A DNA stretch of 63,988 nt, counting the filler, from an uncultured Methanoregulaceae archaeon (GTDB lineage Archaea; Halobacteriota; Methanomicrobia; Methanomicrobiales; Methanospirillaceae), in the NCBI GenBank assembly GCA_964530035.1. It is 9 parts of 9 records of this genome, joined end to end, with 100 filler letters (N's around TTAATTAATTAA, not from the genome) between each part and the next. Parts side by side here need not be neighbours in the genome. Positions count along the whole stretch, not along the records: positions 54,511 to 62,041 come from CAZGXZ010000129.1; 8 more parts are not named here. The stretch is one strand, 5' to 3'. This document shows positions 1 to 63,988 of this stretch, piece by piece. The notes under the pieces are model-generated. The model saw nothing but the letters and a program-made list of their open reading frames with translations, ran no database searches and was not told the origin of the DNA. Each line of letters begins with the position of its first letter. Position 1 is the stretch's first letter. The position numbers and the translations under genes were made by a program.

Positions 1-643
1 CGCCAAAGTCCCAGGACCAGGCCTCAGGAGAGCCTGCCGACTGGTCGGTGAAGGTTACGTAGAGGGGCATCGGGCCGCTTTCGGGGGCTGCGGAAAACCC
101 GGGAGCGAGAGACTTCGACGAGGTGATTACGACCTCCCCCCCGGGCGTGCGTGTCCCGGCCCGGGTCTGCGGCGTGAGTGTGGTGGCCATCCCGGTGTTC
201 AGGGGCCCATGAGTGTATGCAGGAGTGGGATGTATGGTCAGACCCGCGACGGGAGTCGTGGTCCATGTCGGGAGAGGGGGAGGGATTACCGGCCCCGTGG
301 ATCCGCTGCCTTCAAGGAGGGGGGGCAGCACTATGAACCCGAGCACTCCGATGATTACCACGAAGATCACCGCCAGCGCCGTTCTGGTGTGCACCGTTCC
401 ATGACGCCCGGGAACTGCTTCTCCAGGGGGAGGGATCACCGGCTGTCCCTGGTCACCTGGATCCGGGGAGGCGAGACCCTGCCCGGCCGTGCTCTCTTCC
501 ATTCCCCCCGGGCCTGTCTCCTGCCCTGCAGGAACCGGCGGGGGGATACCCTCACTGGCAGGTCCTCCTTCCGTGGAAGCACCACATAAAGGACAGAACA
601 ACGAGTCTTCAGGGATACTCCTTCCACACTGTGGGCAGAACAT
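1..643 (-). CDS. Zinc-ribbon + transmembrane + PKD-domain surface protein (3' end runs off window; not in ORF track)
   Basis: Manual translation from ATG at 643: MFCPQCGRSIPEDSLFCPLCG (zinc ribbon), Pro/Gly linker, TM ALAVIFVVIIGVLGFIVL, Pro/Thr stalk, then FSAAPESGPMPLYVTFTDQSAGSPEAWSWDFG (PKD signature). Confidence 0.85.
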   Translation of the reverse strand, partial: MFCPQCGRSIPEDSLFCPLCGASTEGGPASEGIPPPVPAGQETGPGGMEESTAGQGLASPDPGDQGQPVIPPPGEAVPGRHGTVHTRTALAVIFVVIIGVLGFIVLPPLLEGSGSTGPVIPPPLPTWTTTPVAGLTIHPTPAYTHGPLNTGMATTLTPQTRAGTRTPGGEVVITSSKSLAPGFSAAPESGPMPLYVTFTDQSAGSPEAWSWDFG

Positions 644-745
644 ATGAAGAGGGATCACCGGGGCGAATATAAACCATGAGGTGGGCGGATCCTGATCGCA
701 GGACTCCCCGGAGAAGGTTGGACGGGGCCACTCCTGCGGTTCCGG

Positions 746-1261
746 TCAGGTTTCTATCCTTTTTCCGCAGAACCTGCAGAAGGAGGTCCCGGGAAGGGTG
801 GGTTTCCCGCACATGCCACAGTATCGCATGGTGCCTGCAGGGGACAGCCCCGCACCACACTTCCGGCAGAACCGTGAACCTTCGCCGTTCGTGGTACCGC
901 ACGCCCTGCATACAAGAGCCCCGGCGACATGCCTTCCCGGGCCTGGCCGGTTTTCCCGGGTGCCGTCCGGTCCGGGGTCTCTGGAAATCCGCCGTGCGAC
1001 CGGGACCGAATGGACCACCGAAAAGACCACTTCACCGGCACCAAACCCGGTGGGTTCCCAGGTACCGTGCACCCTGTCGTGGATGAACCACCTCCCTGTT
1101 GCCGGGGACATGAGCCAGCGGTGGCCTTCCCGGGCAAAGGTCCACTGGCCGATGTCTCCGGGAGCCTCCCCGGGGGCTTTTCCCTCGCGGGCATGATACC
1201 TGGCTTCAATGGCTTCCTGGGCAGTCGGCCACGGTTTTTCTACCACGGTGACCACCCCCAA
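746..1261 (-). CDS. Double zinc-ribbon protein with Trp-rich N-terminal domain
   Basis: CRACG...FCRKCG and YCGMCG...FCRFCG (four CxxC); exact start uncertain. Confidence 0.75.
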   Translation of the reverse strand: MGVVTVVEKPWPTAQEAIEARYHAREGKAPGEAPGDIGQWTFAREGHRWLMSPATGRWFIHDRVHGTWEPTGFGAGEVVFSVVHSVPVARRISRDPGPDGTRENRPGPGRHVAGALVCRACGTTNGEGSRFCRKCGAGLSPAGTMRYCGMCGKPTLPGTSFCRFCGKRIET

Positions 1262-2778
1262 CTCCGGATCCAGAGGTCGGCAGTTCCTGGAGACGATGCG
1301 AAAGCGTTCCGAAACGCCCGCTCTCCCTCAGGGCCGCCCGGGGTCTCCATGCATTTTTTCAAAATCGCTTCTTCCGTAGACCTGCCAACCATCATGCCCC
1401 TGCCGGCCTCTTCGTTCCATGAGTCCACCCATTCCGGTTCGGTGACGATGTGTTCGTTTCTTCCTGCAAGTGCCCCCCAGTAATCAAGGACGAGCCGGCT
1501 CCCGTCATCGAGGACGACCCGCGTCGCGTCATGGTTGTACTCGACGATGATCTGCATCCAGCCGGCCAGGTCCGATGGTTCAAGGGGCGGTTTCCTGCTC
1601 ATGAGGACGGCCCCCAGCTCTCCACCCCTCCCTGCGGCCGCCCGGAACAGCTCGCGGGACCATTCCAGGCCCGACGGGCCTGCCCGTCCCGTTGACAGTA
1701 CCCTTCTCTCGTCCCAGAATGACGGGTCACAGGCGACCCGGGCCCAGTCCTTTTCAAGGTCCTGCACGGGGATGACATGGAAGCCAAGGGCCCGAAGACC
1801 GGCTACCTTCTTCCGGAATGCCGCGTCCAGGTCCCTGAAAGGGCTGCCAGGTCCTTCGACGGGTTCACCGGCTGCAAACAGGGACCGTGCGCACAGGAGG
1901 AATGCAACCACGGCCGGGGGGATACCTGCCAGCAGGAGTCCCGGGCCTGTCGCACAGAACAGTTCGTCAGGACAGGGGGCGGTCACCATGGAGCTTGCCA
2001 TGGCCGGAGCTATGCAGGATATCCCCATGACCAGCATGGCGGCGGCACCCGCTTCTGAAAGGACTCCGGGAGCCCGGCTTTTTTGTTCAGGGTCCCTCAT
2101 GATGGCATACGACAGGAGGCCACCGATGACCAGGGTCAGGCATGCCAAGGCATAACCCTGTACTTTCAGAAGAGTGGCCAGGAGGAATGAAACAATGAAC
2201 GGGGCGGAAATGCCAAGTATAACCCGGTAACCAGGCTGCAGCTTGTCTCTCATGCGTCCAAGCGGGACAAGCAGGGGGTCTGAAATGGGACGTGTGTATA
2301 TCAGGGCGGGTGGCATTCCGGCGATCAGGACGGGTGTCGCGAAGTCCGGTGCCCGTGTCCCGAGCCATGAAAAAAGAAACCAGATGACCGCACCTGCACA
2401 CCCGGCGGCAATCGAACAGAAGTCCCACCACTCCTGCGACCGCTTCCGGAGGGGGACATGGAGCCCTTCGGAGAGGAAGATCGTCCTTTCCTGAAGCGCC
2501 CGACCGAGCGGGTCCCTCCCTCTCCCCTCGGGAGGATGTACCCGGGGGCAGGACTCCTCTGGACCCGGCAGCCTGTTAGCCGGCGTTCCCGGGAGCCACT
2601 GGGAATAGTTCCAGGAAAGCCAGCCCCGGCCCGAACCATCAGGTCTCCACCAGGCCCCGTCAGGTCCCATAACAAGGAGCCTCCGGACCCGGGCCTCATA
2701 CGTGTCCCTGGTCAGTTCGCCGTTTTTCAGCTTCCTGTCAAGATCCAGACGCTTCTGCCGTGCCTGGTGAAAGTCCAC
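1240..2778 (-). CDS. Multi-pass membrane hypothetical protein (N-terminal Trp-rich domain, C-terminal soluble domain)
   Basis: Long ORF with ~6 hydrophobic segments; likely GTG start at 2778 (VDFHQARQK); overlaps next gene. Confidence 0.65.
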   Translation of the reverse strand: MDFHQARQKRLDLDRKLKNGELTRDTYEARVRRLLVMGPDGAWWRPDGSGRGWLSWNYSQWLPGTPANRLPGPEESCPRVHPPEGRGRDPLGRALQERTIFLSEGLHVPLRKRSQEWWDFCSIAAGCAGAVIWFLFSWLGTRAPDFATPVLIAGMPPALIYTRPISDPLLVPLGRMRDKLQPGYRVILGISAPFIVSFLLATLLKVQGYALACLTLVIGGLLSYAIMRDPEQKSRAPGVLSEAGAAAMLVMGISCIAPAMASSMVTAPCPDELFCATGPGLLLAGIPPAVVAFLLCARSLFAAGEPVEGPGSPFRDLDAAFRKKVAGLRALGFHVIPVQDLEKDWARVACDPSFWDERRVLSTGRAGPSGLEWSRELFRAAAGRGGELGAVLMSRKPPLEPSDLAGWMQIIVEYNHDATRVVLDDGSRLVLDYWGALAGRNEHIVTEPEWVDSWNEEAGRGMMVGRSTEEAILKKCMETPGGPEGERAFRNAFASSPGTADLWIRSWGWSPW

Positions 2779-2913
2779 CGGGAGTCCCTCCCTTCGGGTC
2801 TTTTCCGTACTGCACCTATTGCAGGGGGAGAGTATGAGAATGTTCCGGACCGGTGAACATCCCCCGGAACCGGGGATGGTTCCACGGGGGGGCCCGGACA
2901 CCGGCAGGGATCC

Positions 2914-3456
2914 TCACCCGCCCTCCCCGGGGGTCTGTCCGGGCCTGCAGGACGGGCAGAACCACTGCCGTTTCCCGTCAAGTTCATCCAGGCTGTTCGG
3001 GCTGAACATCACGCAGTGGCTGTCTGTGCAGTGGGAGAGCCCGGTGAGGTGCCCGGCCTCGTGGGCAGCCTCCTTGACGAGCCGCTCGAGGAGGGAGTCC
3101 GGGTCTTCCGGACGGTCATAGAACGCACCAGAAAGCCTGTACGAGGAGATTACCGCCACCTGTTCCTTGGGGCGGGCAAGACCGAAGACAAACTCCGAGG
3201 TCCCGTAGAAGAGGTCATGGCCGGTCACCATGAGGATGGGATTGAAAAGTCCCGAGCGCCTCCGGAACACTGCCAGGTTGTTGAGGATTGAACACGCGTC
3301 ATACTGGCGTCTCGAGCCGACATACCCGTTGCAGGCAACCGGGCTTTCGATAACCTCCGTCTCCCCGTCAAGGACCGTGGAAAGCCTCCGGGAAAAGGGA
3401 AGGGCGAGACCGCCAGGAGCCCCTGAGTCCCAAAAGATAAGGAGGCGCATTACCAT
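2914..3456 (-). CDS. amzA: Archaemetzincin (peptidase M54)
   Basis: HEAGHLTGLSHC..CVM..FCPSC metzincin + Cys4 motif. Confidence 0.9.
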   Translation of the reverse strand: MVMRLLIFWDSGAPGGLALPFSRRLSTVLDGETEVIESPVACNGYVGSRRQYDACSILNNLAVFRRRSGLFNPILMVTGHDLFYGTSEFVFGLARPKEQVAVISSYRLSGAFYDRPEDPDSLLERLVKEAAHEAGHLTGLSHCTDSHCVMFSPNSLDELDGKRQWFCPSCRPGQTPGEGG

Positions 3457-3467
3457 ACGGTATCTGG

Positions 3468-3887
3468 ATGGACGGGCATAAACATATTGAAAAGACGTTC
3501 GCGGAATATATTGCCTGCCATTACAGGAGACCGGTCGAGGTAGGGGTCGGCAGGAACTGGACCGCTGCCAGTCTGCTTGCAGAACGGGGCTTTCCGGTCG
3601 TTTGCACGGATATTCACCCCGCAGACCCGCCGGAGGGCGTATGTTTCGTGGCTGACGACATCTGGGAGCCGGATATCGCGAAGTACGGGCACGCCGATGT
3701 GATATTTGCGATACGGCCGGCCCCGGAGATGGTCCCGCCGATGCAGCGGGTTGCGGAGCGGGTGAATGCCGATCTCCTCGTGTACCACCTCGGCTTCGAG
3801 GTCTCCGGGGACGGCGGGGAGCTCTTGGACTGTGGTGTCCTCATCCACCGCTACCACCGTCGTCAAAACTCGAATAATGATGACTGA
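3468..3887 (+). CDS. UPF0146 family protein
   Basis: VEVGVG, DDIWEP, IFAIRPAPEM motifs. Confidence 0.85.
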   Translation: MDGHKHIEKTFAEYIACHYRRPVEVGVGRNWTAASLLAERGFPVVCTDIHPADPPEGVCFVADDIWEPDIAKYGHADVIFAIRPAPEMVPPMQRVAERVNADLLVYHLGFEVSGDGGELLDCGVLIHRYHRRQNSNNDD

Positions 3888-5323
3888 ACCTTTTTCTGGT
3901 CCTTTTTCGCCGGTGGCTTCTCCTCTGCATCCCCGGCTGGGGAACGCTCCCATCCCCGGGGTTCACGGGCATCGTCCAGGGCTGCTGTGGCGGCGGGCCC
4001 GCTTTCAGGCTTCTTCCCGGTCTTTGCGAGGGCTTTTTTCTCAAGCTTTTNNNNNNNNNNCTCTTCTTTCGCCCTGCGTTTCTCCTCGGCGTCACGTTCG
4101 GCCCTGACCGCCTTGACCGCTGCCTGGGCCTTTGCCTTGTCGGCGGTGAGGAGTTCAATCTCGTCCGCTCCGAACCCATAGGTCCGCACGAAGCCTGCCG
4201 GGTCGGCATCGGCGATGATACCGAGAGGCTGGATATACTCGTCCCGCACGAGCTGGTCGGACATATGGTTCCTCCTTGATATCCCTGCTATGACCGCCTG
4301 CCGTACGGCCTTCTGTTTCCGGCCAGACGCCATCCTCGACCACCGCGAAGGGGGCATGATCCTGGCGCGGATCCCGCACCCGCCGGTTGCAGCCCCGGCC
4401 CCGGGGAGCATGAGCGAGGTGGCGTACCGCCAGAGAGTGTAGTACTGGAGCCGGTAGGTCCTGCCTATATAGAGGTCGGCCTTTGAAAGGGCCTTGTAGG
4501 CTGCGGCGATCCTCCCGGGGTCTGACAGGTGCGAGAGGTTCGCCTCGATCCACTGGATGGTGGTGTCCGGGGACTCATCAAGGTCCCAGGACATTTTCAT
4601 GAGGTCATCATCGCTGACCCTGCCATACATACCGCTGATAAGGTCGAAGAGGGTCTTCCGTGCGTCCTTGCTGCCGGACCGGATGTCGGATGCTGAAAGA
4701 GCTTTCTTCCCGACCGCTGCGGCGTGGAGCATGGTGACCGCAGCCCGGATGTCTCCGCTGGCATGGGTCGCGATCTCCAGCAGGGCGTCATCTCCGCAGG
4801 CTATGCCCTCCCGGACACAGACGGACCTGAGATACGGGGGGAGCTGGCGTGCCTGGACCGCCCGGAACTGGACCGGCTCGCACAATGACCGTATCTCCTG
4901 GGAAACGCCGTAGAGGTCGTTGGCAATAAGGATGACCGGCTGGCGGGCACGGGCGATGACCGAGGCAATGGCTTTTACGCCCCCGCGGTCTGCCGTGCCC
5001 TGGATATTGTCAGCCTCGTCAAGCAGGATGAGCTTGCGTTCGGCCCCAAGAAGAGAACCGGTCGTGCTCCCCTCTCCCGCGATACGCTCGATGACCGCCC
5101 TGGTCCGCTGGTCACTCGCGTTGAGCTCGACCACCTCCCACCCGAGGTCCCGGGCGAGGGCGAGGGCACTCGAGGTCTTGCCTATCCCGGGTTTGCCGTA
5201 CAGGAGCAGGGGCTTGGCCTGGGGGTTCCAGCCCCGGGCCCATTCGACCATCCGGCGGATGGCCTCCCCGTTACCGACGACCTCACGGACATGCATCGGG
5301 CGGTATTTCTCGGCCCAGTCCAT
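3863..5323 (-). CDS. rfcL: Replication factor C large subunit (10-N gap at 4051-4060)
   Basis: WAEKYRP, Walker A GKPGIGKT, ELNASD, DEAD, C-terminal PIP box QSSLFEF. Confidence 0.95.
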   Translation of the reverse strand: MDWAEKYRPMHVREVVGNGEAIRRMVEWARGWNPQAKPLLLYGKPGIGKTSSALALARDLGWEVVELNASDQRTRAVIERIAGEGSTTGSLLGAERKLILLDEADNIQGTADRGGVKAIASVIARARQPVILIANDLYGVSQEIRSLCEPVQFRAVQARQLPPYLRSVCVREGIACGDDALLEIATHASGDIRAAVTMLHAAAVGKKALSASDIRSGSKDARKTLFDLISGMYGRVSDDDLMKMSWDLDESPDTTIQWIEANLSHLSDPGRIAAAYKALSKADLYIGRTYRLQYYTLWRYATSLMLPGAGAATGGCGIRARIMPPSRWSRMASGRKQKAVRQAVIAGISRRNHMSDQLVRDEYIQPLGIIADADPAGFVRTYGFGADEIELLTADKAKAQAAVKAVRAERDAEEKRRAKEEXXXXKLEKKALAKTGKKPESGPAATAALDDAREPRGWERSPAGDAEEKPPAKKDQKKVQSSLFEF

Positions 5324-5402
5324 GCTGATCCTTCGGCGGCAAATCAAATAAATTATCACTGATGAGACAGAAAATCCATAATCACACTTTTACGAGGAGG
5401 GC

Positions 5403-6416
5403 ATGGAACAGCATACCTGTGATACGGCATTCATCGCTGCTGCCGTACGGGACTATGAAGGAGTGCGACGGAAACAGGCGATCGGAGAGATGGTACGTGC
5501 CCTTAGAATCGAATCGCCCGACGTGGTCGCGTCCTTTGGGGAGGACGCGGCGGTGATCAGGCATAATGACAACGAGGCCCTTCTCTTTGCTGCGGACGGC
5601 ATATGGAGCCGGCTCATGGATGCTGACCCGTACTGGGCGGGCTACTGTTCCGTGCTCGTAAACATCCATGATATCGCGGCCATGGGCGGACGGCCGGTAG
5701 CCATGGTCGATGTTTTTTCCATTGCCAACCCGGCGATCATGGACCTTGTCATCAGGGGGATGCACGATGCATCGGCACAGTTCGGTGTTCCCATTGTGGG
5801 AGGTCACCTCCATCCTGACACCCCATACAGCGTCATCGATGTCTCCATCCTCGGTGTGGCGCCCCTCGATTCCATTATTTACAGTCACACCGCCTGTTCC
5901 GGAGACACCGTTATCGCTGCGATTGACCTGGACGGCAGGGTCCATCCGTCATGCTTCCTGAACTGGGACAGCGTCACCATGAAGCCCCCCAGAGTTGTCA
6001 GGGACCAGATCGGGATCATGGAGGAGATCGGCCGCCTGAAACTGGTCTCGTCAGGAAAGGACATCAGCAACCCCGGCATCATCGGGACCCTCGGGATGCT
6101 CCTCGAAGTATCAGAAAAGGGTGCGAAGATCGATCTCGACGCCATCCCCCGCCCCAACCTGAAGGCACTGGGGATGACCTTCGAGCAGTGGGTCAGGATG
6201 TATCCCGGGATGGGGTTCATCCTTACCGCCCGCCCTGGCAACGTGGATCGTATCGTCGAACTTTTCGCCTCGGTCGGGATGTCCGCTAAGGCTATCGGGA
6301 CGGTCGATGATACGAGATCACTCCACATAACCTACCAGGGTGCGGACAGCCAGGTCTTCGACCTGCTCCATAACGGGATCATGCACCTCTTTAATGGCAA
6401 GGAAGCATGCCTCTGA
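5403..6416 (+). CDS. Methanogenesis marker 2 protein (AIR synthase/PurM-like)
   Basis: GEDAAVI, VNIHDIAAMGG, GGHLHP, KDISNPG motifs. Confidence 0.9.
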   Translation: MEQHTCDTAFIAAAVRDYEGVRRKQAIGEMVRALRIESPDVVASFGEDAAVIRHNDNEALLFAADGIWSRLMDADPYWAGYCSVLVNIHDIAAMGGRPVAMVDVFSIANPAIMDLVIRGMHDASAQFGVPIVGGHLHPDTPYSVIDVSILGVAPLDSIIYSHTACSGDTVIAAIDLDGRVHPSCFLNWDSVTMKPPRVVRDQIGIMEEIGRLKLVSSGKDISNPGIIGTLGMLLEVSEKGAKIDLDAIPRPNLKALGMTFEQWVRMYPGMGFILTARPGNVDRIVELFASVGMSAKAIGTVDDTRSLHITYQGADSQVFDLLHNGIMHLFNGKEACL

Positions 6417-7156
6417 TCGGGATAGGCGCAGGAGAGGACGCCCGGCTGGTAGTCGAGGCTGCAGCGGCATGCAAGGACATCCGGGTCGCGCTATACGCAC
6501 AGCCCGGAACCATTCCGAATGATGTACCCGGCGTGAAGGTCATCGAGAGTGCACACCCGGAACACGACCTGGTGGACGACCTCTTCTCATCAGGGCTCGA
6601 TGCCGCTGTCCGCGGGACCCTCCCGGCGAACACGACACTGTCATACCTGAAGGAAAAGGCGGGGGTACCACATCTCGAACGTATCGCCCTGCTTGAGACT
6701 CCGGCAGGAAACCGGTTCCTGCTCGCCCCCGTGGGAGTCGATGAAGGCTGGACGGCACGTGACCAGGTCAGGCTGGTGGAACGGGCACGCGAACTCTGTC
6801 CCAGGTTCGGACTTCCCAAAAAAGTGGCCGTCCTGTCCGGCGGGAGGTATGGGGATATCGGTCGTCACAGCCGTGTCGACAGGAGTCTCGGCATCGCTGA
6901 GCTCGTCGCCAGGATTACCGGGAGTACACACTGTGAGATCCGCATCGAGGACGCCGTTCCCGGGTACGGTGTGATCATAGCTCCGGACGGGATCGCCGGG
7001 AACCTTGTCTTCAGGACCCTGACGTTCCTCGGAGGAGGTCGTGCCCATGGTGCGCCGGTCGTCAACATCAACCGCGTTTTCATCGACACTTCGCGCGCCT
7101 CCCGCGAGTACCTCCCGGCAATACGGCTTGCCTGTGCGCTTGTCCAGCCATTATAG
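6407..7156 (+). CDS. mtxX: Methanogenesis marker 4 / MtxX
   Basis: DAAVRGTL, APVGVDEG, SGGRYGDIGR, APDGIAGNL, DTSR. Confidence 0.9.
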   Translation: MPLIGIGAGEDARLVVEAAAACKDIRVALYAQPGTIPNDVPGVKVIESAHPEHDLVDDLFSSGLDAAVRGTLPANTTLSYLKEKAGVPHLERIALLETPAGNRFLLAPVGVDEGWTARDQVRLVERARELCPRFGLPKKVAVLSGGRYGDIGRHSRVDRSLGIAELVARITGSTHCEIRIEDAVPGYGVIIAPDGIAGNLVFRTLTFLGGGRAHGAPVVNINRVFIDTSRASREYLPAIRLACALVQPL

Positions 7157-7300
7157 CGTAATTTATTGACCAGTTCTTTCATTGGAGATAAATTCTCCTT
7201 CCTTTTGGCAATAGCAGACATTTGTCAGACACTTGTCCTCCTTACTCAGGAATATACATGCGAATACCCGTTTCATCGCCAAAACAGGTCGAGATCGCGA

Positions 7301-7312
7301 TATATTTAAATA
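7301..7312 (+). promoter_or_regulatory. Probable TATA box of histone gene
   Basis: TATATTTAAATA ~35 nt upstream of ATG 7346; GAGGT SD-like motif before start. Confidence 0.55.
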
Positions 7313-7345
7313 CCTGTCAAGAGATTTTTTGTTGAGGTAGTTACA

Positions 7346-7555
7346 ATGGCAGATTTACCTATTGCCGCAGTCGTGCGGATTGCGAAGAAAAATGGTGCCG
7401 AGAGGGTCGGCAGCGATGCAGCCGGGGCTCTTGTAGGGAAAGCTGAGGATTATATTGCAAACCTCACAAAGGAAGCAAACCGCCTTGCGTTACACGCGGG
7501 ACGGAAGACCATCAAGGAAGAAGATGTTAAGATGGCAGCGGAGAAATCCGCCTGA
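7346..7555 (+). CDS. Archaeal histone (HMf family)
   Basis: MADLPIAAVVRIAKKNGAERV...HAGRKTIKEEDV, 69 aa. Confidence 0.95.
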   Translation: MADLPIAAVVRIAKKNGAERVGSDAAGALVGKAEDYIANLTKEANRLALHAGRKTIKEEDVKMAAEKSA

Positions 7556-7868
7556 TCATCTTTCGCATGAAGGGTTTCTTTTCAGTGTTTTTCAGGTAAC
7601 GGTTCATTCCATCCGTTCCGATCGCTATTTACCACTCACAATGGCGGAGTCATAGTCAAACCTATCCCCAGGTTTCAGGGGCCGGTTTCTCTTACATTGG
7701 GGTATCTTTCCGGAAGAGTCGCTCCTTTCTTCGAATGCCGGCATGGCACGGCTTCTGGAGGTGATGGGGGTCATCATATTTCACAGCCACTCATTTGTAC
7801 CCGTGGTAAAAATGGCTTCTTCTCGCCATGACATGGTGCACCACATATAACCGGGCAGGAACGGTTTC

Positions 7869-7968
7869 NNNNNNNNNNNNNNNNNNNNNNNNNNNNNNNN
7901 NNNNNNNNNNNNTTAATTAATTAANNNNNNNNNNNNNNNNNNNNNNNNNNNNNNNNNNNNNNNNNNNN
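7869..7968. other. Artificial contig-join spacer
   Basis: N44-TTAATTAATTAA-N44 (stops in all six frames). Confidence 0.98.
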
Positions 7969-9302
7969 ACCCGGCGGGTTTCCGGTTCGTATTCCGCGAT
8001 GGAGTGAATGAACAGCAGGGCATTGTCCACTTTCCTCCTGATCATGAACTCCACGTTATAGGGCTTGTTGTGTTCAATGAGCTCTTTCATGGCATCGTCA
8101 AGCATGGACCTGCATTGAGGGAGGGGGAACTCCTGGACCTCCCTGATCGTATAGGAATCGCTGCGCAGTCCGTACAGGTCCCGTGCCCCGTCTGACGCCA
8201 CCACCGTCCCGTCATCCAGGTGGAACTCCCAGTGTCCGAACTGGGCGACCTTCTCTGCCCTGCGGAGCCTGGCATTCAGTTCCTTGACAGCATCGTCCAT
8301 CCTCTTGCGTTCCGTGATATCATGGATGACCCCGACCAGGTATTCCCGGCCGGAGGTATCAGTGTACATTGTCGAGGTTGATACAAGGGTACACTGGTTT
8401 CCGCCGGGCTGCGTTATCGTGACTTCCTCCTCACGGGGGGCATGGGTCCGGTATGCGGTCTCTACCATCTCCCAGTGGCGGTCGGCATCTTTTTTGGTAT
8501 AGAAATCACGATGGGTTTTTCCGAGGACCTCCTCGCGGGGTCGGCCCAGAAATTTGCTCATGCTGTCGTTCACGAGGACCAGGCGGTGGTCCCTGTCGAG
8601 GACGTATACGGGATACGCGATGGTGTTGATGATGGTATTCAGGTTCCTCTTCGACTCCACCTCGATTTCCAGCTGCATTTTCTCATTCCTGATACGTCGC
8701 TCCCTGTTCTCGTTCTGGAGGATGTAGCAGAAGATCCCTGTGGCGAAGGTTGTCATCACGATCATGGGAAGAGCGACATCAACAGCGACCGTGAGCACCG
8801 TCTGGAACGAGTCCCCTGAAACCGTCCGTATGACAAGGGCAAATGCGGAAATGGCAGTTTCGGTGACCAGGGTGACAAGAACGACGGCCGGGACAGAGGC
8901 CAGTTCCCGGTCGTTATACAGATAGACCATCCCCCCGATGACCCCTGCGACGAGCGGCCCGATGGCAACCGCATACACATTGGTACCACCCATGCTGAGC
9001 CGGTAGGCAAGACCAATGATTCCTGCCCCGATCCCGACATACGGTCCGCAGGCAAATCCTGCCATGATTGGGCCGAAGTCACGGATATTCACATTTGCCG
9101 TGTAGAAGGAGATGCCCGTGCTCATGCCATAGATGGAAAACAGTCCGAAAATGACTGCAAGTACCAGCTGGCTGAAAAACGATGCCCGGTGGCAGATGAC
9201 ATCCCCGTACAGCCGGCTCTTCGAGAGAAGGTATGCAAAAAGAAAAATGACGCATGCCATCTGGAATAAAAGAATGAGATCCCCGAAGAGGGTCGCCGCC
9301 AT
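7969..9302 (-). CDS. 5TM-LYT (LytS/YhcK-type) membrane sensor with PAS domains, truncated at contig end
   Basis: ANVNIRDFGPIMAGFACGPYVG 5TM-LYT motif, PAS/PAC repeats (DITERK). Confidence 0.85.
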
Positions 9303-9577
9303 ACAGAGAGATGTGTGGATTATTTAATGAATGTAGTGTAACAGATCGGGAAGCAGAAAGGGGGTACAGTCAGGGTTTTTTTGCATTCATGAGCGGATTG
9401 ACGGCAGATGGCGTTATACCGGGTGGTTTCCCACGGCCGCCGGCCCCTTGAGTGAACGGAACCGGGCTGTCTTCCAGGGCTCATGTATCCCCTCCTTTCA
9501 GGTCTGATGAAACCGGGTGATGTCACCGATAATGATCCCTGTATCCCCTGCAGGTGATTCTGTTGACGAGGTACCCC

Positions 9578-10339
9578 ATGTCTGATCCGTTATCTTCACG
9601 AAAACAACATTCAAATAGGCAAAAAATCAGGAAATGGATTCTTATCATCTCATTTTTCCTGATCCCGGTGACCATCTTCTACATATCACCCATTGTCATC
9701 CTCATGGGAGCTGCCGAAGGCATCGCGACTGGGAGCATGCTCCTTTTTATCCTGTTGTTCCTTCTTTCCCTGTTCGTTGCCCGTCTCTGGTGCGGGTGGC
9801 TCTGCCCGATGGGAGGATGGCAGGAGATCTGCTCGCCCGTCATCAGGCATACCGTCCGGGAAGGCTGGCGCAACTGGATCAAGTATGGAGTGACGGCCCT
9901 CTGGCTTGCCGTGATTGCCATTTCGGTCATCAACGCCGGCGGGATTCATACGGTTGATCCCCTGTACGGTACCGTGAACGGACTTTCCATCACGTCCCTG
10001 CCGGTCCTTATTGTCGTCTCGGTCATCTTTCTCATCATCACCGTGATAGCGTTCATCGCGGGAAGAAGGGGTTTCTGCCATGTATTCTGTCCCATCGCGG
10101 GAATCATGGTTGCAGGACGTAAAATCCGTAACCTCTTCAACTGGCCCGCACTTCACCTCGACGCAGACCCGGGGCGGTGTGTTGACTGCATGAAATGCTC
10201 AAAGGAATGCCCCATGGGCCTTGATGTGAACCGCATGGTTCGTGACGGCAGGATGGAAAATGCAGACTGTATCCTGTGCATGACCTGCGTGGACACCTGC
10301 CCTCAGGGAGCAGTCAGATCCGCCTGGTCAGGGCAATAG
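9578..10339 (+). CDS. Membrane 4Fe-4S binding protein (NapH/MauN-like)
   Basis: WCGWLCP, FCHVFCP, two CxxCxxCxxxCP motifs, TM helices. Confidence 0.85.
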   Translation: MSDPLSSRKQHSNRQKIRKWILIISFFLIPVTIFYISPIVILMGAAEGIATGSMLLFILLFLLSLFVARLWCGWLCPMGGWQEICSPVIRHTVREGWRNWIKYGVTALWLAVIAISVINAGGIHTVDPLYGTVNGLSITSLPVLIVVSVIFLIITVIAFIAGRRGFCHVFCPIAGIMVAGRKIRNLFNWPALHLDADPGRCVDCMKCSKECPMGLDVNRMVRDGRMENADCILCMTCVDTCPQGAVRSAWSGQ

Positions 10340-10690
10340 CTCCGTTGAGGTCCGTGTCCGGGATACTCCCGGTCCACGTTCCCTTCCTGGTGCCTTGTCC
10401 GGGATTGTCATGATCCCTCATGAAATACCCTGTGACATAAGGAAGATCCTCTCAGGGCTTGCTTGATATATACATGAACAGGAGTTCACACCCGGACCAT
10501 GAAAACCCCATCCAAAATCTTCTTTTTATGGCCCATTTTTAACATTTCATTGGAAATCCACCATATCTTCAATTGTATTCACCGCATTATGGGAGATCTC
10601 CATCAACGCTAATTCCGTTCACAGGAGCTCAACTGAGCCTTCATAGGGAGGAGTGCAGAGAAGGTTACTCCTCAGGCAGGGGCGGCTTCG

Positions 10691-11695
10691 TCATTCCGGT
10701 TCCTTCTTCCACCCGGACCGTTCCTGGCATTCCAATGTCCAGTCAATGATATCGGTATTCACCCCGAGAAAGTGCTCGGTTGGATAGATTGAAAGGTCCT
10801 CTACCCGTGAAAAAAGGGGGTACAGTATTTTTGGAAGTGAATTGGGCGCCCCGTAAAAGAAGGCGTGATGTCCGGCGAGGTACGATGTCGAAAGGGTGCT
10901 GTCGCCCGAGTACCTGACCAGGAACTGCCGTACGAGTTCCCTTTCACCGGGGTCCACCAGGGGGTTTTCCCGGGAGAGCAGCGGATGTTCCCGCTCAACG
11001 CATATGAACCCGATCCTGGTCCAGTCCACGTCACAGAGGGATTGATAGATATCCTTTTCTTCGTACCTCCAGTCATAGTCAGGGAACTGGTGTTCCTCGA
11101 TGGAGAGGACCTGTCTGCATTCACCCTGCCGGAGGAGCTCCAGTTTTTCAAAGGCACTGTCATGGATTACAATCGAGGCGAGGTACACCTTCCGGTACCT
11201 GTTGAGCACCCGGATATCCTCGATGCTCCGGGCTACGAACTGAAAGATAAACTGTGACCCTGTACCGGTATAGTCATCGAGGAGTACCAGTGCCCGGTCG
11301 CAGAACCTGCCGGTAGATTCTGTTGATTCTGCGATCAGCCGGTCAAAATTCTTAAAGTCAACCGAGGGGATGGCATTCGCCTTCCGGTAGATATACGAGA
11401 TGATGTCCCCGCTCTTGCAGGTAAACTCCCTGCTGAAATCTACATCTGAAAAGGTGCAACTGTCAAAACCATCAGATTCCAGTTGTTTCCTAATCTGTGC
11501 ATGGAGTTCCCGGGACTCCCGGATAAGGCGGGAATAGGAATGGAAGGTAATCTTCTCGAGGAGGGTAAGGGCGGCAGCGATGTCTTCCTCTGGAAACCGG
11601 CTGACCCAGCGTTCAATCCGTTCCCTTGGAATTACCGGCTCGCTGAACCGCTCAAACAGGACGGTGATCCGTTCACGGGCCTCCCTGGGTTTCAT
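10691..11695 (-). CDS. Phosphoribosyltransferase-fold protein (PRTase-CE-like)
   Basis: LVLLDDYTGTGSQ PRPP-loop, KSG motif, C-terminal FYGAPNSLP..PLF.R. Confidence 0.7.
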   Translation of the reverse strand: MKPREARERITVLFERFSEPVIPRERIERWVSRFPEEDIAAALTLLEKITFHSYSRLIRESRELHAQIRKQLESDGFDSCTFSDVDFSREFTCKSGDIISYIYRKANAIPSVDFKNFDRLIAESTESTGRFCDRALVLLDDYTGTGSQFIFQFVARSIEDIRVLNRYRKVYLASIVIHDSAFEKLELLRQGECRQVLSIEEHQFPDYDWRYEEKDIYQSLCDVDWTRIGFICVEREHPLLSRENPLVDPGERELVRQFLVRYSGDSTLSTSYLAGHHAFFYGAPNSLPKILYPLFSRVEDLSIYPTEHFLGVNTDIIDWTLECQERSGWKKEPE

Positions 11696-11856
11696 GGATG
11701 AAGTGATCTTGTCAAATGATCTTATAATCGTGATCCAGGGTCAGGAAATTCTTTTCAGGACAAAAAGGGTCAGCTGCCGTGTTCCGGATAGCGCCCGCCG
11801 GGGAGGTTTAACCCGGGGACTTCGTTGTGGTCCGGAAAATGAAAAAAGGACGGCGA

Positions 11857-12291
11857 TTATTGTTCAAGGTGGACGGTACGTGATCCGACGGCCAGGAGCT
11901 GGTTCCCGTCACGGACGACCTTCAGGTTGAGAGTATAGTTCCCGGGGTCGATACCCGAGCACTTCGAACAGGAAGGGAGCTGGTACTCGGTGGTTATGGT
12001 CGTCATCCCGGGTTTCAGCTCGACAGGAATGTCCCTTATGAGGTGGGTATCTCCGTGCCGGTCTATGATCCCCCAGATATGGACCGTGGCATTCTGGACC
12101 GGTGAACCGGATGAAATGCTCACCTGGAGCTGCATCATTTCCTTCGAGTGGTAGAGATTTTTATCGGTCTGAAACGACGCGACCGCCACCGGGCCCTCGG
12201 AAACGGGCGAAGTACCCCGGACCAGGAAGAGTACTCCGGCGATAACCGCAAGGGCAATGATTACGGCAGCTACAAGGGCTTCCTTGCGCAT
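11857..12291 (-). CDS. Exported/membrane-anchored Ig-like hypothetical protein
   Basis: N-terminal hydrophobic anchor, FQTDKNLYH, PSCSKCSG..PGNYTL beta-rich. Confidence 0.7.
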   Translation of the reverse strand: MRKEALVAAVIIALAVIAGVLFLVRGTSPVSEGPVAVASFQTDKNLYHSKEMMQLQVSISSGSPVQNATVHIWGIIDRHGDTHLIRDIPVELKPGMTTITTEYQLPSCSKCSGIDPGNYTLNLKVVRDGNQLLAVGSRTVHLEQ

Positions 12292-12524
12292 GCCTAGATC
12301 GTTATCGCGGGAAGGGTATGAAGCCATCCCTCTTTGCATATCCTGCCGGCAACACCTCACCGTCCCTGGACCCGGAACAGGTCCATGTTCACCTGCTCAC
12401 CACTTTTTTCCACCAGGAGATCCTGGATCTTTGTCCCTTGAACCCGGAGCGGTTGTTCCTGCAAGGCGGAACATCCGGATATGAAAAGGAATACCTATAT
12501 CCGGCCGGTACAGGCACTTTTATG

Positions 12525-12541
12525 GTTAGGTAAAGCCTAAC
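12525..12541. promoter_or_regulatory. Putative MarR operator palindrome
   Basis: GTTAGG-TAAAG-CCTAAC between TTTTAT box and marR ATG. Confidence 0.6.
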
Positions 12542-12558
12542 TAACAGAAAGGAAGTAT

Positions 12559-12978
12559 ATGGAAGACCTCGAGGAGGAGTTGTTCCAGGCATTGAACGGT
12601 CTCATGCGGGTAAAGAACGAATGTTCATGTTCGATCCTCTCCGAGTGCGGATTAACCGGCCTGACCGTCAGGCAGATCGCATACCTGAGGACCATCAGCG
12701 GGCAGGAAGAGGTCACGTTCAGCCAGCTTGCGGAGATAACCAAGAACTCGAAACCAACCATTACCGAGATGGTCAACCGGTTCGAGCAGATGGAATGCGT
12801 CTCCCGGGAACGATCTCCCGATGACCGCAGGGTGCTTTTTATCCGTCTGACCGAGAAAGGGCGGAGGATTGCACATGCCGATCAGGCGGCCCTCCACCTG
12901 ATCGTCCGGAGAATGATGGATTCGCTGGACGGAAACGAACAGGAACTCCTGATCAGGCTCCTCCGGAAGGTCGGATAA
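12559..12978 (+). CDS. MarR family transcriptional regulator
   Basis: LTVRQIAYL, SQLAE..SKPTITEMVNR, DRRVLFIRLTEKG. Confidence 0.92.
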   Translation: MEDLEEELFQALNGLMRVKNECSCSILSECGLTGLTVRQIAYLRTISGQEEVTFSQLAEITKNSKPTITEMVNRFEQMECVSRERSPDDRRVLFIRLTEKGRRIAHADQAALHLIVRRMMDSLDGNEQELLIRLLRKVG

Positions 12979-13026
12979 ATCAAGCCGGGCCTCAGGTCCT
13001 GTATAATCAATCGAAATCTTGAGGAA

Positions 13027-15411
13027 ATGATGCAATCAAAACCAACAGAAAGCGAAGGGACGCTGGTCATACCCCTCTTCGACATCGTCTTATATCCCGA
13101 CAGCCGGACACGGTTCCAGGTCGACAGTTCAACGGCGGGACCGTTGGTTTCCATGATGGAGGAAACGGGGGAGGCATATGCCCTGGGCCTGACCGTCAGG
13201 GACGGGACGCGGCCGTCGGGAGAAAACCCGGAGTCATGGTACCGGACCGGGACCCTGCTCCACATTGAAAAAATCCAGCACTCTGAAGACAGTTACCAGG
13301 TCCTGGTTAATGTCCTCAAACGGGTTTCAGCGGTCTCATTCAGAGAACGGGACGGACACCTGTTTGTGACATGGATTGCCCGGGAATCCCTTGATGACCT
13401 CGAGGACGAGCTCCGTGACAGGATCCTTGCCGATATCAGGACAACCGTCCAGGAGATCAGCAGCAGGTTCCCCGGGTCGGAACAGTTTGTCCAGCCACTC
13501 AGGGAAATGACCTCAGCCGACCAGGTCATGGGCTACGTCATGCCGTTCCTCCCGGTGACCCTTGCGGAGAAACAGGCACTTCTTGAAACCGATTCCATAT
13601 GTGAGCGCAACATAGCCTTCCTCGACCTTCTTGTCAGGGTGAGAGACGAGATTGCCATCAGGATCGAGATGGCCCGGAAGGTCTCTGACAAGGTGAACAA
13701 GTCAAACCGCGAGGCAATGCTCAGGGAGCAGCTGAGGGTTATCCAGGAAGAGCTGAACGAGAGCGAAGGACAGCAGCCTGATGGCGGGTACCGGGAGCGG
13801 ATTGCCGGGTCGAAGATGCCCGATGAGGTCCGGAAGAAGGCGCTTGCCGAGGTGAAGAAGCTTGAAACCGGTGGGAGCCACAACCATGAGAGTTCCATTC
13901 TTCGCAACTACCTCGACCTCCTCCTTGAGCTCCCCTGGGTCACTGATGAGAAGAAACAGATCGATATCGGGCAGGCACGGTTGGTCCTTGAAAAACATCA
14001 CAACGGTCTTGAAAAGGTCAAAGAGCGGATTATTCAGCACCTTGCCGTCATGAAACTCAAGCAGGAGAAACAGGGCTCAATCCTGCTCCTTACCGGTCCT
14101 CCCGGAACAGGAAAGACGAGTCTTGGAAAAAGCATTGCTGAAGCCCTCGGCCGTGAATATGTCCGGGTAAGCCTCGGGGGCGTCAGGGACGAGGCCGAAA
14201 TCAGGGGTCACCGGAGGACGTATGTCGGTGCCCTTCCCGGGCGGATCATCCAGGGCATCCTTCGGGCCGGGACGAAGAACCCGGTGTTCATCCTGGACGA
14301 GATTGACAAGATGGCGGTGTCCTATGCCGGTGACCCGGCGAGCGCCCTCCTCGAGGTCCTGGACCCCGAACAGAACAGTACCTTCTCGGACCATTATCTT
14401 GAAGTCCCGTACGACCTCTCCGATGTCCTGTTCATCGCGACCGCGAACTCCCTTGCGACCATTCCCGCACCGCTCCTCGACCGTCTCGAACTGATAGAGA
14501 TACCGGGGTACACCAAGAACGAGAAGTTTGCCATTGCAAAGGACCACCTGTTGCCGGATGTTCTTGCTGACCATGGCCTTGACCCTGGCTGGATGAAGGT
14601 CGAGGACGAGGCAATAAGGACGATAATCGACACCTATACCCGCGAAGCGGGGGTCAGGGGTCTGAAGAAACAGCTCGAAAAGGCTGCCCGGTACGTCTCC
14701 GAGAAGATCGTTTCAGGAGAGGACCAGCAGCCTCTCGAGGTGACCTGTGACAACCTTGTGTCCATTCTCGGCAGGGAGCCCGTGAGAAAGGAGGTTGCCA
14801 GGAAGGAGTCCGTGCCAGGCGTGGTCACCGGCCTTGCCTGGACACCTGTGGGAGGCGAGATCCTCTTTGTCGAATGCTCCTCCATGCCGGGCAAGGGCAA
14901 CCTGACCCTTACCGGACAGGTCGGGGAGGTCATGAAGGAGTCGGCGACCATTTCATTGAGCCTTCTTCGCTCCAGGCTTGCAGGCACCGGGAACGAGTTT
15001 TGTTTCAGCACGACAGACATCCATATTCATGTACCTGCAGGGGCAACCCCGAAGGACGGACCATCAGCAGGCGTGACCCTGTTCACCGCCCTTGCCTCAC
15101 TGGTCACGGGGAGAACCGTTGACCCGCACCTGGCCATGACCGGGGAGCTGACCCTGAGCGGTGCCGTCCTCCCGGTTGGCGGGATCAGGGAAAAGGTCCT
15201 TGCAGCTCACCGGGCCGGGATCAAAACGGTCGTCCTGCCGAAGGAGAACGAACGAGACCTTGAAGAGGTCGCCGGTGAAGTACGCGAGGACCTCTCCTTC
15301 ATCACCGTGGACACCGTTGATGATGTCATCCGGGTGGCGCTTGGGACCGTAATCCCGCCAAAGGTGCTGGTGCAGACCGGTACAGCCGTGGCCCCGGTAC
15401 AGGACCTGTAA
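13027..15411 (+). CDS. lon: ATP-dependent protease La (bacterial-type LonA)
   Basis: LON N-domain, GPPGTGKTS, HRRTYVGALPG, PKDGPSAG catalytic Ser, GGIREK Lys; no TM insert. Confidence 0.95.
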   Translation: MMQSKPTESEGTLVIPLFDIVLYPDSRTRFQVDSSTAGPLVSMMEETGEAYALGLTVRDGTRPSGENPESWYRTGTLLHIEKIQHSEDSYQVLVNVLKRVSAVSFRERDGHLFVTWIARESLDDLEDELRDRILADIRTTVQEISSRFPGSEQFVQPLREMTSADQVMGYVMPFLPVTLAEKQALLETDSICERNIAFLDLLVRVRDEIAIRIEMARKVSDKVNKSNREAMLREQLRVIQEELNESEGQQPDGGYRERIAGSKMPDEVRKKALAEVKKLETGGSHNHESSILRNYLDLLLELPWVTDEKKQIDIGQARLVLEKHHNGLEKVKERIIQHLAVMKLKQEKQGSILLLTGPPGTGKTSLGKSIAEALGREYVRVSLGGVRDEAEIRGHRRTYVGALPGRIIQGILRAGTKNPVFILDEIDKMAVSYAGDPASALLEVLDPEQNSTFSDHYLEVPYDLSDVLFIATANSLATIPAPLLDRLELIEIPGYTKNEKFAIAKDHLLPDVLADHGLDPGWMKVEDEAIRTIIDTYTREAGVRGLKKQLEKAARYVSEKIVSGEDQQPLEVTCDNLVSILGREPVRKEVARKESVPGVVTGLAWTPVGGEILFVECSSMPGKGNLTLTGQVGEVMKESATISLSLLRSRLAGTGNEFCFSTTDIHIHVPAGATPKDGPSAGVTLFTALASLVTGRTVDPHLAMTGELTLSGAVLPVGGIREKVLAAHRAGIKTVVLPKENERDLEEVAGEVREDLSFITVDTVDDVIRVALGTVIPPKVLVQTGTAVAPVQDL

Positions 15412-15578
15412 ACCTTCACCTTTCAAACCATTTCTCCCCCCTGTTTGTACCCGTGAACAGGATGATCACGTATCGAATCCTGCCTGCCGGTACCGTACAA
15501 GTACTTCTGAAAAAGGAGGGGGTCTGCTCGATCCCATAACGGGACCCAGCACAGGTACACCCTTCCGGTGAACGCGTA

Positions 15579-15736
15579 TCAGGCTGGTTTATACTTTTTT
15601 CCGGCGGAAAAAGCCTTGTCGAGCAGCATCCCGACTTCAAAATACGCGTGCTGGGCATACACGATCGGACTGATTTTTTCAACATCGGGCGCCCCGTCAG
15701 TCATACAGGACGGGTCTACATGGATCTCCACGACCT
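15579..15736 (-). CDS. Flavin reductase/flavoredoxin family protein, C-terminal fragment
   Basis: Manual: VVEIHVDPSCMTDGAPDVEKISPIVY...AFSAGKKYKPA*. Confidence 0.65.
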
Positions 15737-15836
15737 NNNNNNNNNNNNNNNNNNNNNNNNNNNNNNNNNNNNNNNNNNNNTTAATTAATTAANNNNNNNN
15801 NNNNNNNNNNNNNNNNNNNNNNNNNNNNNNNNNNNN
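15737..15836. other. Artificial contig-join spacer
   Basis: N-run with TTAATTAATTAA. Confidence 0.98.
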
Positions 15837-15889
15837 ATCGCCCCTCCTGGCCCGCTCCCTATGATGAGGACATCATACTTTTCCTTCAT
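15837..15889 (-). CDS. FAD-dependent oxidoreductase (probably geranylgeranyl reductase), N-terminal fragment
   Basis: MKEKYDVLIIGSGPGGA Rossmann start, coupled to a ferredoxin as is typical of archaeal GGR. Confidence 0.6.
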
Positions 15890-16055
15890 CCTGCACCTCC
15901 AGTGCACCCAGCGGACATGCACGCGTGCATATGCCGCATCCGGTGCAGGCGCTGCTCACCTCGAGATAGGCATCCAGGAGCTCCAGGGCACCTGCCGGGC
16001 AGACTGATACACAGCAACCGCAATAACCGCAGATATTCCGGTGGACCTTCAACAT
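15873..16055 (-). CDS. 2[4Fe-4S] ferredoxin
   Basis: CGYCGCCVSVCP and CTGCGICTRACP. Confidence 0.9.
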   Translation of the reverse strand: MLKVHRNICGYCGCCVSVCPAGALELLDAYLEVSSACTGCGICTRACPLGALEVQDEGKV

Positions 16056-16162
16056 CGGGTAATATGGTTATCATGGAATGGGCATAACCTTTCTCGTGAA
16101 GGTCCGGGCCTATGGTATGCCGGAGACTCCCGCCCCCCTGAACCACCTGACGAAAGAGCGGT

Positions 16163-17296
16163 TCAGCCTGTGCCGGGTATTGAAAAAAAGCCATATCTGC
16201 CGCCTCCGCCAGGGTGGAGGACGACCCGGTTGTTTCTGAGTGCATCTATGGCATGTGCAACCCGTTTGTCCACTTCTGCAAGATCCTGGACCGGGATTTC
16301 CGTGAGGACCATGATCTCGTTCCCCCATGTTTTGATAAAGCGATGATACAGGGTGCAGCATTTCCTGGTCCGTGGAGAAGATGTACCCTCAACTTTCTGG
16401 ATGATCTCTCCAAGGGGAATGATATGGAGGTAGGGAGGGCGTTTTGTCGTACCTGGCCCGGAGAGCTCGGCAGCCCTGTCCCGGACGCCTTTTTTTATAA
16501 TGCCCCTGTCAGCCGGGCACCTCCATCCACGTGACTCTGCCTCCTCCCGTGAATACTGAACGAAACACCTGCTGCAGGCGGTCCTGTTGTACTTCCCCTC
16601 CTCAGGGAAAAACCCGGCGTTGAGCATGATCGAGCCGGTTTTTATGGAATTGAGGACACCTTCCGGAGTCGCATCTCCTGCCTCCAGGGAAAAGAACTCC
16701 CTTCCAATCTTTGCAGGGTCAGGGCTGTGTGCATCCGAGTTTGTCAGGAAGGGAACTCCCGCCAGTTCAGGGATCGATGCTCCGTAGGAGCTGTCAGCCG
16801 ACAGTCCGAGTTCCAGGAAGTCGGGATCTTCGTCGCCGTATGCGTCCCGGATGGATGAAAAACGGCCATAGAGTGAGGTCCAGGGGGTGAAAGCATGGGC
16901 CGGGCCGATCTGCCCGCCGCAGGCATGGACCGCTTCCGCAATCTCCCGGGCGGGCATCCTGACATGGGGTCTGCCGGTGGTCTCCATGTCCCTGCTTGAA
17001 CCTCGGAGCACCCCAGATAGTTTTTCCGAAGATTCAAAGTCAGGGAGGAGGATAAGGTGGTGGACCCGGTTCGCGTCCTCCACCTCAGTCGTAGGAACGA
17101 TCACGATATCCTCGGTCTTCCCGATGAATGGCCCCCACAGCTTCCTCCAACCCGGGTGAAGGGCGTCGCCGGTACCGACACAGGTAATCCCCTTCGTCCT
17201 GCAGGCATCCAGGATGCCCCCGGGAACCATCGCCTTCGAAGACGCCATGGAATAGCATGAATGGAGGTGGAGGTCGACGGTCAGGGTACGAAGCAT
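16163..17296 (-). CDS. Endonuclease Q (PHP domain)
   Basis: DLHLHS.YS, GTGD, PAHAFTPW, ELGLSAD, NSDAHS, GKYNRTACSRC, GGGGRYG. Confidence 0.9.
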   Translation of the reverse strand: MLRTLTVDLHLHSCYSMASSKAMVPGGILDACRTKGITCVGTGDALHPGWRKLWGPFIGKTEDIVIVPTTEVEDANRVHHLILLPDFESSEKLSGVLRGSSRDMETTGRPHVRMPAREIAEAVHACGGQIGPAHAFTPWTSLYGRFSSIRDAYGDEDPDFLELGLSADSSYGASIPELAGVPFLTNSDAHSPDPAKIGREFFSLEAGDATPEGVLNSIKTGSIMLNAGFFPEEGKYNRTACSRCFVQYSREEAESRGWRCPADRGIIKKGVRDRAAELSGPGTTKRPPYLHIIPLGEIIQKVEGTSSPRTRKCCTLYHRFIKTWGNEIMVLTEIPVQDLAEVDKRVAHAIDALRNNRVVLHPGGGGRYGFFSIPGTG

Positions 17297-17460
17297 ATGG
17301 TACAGGAAAGATAGGGGCCGTACCCATAAAGCCCCTCCGAGTTCCAAGGTCCGGGAGGAGTCAGAAAAAAAGCGTCATTCATGGTGAACCGCGTGGTTTG
17401 TGACCGGGTCCAGTCCGGGACAGCATGCCTGACAACAGGCCGTCCCCAGGCATACGGCGT

Positions 17461-17619
17461 TCAGGACGAGGAACAGGTCCTGCGGCGGTACGGTGCATAG
17501 CGGTCTTCAGGAGAAAACCGGGCGGGGTGGGGGGTAACCGTTGCGCCCCTGCATACCGGACAGGTATCGGAGAGAGTATATGTCCCGTCGGATCTGCAGA
17601 CCCGTATACGGCCCTTCAT
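17461..17619 (-). CDS. nop10: H/ACA RNP protein Nop10 (not in ORF track)
   Basis: Manual: MKGRIRVCRSDGTYTLSDTCPVCRGATVTPHPARFSPEDRYAPYRRR; ATGA overlap with aIF2a. Confidence 0.92.
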   Translation of the reverse strand: MKGRIRVCRSDGTYTLSDTCPVCRGATVTPHPARFSPEDRYAPYRRRTCSSS

Positions 17620-18416
17620 GCGGCTTTTCCTGTTTTTCCTTTCTTGATGAGCTTGGCCTCGCCATCTGCACGCTCAATGACGCCAATGGCAGCATTGGCC
17701 GCTTTTTCGAGGACCTTTTCTGCGACCTTGTAATCAGTTGCCGTAACTTTGATACGGTAATTCGGTGCCCCCAGGTAGGTCAGTTCGATTTCAGCCCCTT
17801 CAGTTTTCGGGTCAGCACTCCGGAGAGCTCTCCTGATGATGTTGACACCGTCGGGCTTGTTTGACTGCATGACGATGGTCCCTGTCACGGTCACCTTCGG
17901 GATCTTTACGTTGTCCCGTGCTATCGTTACCAGGGCCTCCATCACCGCCTTTGAAAGACCAAGTTTTTTGAGGTTCGTGTCACCATTGAGGACGATGTCC
18001 TCGAAAGAGGTATAGAGGTCGCCATACTCCCTGGTGAGGGCGGAGGTGATCGCCTCTTTTGGTTCTCCGGATACCTCCGAGGCAAACCCTATCCATTTCA
18101 GGGCTTTGGAGTTGTTTTTCCACTCCCGTATCTTTTCCCTGCGCTGGTGTTCGTTGACGTCTTTTAGGGAGAGGTCAATGTGACCCCGGTTGCGGTCAAC
18201 ATGGAGGACCTTGCAGACGACCTTCTGGCCTTCGCGGATGTGGTCCCTGATATATTTTATCCACCCGGTGGCTACCTCGGAGATCGGGATCAGTCCCTCC
18301 CTGCCTTCGTACTCGTCGAGGGATACAAAAGCGACAAAGTCCTTGATCGTCTGCACCGTGCAGACGACCAGTTCACTGGTATGGGGCCAGTTATCGTCCT
18401 GCATGATCCTTTTCAC
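17616..18416 (-). CDS. eif2a: Translation initiation factor aIF-2 alpha
   Basis: S1 domain EGLIPISEVATGWIK, GHIDLSLK, YLGAPNYRI. Confidence 0.95.
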   Translation of the reverse strand: MKRIMQDDNWPHTSELVVCTVQTIKDFVAFVSLDEYEGREGLIPISEVATGWIKYIRDHIREGQKVVCKVLHVDRNRGHIDLSLKDVNEHQRREKIREWKNNSKALKWIGFASEVSGEPKEAITSALTREYGDLYTSFEDIVLNGDTNLKKLGLSKAVMEALVTIARDNVKIPKVTVTGTIVMQSNKPDGVNIIRRALRSADPKTEGAEIELTYLGAPNYRIKVTATDYKVAEKVLEKAANAAIGVIERADGEAKLIKKGKTGKAA

Positions 18417-18601
18417 TCGAAGGATCCGAGGATGTCAGCCTTGATAAGGGCTTTCCCTCCAGACGGCTCTGCAAGGACCCTTCCGCAGACGACACAGTCG
18501 ACCACGGAGGATGCCTTTTCAAAGATCATCTGTTCATTCTCACAATCGGGACACTTGACCTTGTGGAACCGGCTCCGGTTCTCGCGATGGGTACGGACCA
18601 T
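18413..18601 (-). CDS. rps27e: 30S ribosomal protein S27e
   Basis: VKCPDCENEQ..F..CVVCG..LAEPSGGKA. Confidence 0.96.
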   Translation of the reverse strand: MVRTHRENRSRFHKVKCPDCENEQMIFEKASSVVDCVVCGRVLAEPSGGKALIKADILGSFE

Positions 18602-18606
18602 GTAGC

Positions 18607-18885
18607 TCACTCCGTCAGCTCAAACTTTGCAATCCGGAAACCTGCTCTCAGGTGTGCCTTTCCGCAGGTGACACAGCGGTACCGGACATTGATCTTCTTG
18701 GTGGGCTTGTCGCCACCAGGGACCTTGGAGAATTTTCCACGGTTTCCGACGGTCCCTCTGCTTGCCTTCTGCCGGTCGATCCAGTGGAGGCCGCTTGTCT
18801 TACCTTTCTTTACTTTCTCGACCTCATGGGTCTGGTGGTTCCTGCAGAACGGGCAGTAACACTTGAACTTTGCTGGCATCTTCAT
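18607..18885 (-). CDS. rpl44e: 50S ribosomal protein L44e
   Basis: YCPFC..H..HEV, KPTKK..RYRC..CGKAH. Confidence 0.96.
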   Translation of the reverse strand: MKMPAKFKCYCPFCRNHQTHEVEKVKKGKTSGLHWIDRQKASRGTVGNRGKFSKVPGGDKPTKKINVRYRCVTCGKAHLRAGFRIAKFELTE

Positions 18886-18922
18886 AATATGGCCCTCATA
18901 AACAGGGTATAGAATCCCACCA

Positions 18923-19555
18923 TTATTTGTTAAGGTTGATATTTAACACTATGTTGCGTTCAACCAGGACATCGGCATTTCTCTCCGGGATGGTGGCGAT
19001 ATCGTCCTCCTGGAGGTGATATATCCTGCCATCAATACCCATAAAAGGATCCATCCCGGCCAGGACCCGGACAGCGCGGTACCTGAACTGCGGCTGGCGG
19101 TTGTCCGGATAGCAGGGGCCCGGTTCAGGACGGGTATCCGCGTCCCTGCTGCCAGGGGTACGGCCGGTACGTGGCGGGCTTTCATTCCCCCCGACGAGGG
19201 TAGAACGGGCATGCCGTATTGACGAGAGGATATCCTCGTACATTTCCTGTTCCGGGGGGAGCATCTTCCTGATCTCATCCCTGTCCGGCGCATCCGCCTC
19301 GATCTGGGTCTCAGCGAGTAGCAGTATCTTCTCGGACCGTATCCTGAAGAGGTCCTCCAGGGTAGCCCGTATACTGGAAACGCGTTCGATGAGGCACCGG
19401 GCATCGTCTGAAAAAGGGTCTTCTGTTGCATACACCTGACCGGTCAGGGACGAGATGACCTTGTGCGTGTTCTCATAGACCTCGGGGGGAAGCGGTACGA
19501 GCCTGCCTGATTCCCGTTCCGAGAGGACTAGTCCCCGAAGCTCTTCCAGTTCCAT
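18923..19555 (-). CDS. GINS complex protein (Gins51/Gins15-like)
   Basis: ERESGRL..LP..Y, C-terminal FMGIDGRIY.L..D...IP..NA..L; canonical position between priS and rpl44e. Confidence 0.8.
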   Translation of the reverse strand: MELEELRGLVLSERESGRLVPLPPEVYENTHKVISSLTGQVYATEDPFSDDARCLIERVSSIRATLEDLFRIRSEKILLLAETQIEADAPDRDEIRKMLPPEQEMYEDILSSIRHARSTLVGGNESPPRTGRTPGSRDADTRPEPGPCYPDNRQPQFRYRAVRVLAGMDPFMGIDGRIYHLQEDDIATIPERNADVLVERNIVLNINLNK

Positions 19556-19566
19556 GCGACCCCCTA

Positions 19567-20700
19567 TTAACCAGCAATTTCCGCCATTCCCCTGCAGCAG
19601 AGGAATACCGCAACTGCCTCAGGTACCGGAACGATTCCTTTCCCGCAGTGGTATTCAGACCCGAGAAGTGATAATGTGACCGGTCGTTGAAGGTCAACGC
19701 GTATCTCCCGTTCGCCAAACACGACCGCATCGACCAGGGGGTCGAACCCTGTCAGTTCCGCAGGGGACAGGGGGGTCACCCGCAGGCCGCTCCCGCCATG
19801 AAGCGAGCTCGGCATCCGGATAAGGCGCTTGGTGTCGGTGGTGACCGGTTCGTCGGCAAGGGCTGCCTTCTCCCGGATCAGCCTGACGAGACCGCTCCCC
19901 GGGTCTTTCAGCAGCGTGCGGAGTACCGTCATTACCTCGCGGTTGGCAGGCTGAATGGCAGGGTTCCCCGGCCCTTGTGTACCCAGGGCTGCGAGTTTCA
20001 TGAAACGCTCAGCGGTAAGTGTCCCGATTCCCTCGTATGCGGCAAGCTCCCTGATCCCTCCACCATCCGGCAGGGAACGCAGGTAGTGCACGTATTCCTC
20101 CACGCTTGCCTGGAAACGGGCTCCCCAGCCCTCTAAAGACGCGGGCCTGCCCGACATGATGCCCGGGTCAAGACCGGTGCCACAGACGTAATCGATAAGC
20201 TCGCGTCGTTCGGCACTTCCATACGAGCGGAAGGCGATGTCCCTCACGTGGACATGGTATCCCCGTCCGCCTGAAAACACGACGTCGATTGCCGAGCGGG
20301 AAATGCCCAGCTCTCCGGTCAGCATTGAGAGGAGTTTCTCGGTTTCCTCCTTGACCCTGCGGAGCATCATTGCGAAATCACCCCGCACGATATGGTCGGC
20401 ATCAAGGTCAAAGATGAGGTCTGCACCGAGCCAGCCCTTGTCCGCCATCGTGGGGCCACCCGGGTTCTGGTAATAGGCGACCGAGTAGTAGATGTGAAAC
20501 GGCACGAGGCCCTTGATGTACGCAAGGAGCTGGGGTGCGTCGGAAAATGCCATGTGGCGACGCATGTGACTCCCCCCGGAGTCCCCGGGGACAATGAACC
20601 CCCACTCCCGCTCAGGCAGGGATGGCGGCATGATAATCCGTGCTCCGCTGTAATACTCCAGGAAGCGTTGACGCAGGAACGTTTGTGTCGCCGGGTTCAT
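19567..20700 (-). CDS. priS: DNA primase catalytic subunit
   Basis: REWGF, DLIFDLDADH, FSGGRGYHVH, DEPVTTDTKRLIRMPSSLHG. Confidence 0.95.
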   Translation of the reverse strand: MNPATQTFLRQRFLEYYSGARIIMPPSLPEREWGFIVPGDSGGSHMRRHMAFSDAPQLLAYIKGLVPFHIYYSVAYYQNPGGPTMADKGWLGADLIFDLDADHIVRGDFAMMLRRVKEETEKLLSMLTGELGISRSAIDVVFSGGRGYHVHVRDIAFRSYGSAERRELIDYVCGTGLDPGIMSGRPASLEGWGARFQASVEEYVHYLRSLPDGGGIRELAAYEGIGTLTAERFMKLAALGTQGPGNPAIQPANREVMTVLRTLLKDPGSGLVRLIREKAALADEPVTTDTKRLIRMPSSLHGGSGLRVTPLSPAELTGFDPLVDAVVFGEREIRVDLQRPVTLSLLGSEYHCGKGIVPVPEAVAVFLCCRGMAEIAG

Positions 20701-22274
20701 CCAAGTCGCTTCTTCATGTACGGTCCCGTTCGCACATATCCGTGACGGCGGTAATACGGCCTGACCCCGATGCCGCTCATGACTGCAAGGTGCTCATAGC
20801 CCCTCATAGCCGAAAGGTGTTCCGCTGTGTCAAGGAGATCGCCACCCACGTTCAGGTGCTGGTGTTCTCCCGTATCCGGGCGGCTGCCGAGGGGGACCAT
20901 CGCACCGTACACGTGGAGCTCCCGGAGGAGGGCAGACTCCTCAAGCTCCGGCCTCCAGGGTTTACCGGGATACCGCAGACGTGCAAAGCCAACCAGGGAA
21001 TCACCCGCAGTGGCAGAGATGAAGATCTCAGTCCCCCCGCAACAGGAATATTCCATCGTGGTTATTGCCGGCTTCTCTCCTGAAGGTGCACGACCGATCT
21101 CGCGGCAGCGGATACACCTGCAGGAGAGCCCCTGTTCCATGAGGCGGTTGGCGGCCAGCTGCCTGAAGTTGCTGTGGCGTGACCCGGCGGTTATGAGACG
21201 TGCCGGGATGTCCCGCTGGATACGCTGGAGCCGCACGTATTCCGGGAGACAGGACTTCCCGAAGGCAATCAGGTCGATGAGTTCCTTCTCTTCATACGGC
21301 GAGTAGAGGCCCTTTTTGTGGAGGTCCTCAATCTCGGATCCCGGAGTGACCAGCGTAGGATAGATCTTCAGGAAATCAGGCCTGAAACGGTCGTCGGAAA
21401 ACAAACGTTCAAACATGCACCTGTCCTTTTCAGGCGAGCTTCCGGGAAGGTTCGGCATGACATGGAAACCCACCTTGAGACCCGCGTCCCGGAGCAGGGT
21501 GTTTGCCTCGATGGTGTCGCCTGTATCGCATCCACGACGGTTGTAGGAGAGGATCTCATCATCAATCTGCTGGACCCCGAGCTCTACCTTCGTGACACCG
21601 AGGCCGAGCATTGTATCGACCTGTTCCCTCCGGCACCAGTCAGGCCTGGTCTCGAAGGTGATCGCGATGCAGCGGACCCGTGCATGCTCGTTTGCAGATG
21701 CGAGAGCCTCTACCTCAGGTACCGGTCTTTTATCAGGAAGACCCGGGTAGGCGTTCATCGCTTCGAGGCATGCCCCGACAACTTCCTCCTGGTATGAGAC
21801 GGGCCGTGCCGTGATCGTACCTCCCATGACGATGAGCTCGGCCTTGTCGACGTGGTGTCCAAGGGACTCGAACTGGGAGAGCCTGGCATGGACCTGGTCA
21901 TACGGGTCGTAATGATGCTCCCTTGCACGTTTTGCTGCCGGTTCCTCTCCCGTATAACTCTGGGGCGAGTGGAAGGGATGGTCAGGCCCTCCCGGACAAG
22001 GGAGGCATTTCCCATGGGGGCAGGGCCAGGGAGAGGTCATTACAGCGATAGGGGCGACCCCGGAAAGGGTACGGGTCGGTTTCACCTGGAACCACCGGCG
22101 CAGGACTTCCCGCTCATCAGGCGTTGCAGCAGCGAGTATCAGTGAGTTCTTTGGAACCGCTGCAAGCTTGAACCGGCGTGAAGCCCAACGTTTTATCCTG
22201 TCAATATCCCGCTCCCCTTCAGGGAGCGAAAAAAAACGGGCGATGATCTCCCGGCATATCCGGGTCTCATCCAT
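20697..22274 (-). CDS. elp3: tRNA U34 carboxymethylation radical SAM/GNAT enzyme Elp3
   Basis: RTLSGVA, CPHGKCLPCPGG, ETRPD, KIYPTLV, RELHVYG, SGIGVRPYY. Confidence 0.95.
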   Translation of the reverse strand: MDETRICREIIARFFSLPEGERDIDRIKRWASRRFKLAAVPKNSLILAAATPDEREVLRRWFQVKPTRTLSGVAPIAVMTSPWPCPHGKCLPCPGGPDHPFHSPQSYTGEEPAAKRAREHHYDPYDQVHARLSQFESLGHHVDKAELIVMGGTITARPVSYQEEVVGACLEAMNAYPGLPDKRPVPEVEALASANEHARVRCIAITFETRPDWCRREQVDTMLGLGVTKVELGVQQIDDEILSYNRRGCDTGDTIEANTLLRDAGLKVGFHVMPNLPGSSPEKDRCMFERLFSDDRFRPDFLKIYPTLVTPGSEIEDLHKKGLYSPYEEKELIDLIAFGKSCLPEYVRLQRIQRDIPARLITAGSRHSNFRQLAANRLMEQGLSCRCIRCREIGRAPSGEKPAITTMEYSCCGGTEIFISATAGDSLVGFARLRYPGKPWRPELEESALLRELHVYGAMVPLGSRPDTGEHQHLNVGGDLLDTAEHLSAMRGYEHLAVMSGIGVRPYYRRHGYVRTGPYMKKRLG

Positions 22275-22281
22275 CCGGGTA

Positions 22282-22548
22282 TCAGTGTTCAATCGCGATC
22301 TGCTTGGGTGCAATTTCACTGGTATAATCGACCCTTATGGGGCGCTTATTGCGGACATAGCCCACGATTTCGTTGCCCAGCGTCAAAATTGCCTCTTTAT
22401 GACATTTCTTGTTTTTATGAATATGGACCGGCGAAATTGAAAGGTCTTCATATTGCCCCGCAGGGATGACCACCCCGCAATCATTCTCGTAATATTTGCG
22501 TATATGAACAAGAAGCATGTGTAAATGAAGCAATTCTTCTTTTTGCAC
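22282..22548 (-). CDS. UPF0058 family protein
   Basis: QKEELLHLH, Y..L.ISPVHIHKNK..HKEAI..LG. Confidence 0.88.
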   Translation of the reverse strand: MQKEELLHLHMLLVHIRKYYENDCGVVIPAGQYEDLSISPVHIHKNKKCHKEAILTLGNEIVGYVRNKRPIRVDYTSEIAPKQIAIEH

Positions 22549-22605
22549 GGTACCACCAATCCTTACAAAACACCTTTTCACGGTACCACATATAGTTTAT
22601 TGGTG

Positions 22606-23520
22606 ATGTTTATATCAACGCTCGACCGGGTAGAGGGGCTGCTCATTGGGCTTGCAACAGGGGACGCGTTGGGTGCGCCCTTTGAAGGGCGTGAAGGAAC
22701 GGGTTTTTCCGTCAGGGAGATGTATTCCGGGGGGCTCCATGAACGGAAGGCGGGCGAGGTGACCGATGACACCCTGCAGGCAATGGCCGTGGCCGGTTCG
22801 CTTGTACATTGCCACGGATTCAACCCGGGAGACCTCGTGACCCGTTTGATTGCCGGATATTCAACTTCATCCGAGTGGTACGGCCCCACGTCATCACGGG
22901 TCTTCGACCTCATCCTCCGGGGACAGGACCCCTTTATGGCTGCAAAAACCGTGTACTCCTGCTCCGGGATGAAACGGACGAACGGGAGTGTCATGAGGGG
23001 TCCACCCATCGGCGTTGCATTCTCCGGCCCGGACCTCGAAAAGGTCAGCCTCCTCTGTTCCCGGCTTACCCATGCGGACAGTACCTCAGGCTGGTGCTCG
23101 GCATTTATCAACCGGATGGCAAGCCGCCTCGTGAGGGGTGCCCCGAGGCAGGCAGCATTCGAGGATGCCTGCAGCCGGTGTCGTGACCCGGAAGTACTCG
23201 GGCGGCTTGGCCTGTTCAGGGAGTATGAACCCGTTTCGTCTATCGATTCCGTTCTCAGCACCCATGCCGCACTCTGGGCATTCATGACGACCGGGTCCTT
23301 CAGGGAGGCGGTCGGGACCGCTGCAGGCCTGGGTGGTGATGCGGACACCGTTGCCGCCGTCTGCGGGGCACTCGCCGGGTCTTATTACGGGATATCGTCA
23401 GTCCCGGCACGGTGGCTCATCCGGCTGCAATACCGGGAAAGCCTGTTCCGGCTTGCGGACACTCTTTATTCTACCTTTATGCCGGTCCGGGCGCTAGGGG
23501 CGGACGGTCACGTGTTTTAA
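22606..23520 (+). CDS. ADP-ribosylglycohydrolase family protein
   Basis: GDALGAPFE, TDDT, NGSVMR, LTH, GGDADT. Confidence 0.92.
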   Translation: MFISTLDRVEGLLIGLATGDALGAPFEGREGTGFSVREMYSGGLHERKAGEVTDDTLQAMAVAGSLVHCHGFNPGDLVTRLIAGYSTSSEWYGPTSSRVFDLILRGQDPFMAAKTVYSCSGMKRTNGSVMRGPPIGVAFSGPDLEKVSLLCSRLTHADSTSGWCSAFINRMASRLVRGAPRQAAFEDACSRCRDPEVLGRLGLFREYEPVSSIDSVLSTHAALWAFMTTGSFREAVGTAAGLGGDADTVAAVCGALAGSYYGISSVPARWLIRLQYRESLFRLADTLYSTFMPVRALGADGHVF

Positions 23521-23549
23521 TGTCCGGCCTTTTTCACATTCGACATCCG

Positions 23550-23649
23550 NNNNNNNNNNNNNNNNNNNNNNNNNNNNNNNNNNNNNNNNNNNNTTAATTA
23601 ATTAANNNNNNNNNNNNNNNNNNNNNNNNNNNNNNNNNNNNNNNNNNNN
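23550..23649. other. Artificial contig-join spacer
   Basis: N-run with TTAATTAATTAA. Confidence 0.98.
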
Positions 23650-23981
23650 AGGCGTTCGATGGTGATGACACGTTCCACAAGAAGTGAGAGGACCGCCGCC
23701 TGGTACCCGCTACCGGTCCCGATCTCGAGGACCCAGTCCTCAGGGGAGGGGCGGAGGAGCTCGGTCATGACGGCAACAATATAAGGCTGCGAAATCGTCT
23801 GGCCCTCACCTATAGGCAGGGGGCGGTCGTCATATGCGACCCGGCTGATCGCCGGGGGGACAAAACGGTGGCGTGGTACTTCCTTCATCGCCGCAAGAAC
23901 ACTGGGGTCAGAAACACCCCTGGCCCGGATCTGGTGCTCGACCATCGAACTGCGTTCCGGTTCCCGGTCTCCACCCAGCAT
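23650..23981 (-). CDS. pcm: Protein-L-isoaspartate O-methyltransferase, truncated
   Basis: [31 protein letters not shown]. Confidence 0.93.
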
Positions 23982-23990
23982 GGTATCCTT

Positions 23991-25103
23991 TCAGAACCCC
24001 GATTTTTCGGCTACGTCGATCGCACTGTCTATCTGGTCCTGCAACGCCTTCGGGAGACCTGCGATCCTGACATCCAGGAATCCCCTGATGATCGTAGAGG
24101 TGGCTACGTCCTCATCCAGTCCGCGTGCCATAAGATACTCGATCTCTTCCTTTGCGATCTTCCCCACGGCGGCCTCGTGAGAGAGCTCGGTCCCGACAAC
24201 CGTCCCTTCGATTTCCGGGATGGCATAAATCCTGCCATCCTCAAGGATAAGTCCCTTGCATTCAAGGTGCCCCCTGGAACCAGCTACTTTCCCATGGATA
24301 TGCCCGCGGGAGATTATGGTGCCACCCTTGGTTATCGCCCTCGTCACAAGCTCGGCACTCGAACCTGCACCTTCCAGCACCGCCCGCGACCCGAGATCAA
24401 GGTATGATCCGGGAGGGGCTATGACGATGCTGCTGAACCGTGCCACTGCCCGGTCTCCCTTCAGAGTTGCCGAGGGGTACATCTGGACCTTCTTCACGGG
24501 TTTCATATTGACATAGTTCGAGAGAAATACCCCGTCCTCTTCAACCACCGAAGCGGAACGGGGGTACACCTCGATCTCCTCTCCCCACGTGTGGATCATC
24601 GTAAAGGAGAGTTTCGCACCCTTTCCAACATAGAACTCGCTGATGCCGTAGTGAGCTCCACCCTTTCCAACGGCATGGCCGCTCGTACACCCGGAGATGA
24701 TGTGGAGCTCGGATCCTTCCTCGGCGATGATGATGTTATGAACATGCTGGATCTGTTCCCGGCCGAGATAGAGGCAGGCCTGGATGGGGAGGATATTCCT
24801 GCTCCCTTTCCTGGCAATGATGACATAGCCCTTCGGATCTGCCTGAGCTGCGACATACCTCGTGATGTCGTCCTTGTCAGCCGGGACTACCTTCCAGGAG
24901 TAGCGGGATAACCAGTCGTACTTTTCGAGCGCGGCCTTCACCGAAAGGACCTCGATACCTGACTCCGAGCAGGTGGCATGTACCACGTCCTGGTCCATCT
25001 GGAGGTAGCTGCCACACCGGTTGTCAAGGGTAAGTTCAATACCCGACTGGGCGAGCCGTTCACGGTCCTCCTTGGCGAGGTTATCGGGACCTACCGGCGG
25101 CAT
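23991..25103 (-). CDS. sufB: SufB/SufD family Fe-S assembly scaffold
   Basis: Beta-helix; HLECKGL, PE, LSHEAAVGKI...YLMARGL. Confidence 0.9.
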   Translation of the reverse strand: MPPVGPDNLAKEDRERLAQSGIELTLDNRCGSYLQMDQDVVHATCSESGIEVLSVKAALEKYDWLSRYSWKVVPADKDDITRYVAAQADPKGYVIIARKGSRNILPIQACLYLGREQIQHVHNIIIAEEGSELHIISGCTSGHAVGKGGAHYGISEFYVGKGAKLSFTMIHTWGEEIEVYPRSASVVEEDGVFLSNYVNMKPVKKVQMYPSATLKGDRAVARFSSIVIAPPGSYLDLGSRAVLEGAGSSAELVTRAITKGGTIISRGHIHGKVAGSRGHLECKGLILEDGRIYAIPEIEGTVVGTELSHEAAVGKIAKEEIEYLMARGLDEDVATSTIIRGFLDVRIAGLPKALQDQIDSAIDVAEKSGF

Positions 25104-25819
25104 TCGAGGCACTCCCTGTACCCGCGGTTCTTGATGTCTTTTAATATCTCCCGCGGGTTTCCATGACACTTGATCATGCCGTCACACATCATATGGCCTC
25201 TGTCGGCCTCCAGATAATCGAGGATGTACCCCGTGTGCGTGATAATGAGCCCACTTTTTTTCCGCTTGAGAATCTGCTTGTTCTTGTCGAGAAGCTCCCC
25301 TATTGCCGACCCGATCAGGGATATGTTTTCCAGGTCCACCCCGCTTTCGGGCTCATCCAGCATTACAAAGTCGGGTTTCTGTGCCGTCAGCTGGAGTACT
25401 TCGCTGCGCTTGATCTCCCCTCCGGAAAAACCCTTGTTGATATCACGGTCAAGGAACCGCTCCATGTTGAGCTTCCTGGCAAGAGCGGATATTTCATCCT
25501 CCGAAGACCCCGATGTTGCGGCAAGGAGGGACTTGAGCTTCAAACCGGATATCGTAGGCGGCCGCTGGAACATGAGTCCTATCCCCATCTTCGCACGTTC
25601 ATGTACAGGCATCCGGGTAATGTCCTCTCCCTTGAAGCGGATCGTCCCGGATTTCACCCGGTAGTTGCCAAAACCCATGATCGTCATGAGAAGGGTGCTC
25701 TTCCCTGTCCCGTTCGGTCCCATCAGGACATGGGTCTCCCCGTCAGGGACCTCGAGGTTGATGTCGTGAAGGACCTCGCGTTCCCCTATTTCCACATGAA
25801 GGTCAGATATCTCAAGCAT
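25091..25819 (-). CDS. sufC: SufC-like ABC ATPase
   Basis: GPNGTGKS, FSGGEIKR, LDEPESG, IITH. Confidence 0.92.
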   Translation of the reverse strand: MLEISDLHVEIGEREVLHDINLEVPDGETHVLMGPNGTGKSTLLMTIMGFGNYRVKSGTIRFKGEDITRMPVHERAKMGIGLMFQRPPTISGLKLKSLLAATSGSSEDEISALARKLNMERFLDRDINKGFSGGEIKRSEVLQLTAQKPDFVMLDEPESGVDLENISLIGSAIGELLDKNKQILKRKKSGLIITHTGYILDYLEADRGHMMCDGMIKCHGNPREILKDIKNRGYRECLECRR

Positions 25820-25932
25820 CCATTATCACTGAAACAAATCATCCCCTACAAAGAAAAACGTATTTAAAATACACCAGGGGCGACACAATAAAAAACCGTT
25901 GTGGGGAGTGTTTTTCCGCATACCGGGCGGAA

Positions 25933-26718
25933 TCAGGCACCTGTTTCCCGGGCAAGGAGTTCCGGCAGTTCAGCAATGGACCCTATGATGAAGTCCGGCG
26001 GGACTGGTGCATTGTGGAGGGTGCTGTAACGAAACTTGCCGGTCCTTACCAGTATACCCTTCATTCCTGCCTGCATGGCCCCTCCGGTATCCGTAATAAC
26101 ATCATCGCCTGCCATGGCTGCCTCTGCTGCGCCGATGCCGATGCTTTCAAGGGCCATGCTAAAGAATGACCTGGAGGGCTTGCCGATAAGGATCGCCTCC
26201 GTCGATGCGGCATATTCCAGTGCCTTCACATATGGGCCTGCAGAAAGCATCAGCCCACCTGTGCCCATCCAGTACCTGTCCACCTCAAGCGCAACGAGGG
26301 CTGCTCCCTGGAGGACATCCCTGAACGCCCGGGTCATGGCCTGATAGGTGAAACGCTCGCCGGCATCCCCGACGACGACCGCCGAGGGATTGTCAGAGGA
26401 AACGGCGATTCCGGCTGCCAACAGGTCGCGGTCCATGTCTCCGGTGAAGAGGACATTGCATTGGGAATATCCCTGTTTTAAGAGCCATGCAGATGCTGCG
26501 ACGGCGGGTGTGAAGATATCTGCCTCATCAACAGAAAGCCCCATGGCCTGGAGCCGTTTCGCAATGGTCGCACGGCACTTGCGTGTCGTGTTGGAAATAA
26601 AACGGAACGGGATGTCCTGATCCCTGAGATAGGCCAGTGCAGCAGCAGCTCCAGGTACGGGCACATCCCCGGTATATATCACCCCATCAAGGTCGATTAG
26701 CATGCCTTTTATTTTCAT
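25933..26718 (-). CDS. HAD-IIA hydrolase (LHPP/HDHD2-like)
   Basis: DLDGV, SNTT, IGKPS, GDD, VRTGK. Confidence 0.9.
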   Translation of the reverse strand: MKIKGMLIDLDGVIYTGDVPVPGAAAALAYLRDQDIPFRFISNTTRKCRATIAKRLQAMGLSVDEADIFTPAVAASAWLLKQGYSQCNVLFTGDMDRDLLAAGIAVSSDNPSAVVVGDAGERFTYQAMTRAFRDVLQGAALVALEVDRYWMGTGGLMLSAGPYVKALEYAASTEAILIGKPSRSFFSMALESIGIGAAEAAMAGDDVITDTGGAMQAGMKGILVRTGKFRYSTLHNAPVPPDFIIGSIAELPELLARETGA

Positions 26719-26924
26719 GAAATTCCCTCTGGCGCCGTATTTTCACGGCATATATCATTCCGTCCTTCTGCGGGCATACCCTGTAACACTCAATACCTCT
26801 CCAAGGAGTCCGTTTCTGTAGGGGCCGGATCAGCAACCTGGTAATTCCCTTGTGACATTCTTCACTGGGAATGATCCACTCATGGTTTATCCAGGTCCCT
26901 AAAAAAAAGGGGCACTTTCACACC

Positions 26925-28043
26925 ATGCGGCAGAGGTTCATCTGCACTCCGGATGACCTCGTTTCAGGAATGGATTCCGTATCCGTATTCCAGTTTGGAT
27001 CTATCAGCCGCCGTTTGCGGGAACGGACAGACCAGAAACGGGATTTCTCAATAATTAACAACGACAACATATTCAGGGCGGGTTTTTCCAATGCTCCCGT
27101 ATTCGAATCTGATTACGCGGAAATCACAGATTACCTCAACCATCTCTCCCAGTCCTGCGAAGGTCTCTCCTTTGCGGATGTCTTCCCCGGCACGGTTATT
27201 GATACTGACGACGGGCCAGCCTACGATGTGGTAACCCGCATACCTGTCAATTATCCAGTATTCACAAGAGAGGTGGTGGTTTCACGGATACTCTCATGCC
27301 TGACACTTGTCCGGGGGATCGGACGGGCCACTGAGCATTCACTCCGGATGAGGGGCTGCAGGTCTGTCCGTGACCTTCTCCACTCGCGGCGGTACGGGGA
27401 TCAGGCCGCCAATATCATCAGGATTGCTGAAAGGGGGAATGCCGCAGAGGTATCCAGCCTCCTCTCCGGGTGGCTCCCTCCCAGCCATCCCCTCATGCTC
27501 CTCGGGTCTTCTCTCCACGACACCGGCAGGGTGGTGTTCCTTGATCTTGAAACCCTTGGGTTCTTCAACCGACCGGTAATCCTCATAGGAATTGGCATGA
27601 TCCATAAGGACCTCCTCGAGGTCCACCAGATAGTCCTGCGGGACATTGATGAGGAACCTGCGGCACTCGCAGCAGCCAGGTCGTACCTCAACGCGGATTC
27701 CGTCCTGATGAGTTACAATGGAAAAGCATTCGACGAAAGATATGCCTATTATGGCGAACGCCCCCCCCTGACCCCGGTCCATTTTGACCTGCTCCATTTC
27801 GCCCGCAGGCAGTACCGCTGCCGGATGCCTGACTGCAGGCTCTCTACCCTGGAGAAACACCTCTTCTCAGTAGAGCGCGGAACGGATGTCCCAAGCGCTA
27901 TGGTCCCGGAATGCTATGAACGGTACCGCTCAACAGGAAATGCAGGAGTCCTCGTACCCGTAGTAGCACATAACCTTCAGGATATCATCTCTCTTGCCAT
28001 GCTCGCTGGTCACCTGATTGGGGGCACTTGTGACCACTGCTGA
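26925..28043 (+). CDS. RNase H-like (DEDD) exonuclease, YprB/MrfB-like, with HhH
   Basis: VRGIGRATE HhH, FLDLETLG, SYNGKAFD, HFDLLH, HNLQD. Confidence 0.85.
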   Translation: MRQRFICTPDDLVSGMDSVSVFQFGSISRRLRERTDQKRDFSIINNDNIFRAGFSNAPVFESDYAEITDYLNHLSQSCEGLSFADVFPGTVIDTDDGPAYDVVTRIPVNYPVFTREVVVSRILSCLTLVRGIGRATEHSLRMRGCRSVRDLLHSRRYGDQAANIIRIAERGNAAEVSSLLSGWLPPSHPLMLLGSSLHDTGRVVFLDLETLGFFNRPVILIGIGMIHKDLLEVHQIVLRDIDEEPAALAAARSYLNADSVLMSYNGKAFDERYAYYGERPPLTPVHFDLLHFARRQYRCRMPDCRLSTLEKHLFSVERGTDVPSAMVPECYERYRSTGNAGVLVPVVAHNLQDIISLAMLAGHLIGGTCDHC

Positions 28044-30306
28044 TTTTCTCAATGCCCTCTGCCATGATCCCCGTTTCGCAGCCGGCATATGTCATGTCGA
28101 AGACCTCCCGAAGCAGGACGCCTCATACGGCGAGACGGTGGAGCCCCTGCCGGCCTCCATTTCAGGTTATTTAGACAGGCACGGGTTCCGGCTCTATACC
28201 CACCAGGCAGATGCGCTCGCCGCATTCCGGGACGGTGACAACGTCCTCCTGCGTACGTCCACAGCTTCGGGTAAGACCCTTGCCTTTACCCTGCCTGTCG
28301 CGGAAAGGATGGTTATCGACCCTGCAGCTACTGCACTTTTTCTGTATCCGACAAAGGCGCTTTCAAACGACCAGTTCCAGTTTCTCCAGGGGTTTGCAGC
28401 AGAGACCGGGATTTCCCTCACCCCGGCTCTGTATGACGGTGATACCCCAAGGGAACGGCGGGCTGCCATCCGCGACCGGTCCCGGGTCATCATATCAAAC
28501 CCGCATGAGCTCCACCAGGTCCTTGGGTGGCACCACCTGTTTGAACGGTTTCTGTCCAACCTTTCAGCGGTTGTCATCGACGAAGCACACCGCTACCGCG
28601 GGGTTGCGGGTTCAAACATGGCATTTCTCATCCGCCGCCTGAGAAGGCTCTGCGACAGGTATGGTTCCCGTCCCCGGTTTGTCATGGCAACGGCAACCAT
28701 AGGGAACCCGGGTGATTTTGCAGAACGGCTCCTTGGGCTCCCGGTGACCATCATCGAACGCGACGGGGCACCTCGCGCCAGAAAACAGTTCGTGTTCTAC
28801 AACCCTGTGAAAAACGACCGTTCTCCACACACCGATGCCTGTGATCTACTGTCGGCGGGTGTGAAGTATGGCCTCCAGACGATCTGCTTTTCAGGGTCAC
28901 GAAAGATGGCGGAGCTCATCAGCCGCTGGGCTGATGAGGCTTCCGGGCACCAGGATGCTGCGGGCAGGCCCCTCATTGCCACATACCGTGCCGGCTATCT
29001 TCCGGCAGAACGCAGGGACCTCGAACGGGGGTTGAAAGAGGGGACCATCAGGGGGGTAGTCGCCACGAACGCCCTCGAACTGGGTATTGACATCGGGTCA
29101 CTCGATGTCGTTATCATGGCAGGGTACCCGGGGACGCTCATGTCTGCATGGCAGCAGTCAGGCCGGGCCGGCAGAAAAACAGATGACTCACTTGCAGTAC
29201 TCATAGGGTACCAGAACCCCCTTGACCAGTATTACATGCAGCACCCTGCGGAGTTCTTTTCCAAAAACCATGAAGCCGCTGCCATTGACCTTTCCAACCC
29301 CTATATCCTGTCATCCCAGGTTTTATGTGCTGCATCTGAGATGCCGATTGTCCCGGCCCGTGACAAGCATTTTTTTGGAGCCTGTACGCCTGCCATCGTT
29401 GAAGCCCTCGAACAGGAGAACCTTGTAAAAAAGACCGGCAAAGGATATGTCTACTCTGGAAGAAAGCGCCCGGCCGATTTCGTCTCCATGGGAGGAGCTG
29501 AAGGTGAGACATATACTGTCCTGTGTGAGGGAAGGGTCCTTGAAACCATGGATCGAGGGCAGGCATTCCGCGAGGCCCACCCTGGGGCGGTCCTCCTTCA
29601 CCAGGGTATGCAGTACCTCTCGAGGGGACTTGACACCGGGACGCACCTCATCACCGTGGAGCCGGTCGAAGTCGATTATTATACCAAGCCGCTCAAGGAA
29701 GAGGAGGTAAGGGTGATCGGGACCAGGGATGCACGATGGATCGGTGACCTTGGCCTCAATTTCGGAGATGTTACCGTCCATGAACAATACACGGGTTTTA
29801 AAAAAATCCTTGACGGTGCAACAATAGCCGTTGAATCCCTTGATCTTCCGGCAATAGAGTTTAACACGACGGCAGTCTGGTTCGAACTTCCTTCGTCCCT
29901 CGTTCATGCGGTTTCCTCGAACGGGTCAGACCTCCATGGAGGGCTCCATGGTACGGAGCATGCACTGATTGGCATGTTTCCTTCAGTTGTCCTGTGCGAC
30001 AGGTGGGACATCGGGGGCCTTTCAGTCCCCGCTGCTCCACCTGGAGGAGGGCCGACCGTCTTCATCTATGACGGGTATGAAGGCGGTATCGGCCTTTCTG
30101 AGACCGCATATTACCGTTTTGAACACCTGGTAAGGACAACTGCCGACCTTGTCCGTTCCTGCGGATGCAGTGAGGGCTGCCCGGCATGCATCTATTCACC
30201 CAAATGCGGGAACGACAACCAGCCCCTTGACAAGGCCGCTACGTGCATGATACTCGGGCTTCTCCACGAAGAATGCATGAAAAACAACCTTCCCATGCAC
30301 GAGTGA
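28030..30306 (+). CDS. DEAH-box helicase with DUF1998 (MrfA/Hrq1/SftH-like)
   Basis: TASGKT, YPTKAL, DEAH, ALELGIDIG, GRAGR, C-terminal CGCSEGCPAC..C. Confidence 0.93.
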   Translation: MTTADFLNALCHDPRFAAGICHVEDLPKQDASYGETVEPLPASISGYLDRHGFRLYTHQADALAAFRDGDNVLLRTSTASGKTLAFTLPVAERMVIDPAATALFLYPTKALSNDQFQFLQGFAAETGISLTPALYDGDTPRERRAAIRDRSRVIISNPHELHQVLGWHHLFERFLSNLSAVVIDEAHRYRGVAGSNMAFLIRRLRRLCDRYGSRPRFVMATATIGNPGDFAERLLGLPVTIIERDGAPRARKQFVFYNPVKNDRSPHTDACDLLSAGVKYGLQTICFSGSRKMAELISRWADEASGHQDAAGRPLIATYRAGYLPAERRDLERGLKEGTIRGVVATNALELGIDIGSLDVVIMAGYPGTLMSAWQQSGRAGRKTDDSLAVLIGYQNPLDQYYMQHPAEFFSKNHEAAAIDLSNPYILSSQVLCAASEMPIVPARDKHFFGACTPAIVEALEQENLVKKTGKGYVYSGRKRPADFVSMGGAEGETYTVLCEGRVLETMDRGQAFREAHPGAVLLHQGMQYLSRGLDTGTHLITVEPVEVDYYTKPLKEEEVRVIGTRDARWIGDLGLNFGDVTVHEQYTGFKKILDGATIAVESLDLPAIEFNTTAVWFELPSSLVHAVSSNGSDLHGGLHGTEHALIGMFPSVVLCDRWDIGGLSVPAAPPGGGPTVFIYDGYEGGIGLSETAYYRFEHLVRTTADLVRSCGCSEGCPACIYSPKCGNDNQPLDKAATCMILGLLHEECMKNNLPMHE

Positions 30307-30367
30307 ATAGGGATTGGCCCGGGCCGAATATCCACCGCTGGACTCTGAAAAAAGAAAGTGCCGGAAC

Positions 30368-30940
30368 CTACATCGAAAAACCAAGCTTCCCGGTCGTTTT
30401 TGGGATCCCCCAGGTCTTGTTGAGTACTTCTATTATCGTATCGGCAAACTCCTGGGCAGCTTCAGGGGAACTTGCCGTAACTATCCTGCCATCGACAACG
30501 ACCGGCTTATCGATATAGATGGCATCACCTTTCATGAGTTCATGAACGGCATTGTGGGTCTTGAAGACCGTGGCCTTTTTCTTTTTCATGATACCAGCGG
30601 CAGACAGGACAACTGGCGCGAGGCATATCGCCGCGATCATTTTTTCACGCATATAGAATACCTTGATGAGTTCAATCAGGTCACGGTTTTTCCACAGGTG
30701 AACCGGTGATCCAGGGCCCCCCACGATGACAATCCCGTCGTACTCATCGAACTGCTCCTTTTCAAACAGAGTGTAGAAATCCCTGGTGGCTGTGACGCGT
30801 CCCCCAAGCACGCCCTTGCAGGTCCCTTCGCGGGTGGAGGCTATATCAAATGATATCCCATTCTTTTTGAAAACTGCCATAGGAACTTCAATTTCTTCGT
30901 CACGGTAGTTTTCAGGTGAAACCGCGAACAGCACTTTCAT
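30368..30940 (-). CDS. DJ-1/PfpI family protein
   Basis: YRDEE, VGGPG, AAICLAP, VVVDGRIVTA. Confidence 0.92.
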   Translation of the reverse strand: MKVLFAVSPENYRDEEIEVPMAVFKKNGISFDIASTREGTCKGVLGGRVTATRDFYTLFEKEQFDEYDGIVIVGGPGSPVHLWKNRDLIELIKVFYMREKMIAAICLAPVVLSAAGIMKKKKATVFKTHNAVHELMKGDAIYIDKPVVVDGRIVTASSPEAAQEFADTIIEVLNKTWGIPKTTGKLGFSM

Positions 30941-31138
30941 ACCCGTATATCACTCTCACGCCACATAACAGTATTGAACTTGGAAAAGACCTGATTATCA
31001 CCGGATAAGATAATGTCAGGCTTCCCGGGTGGGATCGAGGGGCACCGCTACCAGGGAAATGACCTTTATAAAGCCGGATTACTGCACAGGGAGTTAAAAT
31101 ACGTCATTTCCAACCACTGAGGGATGGTTCGGGCGGGA

Positions 31139-31351
31139 TCAGTCAATGAGGACGAGCCCGAATGACTGAACCGAGCTGTGAACAATCTTTCCATACTCCA
31201 GGTCCCTGCAGGGGATGGTACTGACCCGCCATCCGGCCCTTGAAGCGGTCTTAAAGACGTCAATGCCCGCTGCCTCCATGCTGGGCCGCACGAGGTCCAT
31301 GTGGCGGCAGAGCCTTCTCATGCTCTCGTCGACAGGTCCCTGTGCGTCTTC
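31139..31351 (-). CDS. DUF2284-type metal-binding protein, C-terminal fragment
   Basis: CRH.DLVRPSMEAAGIDVFKTA...FGLVLID. Confidence 0.75.
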   Translation of the reverse strand, partial: EDAQGPVDESMRRLCRHMDLVRPSMEAAGIDVFKTASRAGWRVSTIPCRDLEYGKIVHSSVQSFGLVLID

Positions 31352-31451
31352 NNNNNNNNNNNNNNNNNNNNNNNNNNNNNNNNNNNNNNNNNNNNTTAAT
31401 TAATTAANNNNNNNNNNNNNNNNNNNNNNNNNNNNNNNNNNNNNNNNNNNN
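31352..31451. other. Artificial contig-join spacer
   Basis: N-run with TTAATTAATTAA. Confidence 0.98.
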
Positions 31452-31996
31452 AGCCGGATTATGTCAGGACCCTCCAAAGGCGCAATATCGACGCATTCGC
31501 CTTCAGAGGTATCAAGACGGTCATGACAATGTGCGCCGGCTGCGGGTCGACCCTGAAACATGACTATCCCGAATCCATCCCCTTCAGGGTCATGGACATC
31601 TCTGAGGTTCTCCTCGAATACGGAATTGAAAATCCTGCCAGGCTCGATATCAGGGCTACCTACCATGACCCCTGTCACCTCCTCCGCGGGCAGGGTATCT
31701 CGTCGGGCCCGCGGGAACTGATCTCAAGGGTCATTGACCTCGTGGAGATTCCTGCCGTATGCTGCGGTTCCGGAGGAGGGGTCCGTTCAGGAGTCCCCGA
31801 AGAGGCCCATGCCCTCGCCGAAAAGCGTCAGGAGGAGATACAGAAAACAGGTGCCGAATGGGTGATATCCTCATGTCCGTTCTGCGAGTTCCATATCGCC
31901 GGTCATACCCCGCTCCCGGTAAAAAACATCACGTCTGTCCTCGTCGAGGGCTACAGGGAGAAAGACCGGCAGGCTCAGCCTGAAAAGAAGCTATAG
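31452..31996 (+). CDS. CCG-domain Fe-S protein, C-terminal fragment (probably thiol:fumarate reductase TfrB)
   Basis: CAGCGSTLK, YHDPCHL.RGQG, CCGSGGG, CPFC. Confidence 0.75.
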
Positions 31997-32009
31997 CGGG
32001 ATTAACCCC

Positions 32010-33275
32010 ATGCCCAAAGGACAAGCCGGCGCAGGAACGAGGGAGCCGTTGATGGCTCCGTCCACCCCGTGCAGTTTTGTCGTTGATGGTTTTGAGGAGT
32101 TCAAAAAAGACATCGTCCTTGCCGGAGAACTTCCGGTTACGAGATTTACCGCCAGTTTCTGGACATCCCGCCAGAGGCAGGGCTGTTCTCTCCATGAGAT
32201 CTCCTATCGCGGCTGTTTCAAACCCGAACTCCCTGCATTTTTCATCAAACGGCTTACATGCCCGGGTGACCTCGTGTACGACCCGTTCGCAGGCAGGGGC
32301 ACGACTCCGGTCGAGGCGGGTCTCCAGGGCCGCATGGTCGCCGCAAACGATGTAAACCCCCTCTCGTCGATAATGACAGTTCCCAGGTTTTTTCCTCCGG
32401 AAACCGGAGATCTCGCCGAAAGACTCCGTCTGGTCCCTTTCGAGACCGGGGTGGAGCCATCACTGGACCTCTCCATGTTCTATCATGAAAAAACCCTACG
32501 CGAACTTGTCTCACTCCGTCAGTACCTCCTCTGCAGGTTCGAGGACGGGCAGGCTGACCATCTTGATGCGTGGATACGGATGATAGCGACAAACCGGCTT
32601 ACCGGCCATTCAAAGGGATTTTTTTCTGTATATACCCTTCCCCCGAACCAGGCGGTAAGCCCTGAACGCCAGAGGAAGATCAATGAACGCCTTCACCAGG
32701 AGCCGGAGTACCGCGATGTCAGGAGCATCATAACACGGAAGTCAGCCCAGCTGGTACGGAGCATCCCTCAAGGCGGACGCGCACTCCTGAACACTGCCGG
32801 TTCATTGGGGATCTTCATGAACCGTGATGCCCGCAATACCGTTGACCTCAAGGACGATTCGNNNNNNNNNNTGACTTCCCCCCCCTTCCTCGACGTGGTC
32901 CAGTACCCGAAGGACAACTGGATCAGGTGCTGGTTCAACGGTCTTGATGCCGAACAGATCGCGTCACGGATGACCCTCACCCCAACGCTTTCCAAATGGT
33001 CTGAGGTCATGTCAGGGGTGTTTGACGAACTCTACCGGGTTACGAGGCCGGGAGGCCATGTAGCCTTCGAGGTCGGTGAAGTACGGAATGGCCGTGTGAA
33101 GCTTGACGAGGTTGTTGTACCACTTGCAGCCGGAGCGGGTTTCACATGCGCCGGGATACTGGTTAACCAACAGGAGTTCACGAAAACATCCCATATATGG
33201 GGCGTTTCGAACAACAGGACAGGGACCAATACGAACAGGATCGTCCTCCTGAAAAAAAACACCCGATCCTGCTGA
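32010..33275 (+). CDS. Orphan N4/N6 DNA methyltransferase (10-N gap at 32862-32871)
   Basis: Motif I DPFAGRGTT, motif IV TSPPF. Confidence 0.85.
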   Translation: MPKGQAGAGTREPLMAPSTPCSFVVDGFEEFKKDIVLAGELPVTRFTASFWTSRQRQGCSLHEISYRGCFKPELPAFFIKRLTCPGDLVYDPFAGRGTTPVEAGLQGRMVAANDVNPLSSIMTVPRFFPPETGDLAERLRLVPFETGVEPSLDLSMFYHEKTLRELVSLRQYLLCRFEDGQADHLDAWIRMIATNRLTGHSKGFFSVYTLPPNQAVSPERQRKINERLHQEPEYRDVRSIITRKSAQLVRSIPQGGRALLNTAGSLGIFMNRDARNTVDLKDDSXXXXTSPPFLDVVQYPKDNWIRCWFNGLDAEQIASRMTLTPTLSKWSEVMSGVFDELYRVTRPGGHVAFEVGEVRNGRVKLDEVVVPLAAGAGFTCAGILVNQQEFTKTSHIWGVSNNRTGTNTNRIVLLKKNTRSC

Positions 33276-33329
33276 AGTCAGCCGTCCCCGGAAAAAGAAA
33301 AGATTCCACAGACCCGCCGGTCCTGCCGG

Positions 33330-34490
33330 TCAGGGTTTCCCGCCCCGGAGGATGTATTCGTGTGCCTCGAGGGCGGCCTTTGCCCCCTCGCCGGCGGCGA
33401 TGATGATTTGCTTGCCTTTCACGTTGGTAACGTCACCACAGGCAAATGCCCCGGGTAGGCTGGTATGGGTATTGATATCGATGATGACCTCTTTCTGGTC
33501 ATTCAAATCGATTATTCCCGAAAGGAAATCCGTGTTCGGGACCCATCCAATCTCGGCAAAAAGGCCGTCGAGCACGATGTCTTTGAATGCACCGGTCGTG
33601 CGCTCCTGCAGGGTCACGCCGGTCAGGAACGACTCCCCGGAAAGCCCGGTAACAACGTGGTTCAGGTGCGTTGTGATATTCTTCACTTCCTTGAACCGCC
33701 GGATATACTCCTCATCGGCCCGGATGGTACTCCTGACGATAAGGTGGACCTGGCTGGCGATCCTGCTCATCTCTATTGCGGTCTGAAGTGCCGAGTTCCC
33801 ACCTCCAACGATACCGACGACCTTGCCCTTAAAAAGCGGCCCATCACAGGTCGAGCAGACAGAAAGGCCGCGACCGAGGAATTTTTCCTCGTTCGGTACC
33901 CCAAGGTTTCTCGGGTGCTTTCCCTGCGCCAGTATGACCGCCCTGCCTTGGTAGGTAGTGTCACTCACCGTTTTTATGACAAAAACATCCCCGGATTTCC
34001 TCATTTCCCTGACCCGGTCAAGGTCAAGCCGGACGTTCTGCTCCCTGACCTGTTCCTCGAACTTCTTCATGAGCTCGTCCCCGGATATCATGCGATATCC
34101 CATGTAATTCTCGATTGTCCATGATGCAAGGGCCTGACCGCCGATATTTTCCGAAATAATGAGGGTTGACAGGAGTTTTCGTGCACAATACACGGCTGCA
34201 GTCAGTCCTGCGGGGCCTGCACCGATAATGATGATATCTTTGACCTCGGATTCTATTCCTGACCCAAAGAGTTCATTGAGTCTCCGGCTGTCAAACCCGA
34301 TTATGACCTCGTCATCGACGGTAATAACCGGGACGCCGTACTGGCCCGAGATTTCGACCATGTGCTGAGCCGCTTCCCGGTCGGTACCGACATCGATACT
34401 ACGGTAGGGGACACCGGCTTTATCAAGGAACGCCTTTGCCATCCGGCAGTACACGCAATTTTGCGTGGAGTAAACTGTGACCTCCGGCAT
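33330..34490 (-). CDS. Glutaredoxin/NrdH-thioredoxin reductase fusion
   Basis: N-terminal CVYC + GVPVI Grx domain; GAGPAG, CSTCD, GGGNSA, GDVT. Confidence 0.9.
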   Translation of the reverse strand: MPEVTVYSTQNCVYCRMAKAFLDKAGVPYRSIDVGTDREAAQHMVEISGQYGVPVITVDDEVIIGFDSRRLNELFGSGIESEVKDIIIIGAGPAGLTAAVYCARKLLSTLIISENIGGQALASWTIENYMGYRMISGDELMKKFEEQVREQNVRLDLDRVREMRKSGDVFVIKTVSDTTYQGRAVILAQGKHPRNLGVPNEEKFLGRGLSVCSTCDGPLFKGKVVGIVGGGNSALQTAIEMSRIASQVHLIVRSTIRADEEYIRRFKEVKNITTHLNHVVTGLSGESFLTGVTLQERTTGAFKDIVLDGLFAEIGWVPNTDFLSGIIDLNDQKEVIIDINTHTSLPGAFACGDVTNVKGKQIIIAAGEGAKAALEAHEYILRGGKP

Positions 34491-35046
34491 AGGTTTACCG
34501 TTTTGATTCACCCGTATTGAACATATGGATACGCCTGGCGGGACGCGTTCAGCGGGACAAAAAAGGTGTATCAGCGTGGTTCATGCGGGTGATCAGGTAC
34601 TTCTCCTTCGTCATCCTGGAGATGGCTGCCCAGGATCTGCCAGATGATCCCGTCATCAAGGCAGTCCCCCTGGCGGGAGCCATACCTCCTTGACGTGGAA
34701 GAGCGTCGGCGATGCCCGGATCCCTTCATTCGGACACACTCTTGGTTAAATTATTACAATTGGAAGCTCTGGATGTTACCACGTTGATCCCCACCGGATG
34801 GTATGTAGATTGAGAATTGCTATTGACACCTTTTGAAAATAGTGTTCCAAATATCGCATGTTTTATCCCATATTTTTCATCATGGGCTTTGCTCATGAGG
34901 ATTTGCCATGCAGGATCGGAATGCATCAATGGATGGCATTGCACAGTGCATCTCCACCGGGAAAAATCCATGCTATCTTCCAGGAGACACTATTTAAAAC
35001 GAGATACTGAAGTTTTTAAAAAAGAACGCACCTGAATGCCTGGTGA

Positions 35047-35547
35047 CTACTCTATTTCCTTGTACATCTTGGGCATTACACTGCATATGGGGCATTTGTC
35101 AGGGGCCTTGTCAAAAACGATGTTACCGCAGACGGTGCAGACCAGCACCTTGCGGTCAGGCAGGTCTCTCTTCGACTGGACTGCGGACAGGGCTTCTTTG
35201 TAGAGACCGGCATGGACCTGTTCAGCCTTCATGGCATATGTGAAGGCGATAATCGCATCTGACTTCTTTTCTGTCTCCGCTTCCTTGATAAAGGCGGGGT
35301 ACATTTCGGTAAACTCATGGGTCTCTCCCTGTACCGCCGCCTGCAGGTTTTCAGCCGTAGTACCGCTAACCCCACCGGCCTTAAGCAGCCGTTTTGCATG
35401 AAACGCCTCCGCTTCCGAGGCTGCCTTGAAGAGTTTCGCAATATTTTTAAATCCCTCATCCGCGGCCTTGTCTGCAAAATGTGCATATTTCCTGTTTGCC
35501 TGCGATTCTCCGGCGAAGGCATCCATTACATTCTCCTGGGTTGCCAT
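35047..35547 (-). CDS. rbr: Rubrerythrin
   Basis: AFAGESQANRKY, EAFHA, GETHE, AEQVH, CTVCG..CPIC. Confidence 0.93.
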   Translation of the reverse strand: MATQENVMDAFAGESQANRKYAHFADKAADEGFKNIAKLFKAASEAEAFHAKRLLKAGGVSGTTAENLQAAVQGETHEFTEMYPAFIKEAETEKKSDAIIAFTYAMKAEQVHAGLYKEALSAVQSKRDLPDRKVLVCTVCGNIVFDKAPDKCPICSVMPKMYKEIE

Positions 35548-35739
35548 GATAGTACGTAATGGTATGCTCATCCCTAAAAACATTGTTTAACACCTGACGA
35601 ACAAATACAACGGTTGATTGCTTCAGTCTGAAAAAGAATGTTTTTCGGTATCAAGGGTAATATGGATACTGCCTTTCAGAGGGGATGAGTCCAGGTAAAA
35701 CCATTCATTCAGACTGGCACAGTCCGTGAAACGCCGGTC

Positions 35740-36408
35740 GTGAAACCAATAAAAGAAACCCCTTCGTGCGACCTGCCCAGGGAGAAACTTTATTCAAAGG
35801 GTGTTACCGCTCTCAGCAACGTAGAACTCATCGCAGTGCTGATAGGGAGCGGTACCACCGGTAAGGATGTACTCCAGGTGGCTGCTGATATCGCGTCCCT
35901 CCTTTCCTCGAAGACCGGCGGCGTAACCCATACCGAGCTCCTCCAGGTACCTGGGATAGGCAGGGCCAAAGCCGCCCAGATCCTCGCAGGCCTCGAGCTG
36001 TCTAGGCGTTTTTGTACCCGCGACCCGGACGGGCGGTTGAAAGTGAGGTGCCCCTCTGACATCCTCCCCCTCGTTTCACCGTATGCACGGCGTGCACAGG
36101 AACATTTTATCGTGGCAACCCTGAACGGAGCCGGCGAGGTGCTGGAGTGCAGGGTGGTCACCGTTGGCCTTCTCGACCACAGCCTCGTCCACCCGCGGGA
36201 AGTCTTTGCCGATGCAATCGCTGACCGGGCGGCGTCGATTATCTGCGTACACAACCATCCTTCAGGTACCCTGGAACCCAGCAGCCAGGACTTGGCCATT
36301 ACCACCCAGCTTGCAAAGGCCGGGGAGATCCTGGGCATCCGCCTCCTTGACCATCTGATAATATCATCGCACGGGTTCACCAGCTTCAGGGAGAGGGGGC
36401 TGCTCTGA
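35740..36408 (+). CDS. radC: RadC/UPF0758 JAB-domain protein
   Basis: PREKL, GIGRAKA, HPREVF, HNHPSG..PS..D, LDH. Confidence 0.92.
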   Translation: MKPIKETPSCDLPREKLYSKGVTALSNVELIAVLIGSGTTGKDVLQVAADIASLLSSKTGGVTHTELLQVPGIGRAKAAQILAGLELSRRFCTRDPDGRLKVRCPSDILPLVSPYARRAQEHFIVATLNGAGEVLECRVVTVGLLDHSLVHPREVFADAIADRAASIICVHNHPSGTLEPSSQDLAITTQLAKAGEILGIRLLDHLIISSHGFTSFRERGLL

Positions 36409-36648
36409 CCAGGGGTGCATCATCCATGCCCATTTTTCTCTGGATTCTGTAGTTATTCCTAACATTCTGTTGAAGGGATGTCTATCTCCCCCGGGGGCGT
36501 TATGAGAGAGGAAAAGCCATGAGAGCCGTGTCCTCAACAAGATAAGGTTAAAAAACAAGTATTTGAGAAAAATATGACCTATTGACGCGTTGATCTATCA
36601 CAAGCAATAAATAATTGTCCGGTATATTTCAAGGATAGGTGATGCTTT

Positions 36649-36879
36649 CTGGCAGAACACCAAGTTCACAAGGCAGGCGACAAGGTCGGACCTGGCAAGT
36701 ATGTGTGCATTGACTGTGGCAAGGAATACAAGCTTGATGCTGCAGAGCAGGACCTGCGGAAGTGCCCCGCATGTTCCTGCGAGGAATACCAGTGCTTCCC
36801 GATGCACCACATCAGGCCGGATGTCAAGACCCCCGAAGACGCGATGAATCCCCCGAAACGTGGAAAGAGTGAAATTTAA
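36649..36879 (+). CDS. Small zinc-ribbon protein, apparent CTG start (not in ORF track)
   Basis: Manual: (M)AEHQVHKAGDKVGPGKYVCIDCG...CPACSCEEY...KSEI*; AGGTGA SD 6 nt upstream. Confidence 0.75.
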   Translation: MAEHQVHKAGDKVGPGKYVCIDCGKEYKLDAAEQDLRKCPACSCEEYQCFPMHHIRPDVKTPEDAMNPPKRGKSEI

Positions 36880-36990
36880 AAAAAAAACTCTTTTCATTTT
36901 TTGGATATTTCCTTTTCAGGATTTAAAAGGTAAAATTAATCCGGAGGTTCGGGAAAAACCCGGACGGTCCGGTATGGAGTGTTGATGGAA

Positions 36991-37116
36991 ATGGTCAATG
37001 TATCAAAGGAAGGGCAGGTCTACGAATGTGAGATCTGTGGCAATGTTGTTGTGGTCCGGCAGGTTGGCGGCGGAGAGCTGGTCTGCTGCGGAGAACCGAT
37101 GGTCCTGAAGGAGTGA
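36991..37116 (+). CDS. Desulforedoxin-like FeS4 protein (not in ORF track)
   Basis: Manual: [41 protein letters not shown]. Confidence 0.9.
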
Positions 37117-37122
37117 CCTGTC

Positions 37123-37470
37123 ATGGACAAGCAGATGAACGAGCTTGAGAAGAAAATCGGAAGTGTACCCAGGTTCTTCAGGGAACTGGTCAGGACCGAC
37201 CCCGAGATGTACTCGATGGTCATGAAGTTCGACCAGCACATCTGGGACGACGGGGCCATTTCCCGTCAGACGAAAAAGCTGATCGCAATAGCCATTGCAG
37301 CGGCGCTTCGCGACCAGCACGCCGTTCATGCCCAGTTGAAGGGTGCTGTTTCCCTTGGGATATCCAAAAAGGAGATCGATGAGGCTCTGCGGGTGGCGTT
37401 CCTCCTGTCGGGTATGCCAGCCTATGTCTACGGAAAATCAGCTCTTGAAGAGATCATGCCGGGAGGATGA
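37123..37470 (+). CDS. Carboxymuconolactone decarboxylase/AhpD-like protein
   Basis: GAISRQTKKLIAIAIAA, H...A..LG.S..EI.EAL; no Cys. Confidence 0.85.
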   Translation: MDKQMNELEKKIGSVPRFFRELVRTDPEMYSMVMKFDQHIWDDGAISRQTKKLIAIAIAAALRDQHAVHAQLKGAVSLGISKKEIDEALRVAFLLSGMPAYVYGKSALEEIMPGG

Positions 37471-38120
37471 CCATGTGTTGCGACTTCCAGAACGGGAGGA
37501 TGCCTGCAATAGGGGAGCCTGCGCCTGATTTCGAGGCTGACACCACCCATGGGAAGATCCACCTGTCGGATTTCAAGGGAAAATGGGTAGTCCTATTCTC
37601 CCACCCGGCGGACTTCACTCCGGTCTGTACGACCGAGTTCATGGCCTTTGCAGCCGCACATGATGAACTCAAGGCAATGAATGTCCAGTTGATCGGCCTG
37701 TCCATCGACAGCGTGCATTCACACCTTGCCTGGGTCAGGAACATCAAGGAAAAGATGGGTGTCCAAATACCCTTCCCAGTTATCGCGGACCTTTCCATGA
37801 AGGTGGCGAAAGCCTACGGCATGCTGCACCCCGGGCAGTCTTCAACGGCGACGGTGAGGTGTGTCTTTTTCATCGATGACAAGGGCATCCTCAGGGCGAT
37901 GATATACTACCCCCTCTCGAACGGGAGGTATATTCCGGAGATCATTCGGCTGGTCAGGGCATTACAGACAACAGACGCGCATGGTGTCTCCACCCCGGCG
38001 AACTGGCAGCCGGGAGACAAGGTCGTTGTTCCTCCCCCGAAGAATGCCGACGAGATGGAAAAGAGGCTTGGCGAGGGGTACGAGTGCAAGGACTGGTACC
38101 TCTGTTTTAAGATGATTTAA
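37467..38120 (+). CDS. Peroxiredoxin (Prx6/TDXH type)
   Basis: FSHPADFTPVCTTE, TPANW, ECKDWYLCFK. Confidence 0.94.
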   Translation: MTMCCDFQNGRMPAIGEPAPDFEADTTHGKIHLSDFKGKWVVLFSHPADFTPVCTTEFMAFAAAHDELKAMNVQLIGLSIDSVHSHLAWVRNIKEKMGVQIPFPVIADLSMKVAKAYGMLHPGQSSTATVRCVFFIDDKGILRAMIYYPLSNGRYIPEIIRLVRALQTTDAHGVSTPANWQPGDKVVVPPPKNADEMEKRLGEGYECKDWYLCFKMI

Positions 38121-38308
38121 TCCATTTTTCTTCAGTTTTACCCGTTCGTTCTCCCTGTTCAGGCCAGGCGGGTAATTGGACGGAATTAAGGGATGACAAT
38201 CCAAAATCACCTGTTTTGAAGTTTTTTATTCGAACGGGGGTTCCAAATGCAGAATATGATCAGGTACAAATACCAGGAGGCCAAAGGAGTGAATACCGTG
38301 GTGTTTCC

Positions 38309-39049
38309 ATGCCTGCAGAATCCGTTGCATTATCCTTTTTCGTGCACATTTTCCGGGAGCTCAACCACACATACAGCCTGGAGAAGGACAGGCAGGGAAA
38401 AGGAAATCGCGGAATGGAGGATTCCTGCTTCAGCAGGGATGAAAAACGGAATATCACGAGGTATGCCCGGAACTGCCTGGTGCCAACACTGGAGGTGTTG
38501 TCCCGGTGGATCGATGACGGGATGAAGATTTCCATGTGCCTGACCGGTACCTCGGTCGACCTCCTGGAGGAGCACACACCCGAGGCGTATGACCTCCTTG
38601 CAGGGGTCGCAGGGCATAAAAACACCGAGCTCATCGGAAAAACCTATTATAACAGCATTGCGGCCCTTTTTGAATCCCCTGAGGAGTTCGGAGAGCAGCT
38701 GAAACTCCATCGGGAGATGGTGAAAGGACGTTTTTCAGCCCGGCCAACCTGCCTGTCAGTGGAGTGGAATCTTTTCAGGCCACAGGTAATTCCAGCCATC
38801 AAATCGGAGGGTTATCATTCCTTTTTCATCACAGGTATCGAAAAGACGCCGGGTGAAGGGCAGCCGGCAGGATTGTATCATTACAATACCATTCCCTCGC
38901 TGGTATCACACTGTGTGCTTGCCGACGATATCGCAGCGAGGTTCAGTGATGCGTCCTGGGACCGGTACCCCCTCACCGCCGACAGATACGCCGACTGGAT
39001 CAAGGGAACCGGCAGTGTAATTGTTCCCATACAGTTCGGTATCGAGGCA
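38309..39049 (+). CDS. GH57 glycoside hydrolase family protein, truncated/divergent
   Basis: TGTSVDLLE, ELIGKTYYNSIA, LADDIAARFS...WDRYPLTADRYADW. Confidence 0.75.
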
Positions 39050-39149
39050 NNNNNNNNNNNNNNNNNNNNNNNNNNNNNNNNNNNNNNNNNNNNTTAATTA
39101 ATTAANNNNNNNNNNNNNNNNNNNNNNNNNNNNNNNNNNNNNNNNNNNN
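39050..39149. other. Artificial contig-join spacer
   Basis: N-run with TTAATTAATTAA. Confidence 0.98.
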
Positions 39150-40179
39150 AGGGAAACACGGCCCTTCTTGCAGTTCTCAACGACGGTTTCGCGAAGGTCC
39201 CTGCAGGAGAATACTCCGCAATTGAACGTACCTGGTACGGAAACCCGGTTATTTCTCCCCAGTACCTCCAGTACATCCTGTTTTTTATCCTGGTGGTCGC
39301 CCTCATCATCGCCCTTCTCCTCCTCTGGACCAGGACACTGAGACAAAAGATCACTCAACGGACATGTGAACTGAACCAGGAGCTCCAGAGGAGAAAGGAG
39401 GTGGAGCTGGAGATCCTGAAGAAGAACGAGGAACTGAACGCCGCAAACGAGGAGATGATCTCCACAGCCGGGGAACTCCAGGAAAACTATCTCAAGATCA
39501 CCCAGAACCAGCATGCCCTGACTCAGGCACGGAACAAGCTGAACCTGCTCAACTACATCGCTTTCACCGAGCTGCGAAACGCCCTCTTTTCCCTGAACGG
39601 GTACCTTGAGCTCGAAAAGGAGTCCCNNNNNNNNNNAGCGATGTCCAGAAGGAATATCACAGGAAGGTCGTTTCCATGGTCGGTTCCATTGAAAACACCC
39701 TCGCTTTTGCCAAGACCTACCAGGACCTCGGGATGAATGCGCCCTGCTGGCAGGAGGTGGAACAGGTGTTCCTCTTCGGCATCTCGCACCTCGACTTCCT
39801 GTCATACACCAGGAACCTTTTCGTGAAAGGGCTCATGGTCTATGCCGACCCGATGCTTGAATGGGTTTTCTTCAACCTTGCCCAGAATGTCGTCATGCAT
39901 GCTGAAACCGCAACGGTGGTCAGCCTGCATTACGAGGAGCATGACGACGGGCTGGTCCTGTTCTTCGAGGACAACGGTGTCGGGGTCCCGGATTCGCTCA
40001 AGACAGCCATATTCGAAAGGAAATACGAGGAGAAAAACGGCGTAGGGCTCTTCCTTATCCGGGAGATCCTTGAAGTGACGGAGATCACGATCAGGGAGAC
40101 CGGCACCGCAGGAAAGGGTGCACGGTTCGAGCTGCACGTGCCGAAAGGCGGCTACAGGTTTTCAAATAAACCCCCGTGA
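39150..40179 (+). CDS. Sensor histidine kinase-like protein with extracellular solute-binding domain, 5' truncated; frame break at 10-N gap 39627-39636
   Basis: End of substrate-binding domain + TM + coiled coil; HATPase NLAQN, EDNGVG, GVGLF, GARF. Confidence 0.8.
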
Positions 40180-40208
40180 ACCAGGAGAAGACCTCGGACC
40201 GGAAATTT

Positions 40209-40901
40209 CTACGGCACGGTATCATTATCCTCTTCCCGGATCCATCCCATCCGTACCCAGCGGTCATAATCATCGGGACGCAGTTCCCTGTTTTCCAGAA
40301 CAATTGCCCTGAAAAATGACCGGTTGTCCTCCATCTCCGCTTCCTGAACCGGGTCGTGGAACCCGAGACGTGCTGCCGCAACGAGTCTCTTTCCAAGGGC
40401 ATGGGCGCGTTCACGTTCCTTCTCTACTGCATCGGAATCTCCCCCGGTAGCTATGCTCATGCCTCCAACGGTCATCACGCCCAGGTAGGTGAGTACATGG
40501 TTCAGGTATGACACTACCCCGCTGCCGCCCGAGGTGTGGGTAGTCGCCACCGAACAGCCGGTTTTTCCTGCCAGGACCTGGTAATGGATGGCATCGGCGA
40601 GCCGGTCGATGAACACCTTCATCTGGCCGGTGACATTGTCAACATACACCGGGGAGGCCAGGATGATGATGTCAGCATCAGCCATCCGCCTGGAAACCGA
40701 GGGAAAATCATCCTTAAAAACACACCTGCCGGTAAGGGAACAGCCGTCGCAGGAGGTACACGGGGTTATCCTGAACTCGCACAGGTCGATGATCTCAGTT
40801 TCAACACCCTCCCCTTCCGTCCCTTCAATGACCAGGGAGACCAGTCTCCGGGTGGTGCTCATGATATTCCGCGGACTGCCATGTATGGCGAGGACCTTCA
40901 T
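40209..40901 (-). CDS. Iron-sulfur flavoprotein (Isf/flavodoxin family)
   Basis: HGSPR, CTSCDGC.....C, ASPVY, MKVFIDR. Confidence 0.9.
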   Translation of the reverse strand: MKVLAIHGSPRNIMSTTRRLVSLVIEGTEGEGVETEIIDLCEFRITPCTSCDGCSLTGRCVFKDDFPSVSRRMADADIIILASPVYVDNVTGQMKVFIDRLADAIHYQVLAGKTGCSVATTHTSGGSGVVSYLNHVLTYLGVMTVGGMSIATGGDSDAVEKERERAHALGKRLVAAARLGFHDPVQEAEMEDNRSFFRAIVLENRELRPDDYDRWVRMGWIREEDNDTVP

Positions 40902-41071
40902 GCCGTCACCTGGTTCCTGGTTGGGTTCCCGTGATAATGAGACATGCAGATCTGGTCCCGGGGTAATGCCTTTTTCTCCAGGTATACCCCTGCCGGAAAG
41001 GACAGGGACCGTTGGAATCAGACCTTCCCGGACGACGCAGGCCAGAAAGATATACTATTGCAACTGAAGGA

Positions 41072-41884
41072 ATGAGAGGTGGAAATGGTTTGGATATCAA
41101 TGAATTCTTCTCCCGGGAACAGGTTGACGTATACACCGAAACAGACCTGGTCTCTCTCCCTCTCTCAGAACAAGTGTATGTGAGGCGGATGCTGCCATCA
41201 GCCCGGTCTGTGGTCGTCTTCGGGAGGGAAGTCCCGGTGTCCGCCTACCGTGCGGCCCCCAAGGAAAAGACTGTCATTATGCTTAACATTGCGGAATCTC
41301 TTGATAATACGGCAGTAAAACTTGCAGGAATGTTCAATGATGAAGGTATTCCTGCCATTCCGGTTCCCCTCTACCTTCCGGTCAGGGTGGCCGACGGAAA
41401 GGTACAGGGTGTCGTCAGGCTCAAGCAGGTCGCTGCAGCCGGGGGAATAGGCTCGCAGGGAAGGAACAGCGTCCTTATCTCACCCAGGTACGGCCCACGG
41501 CTCCTCCTGAGCGGTGTCATTACCAGCCGCACTGCATCAGCTCCCGGGGCGGTATATCCTGCTGATCAGAAATCCGGTGAAAGTCGTTCCGTTCTTTGTA
41601 CTGGTTGTGGCAGGTGCATCACATTGTGCCCGGGTAACGCGATTGGCCCTGATGGCGTCGAGGTGTTCCGGTGCATGACCATTCGCCCCTGGGTCCCGCC
41701 TCGTATGGTACCCCTGGTACGATGGATCCTCGGACGCCACTTTTTCCTTGTTTGTGTCGCCCCCCTTGCCCCCCTCATCGCCCGGGTGGCAACCATCAGG
41801 TGTAGTTTGTGCGTGACCGGCTGCCCTGTCTTTGAAGGCGTTAGCGATGAGCAGGGCAAACCCTCCTATTCACTAGCCGCTTAA
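41072..41884 (+). CDS. Epoxyqueuosine-reductase (QueG)-like Fe-S protein
   Basis: ARSVVVFG, KQVAAAGGIG..GRNS.LI.P.YGPRL.L, CTGCGRC...CP, CSLC...CP. Confidence 0.8.
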   Translation: MRGGNGLDINEFFSREQVDVYTETDLVSLPLSEQVYVRRMLPSARSVVVFGREVPVSAYRAAPKEKTVIMLNIAESLDNTAVKLAGMFNDEGIPAIPVPLYLPVRVADGKVQGVVRLKQVAAAGGIGSQGRNSVLISPRYGPRLLLSGVITSRTASAPGAVYPADQKSGESRSVLCTGCGRCITLCPGNAIGPDGVEVFRCMTIRPWVPPRMVPLVRWILGRHFFLVCVAPLAPLIARVATIRCSLCVTGCPVFEGVSDEQGKPSYSLAA

Positions 41885-41953
41885 ACACTAATCGCAGCAC
41901 GATATGAGGATTGGTGGGAACCCATGTGATAGTCCGGCGGAAAAATGATGCGC

Positions 41954-43675
41954 TCAGGGCGTTACCCTGTCCCGGCAGGGACGTACTTCCGGATGAGGTC
42001 CGTGCATCATCTCGTTGAGAGCCGCTCCTGCAGGGACCATGGGAAACACGTTGTCCTCGGGTGCGATCCTGAAATCGACGAGGAACGGACCCTCAGATTC
42101 TAACGCTGTATGTATCGCAGGTACTGCACCGTCGCAGGACTCCACGGTAATCCCGTCTATCCCAAAGGAACGTGCAATCCGCGCAAAATCCATCAGCGGG
42201 AGCTCAGTGTACGAGTACCTGCGTTCATAGAAGAGCTCCTGCCACTGCCTGACCATCCCGAGGAACATGTTGTTCATGATGAAGATCTTGACCGGGATGT
42301 TGTACTGGCGGACCGTGGCGAGCTCCTGGATGTTCATCTGGATGCCCCCGTCCCCGGAAATACAGACGACCGTCGAACCAGGACGTGCACAGGCTGCACC
42401 TAGTGCAGCCGGAAGCCCGAACCCCATCGTGCCGAGGCCACCCGAGGTGATGAACTGCCGGGGAGCCGTGAAACAGAAGTGGCGGGCCGCCCACATCTGG
42501 TGCTGGCCGACATCGGTGACAATGACCGTGTCCCTGTCAGAGAGGTCGCTTATCCCGGATATGATCGACCATGGGTGGATGAGACCGTCCTGTTCAGCGG
42601 TCGTTTCCGTGGTATTCTTCTGCCACCCGGCAATCTTCCTTCGCCAGGCATCATGGCTGCTATTATTGTACAGCCTCTCGAGGAGGTCGGCGAGGACCTT
42701 CCTCACATCCCCTACGACCGGCAGGTCTGCGTGCCGGTTCTTGCCGATCTCTGCCGGGTCGATATCGACGTGGATGACCTCCGCTTGCGGGGCAAAGGCC
42801 TCGAGCCGGCCGGTGACCCGGTCATCAAAGCGTGCCCCAAGCGCAATGAGAAGGTCACACTCCATCACGGCATGGTTCGCCTGTTCGGTCCCATGCATCC
42901 CGATCATGCCGAGATTGAGCGGATGGTCCCCGGGAATACAGCCGATCCCCATGAGGGTCGTGGTGACCGGGATCATCATCCGTTCGGCAAGCCGGACGAC
43001 CTCGCGGGACGCACCTGCTGCGATGACTCCGCCTCCGGCATAGATGACTGGTCGTTCGGAACGGGCAATCATTTCAGCCATGCGTGCTAGCTGTCGCGGG
43101 TGACCGTCCAGGGTGGGCCGGTACCCTTGCAGGATCGCTGGACTACCGGGTTGTTCAAACGGGGCGAACTCTACACTGACGTCCTTGGGGATGTCGATGA
43201 GCACCGGCCCATTCCGGCCGCTTCCGGCGATAAGGAACGCCTCCTCGATGGTCCTGGCGAGTTCCCCGGTATTTTTCACGAGGTAGTTGTGCTTCGTGAC
43301 TGGTTTCGTCATACCCGTGATATCCGCCTCCTGGAAGGCATCCCTGCCGATGAGAGACGTCGGGACCTGGCCGGTTATTGCGACAAGCGGGCTTGAGTCC
43401 ATGTAAGCGGTTGCTATACCAGTTATGAGGTTGCAGGCCCCGGGACCGGATGTAGCGATGCAGACTCCTGTACGGCCACTCGCCCGGGCATACCCGTCAG
43501 CAGCATGTGCTGCGGCCTGTTCGTGCCGTACCAGGATGTGCCGGAGCGGCGAGGAGTACAGCTCGTCATATATCGGAAGCACGGTTGCCCCGGGATACCC
43601 GAACAGTGTCGTCACCCCCTGCCTGATGAGCGATCCGACGAGTATGGCGGCACCGCTCTTCATGCACGGGTTCAT
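41954..43675 (-). CDS. ilvB: Acetolactate synthase large subunit
   Basis: FGYPG, RHEQ, TSGPG, RFDDRVTG, DVGQHQMW, GLGTMGFG, GDGG..NN. Confidence 0.95.
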   Translation of the reverse strand: MNPCMKSGAAILVGSLIRQGVTTLFGYPGATVLPIYDELYSSPLRHILVRHEQAAAHAADGYARASGRTGVCIATSGPGACNLITGIATAYMDSSPLVAITGQVPTSLIGRDAFQEADITGMTKPVTKHNYLVKNTGELARTIEEAFLIAGSGRNGPVLIDIPKDVSVEFAPFEQPGSPAILQGYRPTLDGHPRQLARMAEMIARSERPVIYAGGGVIAAGASREVVRLAERMMIPVTTTLMGIGCIPGDHPLNLGMIGMHGTEQANHAVMECDLLIALGARFDDRVTGRLEAFAPQAEVIHVDIDPAEIGKNRHADLPVVGDVRKVLADLLERLYNNSSHDAWRRKIAGWQKNTTETTAEQDGLIHPWSIISGISDLSDRDTVIVTDVGQHQMWAARHFCFTAPRQFITSGGLGTMGFGLPAALGAACARPGSTVVCISGDGGIQMNIQELATVRQYNIPVKIFIMNNMFLGMVRQWQELFYERRYSYTELPLMDFARIARSFGIDGITVESCDGAVPAIHTALESEGPFLVDFRIAPEDNVFPMVPAGAALNEMMHGPHPEVRPCRDRVTP

Positions 43676-44079
43676 GGTCCGCTCCGTGGCCAGGTATCAG
43701 CCGGGCCTGCAGTATGTACGACCGGAGATGCCTGCTTCGACCGGATGCCGGGGAGGAACCGGGGGGAAAAAACGTGGAAAACCTGCGGTAATCGATGGCG
43801 GTTCTCGAAAAACGCGTTCACTATGGCGATACCTGTTTTAGGATATGCAGTCCTGTTCAACCGTGGACAGGGTGCATGATGGCCTGGGGATAACAAAACT
43901 CTCCGTCATGGTTGTCCATCACATGGTATCATTACACCCTCCCCTCTAAAAAATCTTGTTCCATGTGACCGGAATCCCAGTGATACGCTATCGTCTCTCT
44001 CGCGGTGCACTCTCCGGAAACAGCGAGCACCGTTCTGCCGTTCGAAAAAAATATCCCCCGGAACGATAACTGACGCAGT

Positions 44080-44445
44080 ATGAAGACTCTCCCCATACTG
44101 CTTATAGCCGCCCTGGTCATCCTTGCCTGCCTGCCCGGCTGCATCGACGTCTCTCCATCCGGGTCAAAGCCTGCAGCAATCCAGGGAAAACCAAAATATA
44201 TCGCCGGAGACATCTCGGGCAAGGAGAAGGGCGACATTACCGGGTCGCTTATACTCGGGTATACCCCTGGCACCGATATGTACACTACGCACACGGTCTA
44301 TTTCCAGGACGGGAAATGGATGTATTTCCTCGAATGGAAACCTTCCGAGTACAGCCGGGACTTCCATGATCGATATGAACCTGTCCTCCTGGGGCACATC
44401 GACCCAAAGACCATCGAGCAGTACGATTTCAGCAGGCCATTGTAA
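44080..44445 (+). CDS. Hypothetical lipoprotein
   Basis: MKTLPILLIAALVILACLPGC lipobox-like signal. Confidence 0.65.
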   Translation: MKTLPILLIAALVILACLPGCIDVSPSGSKPAAIQGKPKYIAGDISGKEKGDITGSLILGYTPGTDMYTTHTVYFQDGKWMYFLEWKPSEYSRDFHDRYEPVLLGHIDPKTIEQYDFSRPL

Positions 44446-44657
44446 TCACCGGGCCGCTCATTTTCCATGATGCCTGTCCGGTGGGGGTTGTGATCCTGCA
44501 ATCCTTTTTCATAAAGGTCCGATGGACAGCGGGTGCCCCGCGTGGCAAGGTGTAAAGTCCATGCTCCTGACGGAACCACGGGCAGAACCCCGGCATCCAT
44601 GACCCGGGGGAGAGAAACACCCACTATATCCCGGCGACCACAATTCTATCAGGAACC

Positions 44658-45503
44658 ATGCCATCAGACCGGATCACAATAGGAAAGTTCTCTTCGCTGA
44701 CGTTTCTTTCGCAGAAGGCATTACGCCTGTATGACCAGAAAGGTATCCTTATCCCGGGCGTGAAGGACCGGTTCACCGGGTACAGGTATTACACGGTTGA
44801 CCAGATCGAGACCGCACTGCGTATCAAGACTCTCTGCAACCTCGGGTTCGGATTGGCCGAGATCGGTGTGATGCTCTCAGCCCTCTCGAGGGGTGATGAT
44901 GCAGGGGTCACGGCCTGCCTCGCGAAGCGACACCGCGAGACCGTGTCCGAGATCGGACGGCTGGAGAAGATATCATCCCTTCTGATGGAAAATGGAAATT
45001 TTTCAGAGTTGTTTGCCATGAACATATCAGAACCAGTACTGAAAACCATCCCCCCTGTTCGGATCATCTCCGGAAGGAGGATCGGATCCTATGAGAGCGT
45101 CTGTTCCACGGTTTCCCGCACCCTTATCGACATCCTGTCAAGCCCGGAAAACCAGAGAAACGGCGTTACCGTCACCGGTCCCTGCATGTCGCTCTGCTAT
45201 GACAGCGAGTACCGCGAGACCGATGCAGACATCGAGATGGCTCTTCCCGTGCAGGGAAATGTCATCGTGCATGAGCCTGGTTATTCAGTCAGGACTCTCC
45301 CCGCAGTCCGGGTCGTTTCTGTGATTTACAAGGGCCCGTACGAGCATGAGGGTTTCCTGGCCGCATTTCAGAACGTATTCAGGTTCGTAGCTGATCATGG
45401 ACTGGAACCGGAAGGCCCTGACAGGCAGCTGTACCTCAACGACCCTGATGTAACTCCTCCGGAAGAGCTGTTGACCGAGGTCCAGGTACCGGTCAGGGGA
45501 TAG
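44658..45503 (+). CDS. MerR family regulator with GyrI-like domain
   Basis: IGKFS..ALRLYD..G, DRFTGYRYY, YKGPYE, LTEVQVPV. Confidence 0.92.
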   Translation: MPSDRITIGKFSSLTFLSQKALRLYDQKGILIPGVKDRFTGYRYYTVDQIETALRIKTLCNLGFGLAEIGVMLSALSRGDDAGVTACLAKRHRETVSEIGRLEKISSLLMENGNFSELFAMNISEPVLKTIPPVRIISGRRIGSYESVCSTVSRTLIDILSSPENQRNGVTVTGPCMSLCYDSEYRETDADIEMALPVQGNVIVHEPGYSVRTLPAVRVVSVIYKGPYEHEGFLAAFQNVFRFVADHGLEPEGPDRQLYLNDPDVTPPEELLTEVQVPVRG

Positions 45504-45868
45504 TACCTCCCCTCCTCCCCATATTCAGGACCCTGGTCCTTTTCAACCTTAGAAATCATCCGGCTCTTAATCTCCTGCCGGACCTCCTGAAATCTTTCAT
45601 CCCCCTGAAGCAAGGGCATCTCTCGTATCCCCTGCCATAGACCCATCCGGCCCGTGGAGAATGGAACGCCGCGATCATGGTGCAGGTTACATGAAACGCC
45701 ATATCTTTGATAATGGGATTATTTTCTCCTTTACCTGGATAATTCATGTTTCCGGATAATGCCGGAGGGAAGGATAATTGTTCAACTGCACCACTTTTTT
45801 AGACAGGGCCAAGTAATAAGAACCAGGGTGGTAATGAACTCCTGTTGACACGAGGGAGGCCTGCTGGC

Positions 45869-46744
45869 ATGGAAAATACCTATTTCGAGGAGTACAGAAA
45901 ATCAATAGAAGATCCTCCCGCTTTCTGGGAAAAGGCAGCGGATTCGATCAGCTGGTTCAGGCGGTGGGACCGGGTATGCAATGACGACCAGCCACCCTTC
46001 ACCCGCTGGTTCGAAGGAGGGATCCTGAACACCTGTTACAACGCGCTCGACCGCCACGTGGAATGTGGAAAAGGGGACCATGTAGCACTCATTTATGATA
46101 GTCCCGTTACATCGACCATCCGGAAGTATACCTACCGGGAGCTCCTTGACCTGACGGCCCGGTGCGCCGGCGGTCTTGTGCGGCTCGGGGTTGAAAAAGG
46201 TGACCGGGTCCTGATCTACATGCCGATGGTCCCGGAAGCCGTCATATCCATGCTCGCCTGCGCCAGGATCGGGGCCATCCACTCGGTCGTGTTCGGAGGG
46301 TTCGCCCCCAGGGAACTGGCGACCAGGATCGAGGACGCGAAGCCGGTCTGCATCATCACCTCCTCGTGCGGGATCGAGGTGAGCCGGATCATTCCTTACA
46401 AGCCGCTCCTTGATACCGCGATCGGAATGTGTTCGCACAAGCCTCCCCACTGCATTATCGTCCAGCGCCCCCAATGCCCGTCGGAACCTGTCGCCGGACG
46501 GGACCACGACTGGGAGGAGGTCATCGGGGGAGAGCCTGCACCGTGCGTTCCCGTGGCTGCAACCGATCCCCTCTACATCCTCTACACATCAGGTACGACC
46601 GGAAAACCAAAAGGGGTGCTCCGGGACAACGGCGGCCACCTTGTGGCCCTCAACTGGAGCATGAAGCATATCTATGGCATGGAGCCCGGCGATGTCTACT
46701 GGGCGGCATCGGATATCGGCTGGGTGGTCGGGCATTCGTACATC
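45869..46744 (+). CDS. Propionyl-CoA/acetyl-CoA synthetase (PrpE-like), truncated
   Basis: WFEGG.LNTCYNALDRH, YTSGTTGKPKG, RDNGGH, ASDIGWVVGHSYI. Confidence 0.88.
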
Positions 46745-46844
46745 NNNNNNNNNNNNNNNNNNNNNNNNNNNNNNNNNNNNNNNNNNNNTTAATTAATTAA
46801 NNNNNNNNNNNNNNNNNNNNNNNNNNNNNNNNNNNNNNNNNNNN
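46745..46844. other. Artificial contig-join spacer
   Basis: N-run with TTAATTAATTAA. Confidence 0.98.
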
Positions 46845-47030
46845 CAGAAAACAACGGGTAACAGGAAACCGCTTGCGGCTTGCCATGGCTATCGTATGCA
46901 GGGGGTCTGAGGGGGCGGCAGCCCCCCGGTTCTCATCTCTCTCGTCCTCTGCCTGTTCAAGGTGAGAACCAAAAAACCAGCTCTGTTAGAACCCAGTGAT
47001 CTGGGTTGCAGCTGAAGGAGATCTCTCATG
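46845..47030. repeat. Dispersed structured non-coding repeat, copy A (partial, at contig start)
   Basis: ttgcc.ggctatcgtatgcagggggt..gggggcggcagcccccc.ggttctcat...ttgcagctga.ggag shared with 55.7k and 63.9k/63.5k. Confidence 0.9.
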
Positions 47031-47149
47031 GTCGATTTTCAGGCGGGAACGGTACGTGCCACCAGTGATGAAAGGAAGACAACTGATGGCCCCGCCCCTG
47101 GAAGCCCGGGAAGAGACCCCAGCCCCTCCAGGGGATGGGGAGAGAGGAA

Positions 47150-47977
47150 TCAGCCCCCTGCATATTTCAGGGCGAGTTCCTCGAGGTCCCCAATCTCCAT
47201 AGGGGTCGGGATGGTGAGGACGGGTTCCCCGGTGACGGTCCCGGCGAGCTCCCGGTATCGTTCAGCCTGGGGAGAGCCCGGGGAGAACTCAAGCACGGTC
47301 ATCCGGTTCAGCTCGGCCTGCTGGACGACCGGGTCACGGGGGATGAATGCAGCCAGGGAACTGTTGATCCGGGACGCGAACTCGGCGAGGAGCTCCCGTT
47401 CGCCCGGGGTCCCCCGGGCGTTCCCGATGACCCCGGCAAGGCGGCACAGGCTTTTCCTGTTCCGTGAAAGTCGTTCAATGGCCTTTGATATATTGTTTGC
47501 AGCATAGAGCGCCATCAGCTCCCCGGACGTCACGAGGTAGATCTCGCGGGCATACCCCTCCCGCATCGGCATCGCGAACCCGCCACACACCACGTCCCCG
47601 AGGACGTCGTACACGATGATCTCGGAGTCAAGGGCCCCGAGCCGCTCGAGGACCTGGAAGGTCGCGATAATGCCCCGCCCGGCGCAGCCAATCCCGGGCT
47701 CGGGACCGCCGGCCTCGACACACCTGACCCCTGCGAAACCCGGGAAGACGATCTCCTCAATGCTGATGTCCCGGTCTCCCTTTTCCCTGACAAGGTCCAT
47801 GACGGTCGGAATAAGCCTGCCGTGCATGAGCATCCGGGTGCTGTCGCGTTTCGGGTCGCAGCCGATCTGGAGCACCCGTCTCCCTGACAGGGCGAGGGCT
47901 GCCGACAGGTTTGCCGAGGTGGTCGATTTCCCAATCCCACCCTTGCCATAGATGGCGATCTGACGCATCTTCATCAT
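47150..47977 (-). CDS. cfbC: NifH-like ATP-dependent reductase, probably CfbC (coenzyme F430 biosynthesis)
   Basis: [40 protein letters not shown]; no nifDK/nifI on contig. Confidence 0.8.
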
Positions 47978-48205
47978 TCTATTCGCCTGAAACGAGATAA
48001 ACCCGCAGGAGATGGGATCCTCCGGGTCAGGCGGGAGTTCCCCCGGGCGCAGGGAATGGCTTATGAGACATAAGGACGGCTATCCCTGCCGGATAAACTT
48101 CGGGATGTAAAAAAGCGAGCCTGCCCTGCCACCACCTGCCTTTACGGCAGGGGGCCCGGGTTCATCTCCCGTTCCCCCGGAAGGGAACCCGGGGTGGTCC
48201 CTGGC

Positions 48206-49390
48206 TCATCTCAGACCGATGGACGCATGTTTTTCCGCGATATTCCCGGCGAGGCGGTCAAGCGCCATGAACTCCTTTGCACCCGGAGCTCCCCTGACCA
48301 TGACCGGTTCAATGACCTCCGCCTTGACGTGGGTGAGCATCCCGGTGAGCTGGTCGAGCGTCTTTCCGCCCCAGCCGTATGACCCGACCACGGACAGGAA
48401 CCTGGTCTTTGGTTTCAGCATGTTTGCAATGAACGCAATATTCGCAACAAGCGGGTGGGGGCCGAAGAGGACGGTGGGAGTGCCGATGACGACCGTGGCC
48501 GCATCGACAAGGGAGTTCGCGATAGCTCCGAGGTCACTTGAGGTGAGCGGGAATACCCTGACCCCGATACCGCGGGCCATGAGGGCCCCTGCAAGGTGGT
48601 TCACCATCTTTTCCGTGCTCCCGTGCATCGAGACATACAGGATGACGACCTCGTTTTTCACTTCGTCCGATGTCCAGGTGCGGTATGCGTCGATCACCGG
48701 TGCCGTCGGCCTGAGGCAGGGCCCGTGGCTCGGGGCGATGACCTCCGGGCCCATCGCGGAGACCCGGTCGAGGTACGTCCTGATGCTCCCCCGGAACGGC
48801 ATCATGATCTCGGCGTAATACCGTTTCGATGCCGTCTCCCTAATGGCAGCCCCATCGGTATACAGATCGCTTGTGGCGTAATGCGAACCGAAAAGGTCGC
48901 AGGAGAAGAGGATACGGTCCTCCTTCAGGTAGGTGAGCATTGTCTCGGGCCAGTGGACCCAGGGGGCCATGATAAACTCGAGGGTTTTCCCGCCGAGGTC
49001 AAGCGTCTCGCCGTCCTTCACCGCGATGATACGTTCCGGGTCGATATCGAGGAGCGCCGGGAGAAGCTCCCTGCACTTCTCTGAACAGACCACCTTCGCC
49101 GCGGGAAACAACTCGGCGAGCATCGGGACGGATCCGGAGTGGTCCTGCTCGGCATGGTTCACGACAAGGTAGTCCACCCGGTCCGTCTTTGCATCCACCA
49201 GGTTCTTTACCAGCTCAAACTCCATCGAGGGGTCGACGGTATCGATAAGGGCCGTCTTCTCGGAACCCCTGACAAGGTAGGCGTTGTAGCTCGTCCCGTC
49301 AGGAAGGGGGATGAGCGAGTCAAAGAGTCTTCTCCCCCAGTCGATGGCACCGACCGAGTATACTCCGGATGCGAGTTCGCGCACGACCAT
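48206..49390 (-). CDS. fprA: Flavodiiron protein (FprA)
   Basis: GTSYNAY, HAEQDH, VHWPE, SCD.FG, PSHG, SMHGST, GSYGWGG. Confidence 0.93.
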   Translation of the reverse strand: MVVRELASGVYSVGAIDWGRRLFDSLIPLPDGTSYNAYLVRGSEKTALIDTVDPSMEFELVKNLVDAKTDRVDYLVVNHAEQDHSGSVPMLAELFPAAKVVCSEKCRELLPALLDIDPERIIAVKDGETLDLGGKTLEFIMAPWVHWPETMLTYLKEDRILFSCDLFGSHYATSDLYTDGAAIRETASKRYYAEIMMPFRGSIRTYLDRVSAMGPEVIAPSHGPCLRPTAPVIDAYRTWTSDEVKNEVVILYVSMHGSTEKMVNHLAGALMARGIGVRVFPLTSSDLGAIANSLVDAATVVIGTPTVLFGPHPLVANIAFIANMLKPKTRFLSVVGSYGWGGKTLDQLTGMLTHVKAEVIEPVMVRGAPGAKEFMALDRLAGNIAEKHASIGLR

Positions 49391-49406
49391 GGTTGCGTCC
49401 CTCCTT

Positions 49407-49565
49407 TCACTCTTCCCTGAAAAGAGCCTTTCCGGCCCCGCATACCGGGCAGCGATACTCTTTCGGAAGGCTGGAGAAGTCAGTACCCGGTGCGATGCCA
49501 GAGGACGGCTCTCCTGTCCCCGGGTTGTACTGGTGGCCACAGATGGTGCAGATATGGAGTGTCAT
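49407..49565 (-). CDS. Rubredoxin
   Basis: CTICGHQY...PGTDF..LP...CPVCG. Confidence 0.93.
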   Translation of the reverse strand: MTLHICTICGHQYNPGTGEPSSGIAPGTDFSSLPKEYRCPVCGAGKALFREE

Positions 49566-49760
49566 GAAGGAATCATTTATCCCATTTTTCACCGGCGGCT
49601 ATAGCGGTTTCGATATACCTGTACGGATCCCTCATATGACCGCTCCATCCTTAACCGGGTATTCATATATAATAGTTTGTTGTTCTAGTATGCATTATAG
49701 AAATACATATTAATAATGTAATGATATCTAGTATCATCGTAACCTTTTGCGTGAGCTGAC

Positions 49761-51665
49761 ATGAGAGCCCATAAACAGACAGAACTGGACCGTATCAGGG
49801 AAATCCTTGCTGCGCATCCAAAAGGGCTTACTATTGAAGAAATTTCCCAGATGCTCCCCCTCAACCGGAACTCGACGGCAAAATACCTCAATACCCTCCA
49901 CATCTCCGGGCAGGTCGAGCTCCGCGAGTTTGGGAGGGCAAAGGTCTTTTCCCTGACCGAGAGGGTCCCCCTCTCCCAGATGCTCTCCCTGTCAAGGGAC
50001 CTTATCCTCGTGCTGGACAATGACCGGTTCATCCTCCATACCAACGACTCCCTCCTCGACTTCTTCGGCATGGAACGGCAGGACCTGATCGGTCACCGGA
50101 TCGAATATACTCCGCTTGCAGGGTCGTTCCCGGAATCAATTAAAACCCGCCTCCAGGAGGCAGCCGCAGGCAGCAAAAGCAACCAGGAGGTCTGTATCGT
50201 CCGTGACGGCGAGGAGAACTACTTCCAGCTCTCCATGGTCCCGATCGTCTTCGACAGCGGTTCGTCAGGCATTTCCCTCTGCTTCGAGGACATCACTGAT
50301 CTGAGAAACTACCAGATCTACCTTGAACACCTGGTCGAGGAACGGACCGAAAAGCTCGACCTGAGCAACCAGAGGCTGAAACAAAAGATCGAGGAGTTAA
50401 AAGCCGTCAAAAACGACCTGGAGGCCAGCGAAAAACGGTTCAGGCTGCTTGCGAAGAACGCACGGGACATCATCTACCGGATCATCACCGGGCCTGAGCC
50501 GTGGTACGAGTACGTAAGCCCGGCCATTGAGACTATCACAGGGTATAGTTATGACTCGTTTATCGCCGACCCGAGGTTTGCGTTCTCCATCGTACACCCC
50601 GCTGACCGGGGTATCCTCGCCGATATCCTTGCAGGAAAGGCTTTTTCCGAGGAGGTCAGGATCCGGTGGGTCCGCAAGGACGGGTCGGTGATCTGGATTG
50701 GTGAGAAAAACACCCCGGTCTATGACGAAAAAGGAACGGTTGTCATGATAGAGGGGATCGCCCGGGACATTTCCGAGCGGGTGCATGTAGAGGAGGAACT
50801 GGCAGCCTCGAATGCCTACAACCGCGGCCTCATCGAGACCAGCCTGGACCCCATGATAGCAATTGACCAGGCCGGCATCATCCGTGATGCGAACCGGGCG
50901 ATGGAAAGTATCACCGGGGTGGAGCGCAGCGGGGTCATCGGATCACCGGTGTCTTCATGGTTTGTCCAGCACGCCGAGGTCGAGGGGGCGCTCCGCCAGG
51001 CGGAAGATTCGGGATCGGTGAGGAATGTCAGCCTGGTCCTGCTGGGGAGGAACGGTACACGGGTCCCTGTCCTCCTGACCGCCGGGGCTTTTGATAACGG
51101 CCAGAAAGGGAGGCACCATGTCCTCGCAACGGTCCGCGACATCACGGAGCTCACAGAGTGCGAAAATGCCCTCTCGAAAGCTGAGGCCGGATACAGGACC
51201 CTCCTCGCGATGTCCCCGAACGGTGTGTTCCTTACCGACCTTGGCGGCTCTGTCCTCCTTGTCAACCGCAAGGCGGTCATCATGACCGGGTACCTCGACG
51301 AGGGCTCCCTCATGGGGAAGGACATCACCGCCATCATCCCCGAGGTCCCGCTTCTTGATTCCCTCCTTGAGAGGGTGAAGACCGGAGAGCGGGTGCAGAT
51401 CCCGATGACCCCGATCATCACGGCCGACGGGGGGCGGACATGCGCCGACGTGACCATCGGAATGGTCCCCTCCCGGAGTGAGGAGCCGTCGGCACTCCTG
51501 TTCCTCCTGATTGACCCGGTGGCCCGGCCTTTCGGAGTCAGGGAACACGGGGTGAAGCCCGGGCCTGTCGGGTACCACGAGGTGGTGACCGACCCGTTGT
51601 CCAACGGGGTCCAGGCCCCGAGTATCCGCGGGTTTCCAGACCGGAGTTCTTTTACACGGTCATAA
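49761..51665 (+). CDS. wHTH + multi-PAS one-component regulator
   Basis: PKGLTIEEIS..L.LNRNSTAKYL..L..SGQVE HTH; ~4 PAS domains. Confidence 0.88.
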   Translation: MRAHKQTELDRIREILAAHPKGLTIEEISQMLPLNRNSTAKYLNTLHISGQVELREFGRAKVFSLTERVPLSQMLSLSRDLILVLDNDRFILHTNDSLLDFFGMERQDLIGHRIEYTPLAGSFPESIKTRLQEAAAGSKSNQEVCIVRDGEENYFQLSMVPIVFDSGSSGISLCFEDITDLRNYQIYLEHLVEERTEKLDLSNQRLKQKIEELKAVKNDLEASEKRFRLLAKNARDIIYRIITGPEPWYEYVSPAIETITGYSYDSFIADPRFAFSIVHPADRGILADILAGKAFSEEVRIRWVRKDGSVIWIGEKNTPVYDEKGTVVMIEGIARDISERVHVEEELAASNAYNRGLIETSLDPMIAIDQAGIIRDANRAMESITGVERSGVIGSPVSSWFVQHAEVEGALRQAEDSGSVRNVSLVLLGRNGTRVPVLLTAGAFDNGQKGRHHVLATVRDITELTECENALSKAEAGYRTLLAMSPNGVFLTDLGGSVLLVNRKAVIMTGYLDEGSLMGKDITAIIPEVPLLDSLLERVKTGERVQIPMTPIITADGGRTCADVTIGMVPSRSEEPSALLFLLIDPVARPFGVREHGVKPGPVGYHEVVTDPLSNGVQAPSIRGFPDRSSFTRS

Positions 51666-51773
51666 TACCAGACGGCCAGCCATTCTCTTTGTTATCCCGT
51701 CCTGGTTCACCATCAGGCAGGTGGAGCTACCTTTATATTCCGCGGGCCGGACTCTTCACAGAGTTTAACGCCT

Positions 51774-52850
51774 ATGCCGACCATGAAAATCAGGGGAGGG
51801 GACCTCGACCTCGTGGAGTACGAGTTCACCTCCTTTGAACCCGGAGAGCGCATCAAGACGCTCGGTATCAGCCGTCCCGTCACCCGGGAGCCCCTGCCAG
51901 GGACCATCAGGGTCAGGGCCCCGGCACGGATACACCTGACCGTCCTTGACATGAACCGTTTCGCCCCGAACCGCCCGGGAGGAGGGGGGATCGGGTTCGC
52001 CATCGGGGTCTACTGCGAGGCCGAGGTCAGGGCGGTCCCGGACGGACTGACCATCGATTACACCCGCCAGGCCATCATCAGGCATTTCGTTTCTGTTTTC
52101 AAGGAGGTCACCGGGTATAAAGGCGGGTTCGAGATCACCGCCAGGGACCACAAGTACAAGCACGTCGGTCTCGGCTCGACGAGCACCGTTCTGACCGCGG
52201 TCGCGACCGCCATGAACCGTGCGGTAGGGTCCCCCCTGGGCAGGGACGAAATCAGGCTCCTTATCGGCAACAACTACATCGAGGAGACCGAGGGGGGGAG
52301 GATCGTCTCCGGCTTCGAGACAGGGGTCGGCCCTGCCGTGTCCACCTACGGGGGGCTCGCGGTGATGGGAGATGCACTCACCCTTGCCTATCACCACCCG
52401 TTCGCAGAGGGGGCCCATGTCCACATCATCATCCCGCCGACGCCCGAATCTTCGGCAGGGGACCAGGAGTTCAACCTCCTGATGAACCGTGCACGGACGC
52501 TCGATTACCGGGACCGGGAACTGAAGGCATACCTCGCCCTGATGGACCTCATTCCGGCGGTTGAGACCGGAGACCTGAAGCGTGCCGGGGACATCATCTG
52601 GGAGATGGACTTCCGGGGCTCGAAGAGGGCCGAGGTCGAACACCACAGCTTCGACATCTACACCTACATGAGCGCTATCAGGACAGCCGGGTTCGAGTTC
52701 GTGGGGATGTCGTCGGTGGGGCCGTCGATCGCGGTTATCACCACGAGGCCGAAGGAAGACCTCGAGCCGGTCCTCGCGAAGATGGGGATCACCCGGATGA
52801 TCACGACGCAGGTGGACAACGCGGGGCTCGTGGTCACCGGCGACCAGTAA
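51774..52850 (+). CDS. GHMP kinase family, beta-RFAP synthase-like
   Basis: PARIHL, GGGIGFA, HVGLGSTS, GMSSVGP, VDNAG. Confidence 0.8.
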   Translation: MPTMKIRGGDLDLVEYEFTSFEPGERIKTLGISRPVTREPLPGTIRVRAPARIHLTVLDMNRFAPNRPGGGGIGFAIGVYCEAEVRAVPDGLTIDYTRQAIIRHFVSVFKEVTGYKGGFEITARDHKYKHVGLGSTSTVLTAVATAMNRAVGSPLGRDEIRLLIGNNYIEETEGGRIVSGFETGVGPAVSTYGGLAVMGDALTLAYHHPFAEGAHVHIIIPPTPESSAGDQEFNLLMNRARTLDYRDRELKAYLALMDLIPAVETGDLKRAGDIIWEMDFRGSKRAEVEHHSFDIYTYMSAIRTAGFEFVGMSSVGPSIAVITTRPKEDLEPVLAKMGITRMITTQVDNAGLVVTGDQ

Positions 52851-52895
52851 CCATTTTTTCAAAAGGATTTGTTGCAGGAAGCCGGACCGGGGGGG

Positions 52896-53567
52896 TTAGT
52901 CCTTGCCGTTCTTCCTGGCATCCGCCATCTGGACATAGATTGTCCGGATAATGCCGTATGCGACCCCGATGGCGCTGAACACCGCGAGGCCGAGGACCAG
53001 GTAGATGACCAGGTCGAAGTTCTCCTGGACGACCGGGAGGGTCCCGATGAAGTACCCGGCAAGGACGAAGCACACCGTCCAGAGAAACGCCCCGAGGATG
53101 TTGTACATGAGGAACGTCCGGTACTGCATCGTCCCGACCCCGGCGAGGAACGGGGCGATTGAACGTACATAGGGGATGAACCGTGCAATCACGATGGTGA
53201 GCCCGCCGTACCGGTCATAGAACCGGCAGGTCTTCTCGATGTGTTCCTTCTTGATGAGGTGCTGGCGGGGGTTGTCGATGAGTTTTCCCCCCAGAAACTG
53301 CCCTATCGTATAGTTGAGGGAGTCCCCGATGACCGCCGCGAGGCCCAGGAGGAGGATGAGGAGGTACACGTCCATGAACCCGTTCGCTGCCGAGGTGCCG
53401 GAAACGAACAGCAGGGAATCTCCGGGTAGGAACGGCATGAAGACCAGTCCGGTCTCGAGCATGATGATCAGGAACAGGATCCCATAGGTGACGGCACCGT
53501 ACTGGCTGACGATAAGGGGGAGATTCTGGTCGATATTGAGCAGAAATTCAAGGATCCCGGGGATCAT
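52896..53567 (-). CDS. DedA/VTT family membrane protein
   Basis: ETGLV..PFLPGDSLLF, ARFIPYVR..APF.AG. Confidence 0.93.
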   Translation of the reverse strand: MIPGILEFLLNIDQNLPLIVSQYGAVTYGILFLIIMLETGLVFMPFLPGDSLLFVSGTSAANGFMDVYLLILLLGLAAVIGDSLNYTIGQFLGGKLIDNPRQHLIKKEHIEKTCRFYDRYGGLTIVIARFIPYVRSIAPFLAGVGTMQYRTFLMYNILGAFLWTVCFVLAGYFIGTLPVVQENFDLVIYLVLGLAVFSAIGVAYGIIRTIYVQMADARKNGKD

Positions 53568-53735
53568 ATGTCGATTTATATTTAACCGGGCAGTATATCA
53601 ACCTCCTCAGGCCTTCGGCCGGACACCTTCTGATGGTTATTTGAGGGGATCGGGACGATAGAATAAGGACAGATCCCCCTTCCCGGTCTGCAGGAAACAG
53701 GGGAGGATCCAGACAACGTTCCGGTGGAATGGCCC

Positions 53736-54077
53736 ATGCACGAATACGGCATCGCATATGACCTCTGCACGACCGCACGAAAGGCCGCCATTGACAACCA
53801 CGCACAGCGTGTCACCCGTGTCCTTGTGGAGATTGGCGAGATGGCGATGGTGAACCCCGAACAGCTCGAGTTTCTCTTCAACGTCATCTGTGAAGACGAC
53901 CCGCTCCTCAAGGGGGCCAGGCTCGAGAGCGAAGTGATCGTGCCCCACACGCGCTGTCCCTGCGGCTACGAGGGACCAGAACGGTTTGTCTGCCCGCGGT
54001 GCGGGGCGCTTCCCGAGATCGTGCGCGGGCGGGAGATCTTTGTCCGGAACGTGGAGATCGAGGTGGACGATTCGTGA
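53736..54077 (+). CDS. hypA: Hydrogenase maturation Ni chaperone HypA
   Basis: MHEYG, IGEMAMVNPEQL, CPCG..CPRCG, GRE. Confidence 0.93.
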   Translation: MHEYGIAYDLCTTARKAAIDNHAQRVTRVLVEIGEMAMVNPEQLEFLFNVICEDDPLLKGARLESEVIVPHTRCPCGYEGPERFVCPRCGALPEIVRGREIFVRNVEIEVDDS

Positions 54078-54410
54078 AGGTTTCAATGATGCATGGTGCG
54101 GGCGGGGAGGTCATGGCCGAGCTCCTCGCGGTCCTCACCAGGATGGAACATACGAATGCCGGCGGGATCGGGCTCGAGGCCATGGACGATGGTGCGGTTA
54201 TCCCGGTGAACGGGACCAATATCGTTTTCACGACCGATTCCCACATCGTCCGACCGGTCTTCTTCCCTGGTGGCGACATCGGCAGGATCGCGGTTTCGGG
54301 TACGGTGAACGACCTGGCTATGATGGGCGGACGACCGGTCGCCCTCTCCTGCGGGATGATCATCGAGGAAGGCTATGACGTCGCCGACCTCGAACGGATC
54401 GTCCGGTCCA
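54074..54410 (+). CDS. hypE: Hydrogenase maturation protein HypE, truncated
   Basis: MHGAGG, DDGA, FTTDSH, FPGGDIG..AV.GTVNDLAM. Confidence 0.93.
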
Positions 54411-54510
54411 NNNNNNNNNNNNNNNNNNNNNNNNNNNNNNNNNNNNNNNNNNNNTTAATTAATTAANNNNNNNNNNNNNNNNNNNNNNNNNNNNNNNNNN
54501 NNNNNNNNNN
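54411..54510. other. Artificial contig-join spacer
   Basis: N-run with TTAATTAATTAA. Confidence 0.98.
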
Positions 54511-55172
54511 TGGAACTCTTCACCCAGATCGCCGCCCACGACCTGCAGGAACCCATCCGGACGATTGTAGCGTTCTCCCAGATCCTCCGGAAGGAGTCCG
54601 GACAGGGCTGCAGCCCGGCTTCAGAGAAATACCTGCAGAATATTGAAAATGCCGGTCGCCGGATGAACGACCTCGTCAACGACCTTCGGACGTACTCGGG
54701 TATACGTCCGGACAAGATCGCTCTCAGACGCGTGGACATGGAAAAGGTCCTTCGTGCGGCACTGGATAACCTCACCCTTGAGATCGGGGAGAACCATGCG
54801 TCCATAACCCATGACCCCCTCCCGGAAGTCTGCGTCCAGAAGACCCAGTTTATCCAGGTGTTCCAGAACCTCGTTGACAATGCCATAAAATTCAGGAGAG
54901 CGGAGGTCCCGCCAGAGGTGCATGTGTCCGTGTCCCCCCTCGACGCCATGTGGAAGTTTTCAATCCGGGACAACGGCATCGGCATCAGGCAGCAGTACTT
55001 TGAAAAAATCTTTGTCCTTTTTGAACGCCTGCACACCCGCGAGACCTTCTCCGGGACCGGGCTCGGCCTTGCACTCTGTAAAAGGGTCGTCGAGGGCCAC
55101 GGTGGCACGATCTGGGTGGAATCAGAAATCGACAAGGGTTCCACCTTCCATTTTACCGTTCCACGGACCTGA
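54511..55172 (+). CDS. Sensor histidine kinase, C-terminal part
   Basis: AHDLQEPIR H-box, QNLVDNAIKF, DNGIG, GTGLGL, GSTFHF. Confidence 0.92.
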
Positions 55173-55317
55173 ACCGGTGAGCGGTGATTGCGTCAACCCG
55201 GAGCCAGGGGGTTCCGGTCATAGTTTCTGTGCGGTTATTCAGCAGGCAAAGGTCAGGATGCCCGGGTCCTGGAGATTTACTCAGGGATAAGCAGGCTTCC
55301 CGATGTGTCAGGGCTGG

Positions 55318-55900
55318 CCCCTTATAACGGGGGTGAATACCATTGACGATGGAGTGGAGTTCAGCAGAGCCTGAAAATCACAATTTTAACGAATAATTCT
55401 TTCCTGAATGTCATAATTGCCAGGTAACCCGCATGATTGAAGAAACGCGGTCTCGAATTTTCAGACCTTCCGGGATGAGTCCAGACCTTACCGGATACAA
55501 GCAGCCTCACCTTTCCCGGTAGCCCATTCCCATCAACCCTTCAGTGGGGGCATGCCCCCACACCCCCGGAAGGATACCCTGCCGCTCCCGAAGGGCGCCC
55601 CGGCGGCGGTCTCACGGCCTTTCATGAAGATGATAACTGCAAAATCTCGCGGAAGATGATAACTGCAAAAACCATACCACAAACAACCAGGATACAGGAA
55701 TCGCCTACGGTTTGCCACGGCTATCGTATGCAGGGGGTTTGGGGGGCGGCAGCCACCCGGTTCTCATTCCTCTCTTCCTCGGCCTGTTCGAGGTGAAAAC
55801 CAAAAATCAGCTCTTTTGAAACCCTGATATCAGAATTGCAGCTGATGGAGACCTCTTATAATGGGGTAAATAAAGTGAAGGTCGAAAGGATTTCAAAAAG
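55318..55900. repeat. Dispersed structured non-coding repeat, copy B (full ~534-nt unit plus restart)
   Basis: Colinear with 63513-63988; cttata..ggggt block recurs at 55321 and 55855; multiple hairpins. Confidence 0.9.
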
Positions 55901-56075
55901 CCGTTTTTTCGGATCTGATTGCCAAACATATTTTTAGTAGCGTAAGACAGACTCCTGTTCTCCCCGGCTCACCACGAACGTTCCTTGATCTGACTCCTCT
56001 CTTATATTCGTGAGCCTTTTCCGGGAGATTTCCAACTTTCTGAAGGAAAGCCCCGTCAGGTCCCATCCGCAGTCC

Positions 56076-56738
56076 TCACCACCCTATTGCGTATGTGGAA
56101 TAGATCATCACGAACGAGATGATTCCGACGATAATCCCGGCCTTTTTCGTGTTCAGGTTGAGCTGTCCAGCCCAGACGACGGCGATTCCTGCCAGCATGA
56201 GGATGGAGACGGTGTGCGAGACGAACACCGCCCACCTGACCGTGTTGAAGATGAAATAAGGGGCCATGACCGGGAAGACGAGGACGAAGTCGATGATGAC
56301 CGTGGCGATGGCCGCATACCAGTCCTCCCTGGCCGGGGGGTACCGCTGCCTGGGCACGGGCTTTCCGGCCCCGATCATGTCGACCACCGCCGCCTGACCA
56401 GCCTCGTCCAGGTTCTCGGCGATGGTGCCCTGGAGTGCCCGGGCGACCGCCTCCCTCTTTTCGGGGCTGGCCGGGTCTGCCCTGAACGCGTTCGCCGTCC
56501 GGCTGAAATCTGCACGGTTGGCCAGACCGCCGTACATGCTCGTGACCCCGTCGATGATCCCCCAGGAGATGTTGACGGCGAACGTCCCGAAGAGCAGGAG
56601 CCGGAGCGTGCTATCCGTCGGCGGCAGACCGACATTGATCATCCCGGTAAGGATGACGGCCATCACGACCCCGTAAAACAGCTCGGACAGCCGCTGGCCG
56701 GGGGAGAGCCAGGTCCTCACAAACGTGACAAGCCTCAT
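56076..56738 (-). CDS. VIT1/CCC1-like membrane protein
   Basis: RLSELFYGVVM, NISWGIIDG, ~5 TM helices. Confidence 0.7.
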   Translation of the reverse strand: MRLVTFVRTWLSPGQRLSELFYGVVMAVILTGMINVGLPPTDSTLRLLLFGTFAVNISWGIIDGVTSMYGGLANRADFSRTANAFRADPASPEKREAVARALQGTIAENLDEAGQAAVVDMIGAGKPVPRQRYPPAREDWYAAIATVIIDFVLVFPVMAPYFIFNTVRWAVFVSHTVSILMLAGIAVVWAGQLNLNTKKAGIIVGIISFVMIYSTYAIGW

Positions 56739-57117
56739 GTGCTCACCGGTCCCCGTATCCGGCCCGCCGGCCCCTGCCTCCGGGCAGCCTGTTCGCGGGT
56801 GACGGTCAGAATGTTCCCTTCGTCCGGCTGGAGGCCCGGATGCCAGGTGGTTGCCGGTATGTGCACACGCTCCTGGAAGAGTGTGCTCGATGAAAGGGAA
56901 TATAGGCGACGGTGATCAGGGAACCGCCTCATGCAATAGATCCAGGCAATGGTATCAGGGAACACCATTCCGTAATAGCATCACGTATCCGCCTTAGGGT
57001 ACAGCCTTTGGCAATAGCATCAGGCAAACCCTCCTTGCAAAGGTATCCGAACGCCTCTGCCGCTCCCCCGTCAGGGGTGTTCACGAAATCCTTGAGACCG
57101 TCCGGTTTTCTTCACCA

Positions 57118-57303
57118 TCAGTTCACTGCAAACCTCGTCGCGAGGATAACCTCGTCCCCGGTGTCAGGGGGATGGTGGGAAGGGGCCGGTTCAACCGGAA
57201 AGATACTGTGACATGCCCTGCACTCCCACATCCGGTGGTTGAACGCCGGTGCGGTCCAGAGTGAACCGCAGCCGGGACACCTCGCCCATAGCTCCTGGGT
57301 CAT
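57118..57303 (-). CDS. Small zinc-ribbon-like hypothetical protein
   Basis: RCPGCG...WECRACH in a 61-aa ORF. Confidence 0.4.
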   Translation of the reverse strand: MTQELWARCPGCGSLWTAPAFNHRMWECRACHSIFPVEPAPSHHPPDTGDEVILATRFAVN

Positions 57304-57673
57304 GGGATATGCGTCGTCCCTCCCACACATGAGGGTGGTGGCATGGGGAGGGTGAAAGTGAGGGGTTGGGTTTCCGTGTGAAACCCAATGGGTGCCGGTC
57401 TGGTCGGGAATTTCCCTGGTCAGATGGGAATGATATGTTTTGGATATGGCCTGGGTAATGTTGTCACCTGCTCACCGGGTATCAAATGTACCAACTCCTA
57501 TGCCTGAATGACCTGCGGTCAGTACGGATTCAGTGTCAAATCCACCTATTATAGGCATTTCCCTGGTTTTCAGCCCGGGGTACACAGGTCTTGTGAGGAT
57601 AGTATCATTCAGGGTTGAATGGTAATGCGTATCGGGGGAGGAGGGCCTGGGATGGACAGCGGATCATATGATA

Positions 57674-57857
57674 CGTGATGGGAAACGGGTACCTGGGGGA
57701 TTCGTTAAAAGGTATTTATTTTGAGGAAAAGGGATTTTCACTTGATTTCGCGGACGATAGTACCCCCGGGTTTAGCAGACGAAGAGGAGCCAAAAACAGA
57801 TGATGAGATGGATGATTTCGAGTCCGGACCTGGATACTTTTCGGGATCAAGTCCCCT
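57674..57857. repeat. Direct repeat of 59049-59231 (shared 3' gene tail and downstream flank)
   Basis: 184 vs 183 nt, highly similar with one indel. Confidence 0.92.
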
Positions 57858-58187
57858 TGCAGGATCAAACGTTCCATCCAACTGGAATTACAATCCATTC
57901 AAAGGATTGTAATTTCCTGTTCTCCAATATTGTTTGCCTTTTAAAGCAGGAGAATCGTATCTTCTCACAAAACGGTAATTAGCAAAATCCAAGACCCCAT
58001 TTTCCGCTTGCAGAGTTATATAATAATGATTAAGGAGCAATTCGGGCTGACTGCACGATCCTGCACTCCGACTTCTTCCAGGAACTGCCTGGGAGACTAA
58101 AGGTATCCCGGTTGCATTGCACCCTGACCAAGACTGCCGGTAGTACTCACTAAATCGGAGAGTAACAACTTTCCAGACCAATTTCAC
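57716..58187 (-). pseudogene. Disrupted gene carrying the Ser-rich tail of 59091-59603
   Basis: In-frame TAA at 57888-57890 followed by FQLDGTFDPARGLDPEKYPGPDSKSS; frameshift before LSSAKSSENPFSSK. Confidence 0.6.
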
Positions 58188-58425
58188 TTACTGTGCGATC
58201 TGTCGCCCAAGATTTGGGTTGCAAAGGGCTTGAGCCGTATGAATCGAAAGATTCACGTACGGTTCTTATAAGGGGGAGGTGGAGTAATTCACTTTCGCTA
58301 TCCGACTAATCTATTAGGCTCATCAAAAAAAGATCCTGACCCCTGATAAATCCATCATCGTTGGTTAAAAAGGGTCTAATCCAAATTATAGCAGGTTCAC
58401 CGGGATATTCTGGCATAATTATGTT

Positions 58426-58884
58426 TCAACGAAAGTACGGATCATACGGTCGCTGTGTAATGGAGAGGAGGAATGAGGGGGACTGTGTTATGGGCTCCGT
58501 GGTCGGGATAGGGGTTTGAATCTGTATATCTGTAACAGGGTATCTGGGGAACTGGAATAGGGTTGGTTCGGGATACGGATTTAAATTTAACGGGGTTGTA
58601 GAAATGCTTATAACCTCCTCCTTCCAGCAAATCTCATCGCGATGCAATACCTTATCTCCACAGCAGGATCTGTTAACCTCATCCTTGAGAAACAACATAT
58701 CATAGCAACAGATTTCGCTGGATTCATTGTAAACCAGGTCTCCACAACATTTCTGATTGGCCTGTAACTGACATCCGCTTTTGCATGAACTGCCTTGTTT
58801 GCATGGAGTTAGACATCCTGTTACTAATAAGGTCAAGATGATAAGAAGGATGAGGTACGGGATTGTGGGGGATCTCGTCTCCAT
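58426..58884 (-). CDS. Cys-Cys-repeat (galaxin-like) lipoprotein
   Basis: Lipobox LVTGC; PC..G.SC.SGC, three CC pairs, Pro/Thr tail. Confidence 0.75.
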   Translation of the reverse strand: METRSPTIPYLILLIILTLLVTGCLTPCKQGSSCKSGCQLQANQKCCGDLVYNESSEICCYDMLFLKDEVNRSCCGDKVLHRDEICWKEEVISISTTPLNLNPYPEPTLFQFPRYPVTDIQIQTPIPTTEPITQSPSFLLSITQRPYDPYFR

Positions 58885-59048
58885 AAAAAGAGATCAATAC
58901 GTACAAGACATTGAATGTTATGGCTAGATACCGAAGGATCCTTGTAAAAATGGAAGTAATTGTTGGACGATTGAGATTTCTGATTCTACAGTACTTCGCT
59001 AAATCACCTTCTGAAAAATGATATTCAGCATCTATACACATCCAGATC

Positions 59049-59231
59049 CGTGATGGCAGACGGGTGCCTGCGGGACCCATTAAAAGGTGTTTATTTTGAG
59101 GAAAAGGGATTGTCGCTTGATTTCGCCGACGATAATATCCCGGGTTTTGCAGACGAAGAGGAGCCAAAGACAGATGATGAGCTGGATGATTTCGAGTTCG
59201 GACCTGGATACTTTTCGGGATCAAGTCCTCT
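59049..59231. repeat. Direct repeat of 57674-57857
   Basis: See above. Confidence 0.92.
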
Positions 59232-59603
59232 GTACTCATCGGATGAGGAGGTATCCGGAATCCAGGAGGTTGGCATGGTACCTGTGGAATACACGGGTCG
59301 CTTTTTCACCGCCTTTCCATCAATGCACTCATACTCCTCCTTTGGGTAGGGTGACCCGCTGCAACAGATTGTCGTTGCCTTGACAATTATTTTGGCATTG
59401 CAGCAGTCATCATACGTGGAATTGATGACCTGGCCATTGCAGCACATCTGGTCAGGTTGTATCAGACATCCACTGTCACATGAATTTCCAGGAATGCATG
59501 GAGCACGGGGGTTTATGGAATCACTCATTGTTGTGCATCCGATACCCAGGACAGAACATACAACCATGATACCAATCCCAAGGGTTATTGTATTCATCTC
59601 CAT
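59091..59603 (-). CDS. Cys-Cys-repeat (galaxin-like) lipoprotein, paralog with Ser-rich tail
   Basis: LGIGC lipobox-like; PCIPGNSCDSGC..CCNG..CCNA..CCSG; start uncertain (59597-59669). Confidence 0.75.
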   Translation of the reverse strand: MEMNTITLGIGIMVVCSVLGIGCTTMSDSINPRAPCIPGNSCDSGCLIQPDQMCCNGQVINSTYDDCCNAKIIVKATTICCSGSPYPKEEYECIDGKAVKKRPVYSTGTMPTSWIPDTSSSDEYRGLDPEKYPGPNSKSSSSSSVFGSSSSAKPGILSSAKSSDNPFSSK

Positions 59604-60682
59604 GACAGGGAATGGCATTGCAAGGTCCTTTATCATTTTGGATTGCTTCATCGTGATGACAGGAGCCATTTTTTATCCGCCTCCGTACCGATAATCCATC
59701 ATGGGATTACCCCTGTCGAGACGGGCTATTGCACTCCTTTTCAGTACCTGTATGCCATCACGGGTTGTTGATGCGGCGGATACGTATCCCCCGGTGCATA
59801 TCACATTCTTCCGCAGGGACGGATGGGAGTATGCGTGTAACCTCATGACCCGCCCCTGTCACCATGCCGCACCAGGGCGGACGGCACCCTGCAATACCTG
59901 AAAACCAAGGAATATTTCCCGTAATTTGCGCGTTTACCCGGCCGTTATGCTATTGTCAAACCTATGTCCCGAACAGGTGACCTTTCCAGAAACGGTTGTT
60001 TCATCTCGTGGTATCCCATCAGACCATGAAAACTCCTTATTCTGGCTATTCAGGGAGATTCTGGAGTTCAGGGGAAACACCGGTTCATCGTCAGGAAATA
60101 CCGGCAGGATACGTTATGAACAACTCTAAGTAAGATTAAAAGACTTCATTTTGAAAAAGGAAAGCATACCTTGCATCACTGCGATCCTACCAGAAACCTT
60201 ATCGGGGGTTCAGGGCTATCGTAATTTGGTGCAATTGCCTGGTTACGATTCAGAAATCAATTCTTTTGCCAAACGGACCAAAAATTGCATCAAAGGTGAG
60301 TACATGGAATTCACTCAGCGGTTCCATATGATGCGGGAGAACCACGGTGCCTGGAGATGTCAGAAAGGACAGGACGGCACCACGGCGTCTTTCCTGGATG
60401 AAAGACTTCCCGTCGGCAGGGAGGAAGAACAGTGCAGGACAGTATGATGGTCCCCCGTTTCAGGGGTTATTCACCTACCACAGCGATTACCGATAAACAG
60501 GCGGGACCACTATTATGCTCCGTTTTAAAACCCATTAGGTTTTTGGTCAGGGCAGTGTGATCTCCCATGACCGGCCTCAAAGGACGTTTCAGAGCGGATA
60601 GCATCGGCTGTCCACGGAATGAAAGGTATACCGGACGGCTGGAAGGGGCAGGCCGTACCTGCCCTGGCCGGGTGAACTAGCC

Positions 60683-61033
60683 ATGCCCCGTGAAACATAC
60701 CTCCGGGGGAGGGAGGCAGGGTACATGGCGAGGAAGTACCTCGAGTCCCACGGGTACCAGGTACTTCGGAGTGTCGGGCGGAGTTCGCCCGTCGACCTGG
60801 TCGCATGGGAGGACACCGGGTACCTGCTCCTCGTCCGGGTCAGGCGGACCCGTTATCCCATCAAAGGATCGGACACTGTCAACGCGACCTTTTGCGAGGA
60901 CCTGGCAGCCATGCGGTCCATGGCCCGGCCTTCCCATGCAACGCTCCAGCTCTGGCTCTGGACCGACCGCCTGGGCTTCCGGGTCTTCGAGGTCCTGCAC
61001 GGCGGGACCAGGGAGGTGGGTACCCTTGAGTGA
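60683..61033 (+). CDS. Hjc-like PD-(D/E)XK-fold protein, degenerate active site
   Basis: YLRGREAGY..L...GYQVLRS.G..SPVDLVAW....LLLVRVRR. Confidence 0.7.
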   Translation: MPRETYLRGREAGYMARKYLESHGYQVLRSVGRSSPVDLVAWEDTGYLLLVRVRRTRYPIKGSDTVNATFCEDLAAMRSMARPSHATLQLWLWTDRLGFRVFEVLHGGTREVGTLE

Positions 61034-61295
61034 TACGGCCCGCGACGACTCCCGCATGCTCGAGATACTCGTCGTGACCCAGGTTGAAGACCGGCGGAAA
61101 CGGGTGTGGAGCTCCCGGCAGATCGCAGCAGCCATCCGCTGTCACCCTGACCTGGCCCCGACGTTTTCCTTGAGGGAGACCGGGCTTTCCCAGGCGGTCG
61201 GACGGGCCCTCCATGACTATGGGTGTGCACAGTACCGGAACGGGGGGAGCCGCATCCGGTGGCTCCTCCCCGAGATCAGGGGAGGTCCCGGATGA
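61026..61295 (+). CDS. Small wHTH-like protein (TTG start)
   Basis: GGAGGTGG SD then TTG; WSSRQIAAAI..LSQAVGRAL..YG; overlaps both neighbours. Confidence 0.6.
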   Translation: MSDTARDDSRMLEILVVTQVEDRRKRVWSSRQIAAAIRCHPDLAPTFSLRETGLSQAVGRALHDYGCAQYRNGGSRIRWLLPEIRGGPG

Positions 61296-62041
61296 CCGGC
61301 GAGGTCCTTGCCGCGGCCAGGCTGCTCTTTCAGGCAGGCCAGGTCGTCGAGGTCAGGGCGATCACCGGGAGCGGAGTCGCCTCGGGCTACTTCGACTCGC
61401 TGGAACTCCTTGCACAACGGGCGGAAACCCTCGACAAGGACTTTGACGTGCTCGGGGTCTATGTCACCCTGAACCAGGTGGACCCGGGCCTCATCGCCCG
61501 ACGGGCGAACCGGGTCAAGATGCGCCTCGGACGAAAGGACGCGACCACCGCCGACGGTGACATCGTCAGGCGGCAGTGGTTCCCGGTTGACATCGACCCG
61601 GTCCGGCCGTCCGGGGTCTCGTCAACGGACGAAGAGCATGGGACCGCAATCCGGCGGGCCCGGATGGTCGCCGGTTTCCTCGAAAAAGAATGCGGGTGGC
61701 CCGGACCGGTCCTGGCCGACAGCGGGAACGGGGCCCATCTCCTGTACCGTATCGACCTGCCGAACGATGATGCGTCAAGAGACCTCGTCAGGCGGTGCCT
61801 CGAGGTGCTCGCTGCCCGGTTCGATGACGGGAAGGCGACCGTGGATACGGCGAACTTCAACGCCGCCCGGATATGGAAGCTATACGGGACGGTGTCGCGG
61901 AAAGGCGACGATACCCGGCAGCGCCCGCACCGCCGGGCGGCCGTCCTGGAGAGCCCGGCCCACCCCACCCAGGTTACCACGGATATTCTCGGCCGGCTGA
62001 TGGCGACGGCCCCGCAGGCACCACCAGGAAAAACAGACAGT
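61292..62041 (+). CDS. AEP-superfamily primase/primase-polymerase of mobile-element type, truncated
   Basis: VDIDP (motif I), DSGNGAHL (motif II), D..NFNAARIWKLYGT (motif III). Confidence 0.8.
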
Positions 62042-62141
62042 NNNNNNNNNNNNNNNNNNNNNNNNNNNNNNNNNNNNNNNNNNNNTTAATTAATTAANNN
62101 NNNNNNNNNNNNNNNNNNNNNNNNNNNNNNNNNNNNNNNNN
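62042..62141. other. Artificial contig-join spacer
   Basis: N-run with TTAATTAATTAA. Confidence 0.98.
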
Positions 62142-62175
62142 GAGATATCCCGCATTGCTGCACTGCACCCGCCTC

Positions 62176-63465
62176 ATGGCTGCGGTTCTCCTCTCCATCA
62201 CCCTGTCGGCGGCCCCCTGCATCGCTCTCGGGTATATCTACGACCCGGGTCTCGAGCCTGACCTGTCGGCACACGTCCTGGGTGACCCCCGGTATTACCC
62301 TGGCGACACCTTCGCCATGACCGTCGTGCTGACGAACAAGGACCAGGACACCAAGGTCAAGATCGCCCCGCTCCTCCCCCCTGACACCTACGACCCCCGC
62401 ACGGCACTCGGGGTCGTCATGAGCCCCCTGGAGTCCGGTGCACCGGTCACCGTCGAAAGTCCGCCGGTCCTGCTCGGGGATATCGGGGTTGGGGACAAGG
62501 TCCCTCTTACCCTCAGGGGGACCGTTGACGAGAAAGCCCTCCCGGGGACCCACGTCATCCCCCTGGACCTGAAGTACCGTTACGTCTACGCGCTACCGCT
62601 GACTGGAGAAGGTCGTTCGACGGTCCAGCCGCTTTACCGCGAGAGGTCGCTGACCGTTCCGGTCGGGATCACCATCAGGCCCGAGGTCAGGCCGGTGCTC
62701 CTCAACCTGACGCAGGAAAATCTCGTCCCCGGGACCCAGGGATACCTGGCCGCCGAGGTGAAAAATATCGGCCATGAGACAGGAAGCGAGGTCACCTTTA
62801 CCATTGTCCCGTTCGACAACGTGACATTCAAGGTCGTAGAAGGGAGCACGTACGTCGATCGGCTCGGACCTGGGGAGACCACACCGATACGGGTGAGAAT
62901 CGCCGTGAAAGACCATACAGAGGCCGGTGTGTATCCCGCTGTTCTCCAGGGGACGTACCGGGAGAGCGATGGCAGCATCCGGAACACTCCTCCCGTCCCG
63001 GTCGGGATAAAGGTGGCAAAAGGAGCCGAATTCAGGGTGGAGAGCCCGGGTATCGTGATCCACCCGGGTGAATCCGCCATCGTCAATGTTTCGTACACGA
63101 ATACGGGTGATTCCCCTGCAGCAGATGCCGAGGCAAAGGTCATCGGCAGCCATCTCATCGTGCCTGCAAAGGACACCGCCGTGCTCGGGTTCCTCGGGCC
63201 TGGCGAAACACGGACGGTGCAGTTCGAAATTTCTGCAAAATCGGCGATACCGGGGAAACAGTACCCGCTCGATACCGAGGTGAAATACCGGGACGGACTC
63301 GGAGCACAGATGCTCTCGGACAGGGCGAGCCTCGGGGTCAGCGTCCAGTCACCCGAAGGCACCGAGGCAGTAACCGGGAACCGGCCGCTCATGATTGCAC
63401 TCGTGGGCATCGTCGCTATCCTCGCCTATGCCGGGTGGTCTCTTCAGCGAAAATTCAGGAAATAA
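62176..63465 (+). CDS. COG1361-type S-layer domain protein
   Basis: Signal peptide, repeated Ig-like units (YYPGD, VKNIG, YTNTG, LGPGET), C-terminal TM + RKFRK. Confidence 0.85.
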   Translation: MAAVLLSITLSAAPCIALGYIYDPGLEPDLSAHVLGDPRYYPGDTFAMTVVLTNKDQDTKVKIAPLLPPDTYDPRTALGVVMSPLESGAPVTVESPPVLLGDIGVGDKVPLTLRGTVDEKALPGTHVIPLDLKYRYVYALPLTGEGRSTVQPLYRERSLTVPVGITIRPEVRPVLLNLTQENLVPGTQGYLAAEVKNIGHETGSEVTFTIVPFDNVTFKVVEGSTYVDRLGPGETTPIRVRIAVKDHTEAGVYPAVLQGTYRESDGSIRNTPPVPVGIKVAKGAEFRVESPGIVIHPGESAIVNVSYTNTGDSPAADAEAKVIGSHLIVPAKDTAVLGFLGPGETRTVQFEISAKSAIPGKQYPLDTEVKYRDGLGAQMLSDRASLGVSVQSPEGTEAVTGNRPLMIALVGIVAILAYAGWSLQRKFRK

Positions 63466-63469
63466 TTGC

Positions 63470-63988
63470 ACTGTTGAGATCCTATGACTGATATTGCAGC
63501 TGATGGAGGTCTCTTATTACAGGGTAAAAAAATTGAAGAGAGAGAAAATTTCAATGGAACTAAAAATCTCAGTTTTTAACGAATAATTCTTCCTTCCCTG
63601 ACAGGATGAGCAGGTAATCTGTATGGTTGAAGAAACGGGATCTGAAATTTTTCAGACCTTTTTGAATGTTTCCAGACCTTGCCGAATATCCATAGCCTCA
63701 CCTTTCCCTATAATCTTTTAACATCACCCCTTCAGCGGAGGTATACACCCACACCCCCGGAAAGATACCCCGCCGCCCCCGAAGGGCGCCCCGGCGGCGG
63801 TCTCACGACCCTTCATGAATATTCCAAACTGGAAAAAAACACTGAAGGCTCAAAACTACCAAAACCATACCCATAATAACCCTAATAATGGAATCGCCAA
63901 CGGCTTGCCAGGGCTATCGTATGCAGGGGGTTTGGGGGGCAGCAGCCCCCCGGTTCTCATCCATCCACTACCCTGCCCGTTCAAGTTG
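63470..63988. repeat. Dispersed structured non-coding repeat, copy C (runs off window)
   Basis: Colinear with copy B; begins with the ttgcagctgatggag.tctcttat block that ends copies A and B. Confidence 0.9.

Follow-up and report, generated by a model that had tools for sequence, protein, structure and literature searches.

Introduction

MITEs are typically shorter than 500 bp, and integrons mobilised by flanking MITEs have been described (PMC10969869). Among methanogens, IS5-linked MITEs of 140-252 bp are tabulated for Methanosarcina and Methanococcoides, and the host genomes listed in that table do not include the family of the organism studied here (PMC3852290, Table 4). In bacteria, G+C-rich hairpins with short tags are known as REP, BIME and REPIN sequences with a RAYT partner (PMC3733652). 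The parts of the literature on which we drew (PMC3733652, PMC7002104, PMC13343696, PMC10969869 and PMC3852290) together cover the MITEs of archaea, the use of homologous ends to assign MITEs, integrons flanked by MITEs, and the REPs of bacteria. We found in this literature no description of the element reported here or of its hairpin; supplements to archaeal IS surveys, ISfinder and most subscription papers, which were outside this scope, could hold these families.

The window, the whole stretch of DNA that we analysed (63,988 nt, filler included), is a string of contigs from the assembly of an uncultured Methanoregulaceae archaeon (2.36 Mb, 229 contigs, 86% complete). It holds copies of a dispersed repeat, which we found to be a real and old composite MITE with IS5-family ends. 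As far as the tabulated IS5-family MITEs of methanogens are described, the repeat is like them in having no ORF, in sharing its inverted repeats with IS5 elements, in lying at intergenic A+T-rich targets and in being multicopy. It differs from them in its length of 630-760 nt, which exceeds that of a typical MITE, in its X-core-X build with four inverted repeats, in its ~80 loci, and in having internal blocks which are more conserved than its ends. Like the published MITE-flanked integrons, as far as their description goes, it has two direct copies of a small MITE which would move the DNA between them and leave one outer duplication; its cargo, however, is a non-coding hairpin mosaic rather than genes, and it was amplified genome-wide. 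One hairpin of this cargo, H, resembles the REP, BIME and REPIN sequences of PMC3733652, so far as we could compare them, in being a G+C hairpin with a short 5' tag which is extragenic and can form arrays of alternating units. Unlike them, it has GAT as its tag with no GTAG or CGTC terminal tag, has no RAYT, and lies inside inverted-repeat elements of several families.

Results

Copies of the repeat in the window and in the assembly

A sequence-only reading of the window had reported three copies of the repeat, all of which were present, on three contigs (C128, C129 and C226). The conserved blocks which it listed were also present, as were the 534-nt internal repeat and the spacing from cttat to ctatcg (400 nt in copy B and 401 nt in copy C). 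Copy B starts with a truncated left X module which has lost its outer left end (55318..55371, plus strand; X profile match to model positions 43-95 and motif scan), and the right inverted repeat of this module lies at 55360-55371 on the plus strand, identified by the same profile match and motif scan. It continues with a non-coding core of ~440 nt (55372..55808, plus strand; core profile match at 55366-55825, with non-triplet indels) and closes with a right X module (55809..55902, plus strand; profile match and sequence), which has inverted repeats at 55809-55820 and its right end at 55902.

Three features stand out within the core of copy B. Hairpin A, a G+C hairpin with a C-rich tail (55544..55567, plus strand; sequence and alignments), also occurs in ISL3-type MITEs and has 12.8% substitutions. 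Hairpin H (55579..55609, plus strand) is 31 nt long, is common to four element types by sequence comparison, and is built of an 8-bp outer stem and an inner CCC-GAA-GGG arm, with the GAT tag 5-7 nt upstream. Block A' (55715..55758, plus strand) ends in an inverted relative of hairpin A and is lineage-specific: of 151 genomes searched, that of the window alone has its exact pattern.

The other copies were delimited by sequence and profile search. Copy A (46845..47030, plus strand) comprises the 3' third of the core from the contig start, with block A' at 46883-46927, and then a truncated X module at 46979-47030. Copy C (63467..63988, plus strand) has an outer left inverted repeat at 63467-63478, an X module and a core, with H at 63770-63800 and A' at 63908-63951, and is cut by the contig end. 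A fourth piece on the minus strand (10456..10639) has no core and consists of an X module (X profile E 1.6e-18) followed by the inverted arm of a long X form, the latter read by eye. This fourth piece was absent from the sequence-only reading, as were the terminal inverted repeats and the target duplications. A similar end was observed in contig C50.

The prediction that there would be many copies genome-wide proved right. A profile search of the assembly with the core gave 91 matches in 63 contigs (22.8 kb), which merged into 79 loci, and by the same kind of search the core and module X together took up 29.6 kb, or 1.25% of the assembly. In the contigs of one public run, which include other organisms, the summed depth over two conserved blocks was ~80-120 times that of single-copy sequence. 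Of the 91 core matches, 45 were within 60 nt of a contig end, and many of the breaks in this assembly are therefore due to the repeat. Named records which contain the central motif belonged largely to Methanolinea and other Methanoregulaceae. Matches of 20-mers in bacteria were probably chance matches in G+C-rich genomes. The repeat element was not found in plasmids, nor H in viral contigs.

The spacers between the conserved blocks are not freely diverged, as had been thought: the whole unit is homologous, with a mean pairwise identity of 76% between 21 near-full copies, and most 10-nt bins are 73-92% identical to the consensus. The absence of a shared ORF was upheld, as the consensus has stops in every frame and 88 of the 92 indels would shift a reading frame, which leaves no transposase ORF.

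Element architecture and target duplications

The ~534-nt internal repeat exists because a module of ~95 nt, X, lies at both ends of the element. X is 92-97 nt long, or ~186-187 nt in a long form, and each X has inverted repeats of the GGCTYTGTTGAA type at its borders, so that the element has the terminal inverted repeats of a MITE. A scan with the end motif gave 82 one-mismatch matches, compared to 5 for the reversed control.

We found decayed target duplications of 8 bp around the element. Among the 79 loci both outer ends were callable in eight, all of which were used, and in these 45 of 64 flank positions match. Mismatched left and right flanks gave a null expectation of 2.69 per 8 (21.5/64), and the observed value was not reached in any of 200,000 draws; for duplication lengths of 5, 6, 7, 9 and 10 the p values were 0.04-0.34. 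Six of the eight elements had at most two flank mismatches, and two (C17 and C86) had no clear duplication. On both sides the inner flank is similar to AAAAAATC (15 left, 33 right). This similarity could be a relic of the duplication of X in a core that was tandem or circular, with poly-A making this signal weak. There was one degenerate candidate for an X-less core junction (C65), and 14 of the 85 X matches were away from a core, one of them with a near-perfect duplication. A joint which skips copy B, as an empty site would, was not seen in the contigs of four runs. Given the X-core-X build, the IS5-type ends and the decayed target duplications, we conclude that the repeat is a composite MITE which dates from an old burst, and the MITE-like nature proposed for it earlier is confirmed.

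Cognate IS5-family elements

In a set of 30 DDE_Tnp_1 loci from the family there were 11 elements, 1006-1009 bp long, which have the same inverted repeats as the repeat. Exact 8-bp duplications surround 7 of the 10 such IS elements which have both flanks, and all three transposases tested from elements with these ends passed NF033579 (IS5 family). The ends of the repeat are thus those of IS5-family elements of the same methanogen family; the sequence-only reading had recognised no named family, and had listed a match to known IS ends among the results which would count against it. The cognate elements fit, in size and duplication length, the ISH1 subgroup of the IS5 family, which we take to be 900-1150 bp long with an 8-bp duplication; the window element differs in being without a transposase.

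In the organism's own assembly, at 86% completeness, there were no matches for an IS5-type transposase (PF01609, PF13737), and ISL3 and Mutator transposases were also absent from this genome. At the ends of contigs C25, C49, C165, C208, C6 and C81 (L139-L144) we did find stubs of a young IS, six in all and identical to one another, whose inverted repeats are the same. Two left/right pairs of these stubs have perfect 8-bp duplications, both insertions being inside old repeat copies, and depth over the stub was 3.5-4.4 times single copy in four runs. The body of the young IS between the stubs was looked for and not recovered. From the paired stubs, the perfect duplications and the stub depth, the cognate IS is therefore likely to be present and recently active in this organism, the MITE copies being old.

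Two further small elements with these ends were observed elsewhere. A 294-nt MITE in genome G016 (L190:1501-1794) has IS5-type ends and an exact 8-bp duplication and contains the REP-like hairpins of G016 without H, and a palindromic MITE of ~130 nt from an uncultured archaeon (L153:2390-2521), among unrelated flanking genes, shares this end type and is likewise flanked by an exact 8-bp duplication.

Uneven decay within the element

The tree of the 21 copies was star-like, with 14 of 18 inner branches open and a median tip of 0.14. Substitutions were distributed very unevenly along these copies: 28/651 in H (4.3%) and 47/914 in A' (5.1%), against 15.7% in the left body and 20.9% in the spacer, and none of 20,000 column shuffles matched the low-substitution windows of H and A'. 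The outer inverted repeats had 37/264 substitutions (14%), and the two members of target-duplication pairs differed at 19/64 sites, or ~15% per copy. As the ends and duplications have decayed far more, H and A' have been conserved after insertion, whether by selection or through conversion. Hairpin A shows some conservation too, with 8% substitutions at G/C sites, and part of the low divergence of H may be general to hairpins. The earlier suggestion of selection on motifs rather than recent transposition therefore stands for these two blocks and for the age of the copies, and falls for the remaining blocks.

The loop bases of H are as fixed as its stem bases, there are just 1-3 compensatory pairs per stem, and the folding of the whole element was no better than that of shuffles (z-scores of 0.74 and 0.06); the conservation of H and A' acts at the level of sequence. 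A search of Rfam over copy B gave three chance matches only (E 0.77-9.8), and five related loci gave none. Elsewhere in the window, Rfam Intron_gpII (group II intron 3' domains) matched at 58230-58347 with 56.6 bits and no long ORF beside it, in a stretch which by eye sits between ~140-nt direct repeats near 57700-57840 and 59080-59220.

Hairpin H in other elements and genomes

The H pattern occurs 48 times in the organism's own genome and is present in 18 of the 70 further genomes from the family, counts which do not represent independent events as the carrier genomes are related, and in 0 of 180 genomes from five sister families. Outside the window element, it was found in MITEs of 190-224 nt whose ends match ISL3 elements, with exact 8-bp duplications in 6 of 6, and, at one of 30 loci, in the leader of a decayed ISL3 element. 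It was also found in the 3' tail of a subclade of IS256-family elements: the pattern detected it at 3 of 30 loci, inspection by eye added one, and L028 has it as well. Inspection by eye also showed other G+C hairpins behind the transposase, in the tail of sister IS256-type elements (L400, L401, L402 and L419).

A third type of carrier is a MITE of ~299 nt with a further end type, which we sampled with an H-free query, taking 30 of 42 matches. All 30 carry H or a variant of it, with substitutions of 7% in H, 13% in the ends and 14-19% in the body, and in 9 of the 30 the outer stem of H is kept around an insert of ~100 nt. In this long form (L431, L433, L439, L443, L447, L450, L454, L456 and L458) the insert holds another conserved G+C hairpin. 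Lastly, H occurs in arrays without inverted repeats, as in the tandem arrays of G016, and in G001 there are 260-nt units. The G016 arrays also contain a different hairpin with a GCGTC tail (by eye), and a further REP-like double hairpin lies downstream of H in this genome (L005, L016).

Two chimeric elements change type at H. L052 joins an ISL3-type left arm (92.5%, 80 nt) to an IS256-type right arm (92%, 164 nt) with the switch exactly at H, and L440 joins an ISL3-type left arm (88%) to a third-type right arm (80%), again with the switch at H. Ordinary recombination within the one stretch of homology that the parent elements have in common could also give such chimeras.

The earlier idea of a REP with a RAYT partner found no backing, as no linked Y1 HUH transposase was found: Y1_Tnp had no match in the organism's own genome and one in 151 family genomes, at a locus without H. 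This sole match (L121:1456-2481) lies in foreign-looking DNA. None of 30 TnpB loci had H or hairpin A nearby.

Genomic context

All three window copies lie 3' of genes, as had been noted. Genome-wide this is a bias and not a rule, with 74 of 111 flanking genes ending towards the element compared to a baseline of 41%, and 16 of 32 fully flanked loci being convergent compared to 15.5%; it should be noted that these counts and baselines rest on our own simple gene calls. Relative to the upstream gene, elements were found in both orientations (32 and 42). Copy B is flanked by a gene for a histidine-kinase ATPase domain on one side and a VIT-family gene on the other. Copy A adjoins the end of a NifH/frxC-family gene (47150-47977, minus strand; Pfam E 2e-105).

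H-bearing elements flank an apparent uvrA-uvrC-uvrB operon in four of five genomes from three genera (L235, L135, L236 and L237). Genome-wide, 9 of 92 neighbour orthologues were element-adjacent (p = 0.11 compared to gap-bordering genes, not significant), no shared regulon emerged, and the intergenic sites which are shared mostly have different carriers or orientations. GIY-YIG was found as one gene per genome in five of five genomes, where it looks like uvrC, and DUF559 in one of five.

Discussion

Taken as a whole, we consider it probable that the repeat is a non-coding composite MITE with IS5 ends, likely spread in trans, and that H is likely a DNA recombination site which is recognised by a protein. 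The MITE part of this explanation is very probable. Module X would have arisen from an IS5-family element, and two copies of this small MITE may then have captured an older, hairpin-bearing core. If the transposase used the outer ends, X-core-X would have spread as one unit, with an IS5-family transposase likely acting in trans in an old burst. H may have been kept uniform through sequence-specific recognition together with recombination or gene conversion, and is likely to be a site at which dispersed transposon types swap arms. Crossover at H is not frequent here, as six of the eight elements tested keep matching flanks. On its own, the role of H as a putative protein-recognised site which promotes exchange and conversion is a tentative proposal, to which we give somewhat less than even chances; counting against it, we identified neither a nuclease nor a binding protein for H. 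We nevertheless rank it ahead of the alternatives for H.

The most serious of these, though we think it unlikely, is that the repeat is a MITE in which H and A' are kept as folds in read-through transcripts, as an attenuator or 3' guard, insertions behind genes thereby becoming tolerable and unrelated elements having captured H for this benefit. The excess of genes pointing into the element and of convergent loci fits this, as do the position of H after the stop codon in IS256-type elements, four sisters of which have other G+C hairpins in this place, the survival of the outer stem of H around the 100-nt insert, and the lean of G-U-type changes in A' to the plus strand (14 vs 4). However, loops are as fixed as stems, compensatory pairs are few, both orientations relative to the upstream gene occur, and a bias to the 3' regions of genes is expected of any insertion element. 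We regard it as very improbable that the unit is a multicopy gene for a structured non-coding RNA, as the sequence-only reading had also envisaged. It does have local stable hairpins and conserved blocks, but Rfam matches were not above chance, folding was no better than that of shuffles, there was no covariation, and the transposon ends and target duplications account for its dispersal.

It is more doubtful than a transcript hairpin that H is a REP-like unit which moved itself by means of an HUH nuclease and inserted into several transposons and free arrays. Its sharp shared borders of ~40 bp with the GAT tag before the stem, the tandem arrays without inverted repeats and the 260-nt units, and its patchy presence in one ISL3 element among 30 loci and one IS256 subclade would suit such a unit, but a Y1_Tnp gene was missing from the organism's own genome and the single one in the 151 family genomes was at a locus without H, none of the 30 TnpB loci had H nearby, and there was no H-less copy among the 30 third-type MITEs. 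Lower still do we place an ordinary, neutrally decaying MITE in which H only seems conserved, through low mutability or ascertainment. H is 94% G+C and pattern searches in relatives favour an intact H, but substitutions at G/C sites outside the blocks are four times as frequent as in H (462/2493, or 18.5%, vs 4.4%), the 21 copies were recognised along their entire length, and H was absent from the query which retrieved the third-type set.

As a MITE, the repeat is a known kind of thing, though a large and abundant one. What would be unexpected to a specialist is a hairpin which outlasts the transposon ends, is found within a single archaeal family in IS lineages that are not related to one another, and lies where chimeras switch. 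A broader reading, which we hold more loosely than the role of H as a recombination site, is that H could be a family-wide, host-maintained DNA module taken up by four unrelated transposon lineages (IS5, ISL3, IS256 and a fourth end type) which exchange arms, so that these MITEs would be interchangeable halves joined at one dedicated recombination site and H an archaeal counterpart of REP hairpins without RAYT. In either case the 31 bp of H form a defined target with which the persistence of REP-like hairpins in archaea can be studied, no RAYT having been found here, and H also bears on whether non-autonomous elements are domesticated or recombined through a shared internal site.
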